NCBI GenBank assembly: GCA_003133025.1
Contig: PKZK01000126.1
Span: forward strand, 1 to 19,759
DNA: 19,759 nt
Direction: 5' to 3'
Source: Vulcanimicrobiota bacterium
GTDB lineage: Bacteria; Vulcanimicrobiota; Vulcanimicrobiia; Vulcanimicrobiales; Vulcanimicrobiaceae
The translations under genes and the position numbers were made by a program. Each line of letters starts with the position of its first letter. Position 1 is the stretch's first letter. Below are positions 1 to 19,759 of the stretch, piece by piece. Below the pieces are notes generated by a model. The model saw only the letters and a program-made list of their open reading frames with translations, was not told the origin of the DNA and ran no database searches.

Positions 1-1411
1 CCGCGGTCATGCCGTCTTCGCTCGAGATCGCGCGCACGGCCACTAAATTCGCATACGTGCGCCCGTCGCCCATCACGCCCACGCTGCGCAGCGGCGTCAA
101 CACCGCAAAATACTGCCACGGCTTGCGCGCCAGCGGCGCGGCCTCGATCTCGTTCGTCACGATGAAATCCGCCGCGCGCACGGTTTCGAGTCGCTCGGCC
201 GTCACCTCGCCGAGCACGCGCACCGCCAAACCCGGACCCGGAAACGGTTGCCGCTCCACGATGGCCTCGGGCAAGCCCAACACGCGCCCCGCTTCGCGCA
301 CTTCGTCCTTGAACAATTTGCGCAACGGCTCGACCAGCTTCAAATTCATCTTTTCGGGCAACCCGCCCACGTTGTGGTGCGACTTGATCTTGTGTCCCGA
401 CTTCGAATCCGGCGTCTTCGACTCGATCACGTCGGGATACAGCGTGCCCTGCACGAGCCAGGCGACGTCCGGCAGCTTCGCAGCCTCTTCTTCGAAGATC
501 GCGATGAACTCGTGCCCGATGCGAATCCGCTTCTCTTCGGGGTCCACCACGCCCGCCAGCCGCGCCAAGAAGCGCTCGCGCGCGTCGATCTTGAGCACGT
601 TCAAATGCAGCACGTCGCGGAACGCATGCAACACGGCATCGCCCTCGCCCGAGCGCAACAACCCCGTATCGACGAAAATACAGGTCAACCGCTCGCCGAT
701 CGCCCGCGCCACGAGCGTCGCAGCTACCGCCGAATCCACCCCGCCCGACAGCGCGCAGATGACGCGCCCGTCGCCGACGAGAGCGCGAATCTCCGCGATC
801 GAGCGATCCACGAACGAGCCCATCTGCCAATCCGGCGCGATGCCCGCCACCGAATGCAGAAAATTATCGATCACGCGCTTTCCGGCTTCGCTGTGCACCA
901 CTTCGGGATGGAACTGCACGCCGTAGATCCGCCGCGACACGTCGCCGAGCGCCGCCACCGGACACGCCGGCGTTCGCGCCAACACCACGAAGCCCGCAGG
1001 AGGCTCGCTCACCGTATCGCCGTGCGACATCCACGCCCGCGTATGCGACTCCACGCCCTCGGTCAACGGCGACTCCGCCACCACTTCGAGCGTCGCGGGG
1101 CCGAACTCGCGATGCGTCGAGCGCACGAGCCTGCCGCCCAGGTCGCGCGCGATCAGTTGCTGGCCGTAGCAGATGCCCAAGATCGGCACGCCCGCAGCGT
1201 AGATCGCCGGATCCACGCCCAGCGCATCGGGTTCCAGCGTACTCTCCGGACCGCCGGTCAGAATGATCGCGGCCGGCGACCGCTCGGCGATCGTCGCCCA
1301 CGGCGTATCGTGCGGCAAGATCTCAGAGTACACGCCCGCTTCACGCGCGCGTCGCGCAATCAACTGACTGTACTGCGCGCCGAAATCGAGTATGACCACC
1401 GTTGCCGCCAT
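1..1411 (-). CDS. guaA: GMP synthase (glutamine-hydrolyzing), 3' end runs off the window
   Basis: Not in the ORF track because it is open at the edge. Manual minus-strand translation from ATG 1411 gives MAATVVILDFGAQYSQLIARRAREAGVYSE, GICYG (catalytic Cys), WMSHGD, GVQFHPE, SGGVDS, IKSHHNVGG, RQPFPGPGL and RAISSEDGMTA at the edge. An alternative in-frame GTG at 1462 overlaps the upstream TGA. Confidence 0.97.
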   Translation of the reverse strand, partial: MAATVVILDFGAQYSQLIARRAREAGVYSEILPHDTPWATIAERSPAAIILTGGPESTLEPDALGVDPAIYAAGVPILGICYGQQLIARDLGGRLVRSTHREFGPATLEVVAESPLTEGVESHTRAWMSHGDTVSEPPAGFVVLARTPACPVAALGDVSRRIYGVQFHPEVVHSEAGKRVIDNFLHSVAGIAPDWQMGSFVDRSIAEIRALVGDGRVICALSGGVDSAVAATLVARAIGERLTCIFVDTGLLRSGEGDAVLHAFRDVLHLNVLKIDARERFLARLAGVVDPEEKRIRIGHEFIAIFEEEAAKLPDVAWLVQGTLYPDVIESKTPDSKSGHKIKSHHNVGGLPEKMNLKLVEPLRKLFKDEVREAGRVLGLPEAIVERQPFPGPGLAVRVLGEVTAERLETVRAADFIVTNEIEAAPLARKPWQYFAVLTPLRSVGVMGDGRTYANLVAVRAISSEDGMTA

Positions 1412-1458
1412 CGTCGTGCGTTCTTCCGCAGCCGGCGCCGGGGCTCCGCCGCCCGCGC

Positions 1459-2385
1459 TCACGTGACGATCTCCGCCAGCCGTCCGGCATCGCGGGCCAT
1501 CACGACTTCCATCGCGATGCGCTCGCCCACCGACACGTCCCGGCCCCAGCGGTAGGCGCTGTAGGGCGTGTAGCGCGTGCCCGGCGAGCCCGGGATGCGC
1601 AGCGACACGTCGTACACCACGAATTCCTTGGGCGGCCCGGCCACGATCACGCACTGCAGCGCGAACGGCCCCAGCGCACCCGGCGGATTGGCCTCGCGCG
1701 CCGCGCTCACGAAGCGTTCGCCCATCGCGTACGCCTGCTCCAACATCGACTCGGTCAGCGTGGTCGCGATGTGCCCCGCTTCTTCCATCTTCACCGGCAG
1801 CGACGCCGCCGCGGCGAGCTGCCCCGGCGGCAGCGAGCGCAAGCCGTCCAAATTCGTCTGCCGCCGCGTATCCGTGCCCAGCAACTCCAGCTCGTCGAGC
1901 AACGGCGAGTAGAAGAAATTCAGGTTGACCGTGGGTCCGAGCGCGTACTCCTCGATGCGCGCGCCGCGCAAACCGTCCTCGTTCACGATGCCCGCGGCCA
2001 GCAAACGCTCCGCNNNNNNNNNNNNNNNNNNNNNNNNNNNNNNNNNNNNNNNNNNNNNNNNNNNNNNNNNNNNNNNNNNNNNNNNNNNNNNNNNNNNNNN
2101 NNNNNNNNNNNNNNNNNNNNNNNNNTGCACCTCGGGCCGCAAGATGTCGGGAAACGCATCGAGCGCGAGCGTCTCGTCGACGCAGCCGCGCGGCGGATCC
2201 TCGCGCCGCGCGTAATACCGCGCGTACGTCCGGTCGCGGCCGCGGGCCGTCACCACCAGGCTGCGCAAGCCGCACGCGCGTGCGCCGAAGGCGACGTCGA
2301 GCGCCGAGTGGCTGCCGACGGAGCACAAGGCAAGTCGCCGCGGGTCATAGCGCGCGAGCGCGTCCGCGATACGAGGCTCCAGCAC
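1459..2385 (-). CDS. purP: PurP-like ATP-grasp protein (archaeal FAICAR synthetase paralog, DUF1246/DUF1297 domains); spans the N-gap 2014-2125
   Basis: The C-terminal part of ORF 1459..3192 has SVGSHSALDV, IEEY..G...NLNFFYSPL, DTRRQTNLDG, GPFALQ and YDVSLRIPGSPGTRYTPYS..GERIAMEV. Start placed at GTG 2385, just downstream of the upstream gene's stop. The ORF's further N-terminal extension is a shadow of the neighbouring gene. Confidence 0.85.
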   Translation of the reverse strand: MLEPRIADALARYDPRRLALCSVGSHSALDVAFGARACGLRSLVVTARGRDRTYARYYARREDPPRGCVDETLALDAFPDILRPEVXXXXXXXXXXXXXXXXXXXXXXXXXXXXXXXXXXXXXXAERLLAAGIVNEDGLRGARIEEYALGPTVNLNFFYSPLLDELELLGTDTRRQTNLDGLRSLPPGQLAAAASLPVKMEEAGHIATTLTESMLEQAYAMGERFVSAAREANPPGALGPFALQCVIVAGPPKEFVVYDVSLRIPGSPGTRYTPYSAYRWGRDVSVGERIAMEVVMARDAGRLAEIVT

Positions 2386-2393
2386 CGTGGCGT

Positions 2394-3527
2394 CTACGAC
2401 GCCGCGAGTTCGAGCGCCTGGGGCGAGCCCGCGTACTCCACGAGCAGCAGTTCGCGCACCTTGGCCGCCTCGGGCCGCGTCTGCGCGGCGTCGACGCGCA
2501 CGAGCATCCGGTAGAGTTCGAGCAGGTGCCGCGCGATCGTCGGATCGTGCGGATACTGGTGCTGCCAATCCACCAGCGCGTCGTCGACCCAGAGCGCGTC
2601 GCCGGCCATCCGGTCGCCCCAGCCCGCGTCGAGATACTTGTTGATGCGGATCATCTCGTTGCGCACGCCGATCGGCGAGAGCTTGGTGTGTCCGAAGTAT
2701 TCGTCGGCCGGCGCCGTGCGGGTCAAGCGCAGTTGGTGCGGCACGGCGTGCACGCTGCCGATCACCTGCAGCGCCGGATCGTGCCGGCGCCGCTCGTCGA
2801 CAGCGCGGGCGGCGACCAGATCGGCCTCGCTCACGCTCGCGCCGCCGCCGAGCGCCTGTTTCACCAGGCCGAACATCTCGCCGCTCTCGGGATCGGGCAC
2901 GCGCGCGAGCGGCAGATCCGTGTCGGCGGCGTGCTGCAGCAGGTCGCTGCGATAGCGCGCGTCCTTGGTCAGATTGTAGGCGCGCACGTCGGCCACGATC
3001 ACCTGCACGAGCGCGTCGGGGTCGTGTTTGAAAAGCCCGGAGACGGCCTGCGCGTCGTCCTCGGCCTGCGCCGCCAGCGCGCGCGGATCGTCGTCGCCCG
3101 CATCGAGCTTGGCCAACAGAGCCGTGCCCTCGGCTTGCGCGTCGGCGTCGCCGTGCTGCTGCGCGTACACGGCCGAGGCGCGCAGATACCACTCCGCCGC
3201 GTTCTCGTCGGTCAGCGGATTGTAGTGCAGTTGCGTCGCCACGTGCACCGCGAGCAGCGAAAGTTCGCCGTTCTGCGCGTCGTCGGGACGGAAGAGCGCG
3301 TACGACCGTCCCGCATCCAAAATGGTCGCGATGTAATAGCGCTCCGCTTCGAACGTCCAGCCCTTCTGCGTGCCTTGATCGTAAGCGCGCTTCATCGTAG
3401 CGTACAGCGCCGCCGGATCGGTCTCGATCGCCGCGCGCGCGGGCGCCGCCGGCAACACCGTTGCCGCAAGCGCGAGTCCCAACGCGAACCGGCCGAAGCC
3501 GCGATTCAGCTTAAGGAGTGCCGTCAT
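2394..3527 (-). CDS. Secreted hypothetical protein, probably alpha-helical (377 aa)
   Basis: ATG 3527 overlaps the purP 3' end by 17 nt. MTALLKLNRGFGRFALGLALAATVLPAAPARA/AIE resembles a Sec signal with A-x-A cleavage. The body is Ala/Leu/Asp-rich with a C-terminal APADEYFG..LS.IG.RN segment. Confidence 0.8.
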   Translation of the reverse strand: MTALLKLNRGFGRFALGLALAATVLPAAPARAAIETDPAALYATMKRAYDQGTQKGWTFEAERYYIATILDAGRSYALFRPDDAQNGELSLLAVHVATQLHYNPLTDENAAEWYLRASAVYAQQHGDADAQAEGTALLAKLDAGDDDPRALAAQAEDDAQAVSGLFKHDPDALVQVIVADVRAYNLTKDARYRSDLLQHAADTDLPLARVPDPESGEMFGLVKQALGGGASVSEADLVAARAVDERRRHDPALQVIGSVHAVPHQLRLTRTAPADEYFGHTKLSPIGVRNEMIRINKYLDAGWGDRMAGDALWVDDALVDWQHQYPHDPTIARHLLELYRMLVRVDAAQTRPEAAKVRELLLVEYAGSPQALELAAS

Positions 3528-4489
3528 CCAGAACGGCTTGGAGCGAATTGGAGAGCAGGGCATTCTTGATCTCGCGCGCGATGCGGCGGCCGGTCGACAT
3601 CGGCTCGCTATAGTTCAAGTACGAGTAGGGCGAACCGTCGATGAAGAGGTTCGTACCCGCCACGATGCGCGCCGAGACTTCCATGATGTAGAACTGCGCG
3701 TCGGGCGTGATGATCGTCTCGATGCAGAACGCGCCGAAGAGCCCCTTGGGCGGGCAGATCTCCTGGCTCACGCGNNCTCACGTCCATGCCTTCTTGCGCC
3801 GCTGCCGGAATGCGTCCGAGCGAATCGACGTTGGTCTCGTAGCGCCGGTCCATGCTCATGATTTCGAGCTTGCCCGTCAGCGGCGAGTAGAAGTAGTGGA
3901 TGTAGAACGGCACCCCGATGATGTACTCTTGCAGGATGTAATTCTGCCGCGCCAACTCGCCCGCGCGACCTTCGAAGTCGTGCGCGTCGCGCACGAACAT
4001 GTAGCCCTTGCCGCCCTGCGCGCCGTACAACTTCACGATGACCGGACGGTCGATCTCGGCGCCCGTCTTGAACTGGCGCGGCACCTTGAGCCCGGCCTTG
4101 GTCAGCCAGATGCGCTGCAGCTCGCGGCTCGCTTCCCAATCGAGCACGGCCTTGTTGCCGAAATAGGGAATCTTCATCTGCTTGTGATCGTCGAGCGAGA
4201 GATAGGCGACGAACGAGCCGTGCGGCACGATGATGATCTTGCGCTTTTCCAGCTCGGGCACGAGGCCCATGAAGTCCTCGTAGCGATCGATCGAAATCAC
4301 TTCATCGACGAAGTTGAACGAACGGTAGAGCCGCTCGGTCTCCCGGTTGGCGATCGCCAGCGTCTTGAAGCCCTCGTCGCGCGCGCCCTTGAGGATCTGC
4401 AGCGCGGAGTGCGAGCCGAGCGTGGCGATCGTGTAAAAGTCGCTCTCGGTTTGTTGTGCGGGGGTCGGAAGCAGTTCTGGTGCTATCAT
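3511..4489 (-). CDS. purP: Formate-dependent FAICAR synthetase PurP (ATP-grasp); apparent frameshift at NN 3775-3776 is an assembly gap
   Basis: ORF 3608..4489 gives IATLGSHSALQILKGARDEGF, PHGSFVAY, GAQGGKGY, LQEYIIG and DRRYETNVD. ORF 3511..3771 gives GAFCIE, EVSARIVAGTN, GSPYS and EPMSTGRRIAREIK. These are hallmark archaeal PurP motifs. ATGA overlap with the upstream gene. Confidence 0.92.
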
Positions 4490-4944
4490 CGTATGCTTGC
4501 CACTTGGAACGCAGGATTGCAGAGCAACGTTTCAGCCGCCCGCGTGACCGTCTCGTGGGTCGCGGGCGCGCCGTCCGCGTCGGCTAGCCGCCACACCGTG
4601 AAGCGCTCGATTCCGTTCACACCGGGCAGCGTTCGGCCCGCGATGCGCACCGGCCCTTCGCGCGGCTCGGTCTCGCCGTGCGCGATCTCGTGGATCCATA
4701 CTTCCCCGGGCTCGGGCGCCGTGCCGCGTTCGCGCAGCGCGTGCTTGTTCGGGTTGAACAGTTCTTCGATCCGGCGGATGGCCTCGAGCAAGCCCGGCCC
4801 CTCGCCCTGCGCGTCGACCTCGAGCCGGTAGAGGTCGGCCCGGGTCAGGGTTGCTCCGGGGAAACCCAGGCGGCGCAGCGTTTCCGCCGCCGTCGCGGCC
4901 TCGTTGTCGGGAATGATCAGCGAGATCTCGACGCAGCGGGTCAT
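4486..4944 (-). CDS. purS: PurS-like FGAM synthase subunit with two tandem PurS-like repeats (152 aa)
   Basis: ATG 4944 overlaps the purQ TGA. The gene follows purL-purQ. Its two halves end in LFNPNKH and LLCNPAFQ, resembling the PurS LLANP signature, and the first half has the D..A...A..L..LG pattern. Confidence 0.7.
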   Translation of the reverse strand: MTRCVEISLIIPDNEAATAAETLRRLGFPGATLTRADLYRLEVDAQGEGPGLLEAIRRIEELFNPNKHALRERGTAPEPGEVWIHEIAHGETEPREGPVRIAGRTLPGVNGIERFTVWRLADADGAPATHETVTRAAETLLCNPAFQVASIR

Positions 4945-5732
4945 ACGCCCAGCCCCAGCGCCCGGGCCAAGCCGCGGAAGAGCGCGATGCCCCCGGATGG
5001 CGCCAGCATGGCCGCTGCGTCGCCGCGCACGGCCTCGCGCGCCGGGCCGTCGTGCATGTAGCCCCAGGCGTCGCGCTCGGGGTGCGGCATCAGGGCCAGC
5101 ACGTTGCCCGGGCCGTTGATCAGCCCGGCCGCGCCCAGCGCCGAGCCGTTGGGCACGGTGTCGGGCAGCGCGTTGCCGTTCGCGTCGCAATACACGAAGG
5201 CCACGCGCCACTCGCGCTCCAGGCGCTCGAGCACCTCGGCCGAGGCCGCCAGCCTGCCCTCGCCGTGCGAGGCCCAGGCCGGAATTACCGTGTGGGGCTC
5301 CATGCCCGCGGTCAGCACCGAGGTCTCGGGCGGCACGGCCAAGCGCACGTAGACGTGCGTCGATCGGTACTTGCCCAGCGGGGCGTTGGGCGCGAAAGCC
5401 GCCTGAGGCCGCGCCGTCTCGCCGTCGAGGGCGGGCACCAGGCCCGACTCCAGCAGAATCTGCGCGCCGTTGCAGATGCCCAGCACCGGCTTGCCCGCCG
5501 CGGCCGCCTCGCGCACCGGCTGCATCAGCCGGTCGTGCGCGGCGATCGCGCCCGCGCGCACGCGATCCTCGTACGCGAATCCGCCGGGCAGTATGTAGGC
5601 GTCGAACGCGCTCGCCCGCGCGCGGTCCCAACTCCAGTGCACGAGTTCGGCCTCCAAGCCCACCGCGAGGCACGCGCGCTGCGTCTCCTCCTCGCTGTTG
5701 GTCCCGGGAAACACCATCACCGCAACCTTCAC
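4941..5732 (-). CDS. purQ: FGAM synthase glutaminase subunit PurQ
   Basis: GTG 5732 (GTGA overlap with purL) gives VKVAVMVFPGTNSE, LPGGFAYED, GICNG, SHGEG and MPHPER. Confidence 0.96.
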   Translation of the reverse strand: MKVAVMVFPGTNSEEETQRACLAVGLEAELVHWSWDRARASAFDAYILPGGFAYEDRVRAGAIAAHDRLMQPVREAAAAGKPVLGICNGAQILLESGLVPALDGETARPQAAFAPNAPLGKYRSTHVYVRLAVPPETSVLTAGMEPHTVIPAWASHGEGRLAASAEVLERLEREWRVAFVYCDANGNALPDTVPNGSALGAAGLINGPGNVLALMPHPERDAWGYMHDGPAREAVRGDAAAMLAPSGGIALFRGLARALGLGV

Positions 5733-8006
5733 GCCTGCGGCACCTCGTCGTAGAAATCCATGAGCGGCGTCGACCACACGTGGTGCAGTTCGCGCAGCGA
5801 CGCATCCAGCACGTTGGCCACGCGCAGTCGCGGCTCGTGCAGCGTGACGCCCAACTGCTCGTAAGCCGCGCCGTGCGCGGCGCAGAGCGCGGCAAACGCA
5901 GCGGGGTCGGAGGTCTCCACCACGAAGCCGGCCGACTCGCCGAAGGCTTCTTGCAGCGAGAGCACGTTTGCGATCTCCACGCCGATGCGCGCGCCGCTCG
6001 CAAACGACATCTCGGCCAATGCGACCAGCGTGCCGCCGTCGGAGACGTCGTGCGCGGCCAGCACCAGCCCTGCGGCATGCGCGGCGAGCAACGCCGCGAT
6101 CTCCTTGCGCAACGCCTCGTAGTCGGGCGGCGGCAGCGGCTCCGGCGTCAGTTCGCTGAATTCGAACGCGACCGACCCGCCGAGATACGCTGAAGGCGTG
6201 CCCACCCGGAAGATCGCCGAGCCCACGCGCTTGAGCGCCTGCGTCGCGCTGCGCGACACGTCGGCCAGCGTGCCCACGCAGGCCACGATCGGCGAGGGCG
6301 GGATCGACGCACCCGACGCGCTTTGATTGTACAAGCTCACGTTGCCCGATACGAAGGGCACGCCCAACTCGCGCGCCGCGCGCGCGATGCCGTCGACGCC
6401 GGCCACGAACTCGCCCATCTGCTCCGGCACTTCGGGATTGCCGTAATTCAAGCAGTCGGTCATGCCCGCGGGCGTCGCGCCCACCGCCACCACGTTGCGA
6501 ATCGCTTCAACCACCGCCAACTCGGCGGCCAAACCCGGATCGACTTTCGCATAGCGCGGATTGCCCGCCACCGACAACGCGGCGGCCAGCGGCGCGCCGG
6601 GNNCCGCGCACGACCGAATCGTAGCGCTCGTAGATCGGCTTGCGCGAACAGACGTCGAGGTGCGTGATCACCTGGTCCAAGAGCACGCCGTACGAGAAGA
6701 CGCCCGCATCGCGCAACGTCAGCGGCCCGGGCGGGTCGGCGCGCCGCAATTCGGGCAACGCGGCCGCGCGTTCGTAGCGAATGCCGCCGGTCAAGAAGTC
6801 GATCGGCACGCGCATCACCTCGGCGCCGCCTTGCGTGAGCACGTAGTCTTGCTCCGCGGTGATCGTGCCGATGACGGCCGCCCGCGCGTTGCGCGCGATC
6901 GCGGGGAGCGAAAACTCGTCGTTGTAGATGGCCAGCAACTCCGGCGTGAACGACGGCGGTACGACCCAGGCCAAACGCTCCTGCGTCTCGCCCACGGCCA
7001 CGACCGCCGCGGGCACGTGCGCTTGCGCCGTCGGACACGCATCGAGATCGATGCGCGCGCCGAAGCCGCCCGTGGCCGCGAGTTCGGCCGTGCAGCCCAT
7101 GATGCCGCCCGCGCCCAGATCCTTGAAGCCAACGGTCAAGCCGCGTGCCTTGAGCACGTCGAACACCCGATACGAGGCGCGCATCAACACGCTCTTGAGA
7201 AACGGATCGGGCACCTGCACCGCGCCCTTATTCGCTTCGGCGTCGGCTTCGTCGAGCACGAGCGAGGAAAACGCCGCCCCGCCGAAACCGCTGCGATCCG
7301 TGGCTTTGCCCACGAGCACCACGTCCCAGCCCACCGAATCCGGCGGCGCCGCGGAGTGGATGATCTCGCTCTCCTCGATCAGGCCGAGCGCGACCACGTT
7401 GACCAGACAGTTGTCCAGAAAGCCTTCGTGAAAATAGACGTCGCCGCCGATGGTCGGCACGCCGATCGCGTTGCCGTAGGCCGCGATGCCGTCGACCACG
7501 CCCTGCGCCACGTAGCGCGCGTGCGCGTCGTCGCGCGGCCCGAAGCGCAGCGGATCGGCCAGCGCGATCACGCGCGCGCCCATGCACAGCACGTCGCGCA
7601 CGATGCCGCCGATGCCCGTCGCCGCGCCTTCGAAGGGCACCACTTGCGACGGGTGGTTGTGGGATTCGTGCGCGAACACGATGCCGTACTTCTTGCCCTG
7701 CCACTCGCCCAGGTGCACGATGCCTGCGTCTTCTTGCGGACCCTGCATCACCGTCGGACCTTCGGTGGGCAAGCGCCTCAAATAAACGCGCGAACTCTTG
7801 TACGAGCAATGCTCGCTCCACTGCGCGTCGAAGCCGTAGCACTCCACGAGCGTCGGATCGCGGCCCAGCTTCTCCGCGATCGACCGCACCTCGGCGACCT
7901 TCAACGCTAATCCGTGTTCGCGCAGCGACGCGGCGAGCGCGCCGTCGCTCACGCCGCCCACGGCGAGCGTCGCGGCCGACGCGTCGAGCGGGGCCGTCTC
8001 AGGCAA
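5729..8006 (-). CDS. purL: FGAM synthase synthetase subunit (small PurL); frame break at NN 6602-6603 is an assembly gap
   Basis: WSEHCSYKSS, ESHNHPS, GAATGIGGIVRD, DLGAGG and ETQER in ORF 6507..8291. TDCLNYGNP, VSGNVSLYN and AHDVSDGG in ORF 5729..6577. Start inferred at TTG 8006 (TTGCCTGA overlap with purC). Confidence 0.95.
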
Positions 8007-9192
8007 GGGTCGGATTGGCCAGGGCGGGCGGCGCGTTGAGGTGCGCGTCGGCCTGCACCACCGCGGAACGCGCGTTGGCTTGCACGAGCAGGGTGCGCCC
8101 GTACATGATCGTGTCGTCGAGCGCGAGCGTCTTGGCCACGGCCAAGGCCAACTCGTCCTCTTCGTATTCGGTCGCGTCGAAGACGGGCTGCGGCGTCGCC
8201 GCGCCGAGCAGCGCGGCCAGGTGCGGGCTCGACGCAACGTAGACGATGCGCGGGAAGGTCGCGTCGAGTTGCTGCACCGCCTGCAGCGCAAAGCCCGGCA
8301 CCAGATGCGACGACACGACGCGGCGCAAACTCTGCAGTCCGAATTGTCCGAGCGCGCGCGCCGGATCGTCCAAACGGCCGGTGCTGCCCGGGCCGTCGGC
8401 GATCAGCGCCACCATCGCGGGACGCATGCTCGGGAACGTGCCCACGAGGTCGGCAACCTTCTCGTAATTGTCGCGCACGCGGTCGAGGTCGGCCGGCGTC
8501 ACCTCGGCCAAGTTGCGATACATCTGTTTGTCGAGCATCAGCTCTTCGCGGCCCTGCGGCCAGATGCGCCACGAGTCGTTGTCGATCACGTCGGCGATCA
8601 CGAGGTTGCCCCGGCCTTCGCCGCCCACGAGCCGGCCGAACTCGATCTTGAGATCCACCAGCAGCGTATTGTGCCGCCGCCAGGCGTGCGCCAAGATTTC
8701 GAACGTCAGCCGTGCGATCTCGCCCATCATCGCGATCTCGGGCGCCTGCGCGATTCCGCGCGCCACGATCTCGTCGGGTTCGATGAGCGGATCGTGGTTG
8801 GCGTCGTCCTTGAAGAAGAACTCGACCATGCGCGGCACGAGGATCGAGCCGCGCGCGATGCCCGGCTTGCGCTTCACGAGCGAGCCCGCGGCCGCGCCGC
8901 GCACCACCACTTCCAGCGGAATCATCGTGCAGCGGCGCACGAGCATTTCGTTGTCGTCGTCGTCTTCGCCGCCGGAGAGATAGTGCGTGGGCAACCCGGT
9001 CAGGTTGAGTAGCCGGAAGACGCGCGCGGTCGTCTTGGCCGCGATGCGGCCCTTGCCGGGAATTTCGTCGCGCCGCGCGCCGTCGCCGGCGGTGATGCTA
9101 TCGAGCGCCTGCACGACGAGCACGTCGGGCTGACCGTTGAGTTCGAAAAGCGCTTTGGTCTTGCCGCGCGCGACTTCGAGGCCTTTGTTCAC
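7999..9192 (-). CDS. purC: SAICAR synthetase of the PAICS-like type fused to a degenerate PurE (AIR carboxylase)-like C-terminal domain
   Basis: GKTK, ITAGDG, MIPLEVVVR, FFKDDANHDP, LVDLKIEFG, ADVIDNDSWRIWP and DKQMYR, plus about 140 extra C-terminal residues. GTGA overlap with purB. Confidence 0.93.
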   Translation of the reverse strand: MNKGLEVARGKTKALFELNGQPDVLVVQALDSITAGDGARRDEIPGKGRIAAKTTARVFRLLNLTGLPTHYLSGGEDDDDNEMLVRRCTMIPLEVVVRGAAAGSLVKRKPGIARGSILVPRMVEFFFKDDANHDPLIEPDEIVARGIAQAPEIAMMGEIARLTFEILAHAWRRHNTLLVDLKIEFGRLVGGEGRGNLVIADVIDNDSWRIWPQGREELMLDKQMYRNLAEVTPADLDRVRDNYEKVADLVGTFPSMRPAMVALIADGPGSTGRLDDPARALGQFGLQSLRRVVSSHLVPGFALQAVQQLDATFPRIVYVASSPHLAALLGAATPQPVFDATEYEEDELALAVAKTLALDDTIMYGRTLLVQANARSAVVQADAHLNAPPALANPTLA

Positions 9193-10616
9193 GAGGAATG
9201 CTCCGGGAAGACTCGCGGCGCCGGGAAGGGCGCTAGCCCTTCGATGCGGGCCGCCAGCCGGCGCGCGCGTTCGGGCGCATCGCCGATGTGATCGGTGGGG
9301 TCGAGCAGCGCACGGATCTCGGCCGGATCGAGCAGCGCGGTGAGGCGTTCGTCGTCGACCAGGATGTGCACGAGGGGATTGGCGTCGCCTTCCGCGACGC
9401 TGCGGTGCGCGAGCATCGCGGCATCGCGCAACGCTTCGTGCAGCACTTGGCGGTTGCCGCCGGCCTTCACCGCTTCCATCAACACCGCCTCGCTGCCCGC
9501 GAAGGGTCCGAAGGTGCGCAGGTTGGTCGTGATGCGGCGTTCGTCCAAGCGCAAACCTTCGACGATGCGCCGGGCCAAGCCCAGGATCTCGTCGGTGCAG
9601 AGAAAGGCTTCGGGCAAGATCGTGCGCCGATTCGCGCTATCGTCGAGCGTGCGCTCGAGCATGTTGGTCGCGGCGTTCTGCCAGGCCACGTCGGCGTATC
9701 CCGGCAAGAGCCGCGCCAGCGAATCGATGCGCTCGGCCATCACCGGATTGCGTTTGAAGGGCATCGCCGAACTGCCCACCTGCTTCGAGCCGAACGGTTC
9801 GAACATCTCGCCGAAACCCGGCGACGACAAGACGCGCACGTCGGCGGCAAACTTCGAGAGCGACGCGCCCAGCCCGGCCAGCGCCGAGAGCGCGAGGTAA
9901 TCGAACTTGCGCGGGTAGGTCTGCGCGCTGACGTCGCCCGCCTCGAGGTCGAAGTGCGCGAGCACCTCTTCTTCTTGCGCTCGTGCCGTGCGGCCGCTGC
10001 CCGCGAGCAGACGCGTGTATGAAGCCGACGTGCCCACCGCGCCGCGAATGCCTTTGGCGCGCAACGCTGCGTATACCGAACGCAGTTGCGCTTCGTCGCT
10101 CAGCACGTCTTGCGCGTAGAGCGCGAGGCGGTAGCCCACGGTCGTCGGCTCGGCGGGCTGCAGGTGCGTGTAACCCATGCACACGAGGTCGGCGTATTGC
10201 GTAATCTTCGCACCGAACGCGCGCAACAGCGCGTGCACGCTCTCGCCCAGCATCGCAAGCGCGCGGCGCATGCGATACAGTTCGACCGTATCCTCGACGT
10301 CCATCGAGGTCGCGCCGAGATGGATCTTGCCGCCGCCGCGCGTGGCCTGCGAAGCGAAGACGCGAATCTCGGCCATCAGGTCGTGACCGATCTCGTGCTC
10401 GATGCGCAGCGCCGCTTCGATGTCGATGCCCTCGGCATTGCGCCGGATGTCGTCGAGCTCTTCCACCGAGACCAGGCCGCTGCGCTGCTGCGATTCCGCA
10501 AGCGCGACCCAGACCGCACGCCACAAGAGGCGCCGCTGCCGTTCGGAGAACAACTCGCGCATCTCCGCGCGCCCGTATCTCCAAGAAAACGGCGAAGCGT
10601 AGGTCGCGTATTCCAT
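9189..10616 (-). CDS. purB: Adenylosuccinate lyase
   Basis: SPFSWRY, HDLMA, IHLGATS, GYTHLQPAEPTT, GAVGT, QTYPRK, the GSSAMPFKRNP fumarate-lyase signature and ERTLDDSANRR. Confidence 0.97.
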   Translation of the reverse strand: MEYATYASPFSWRYGRAEMRELFSERQRRLLWRAVWVALAESQQRSGLVSVEELDDIRRNAEGIDIEAALRIEHEIGHDLMAEIRVFASQATRGGGKIHLGATSMDVEDTVELYRMRRALAMLGESVHALLRAFGAKITQYADLVCMGYTHLQPAEPTTVGYRLALYAQDVLSDEAQLRSVYAALRAKGIRGAVGTSASYTRLLAGSGRTARAQEEEVLAHFDLEAGDVSAQTYPRKFDYLALSALAGLGASLSKFAADVRVLSSPGFGEMFEPFGSKQVGSSAMPFKRNPVMAERIDSLARLLPGYADVAWQNAATNMLERTLDDSANRRTILPEAFLCTDEILGLARRIVEGLRLDERRITTNLRTFGPFAGSEAVLMEAVKAGGNRQVLHEALRDAAMLAHRSVAEGDANPLVHILVDDERLTALLDPAEIRALLDPTDHIGDAPERARRLAARIEGLAPFPAPRVFPEHSS

Positions 10617-10663
10617 TCCTAACGGCGGGTTCGCCCCACGTTCGCGGCGCGCCTGGCACGATG

Positions 10664-10690
10664 CAAAAGAGCCGGGCAGATGCCCGGCTC
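10664..10690 (-). terminator. Rho-independent terminator downstream of the lipoprotein gene
   Basis: Minus strand reads GAGCCGGGCA-TC-TGCCCGGCTC-TTTTG: a perfect GC-rich inverted repeat at 10669-10690 followed by a T-run, about 30 nt after the stop at 10722. Confidence 0.8.
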
Positions 10691-10721
10691 CCGTGTGCGA
10701 AAAGTCGCTCTCGCGCGAACG

Positions 10722-11600
10722 TTACTGGTAGGCGTACATGTAGGTGAGGTAGGGCGTTGCCAATTGCAGCGGCGAGGTGGCCTTACCGTAGTTGAAGACC
10801 ACGAACACGGTCGGATCGATCGGCGTGAACCCGCCGGCCGCGCCCGGAACGATCTCGTTGGGACCTTGCGAATTCTTGTTGGTACCATACCCGGTCGGTC
10901 CGCCGTTGAGCGGGCAAACCAGCGTGCTCCAAAGCGGCTCGGGCTGCAGCGGACCCGCCGGATAGATCGTGCAGGGGCTCCGCACGTCGTACGTTGCGGC
11001 GAGCGCGCCCGTGTAGGTCGCGGTAGCGCCGCTACCCGCGAGTTCGACCGCAACCGAACTCGGCGTGATCAGGCTGGCGACTTCCGGCCAACCGACGTGC
11101 AACACGATCGCGGTGTAGTTGAAGCTGTACCCGGCGTTCCGATAGGTCAGGTTCGGCTCCGGGTTCGTCAGCTTGATGATGACCTGCGTGCTGCTGCTGC
11201 CCGAGAGAAAGAAATACTGGTACCCGAAGTCGCCGAGGCCGTCGTACGAGGGTTCCGGCGGAGCGCAAGGGGGAACCGTCGTCCAACCGATCTGCGGCCC
11301 GACGACCGTATCGTTGCCGGTGGGCGAACCCGTGCCTTGCGTATCGACGACGACCGCGTTCCAACCCGTCCAGGCGGTGCCGTTACCGGCATCATTGAGG
11401 AGCGCGTTACCGTTGTCGAGGATGTACGGCGGCAGCGTGCACGTTGACAACGCGACGCCGGTCCCGCCCGGGGCCGGACCACCGCCGCCGCTGCCTTGAA
11501 TGCCGCCGCTCGAAAGCGGCGTGCCGTTTCCGGCGCATCCGGCGAGTGCGGCGCCGACGATCCCCGCGAGTGCGAGGCGAGCGATGAGACTGCGCATCAA
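10722..11600 (-). CDS. Hypothetical lipoprotein
   Basis: GAGGAG RBS before TTG 11600/ATG 11597. Signal MRSLIARLALAGIVGAALAG|C with lipobox LAGC, then a Gly-rich linker and a Thr/Gly/Pro/Tyr-rich mature domain with 4 further Cys. Confidence 0.82.
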   Translation of the reverse strand: MMRSLIARLALAGIVGAALAGCAGNGTPLSSGGIQGSGGGGPAPGGTGVALSTCTLPPYILDNGNALLNDAGNGTAWTGWNAVVVDTQGTGSPTGNDTVVGPQIGWTTVPPCAPPEPSYDGLGDFGYQYFFLSGSSSTQVIIKLTNPEPNLTYRNAGYSFNYTAIVLHVGWPEVASLITPSSVAVELAGSGATATYTGALAATYDVRSPCTIYPAGPLQPEPLWSTLVCPLNGGPTGYGTNKNSQGPNEIVPGAAGGFTPIDPTVFVVFNYGKATSPLQLATPYLTYMYAYQ

Positions 11601-11702
11601 AGAGAACTCCTCAAAGTTCCGTTGCGGTGAGCCAACGCGAACAGAGCCCGGAGGCTAGGCCGCGATTGACGCGCACTTGCGCGCCCCGTTCGGGCAATCC
11701 TG

Positions 11703-12683
11703 TCAGTGCTGCCGAGGCCTGCCGGCCCATCCCGCGACGGCTGCGGTCTCGACGACGAGCCGCGGATCGTCCGCGCGACCGGTCACGATTGCGGCGAATC
11801 CCTGCACCGCGCGCTCGAAGCCCGCACGCGCGCGCCGCTCGCCCAAGCGCCGGGCCAAGGGCACGAGATCGCGTTCGCGCCAACGCGCCTTGGCCGGAAG
11901 GGTGCCGCCCGGCCGCGCCAGTTCCCAAACCAGCGCGTACTCTTGTGCCAGCGCCGCGAGCAGCGGAATCGCCGCACCGCGCGGGTCGGTGGAGAACAGT
12001 TCGTGCGCGAGGCCGAGCGCGTCGGCCGTGCGTCCCGCCACGGCCGCCGTCGCAAACTGATAGGCCTTCACGTCGACGCTGCTCAGGCTTTCGCGCTGCA
12101 CGTCGTCGAGCGTGATCCGTTTCCCGCCCAACGCCAACTTTTCGAGATCGGTGCGCGTCGCGCCGAGATCGGCATCGGCCTTGATCAACGCCTCGAGCGC
12201 CGCGGGCTCCGCGGTCGCGCCGAGCGCCGCGAGCGTCTCGCCGATGAAGCGCTCGCGCACCGCAGGCGTGGCGGTCGTGTCGATGCGCAACACCTCGCGG
12301 CCGAGCAATTTCGCCAACGGCTCCGGGCGCTTCGAGGCCGGCGACACGAGGTCTTCGATGACCAGCGTGTTGCCCTCGGGTACGTGCGCCGCCGCCGCGA
12401 GCAATTTGCGCCGCGGCTCCGCGCGCAGATCGTGCGCGCCGCGCACCACCACCACCCGCGCCAAACCCAGAAAGGGCAACGCGGCCACGGCGGCCTCGAC
12501 GCGCGAAAACGAATCGAGTTCGCTCGCCGTCATGCGCTCCAAATTCAGGTCGCGCTCGGCCGGGTCGAGCCGGCGTTCCACGATCGCTTCGAGCGCGCGC
12601 TCCGCGAAGAGCCGCTCCACGCCTTCGATCACCACGAGTTTGCCGATCGGCGGCGACTTATCGATGAAGTCGTAGAATCTCAG
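11703..12683 (-). CDS. holA: DNA polymerase III delta subunit
   Basis: VVIEG, DLNLE, A.ALPFLG..RVVVVR, DL.....DLEKLAL and ITLDDV fit the HolA pattern. The frame extends from GTG 12635 to CTG 12683 ([15 protein letters not shown]), bounded by an in-frame TGA. Confidence 0.85.
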
Positions 12684-13566
12684 CGCGCGTCACCCGCGGC
12701 GCGCAGCCGTTCGAGCAGGCCGAGCGCCGGCCGCGTTGCGAGATCCGGCAGCGACTCGAGGTAGGGCGGCCGCAGCACGCCGTATTCCGTAATGATGCCG
12801 GCGATCAGATGGCCCGGCGTCACGTCGAAGGCGGGNNNNNNNNNNNNGCGATGGCCACCGCATACGTGCCGATCTTGTTGGCGGTATCGCCGTTGCGTGC
12901 GATGCGGTCGGCGCCGACGATGGCCGCCTGGACGTTCTTGGCGCGCATCGTGGCCGCCGCCGCGCCGTCGACGATCAGCGTTGCGGGCACGCCCGCCGCC
13001 GCGAGTTCGAAGGTGGTCAACCGCGCGCCCTGCAACAGCGGCCGCGTCTCGTCGACGAATACGTGCACGCGTTTGCCGCGCCGGTGCGCCGCGACGATCA
13101 CGCCCAGCGCCGTGCCGTCGGCGCCGGTCGCGAGCGGACCCGTGTTGCAATGCGTCAACACCGAGCCGTCGTCGGGCATGAGCGCCGCGCCGAACTCGCA
13201 CAGCGCGCGATCGACCGCGCGTTGCTCTGCATGGATCGCGAGCGCTTCGTCGAGATAGGCGCCGCCCTCAGCGGCGAGCACGCGGTCCACGGCCCAGGCT
13301 AAATTGACCGCCGTCGGGCGCGCTTCGCGGATGCGCGCGGCCGCCGCCGCAAAGTCGTCGCCGTCGCCGTGCAGCGCGTGCGCCAGCGCGACGCCGTAAG
13401 CGCCGAAAGCCCCGATGCACGGCGCGCCGCGCACCGCCAACGTCGCGATGGCCGCGACCACGCCGTCGACGTCGACGGCCCGTTCGCGCACCAGGTCGTG
13501 GGGCAACACACGCTGGTCGACGTAGCCGACCGCGTCACCGTCCCACCAAACAGCCTCGAAGCTCAT
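12680..13566 (-). CDS. mtnA: S-methyl-5-thioribose-1-phosphate isomerase; interrupted by N-gap 12836-12847
   Basis: [45 protein letters not shown] and [19 protein letters not shown]. After the gap: [19 protein letters not shown]. Alternative GTG start at 13584. Confidence 0.95.
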
Positions 13567-13622
13567 CGGCGCGGGAGTTCGCACGGAGTGCGCCCCGCGC
13601 CTGGAAGCGTCGGGAGGTTAGT

Positions 13623-13907
13623 TCAGACCCTTGCCGGCGCGTGCAGCGCGAAGCACGCGCGGCAGTAGACGGGCCGATCGCCGCGCGGCTTGAACGGCAC
13701 CGTCGTCGGCGTCGCGCACTGGGCGCAGACGGCTTCGTACATGTCGCGTTCGGCCGAAGACGACCGCTGCGTCTTGCGCGCGCCGCGGCATTCGCGGCAC
13801 CGCTGCGGTTCGTTTTCAAAGCCTTTTTCGGCGTAGAATTGCTGATCGCGAACCGAAAAAACGAACTGCCCGCCGCAGTCCTTACAGATGAGGGTCTTGT
13901 CTTGCAC
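13623..13907 (-). CDS. Small double zinc-ribbon protein (zinc-ribbon plus CxxC-x17-CxxC domain)
   Basis: GTG 13907 with GGAGG 8 nt upstream. QDKTLICKDCG..FVF...DQ.FY.EKGF.NEP.RC.EC followed by C..C..P..VPF.P...RPVYC..CF. Confidence 0.9.
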   Translation of the reverse strand: MQDKTLICKDCGGQFVFSVRDQQFYAEKGFENEPQRCRECRGARKTQRSSSAERDMYEAVCAQCATPTTVPFKPRGDRPVYCRACFALHAPARV

Positions 13908-13994
13908 TTCCTGGGCCTCCGGGTACCGCACCGACCGGCAGGGCCGCCGGGAGATGCGAAAACAGACGGCGGACAAAGCGCCGTCATGCCCCCG

Positions 13995-14023
13995 AGTATA
14001 GGCCAAGTCGTGCCAAAGGGCAA
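13995..14023 (-). promoter_or_regulatory. Putative sigma70 promoter for the zinc-ribbon/mtnA/holA unit
   Basis: Minus strand TTGCCC (14023-14018), 17-nt spacer, TATACT (14000-13995). Confidence 0.65.
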
Positions 14024-14054
14024 GCGACAGTTTTGGGCCCGGACCGTGGCCCGT

Positions 14055-14522
14055 TTAGCCGACGGCGAGCACCGCCAGCGCGGCCAATGCGGCCTCGTAG
14101 CCCTTGTCGCCCTTCGCCGGGTCGGCGCGTTCTTCGGCCTGGGCCAGCGTGTCGGTGGTCAACACGCCGAAGCCGATCGGAATGCCCGTGGCCAACTGCA
14201 CGTCCATGATGCCGCGCGCGCATTCGCCCGCCACGAAATCGAAGTGCGGCGTCTCGCCCTGGATGACGACGCCCAAGGCCACGATCGCGTCGTAATGGCC
14301 GCGATCGATCAGCCGCCTTGCCGCGAGCGGCAGCTCGAAGCAACCGTGCACGCGGGCGAGGCCCACGTGTTGGACCGCCACGCCGCACTCGGCGAGCGCG
14401 CGCCGTGCGCCGTCCTCGAGCCAGTCCGACAGCCAGGGATAGAATCTCGCGCTCACGATGCAGACGCGCTTACCGCGCCCGTCGGGTAGCGCTCCCGGCT
14501 CCCGTGCAGCCCGCGGCTTCAC
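14055..14522 (-). CDS. ribH: 6,7-dimethyl-8-ribityllumazine synthase
   Basis: IVSARF, VHGCFELP, DAIVALGVVIQGETPHFDFVA, GIPIGFGVLT, QAEERA and KGYEAA. GTGA overlap with ribBA. Confidence 0.96.
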   Translation of the reverse strand: MKPRAAREPGALPDGRGKRVCIVSARFYPWLSDWLEDGARRALAECGVAVQHVGLARVHGCFELPLAARRLIDRGHYDAIVALGVVIQGETPHFDFVAGECARGIMDVQLATGIPIGFGVLTTDTLAQAEERADPAKGDKGYEAALAALAVLAVG

Positions 14523-15928
14523 GATGCCGCCTCGAACAGATGACCCATCTTCTCCCGTTTCGTGTCCATGTAGCGCGCGTTGTGCGGATTGGGTGAGATC
14601 TCGAGCGGCACCCGGCCCACGATGGCTAAGCCGTATCCCTCGAGGCCCACGATCTTCCGCGGGTTATTGGTAATCAGGCGCATTTCGCGCACGCCTAAAT
14701 CGACCAGGATCTGCGATCCGATCCCGTAGTCCCGTTTGTCGGCGGGCAGGCCCAACGCCAGATTCGCCTCAACGGTGTCCGCGCCGCGATCTTGCAACGC
14801 GTACGCCCGGAGCTTGTTGGCCAATCCGATGCCGCGGCCTTCCTGGTGTAAATAGAGGAAAACGCCGCGGCCTTCGCGCGCGATCAATTCCAGGGCCGCG
14901 TCGCGCTGGGCCGCGCAGTCGCAGCGCAGGGAGTGCAGCGCGTCGCCGGTCAGGCACTCCGAGTGCACCCGCACCAGGATGTCCTTGCCGTCGCCGATCT
15001 CGCCCATCACCATGGCCACGTGGGCCACGTCGTCGAGCGCGGTCTCGTAGGCCACGCCGCGGAAGTCGCCGTGCAGCGTGGGCAAGTCGAACTCGGCGAT
15101 CCGCTGGATCAGCTTCTCGGTGCGCATCCGGTAAGCGATCAAGTCCTTAACCGTTACCAACTTGAGCCCGTGGCGCTTGGCGAACTGGCGCAGCTTGGGC
15201 AGACGCATCATCGTGCCGTCCTCGTCCATGATCTCCACGATGACGCCCGCCGGATAGAAGCCCGCCAGCCGCGCCAGGTCGACCGCCGCCTCGGTCTGAC
15301 CCGCGCGCACCAGCACGCCGCCGTCGCGCGCGCGCAGCGGAAAGGTGTGCCCGGGGCGCAGGAAGTCGGAGGGCCTGGCGTTGGGGTCGAGCATCGCGTT
15401 GACCGTGGCCGCGCGGTCCTGCGCGGAGATGCCGGTCGTCGTGCGCCCGCGCGCTTCGACCGAGACGGTGAAGGCCGTCTCGTGCAGGGCGGTGTTCTCG
15501 TCGACCATGAGCGGGATCTGGAGTTCGTCCAGGCGCTTGCCGATGATCGGCACGCAGATCAGCCCGCCCGCCTCGCGGCGCATGAAGTTGATCGCCTCGG
15601 GCGTGACCATCTGGGCGGCCATCACCAAGTCGCCCTCGTTCTCGCGATCCTCGTCGTCGAGCACGATGACCATCTTGCCGGCCCTGATGTCGGCGATGGC
15701 GTCCTCGATCGCGTCGACGCAGCGCTCGCGCCCGTCGCCGAGCCCGGTGGCCAGCTCGGGTAGCGCCTTGGCCAGTGCCTTCATCGAGCGGAACGAGGGG
15801 CTGCGCCGCCCCGAACGCAGCAGCGAAATCGCCGCTTCGGTCAGTCCCGTTCGAGCGGCCAATTCGGCGGCGCTCAACCCGGCACGCTCCATGGCCGACT
15901 GCAGGCTCTCACCAAAGGTCGCGTTCAC
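14519..15928 (-). CDS. ribBA: Bifunctional DHBP synthase/GTP cyclohydrolase II with an N-terminal XRE-type HTH domain
   Basis: DDEDRENEGDL, FTVSVE, TTGISAQDR, RPGH.FPL and RAGQTEA (RibB). RVHSECLTGD, RCDC, QEGRGIGL and TNNP (RibA). About 60 extra N-terminal residues are HTH-like. GGGGAG RBS before GTG 15928. Confidence 0.95.
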   Translation of the reverse strand: MNATFGESLQSAMERAGLSAAELAARTGLTEAAISLLRSGRRSPSFRSMKALAKALPELATGLGDGRERCVDAIEDAIADIRAGKMVIVLDDEDRENEGDLVMAAQMVTPEAINFMRREAGGLICVPIIGKRLDELQIPLMVDENTALHETAFTVSVEARGRTTTGISAQDRAATVNAMLDPNARPSDFLRPGHTFPLRARDGGVLVRAGQTEAAVDLARLAGFYPAGVIVEIMDEDGTMMRLPKLRQFAKRHGLKLVTVKDLIAYRMRTEKLIQRIAEFDLPTLHGDFRGVAYETALDDVAHVAMVMGEIGDGKDILVRVHSECLTGDALHSLRCDCAAQRDAALELIAREGRGVFLYLHQEGRGIGLANKLRAYALQDRGADTVEANLALGLPADKRDYGIGSQILVDLGVREMRLITNNPRKIVGLEGYGLAIVGRVPLEISPNPHNARYMDTKREKMGHLFEAAS

Positions 15929-15945
15929 AGGCTTCTCCCCACGTG

Positions 15946-15988
15946 TTTACAAACGTAAATCCCTAGTTCCCGGATTTACGTTTGATAA
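15946..15988. promoter_or_regulatory. Two operator-like 14-bp palindromes forming a 13-bp inverted repeat upstream of HTH-ribBA
   Basis: TTTAC-AAAC-GTAAA (15946-15959) and TTTAC-GTTT-GATAA (15975-15988). CAAACGTAAATCC (15950-15962) is the exact reverse complement of GGATTTACGTTTG (15972-15984). AT-rich island in GC-rich DNA. Confidence 0.65.
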
Positions 15989-16068
15989 GACCGTCGAACG
16001 TCCCGTTTCGTTTCCAAGGCACGCACGAGGCGAACCGGCGCCACCGACGGCCGGCCCTCAGCCGGCCG

Positions 16069-16485
16069 TCAGTCTGCTGAGACCTTGCTCCGCAAGGCGT
16101 CCGCCAGTTCGGCCGGCAGCGAAACCGAGCGGTTTCCCGTGTCGACGCACGAGGCGACGAGGGTTAACGCCGCCGTCTGAGCATTGTCCGATTCGCGCAG
16201 CACGTCGACCTTGAAGCGCACCGAATGCGCGCCGACGCCCGCCACCCGCGTGCGCAACGTCAGCACGTCGTCGACGGCAGCGGGCCGGAAGAAATCGAAC
16301 TCGAGGTGGACGTGACGCAACTGGACGCCCAAGCGCCGGAACGCGGAATCGTCGAAACCGATCGCGCGCAGCGTCTCGTGTTCCGCTGCCTCCATCAAGC
16401 GCGCGTAGGCCGCGAAGTTGACCGTACCGGACCCGCCGACGTCGGAACGCCTCACGCGTTCGTTCACTTCCCACTCATATTTCAT
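16069..16485 (-). CDS. Hotdog-fold acyl-CoA thioesterase family protein (4HBT/YbgC-like)
   Basis: ATG 16485 overlaps the end of the riboflavin synthase gene. VRRSDV..SG.VNFAAYARLME, ..DF.RPA..DD.L, VG..SV.F and LP.EL...L; 138 aa. Confidence 0.85.
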   Translation of the reverse strand: MKYEWEVNERVRRSDVGGSGTVNFAAYARLMEAAEHETLRAIGFDDSAFRRLGVQLRHVHLEFDFFRPAAVDDVLTLRTRVAGVGAHSVRFKVDVLRESDNAQTAALTLVASCVDTGNRSVSLPAELADALRSKVSAD

Positions 16486-17122
16486 AGGCCCAGGCGAGTT
16501 CGTCGCTGCTCGCGTCGCTCCCGCGAGCATACGCCGCAGCCGCGCCGAGGGCATATCGGGCCACCGGATCGATTTCGAGGTTGACCCGGTCGCCGGGACC
16601 CTTGAAGCCGAAGGTCGTGCGCGCCGAGGTTTCGGGAATGAGCGCGATCTCGAACCGGCCGGCGGCGACGGCCGCAACGGTGAGGCTCACGCCGTCGAGC
16701 GCGATGTAGCCTTTCTCCACGATGTACGCTTCCAGGCCCGCGGGCAGATCCAGCGCGAGGCGGTGTCCCTGACCTTCGGGCACCCGCGAGATGATCGGCG
16801 TCGTCGCGTCGACGTGCCCATACACGAAGTGCCCACCCAGCCGGTCGCCCAGCCGCAGCGAGAGTTCGAGGTTTACCCGGCCGTTGAGGTGCAGGCTGCC
16901 CAGCGTCGAGCGCGCGAGCGTCTCGGGCACCACGTCGAAGCGCACGATCGAGGCGTCGTGCTCCACGACCGTCAGGCAGACGCCGTCGATCGCGATCGAG
17001 TCCTTGTCGTCCACGCCTTCGGCGATCGCCCGCGGCGCCTCGATGCCCAGCCGCACGCCGCCGCGCGGGTCGCGCGCGAACTCGGCCACGCGCCCCGCGT
17101 GCGCGATCAAACCCCCGAACAT
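16475..17122 (-). CDS. ribE: Riboflavin synthase (alpha chain)
   Basis: MFGGLI start, DSIAIDGVCLTV, ETL..STLG, VNLE, RLGGHFVYGHVD, KGYIALDGVSLTV, LIPET and VNLEID. Confidence 0.96.
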   Translation of the reverse strand: MFGGLIAHAGRVAEFARDPRGGVRLGIEAPRAIAEGVDDKDSIAIDGVCLTVVEHDASIVRFDVVPETLARSTLGSLHLNGRVNLELSLRLGDRLGGHFVYGHVDATTPIISRVPEGQGHRLALDLPAGLEAYIVEKGYIALDGVSLTVAAVAAGRFEIALIPETSARTTFGFKGPGDRVNLEIDPVARYALGAAAAYARGSDASSDELAWAYEI

Positions 17123-17125
17123 CGT

Positions 17126-18220
17126 TTAGAGCCTCCCGGACACGAGCAGGTCGTCACCGAGCAGTTCGACACGCTCGAAACGAACCTGGGTGCGCCCGGC
17201 CGCTTCGGGCGCCAAGGCCGGAAGCGCGCCGGGCCCGGCCAGGGTCAGCGGCGCGATCAACCAGTCCAGCCGGTCGACGAGTCCGGCCGAGAGCAGCGAC
17301 CCGGCCAGCGCCGGCCCGCCCTCGCAGAGCACGCTCGCGATACCGCGCGCGCGCAGCTCGCGTAGCGCCGAAGCCGGATCGAGCCGTCCGTTCGCGCCGG
17401 CGGCCACATACGCCACCTCGGCCACCGCCTCGAGCGGCGCGAACGCCTCGCGCGACCGCGCCGGCACGAGCAGCAGCGTCGGCGCGTAGCCGTCGACGGG
17501 CACGAACACCCGCGCCGCCGGGTCCGGCGGACGTTCGCCGCAAGCCACGATGCGCCGATAGGGCACGCGCCGCGCCCGCGGCGGCCGCACGGTCAGCAGC
17601 GGATCGTCGCAGCGCAGCGTGCCCGCGCCCACCAACACCGCATCGTACGCCGCACGCAGGTCGCGCACGAAGGCGCGTGCCGGCTCGCCGGTGAGCCGGT
17701 AGTTGCCGGGCTCCGGCGCAACGTAGCCGTCGAGCGAGGCAGCCATCTTGAGCCGCACGTACGGCCGCCCCGCCGTCACCGCAACGGCGAAATCTTCGAC
17801 GATCGCCGCGGCCAAGGGATCGTGCGCGACCTCGACCTCGAGACCGGCATCGCGCAAGCGCGCCACGCCGCCCGCGGCCGTGCGCGGGTTGGGATCGAGC
17901 GCACCGACCACCACGCGCGCCAGGCCCGCGGCGACCAGCGCTTCGCTGCAGGGCGGCGTCGCGCCGTGATGGTTGCACGGTTCGAGCGACACGTACATCG
18001 TCGCGCCGCGCACGTCGTGCCCCGCGACCGCGGCCGCGTGCAACGCCTCGACCTCGGCATGCGCGGAGCCTTTGAAGCGGTGGAAACCTTCGCCCAGCGT
18101 GCGCGCACCGCGCACGACGACCGCGCCGACGCACGGGTTCGGCGAGGTACTGCCGCGCGCGCGCTCGGCCAGTTCGCAAGCGCGGCGCAGGTAGATGCGA
18201 TCGAGCGCGTCGAGCGCTAC
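17126..18220 (-). CDS. ribD: Bifunctional pyrimidine deaminase/reductase RibD (start uncertain)
   Basis: PNPCVGAV, HAE, LEPCNH...TPPC, KMAASLDG, DDPLLTVR and LCEGG. No ATG/GTG/TTG near the expected N-terminus, so the 5' limit is placed at the DUF427 stop overlap. Confidence 0.93.
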   Translation of the reverse strand, partial: VALDALDRIYLRRACELAERARGSTSPNPCVGAVVVRGARTLGEGFHRFKGSAHAEVEALHAAAVAGHDVRGATMYVSLEPCNHHGATPPCSEALVAAGLARVVVGALDPNPRTAAGGVARLRDAGLEVEVAHDPLAAAIVEDFAVAVTAGRPYVRLKMAASLDGYVAPEPGNYRLTGEPARAFVRDLRAAYDAVLVGAGTLRCDDPLLTVRPPRARRVPYRRIVACGERPPDPAARVFVPVDGYAPTLLLVPARSREAFAPLEAVAEVAYVAAGANGRLDPASALRELRARGIASVLCEGGPALAGSLLSAGLVDRLDWLIAPLTLAGPGALPALAPEAAGRTQVRFERVELLGDDLLVSGRL

Positions 18221-18498
18221 GGGAGTACCTCGACCCCGCGCCAGAACGCTACGCGACCCTTGATGTCCTGCGCCGCGGTCTTGGGCGTCGGATAGTACCA
18301 CGCGGCGTCGGGATTTTTCTTGCCCCCGACCTCGAGCGAATAGTACGACGCGACGCCCTTCCAGGGACACGTCGAATGCGTCTCGCTCGGCTTCAGATAT
18401 TCGGCCACCACCGACTCGGCCGGAAAATAGTGGTTGCCCTCGACGACGACGGTCGCATCACTCTCGGCGATGACGGTCCCATTCCAAACGGCTTTCAT
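18217..18498 (-). CDS. DUF427 family protein
   Basis: MKAVWNG.VIAES...VVEGNHYFP, CPWKG.ASYY, AAWYYP.P and I.GRVAFW.GV. ATGA overlap with comF. Confidence 0.92.
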   Translation of the reverse strand: MKAVWNGTVIAESDATVVVEGNHYFPAESVVAEYLKPSETHSTCPWKGVASYYSLEVGGKKNPDAAWYYPTPKTAAQDIKGRVAFWRGVEVLP

Positions 18499-19136
18499 GC
18501 CCGGAGGCGTTCGCCGGAGCGTTCGGCGGCGCCCGCGAGCGCCCGCGCCACGACCAGCGCCCCGCGCGGCGCCGCGCCGCGGCGTCGGAGGGCGGCCGCA
18601 CAGTCGCGCAGGGTGGCCCCGGTCGTCACGACGTCGTCCACGAGCAGCACCCGCGTGCCCGCAACCAGTGTCGCGCTGTCGAACCGGTCGCGTGCCGCGA
18701 GCCGCGCGGCCCGGTCGCGACCGTGTTGCGCGGCATGGGCTCGCTCGGTCAGCGCGCAGAGCACCGGCAAGCCGGCTCGCATTCCGAGCCCCGCAGCAAG
18801 CAATGCGCCTTGATCGAATCCGCGTGCGGCACGACGCGCGGTCGAGGTCGGCACCGGCACGAGCACGACATCGCGTGGTAACGTCGTCTCAAATCGCTCG
18901 AAGAGCGCGCACGCCAGCGCATCGGCCACGTCGCGTCGCCCGCGTTTCACCGCCAACACCGCACGCCGCAACGTGCCCGCATACACCCCGAGCGCAATCA
19001 CCGGCAACGTCCCCGCAACGAAACGCTGCTCGTCCTCGCCGCCCGCAACGCACGCCGCGCACAACGCCGCACCGGCACGCCTGCAACCGACACACGTCGC
19101 CGGAAAGAGCCGCGCCAAGACCCCGTCGAGATCCAC
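18495..19136 (-). CDS. comF: ComF-family protein (CxxC motifs plus PRTase domain)
   Basis: LFP..CVGC...LC..C, LVPVP....R...RGFDQ and the PRPP-binding loop VLLVDDVVTTGATL. Confidence 0.88.
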   Translation of the reverse strand: MDLDGVLARLFPATCVGCRRAGAALCAACVAGGEDEQRFVAGTLPVIALGVYAGTLRRAVLAVKRGRRDVADALACALFERFETTLPRDVVLVPVPTSTARRAARGFDQGALLAAGLGMRAGLPVLCALTERAHAAQHGRDRAARLAARDRFDSATLVAGTRVLLVDDVVTTGATLRDCAAALRRRGAAPRGALVVARALAGAAERSGERLRA

Positions 19137-19245
19137 GCATGCGCTATCACGCGGAAGCCGTAAACGTCAAGCGCCGGTCTCTCGCGCTTTCGAACGAGAC
19201 GCCGGTGATTAGCACCCCCTCGTTCGACCGGCCGGAAACGGACAC

Positions 19246-19274
19246 AAAAAGATGCTCTCGAAAGAGCATCTTTT
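19246..19274. terminator. Strong, potentially bidirectional intrinsic terminator
   Basis: AAAAGATGCTCT-CGAA-AGAGCATCTTTT perfect inverted repeat (19247-19274) with T-tracts on both strands. Confidence 0.8.
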
Positions 19275-19380
19275 ATGTCCGAGCTGCGGAGCGATCCATC
19301 AAGCAATATTGTGGGCCCCCGCCGGTAACCATTGTGTCGGCGCTCACGCCCGGGGACTTTAGCGCCGGCCGGAGCGTTCG

Positions 19381-19759
19381 CTAATCGCTATCCACGGGAC
19401 GCGGGTCGGGCGGCTGCATGCGCCGCTCCTGCAGCGTCATCGGCCCCATGTCGAACGGCTCAAAGGGGTTCGGGTTCTGCGTGAAGTTGAACATCTCCGA
19501 GAGGTCGNNGCGAAGTTGAAGAGTTCGCCCAGGTCGTCGGTCTGGGAATCCAGATAGCCGAGGCTGGCCAGTCCGAAGTTATCCTCGATGAAGTGCAGGA
19601 TCGACGTCGAGTTACGCGGCGTGCTCGAGATGTAGCCCGGCCGCACGTATGGGCCGATGGCGATGAGCGGCACGCGGAAACCATACTCGTACGGGTCGGT
19701 GGGATTCGAGGCCGGATGGTTGTTGCCGTTGGTGTAGTGATCGTACCAGCCGCCCCAGT
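19381..19759 (-). CDS. C-terminal part of a phosphoesterase (phospholipase C/acid phosphatase family); 5' end outside the window, NN at 19508-19509
   Basis: WGGWYDH, YGFRVPLIAIGPYVRPGYIS, SILHFIEDNFGL and DDL..LFNF. After the gap the reading continues to ...PRPVDSD and TAG at 19381-19383. Confidence 0.82.

Follow-up and report, generated by a model that had tools for sequence, protein, structure and literature searches.

What does a DNA-binding domain do at the front of a riboflavin biosynthesis enzyme? The locus raising this question lies in a stretch of 19,759 nt (hereafter the window), in which a gene for RibBA begins with about 60 codons that an initial annotation had assigned to the XRE/Cro helix-turn-helix (HTH) pattern. 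The gene and its parts are as follows:

14055..14522, minus strand: ribH (lumazine synthase), second gene of the ribBA-ribH unit
14519..15928, minus strand: HTH-ribBA gene, 469 aa, GTG start, TGA stop (ORF and translation, Pfam, NCBIfam)
14606..15103, minus strand: GTP cyclohydrolase II (RibA) domain (Pfam)
15131..15706, minus strand: DHBP synthase (RibB) domain (Pfam)
15716..15757, minus strand: variable linker between HTH and enzyme, about 14 residues (58-71) (low column identity, low pLDDT)
15758..15916, minus strand: XRE/Cro-type HTH domain, residues 5-57 (Pfam HTH_3, AF2, Foldseek, conservation)
15935..15940, minus strand: Shine-Dalgarno-like GGGGAG, 7-12 nt 5' of the GTG start (direct reading)

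The N-terminal assignment held, as HTH_3 (PF01381) matched residues 10-56 (E 1.5e-8, 35 bits vs a Pfam cut-off of 23) and the region also exceeded the Pfam cut-offs of HTH_31 and HTH_26. In the same 469-aa reading frame, as had been claimed, follows an intact RibBA with both enzyme domains complete: DHBP_synthase covers residues 75-266 (E 1e-89, profile positions 1-191 of 191) and GTP_cyclohydro2 residues 276-441 (E 8e-71, profile positions 2-165 of 165), and the NCBIfam RibBA equivalog NF006803 scored 628.3 bits over residues 69-467 against a cut-off of 569. The cyclohydrolase translation contains a Cys-x10-Cys-x-Cys stretch that we take to be zinc-binding. RibBA is predicted to be necessarily active because the gene is the sole match to PF00926 and the sole match to PF00925 found in its own, 80% complete genome; this argues for a gene product that works as a RibBA enzyme. 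From codon 50 to codon 85 there is no in-frame ATG, GTG or TTG, in agreement with the earlier observation that the RibB boundary lacks a start codon. Since the GTG start of ribH overlaps the ribBA stop (GTGA), ribH is the second gene of the unit. The good ribosome-binding site described in the initial annotation is present in the window but is not a general trait: judging by promoter geometry, the mRNA is predicted to be leaderless at 76 of 92 fused loci (75 of the 91 relatives), a layout that in the window gene is replaced by the Shine-Dalgarno sequence.

Might the fusion itself be an artefact of assembly or annotation, i.e., two genes or a frameshift? A stop or frameshift between HTH and RibB had been named at the outset as the observation that would speak against it. 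Two DNA contigs from other studies (X3 record 21 and X9 record 28) read through both the junction and the upstream region, the first with no difference, the second with one, and neither with an indel. All 92 fused loci examined, that is, the window and 91 relatives, have intact ORFs of 449-491 aa with the start codon at the same place, and their N-terminal part is conserved at the amino-acid level. Five frameshifted representatives in the protein library are merely broken copies of the same fused gene. The artefact reading, for which we found no supporting point, is refuted as far as sequence data allow and keeps a negligible probability; the HTH-RibBA gene is confirmed as a real fusion.

Among the 120 close homologues listed, 111 carry an HTH Pfam family. 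Counting as fused each match that starts at query residue 3-5, as read off the match rows, we found the fusion in 108 of the 112 genomes of its own family (f1) with a match and in 3/3 of the sister family (f2), vs 0/15 in a neighbouring family of the same class (f3). When 1.84 billion representatives were scanned with the HTH profile, 7/7 full-length N-terminal matches scanned combined the HTH with DHBP_synthase, and among these the HTH subfamily appears to occur only with RibB. As to fusions outside the phylum, the profile scan gave only same-lineage broken copies and generic multi-HTH proteins. At E <= 1e-5, the profile matched only the ribBA N-terminus in the fused genome G036 and had no match in the 4 unfused genomes searched. 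The Atlas contains one weak lead for the HTH-RibBA architecture outside the phylum. The source names noted for close homologues all read plain RibBA, which points to a systematic annotation gap.

The HTH domain, modelled alone with AF2, reached a pLDDT of 83.5 and folded compactly into five helices (residues 5-16, 20-27, 31-39, 46-55 and 57-67, the last one also delimited as 57-63), of which helices 2 and 3 form the HTH and residues 31-39 the recognition helix. Best Foldseek matches were XRE DNA-binding domains with TMq 0.71-0.83 and probability 1.00; their E-values of only 2e-3 to 3e-2 reflect the short domain. The top matches are dimeric XRE DNA binders, several of them solved on DNA, namely C.BclI, C.AhdI, DdrO, P22 c2 and SinR. 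The full-length AF2 model, based on a shallow alignment, was mediocre (pLDDT 67.8) and was used solely for the HTH helices and for a floppy linker, with pLDDT below 50 at residues 62-69. Conservation follows the same division: among 32 relatives, mean column identity was 0.74 in the HTH, 0.42 in the linker and 0.88 in the DHBPS domain, the HTH being under constraint with 11 invariant residues and the linker unconstrained. Residues in the recognition helix vary little or not at all.

A candidate DNA target for this domain is found directly upstream of the gene. The family consensus is a 14-bp dyad, TTGACAnnTGTnAA, with 6-bp arms and a 2-nt spacer, that overlaps the -35 box. In 92/92 fused loci at least 9 of 12 positions match TTGACAnnTGTCAA, with the first base 29-38 nt before the start codon. 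Information amounts to 1.3-2.0 bits at 11 of the 14 dyad positions, 0.96 bits (C at -1) and 1.11 bits (G at +14) at the abutting bases, 0.5-0.9 bits at a few positions downstream and at most 0.4 bits over the 29 bases upstream, values that are somewhat inflated because the profile was anchored on the chosen motif. Most fused loci have a single site lying across the -35 hexamer and spacer of a promoter with near-consensus TTGACA. The left half coincides with the -35 consensus; only for the right half (TGTnAA) and the dyad symmetry is a factor other than sigma required.

The dyad is furthermore specific. Over 259,188 positions from 30 loci, 58/58 matches of at least 10/12 sit at ribBA upstream sites. 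The exact pattern occurs at five places in five fused genomes, four of them the ribBA promoter; the additional site, in G045, precedes a gene that by eye reads like a Fur-family regulator. The dyad is thus essentially unique per genome searched. Upstream neighbours vary between loci, and no other regulator gene is a constant neighbour.

In the window, the initial annotation had pointed to paired palindromes, and an inverted repeat is indeed present, with arms at 15943-15962 and 15972-15991 and 9 nt between them. The features upstream of the gene are as follows:

15946..15959, minus strand: O1, proximal candidate operator TTTACGTTTGTAAA, first base 31 nt before the GTG, the window's version of TTGACAnnTGTnAA
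15975..15988, plus strand: O2, distal candidate operator TTTACGTTTGATAA, inverted relative to O1, 29 bp centre to centre
16043..16073, minus strand: GC-rich hairpin with 13-nt arms and a 5-nt loop, spanning the stop codon of the 4HBT thioesterase gene that lies upstream

The window site is duplicated and diverged, having drifted to TTTACGTTTGnnAA, and matches the family consensus at only 9/12 positions. Exact matches to TTTACGTTTGNNAA in its own genome are O1 and O2 only. Paired sites about 28-29 bp apart are seen in the window and in several close relatives. The TAnnnT -10 at the family position is not recognisable in the window (16 of the 92 loci share this lack, the window included), and a simple promoter scan together with a terminator scan of 15800-16200 found nothing, including no canonical terminator. 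The GC-rich hairpin is likely a transcript end without a T-run that separates the upstream block from ribBA. A wider regulon was considered and rejected: sites with one mismatch elsewhere in the own genome numbered four vs one for the reversed control, lay in or beside unrelated ORFs and were taken as chance. The ribD-ribE block has no dyad site, so any control would be limited to ribBA-ribH and not extend to the whole pathway.

Genomes with an unfused RibBA provide the comparison that links domain and site. The site is absent in nine of ten unfused genomes; the tenth, G134, has one away from ribBA, at an unrelated divergent promoter flanked by a cupin-like gene and by a gene resembling, by eye, an ArsR-type regulator. 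In G077, which has lost the HTH, TTGACA, a TAGCCT -10 and the spacing of a leaderless gene persist, but the right half-site is gone. HTH and dyad were, by this comparison, apparently lost together. Within the fused loci, the base at operator position 12 varies with the residue at the beginning of the recognition helix (residue 32), Ser accompanying A or C in 58/63 cases and Ala or Gly accompanying T in 25/29. After phylogenetic correction this co-variation is suggestive, with 3.4 of five independent pairs changing the same way and 0 the other way (p ~0.125) in an underpowered test.

We consider it probable that HTH-RibBA is a self-repressing trigger enzyme. Enzyme and DNA-binding domain reside in one polypeptide, and the gene has a candidate cognate operator in 92/92 fused loci that is absent without the HTH. 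The N-terminal XRE-type HTH would bind the 14-bp dyad in its own promoter, presumably with two HTH heads joined through dimerisation of the enzyme. In most relatives the site spans about -36 to -23 from the start codon, which is the predicted transcription start, with its left half serving as the -35 hexamer. As the site overlaps the -35, a bound protein would keep RNA polymerase off the promoter, and the expected outcome is negative autoregulation of ribBA-ribH by the enzyme's own concentration. The initial proposal of a self-regulated ribBA-ribH unit thus gains strong comparative support from conservation, the dyad and the joint loss, whereas DNA binding remains its predicted part.

The position of the dyad also bears on the sign of regulation. 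The HTH could instead bind as an activator or as a dual switch that activates at low and represses at high occupancy, as do the controller (C) proteins of restriction-modification systems, its closest structural matches. C-protein operators are paired, and some C genes are reported to be leaderless. C.BclI and C.AhdI as best Foldseek matches, the two sites about 28-29 bp apart in the window and several close relatives, and the many relatives predicted to be leaderless would all fit such a switch. However, most loci offer a single site over the -35 and spacer, a position that usually blocks RNA polymerase, and a near-consensus TTGACA promoter should need no activation, which makes an activator or dual switch improbable and repression the reading that we prefer.

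We likewise see little chance that the HTH is a structural or protein-interaction module, or binds elsewhere, the dyad then serving another regulator or extending the promoter. Among the fold matches, at rank 44, is HEPD (6b9r), an enzyme that has an XRE-like head and is not known to bind DNA; the left half-site is the -35 consensus; and the co-variation test did not reach significance. A general promoter feature, however, would not be unique per genome, as the dyad is in the five fused genomes searched, and it vanishes together with the HTH; the varying upstream neighbours include no constant regulator gene, and the recognition helix is held (nearly) invariant. Finally, the 13-bp inverted repeat of the window might act as RNA, i.e., as a hairpin for attenuation, processing or stability in a read-through transcript from ribD-ribE. 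The intergenic RNA folds well, with a minimum free energy of -65.3 kcal/mol (z -3.0), and a 9-nt loop closed by a perfect 13-bp stem is part of the fold. But the unit conserved in 92 loci, two 6-bp arms separated by a 2-nt spacer (14 bp), is unable to form a hairpin, it is single-copy in most relatives, no Rfam family matched, and the upstream gene already ends in a GC hairpin of its own. We regard an RNA role as very unlikely.

Metatranscriptome contigs (X18, X19) match the gene only in patches within its enzyme-coding part; most are 90-95% alike and so probably stem from relatives, and one 221-nt piece at 14566-14786 is perfect. They do not cover the HTH region or promoter, hence no transcription start is visible in them.

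FMN riboswitches are the usual control of bacterial rib genes. None had been seen before either rib block by the initial annotation, which suggested a genome-wide Rfam scan. No Rfam family reached its gathering score anywhere in the window, and the FMN riboswitch (RF00050) was found neither there nor in the own genome (80% complete), nor in any of 151 genomes of the phylum (0/151), with the control detected in 7/14 known genomes. The candidate dyad occupies the same niche, the 5' side of rib genes, but the riboswitch is RNA-based and senses FMN. A direct replacement of the riboswitch by the fusion, as judged from phyletic complementarity, was rejected, as RF00050 is missing from fused and unfused clades alike. 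It is possible, though rather doubtful, that the fused protein goes beyond concentration-dependent autorepression and is a flux sensor, standing in for the FMN riboswitch as a metabolite-responsive protein. A flavin, or filling of the RibB or RibA active site by ribulose-5-P, GTP or a product of the pathway, might then alter the spacing or availability of the HTH heads and, with it, promoter occupancy. The initial annotation had likewise raised the possibility that GTP, ribulose-5-P or a flavin is sensed through oligomerisation. Such a sensor would be built into the first committed enzyme and act on a leaderless mRNA on which RNA-based control is not possible.

The closest solved folds, C.BclI, C.AhdI and C.Esp1396I (TMq up to 0.83), belong to C proteins, small XRE dimers that target dyads in the promoters of their own genes. 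Unlike these free-standing proteins of about 75-80 aa from restriction-modification systems, the head described here is tethered to a 400-aa enzyme. No restriction-modification genes are present here, and the C-protein operator sequence is presumably unrelated to our dyad.

Among enzymes, PutA is a bacterial enzyme-repressor or trigger enzyme. Like BirA, NadR and PutA, HTH-RibBA is a metabolic enzyme with an N-terminal DNA-binding domain and is predicted to repress genes of its own pathway; cofactors or pathways and DNA-binding folds of the three differ from those here, and their catalytic state gates DNA binding. BirA and NadR are named as bacterial enzyme-repressors also in the work on archaeal RbkR, in which a riboflavin kinase and a winged HTH are fused (Rodionova et al. 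2017, PMC5397151). RbkR, too, unites an enzyme of the riboflavin pathway with a DNA-binding domain in a single polypeptide, occurs in lineages without FMN riboswitches, and has operators before riboflavin genes including its own, as the candidate site here lies at the own gene (PMC5397151). In contrast, RbkR is a CTP-dependent kinase with a winged HTH from Archaea, not a RibBA with an XRE domain from Bacteria; it controls a multi-gene regulon, whereas here only the own promoter carries a candidate site, and it has proven ligands, CTP stimulating and FMN suppressing it (PMC5397151).

Other regulators of riboflavin genes are built differently. In Wolbachia, according to a study that mentions XRE, the transcription factors wBmxR1 and wBmxR2 bind the promoter of a bifunctional ribA of RibBA type; unlike here, they are separate proteins, which activated a ribA reporter and regulate a type IV secretion operon as well (PMC3518464). 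RibR of Bacillus subtilis is a protein involved in riboflavin gene regulation that acts on riboswitch RNA and not on DNA, with no RibBA fusion (PMC13028884). We found no report of an HTH-RibBA fusion in the literature, and a 2026 riboflavin review contains none of the terms 'helix-turn-helix', 'XRE' and 'RbkR'.

The setting is one order of peat and soil bacteria, while riboflavin is otherwise a textbook case of riboswitch control in bacteria. If self-repression is true, riboflavin would join the short list of cofactor pathways with an enzyme-repressor (biotin with BirA, NAD with NadR and archaeal RbkR). HTH-RibBA would then be a compact, self-contained autoregulatory part consisting of one protein and one 14-bp site, and a natural test of how a DNA-binding head, when tethered to a dimeric enzyme, recognises a dyad that is also a -35 box. 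Should the less certain flux-sensor reading also prove true, HTH-RibBA would be the first transcription factor of bacteria dedicated to riboflavin synthesis.

The 469-aa product of the ribBA open reading frame combines HTH_3 (residues 10–56; E 1.5e-8; 35 bits, cut-off 23), DHBP_synthase (residues 75–266) and GTP_cyclohydro2 (residues 276–441) in Pfam and passes the NCBIfam RibBA equivalog (628 bits vs 569). The XRE/Cro helix-turn-helix that the initial annotation read in frame with an intact RibBA is thus found in a single ORF. Its remark that no start codon lies at the RibB boundary holds as well, for within codons 50–85 the sequence has no in-frame ATG, GTG or TTG; the observation is borne out in full. 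That the fusion is an artefact is scarcely credible, since contigs of two other studies bridge the junction (15650–16300 with 0 differences, 15653–15963 with 1 difference) and ORFs were intact in 92/92 fused loci (449–491 aa). Insertions or deletions in these contigs were reported nowhere on the stretch, and the frameshift or stop between HTH and RibB that the annotation had considered finds no counterpart in them. In its own 80%-complete genome, HTH-ribBA is the sole DHBP synthase and the sole GTP cyclohydrolase II gene; with no second gene found for either, HTH-RibBA is, judged by gene content, presumably the working enzyme.

The features around the gene are the following.

Minus strand: phosphoribosyltransferase-like gene
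18220–18495, minus strand: DUF427 gene, 92 aa (Pfam E 7e-35)
17126–18370, minus strand: ribD, as maximal ORF
16475–17122, minus strand: ribE
Ending at 16069, minus strand: 4HBT thioesterase gene
16043–16073: GC-rich hairpin spanning the stop codon of the gene upstream of ribBA
Between the 4HBT thioesterase gene and HTH-ribBA: intergenic region, 140 bp
15975–15988, plus strand: O2, distal copy of the candidate operator, TTTACGTTTGATAA
15946–15959, minus strand: O1, proximal copy, TTTACGTTTGTAAA, 31 nt before the GTG
14519–15928, minus strand: HTH-ribBA, 469 aa
14055–14522, minus strand: ribH, its GTG overlapping the ribBA stop

With the hairpin covering the stop of the upstream gene, ribBA-ribH would seem to form a unit of its own. 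The DUF427 gene ends where the ribD deaminase domain starts and overlaps the maximal ribD ORF, so that the real start of ribD is probably near 18200, and ribD and ribE are part of a longer run of co-directional genes that leaves them no separate intergenic region. A treble-clef zinc-finger protein (zf_Tbcl + zf_Tbcl_2; 13623–14006, minus strand) is encoded in the same orientation as ribH, 48 nt beyond its end, and is a possible further member of the ribBA-ribH unit. An N stretch at about 12820–12850 breaks an IF-2B-family gene (12820–13584, minus strand) and leaves X runs in its translation.

The HTH-RibBA protein served as query against 201 genomes of the phylum. In the window's own family, 112 of the 113 other genomes gave a match, and 108 of these 112 matches, read by eye, began at query residue 3–5 and were fused, four of them in two pieces; in G018 the gene was cut by the contig end, and in three genomes (G077, G145, G162) RibBA was unfused. 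The sister family was fused in 3/3 genomes, while a neighbouring family of the same class was unfused in 15/15 (in the loci read, its ribBA begins MPLA and follows ribE directly); families further off were unfused or gave no RibBA match. These tallies take in two unpublished genomes, G178 (fused) and G128 (unfused), on which none of the conclusions rests. By this sampling, the fusion is therefore characteristic of a single order, not of the phylum at large. Among the matches listed, the HTH Pfam family was present in 111 of 120 close homologues (81–100% identity), the other nine being one truncated protein and eight full-length ones without the family in the precomputed list. Their source names read 'Vulcanimicrob...' and 'Candidat...', Vulcanimicrobiota being a phylum in NCBI taxonomy. 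The best-matching metagenomes came from peat, moss and permafrost.

From about 112 fused genomes we examined 92, namely 30 whose loci were returned as the top matches, the two with the weakest match among full-length fused genes and 60 picked down the match list, leaving out contig-edge cases, split genes and G178. The start codon occupied the same place, usually with few open codons upstream. Eleven HTH residues were invariant among 32 relatives, including G28, T30, E31, S35, R42 and P44, and mean column identity was 0.74 in the HTH, 0.42 in the linker (residues 58–71) and 0.88 in the DHBPS domain, a pattern indicating that the HTH domain is maintained. AF2 gave the head five helices (pLDDT 83.5 when modeled alone) and the linker low confidence at residues 62–69. 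Foldseek against the PDB returned XRE DNA binders as best matches (C.BclI with TMq 0.83, C.AhdI, DdrO, operator-bound P22 c2, DNA-bound SinR, ClgR), with weak E-values because the head has only 68 residues; by sequence, the nearest solved chains were an immunity repressor and the 434 repressor (E 1e-3 to 2e-2). In a head-profile scan of 1.84 billion representatives, all seven full-length N-terminal matches examined were HTH + DHBP_synthase, the five of them whose sequences were read being frameshifted copies from the same lineage, and the hits beyond these seven were generic multi-HTH proteins; no close free-standing relative of the head was found in this set. One Atlas cluster (58 proteins, ~269 aa; DHBP_synthase 100%, HTH_3 33%, score 0.78), with Pseudomonadota as commonest named taxon, may be an independent HTH-RibB fusion or mislabelled fragments and serves as a lead only.

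Upstream of fused ribBA, the sole conserved block in the alignment was TTGACAnnTGTnAA. All 92 fused loci matched TTGACAnnTGTCAA in at least 9 of 12 positions, the first base lying 29–38 nt before the start codon; in the second batch, of 60 loci, it lay at −34 to −38 without exception. Eleven of the 14 site positions carried 1.3–2.0 bits, the directly flanking bases 0.96 and 1.11, a few downstream positions 0.5–0.9 and the 29 bases upstream at most 0.4, values somewhat inflated because the profile is anchored on the motif. Across 259,188 positions in 30 loci, all 58 matches of at least 10/12 were ribBA sites or second copies just upstream. Genome-wide, the exact pattern occurred at five places in five fused genomes, four being the ribBA promoter and the fifth lying before a gene reading like a Fur-family regulator; G097 lacks an exact match because of a C at site position 9. 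TTGACA was followed after 16–19 nt by TAnnnT in 76/92 fused loci, the latter ending 5–9 nt before the start codon (6 nt in 50). This would be a sigma-70-type promoter whose transcript starts at or beside the start codon, hence a leaderless mRNA. In roughly 20 of the 92 loci (L021, L027, L046, L060, L065, L069, L072, L089, L090, L098, L104, L106, L109, L112, L115, L116 and others), a second short conserved string, GTATATCnnC, directly adjoins the dyad upstream, immediately 5′ of TTGACA; it could be an UP-like element, an operator extension or a remnant of a neighbor's palindrome. Six relatives (L016, L017, L020, L024, L026, L028) have a divergent TetR-family gene (TetR_N) and then an MFS_1 transporter upstream of HTH-ribBA (e.g., L024:2923-4384), with a 26-bp palindrome, ATACTTGAAACGnnCGTTTCAAGTAT, at the TetR start about 40–70 bp off the ribBA dyad.

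In the window, O1 and O2 are inverted, 29 bp centre to centre, and therefore form a long inverted repeat, which accounts for the paired palindromes noted before the gene. They are the only exact matches to the window's site in its own genome; a second copy about 28–29 bp upstream also occurs in L004 and L009 and, more weakly, in L003 and L007. The window's locus departs from most relatives in lacking TAnnnT at the family position and in carrying a Shine-Dalgarno sequence, GGGGAG. A simple scan found no promoter there. Read by eye, TTATCA-17-TAGGGA is a possible promoter; O2 would then coincide with the −35 hexamer and O1 with the transcription start.

Site and head largely occur together. The exact site was missing in nine of ten genomes without the fusion, and the tenth had one copy in an unrelated divergent promoter. 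The headless RibBA of G077 (L033), G145 (L034) and G162 (L032), inside a fused family, are natural HTH-deleted controls. G077 keeps TTGACA, a TAGCCT −10 and the leaderless spacing, and its right half-site is gone, reading TTGACAccGTTTGC; it looks like a clean deletion of the head with the leaderless promoter retained. At E ≤ 1e-5 the HTH profile had no match anywhere in G077, G145, G162 or G041, so the head was lost, not split off; in fused G036 the ribBA N-terminus was the only match. Operator position 12 varies with residue 32, which opens the recognition helix: Ser32 went with A or C in 58/63 loci and Ala/Gly32 with T in 25/29. A tree of the enzyme part alone gave five independent pairs; on average the base changed in the same sense in 3.4 of them, and it never changed in the opposite sense. 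With p about 0.125, the co-variation is suggestive only. Positions 3 and 12 changed together (T/A and A/T) in the window's site and that of L002, keeping the dyad, as a dimeric reader would demand.

We consider it probable that HTH-RibBA uses the head to repress its own promoter, in negative autoregulation of ribBA-ribH. The head would bind the candidate dyad in the ribBA promoter. Dimerization is established for the RibBA family and would provide a dyad with the pair of heads it requires. At the loci predicted to be leaderless, the dyad lies at about −36 to −23, over the −35 hexamer and the spacer, and bound protein would therefore exclude RNA polymerase. That a metabolite gates DNA binding is a more doubtful addition. 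We think it unlikely that the protein works as an activator or dual switch, like a C protein, and equally unlikely that the head leaves this DNA unbound. Far less probable still, the inverted repeat in the window could act as an RNA hairpin. The dyad itself, with 6-bp arms around a 2-nt spacer, cannot fold into one.

Among known systems, the closest concept is RbkR of Archaea, which differs in enzyme, fold, domain of life and regulon (PMC5397151). In Wolbachia, transcription factors separate from the enzyme act on the ribA promoter (PMC3518464), whereas here the head is fused to RibBA. Within Bacteria, the comparable class is that of BirA, NadR and PutA. No HTH-RibBA fusion was found in the literature searched outside subscription journals, a term search within a 2026 review included.

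The FMN riboswitch (RF00050), which the initial annotation had not seen before either rib block, was indeed absent from the window and also from its own genome. It was found in 0/151 genomes sampled from the phylum, with or without the fusion and including clades with ordinary RibBA; the same search was positive in 7/14 control genomes. The lineage would seem to be without the usual riboflavin control, which does not by itself make the fusion a replacement for it. HTH-RibBA itself is a real, conserved, unannotated fusion, probably an enzyme–repressor, with a well-defined candidate operator.
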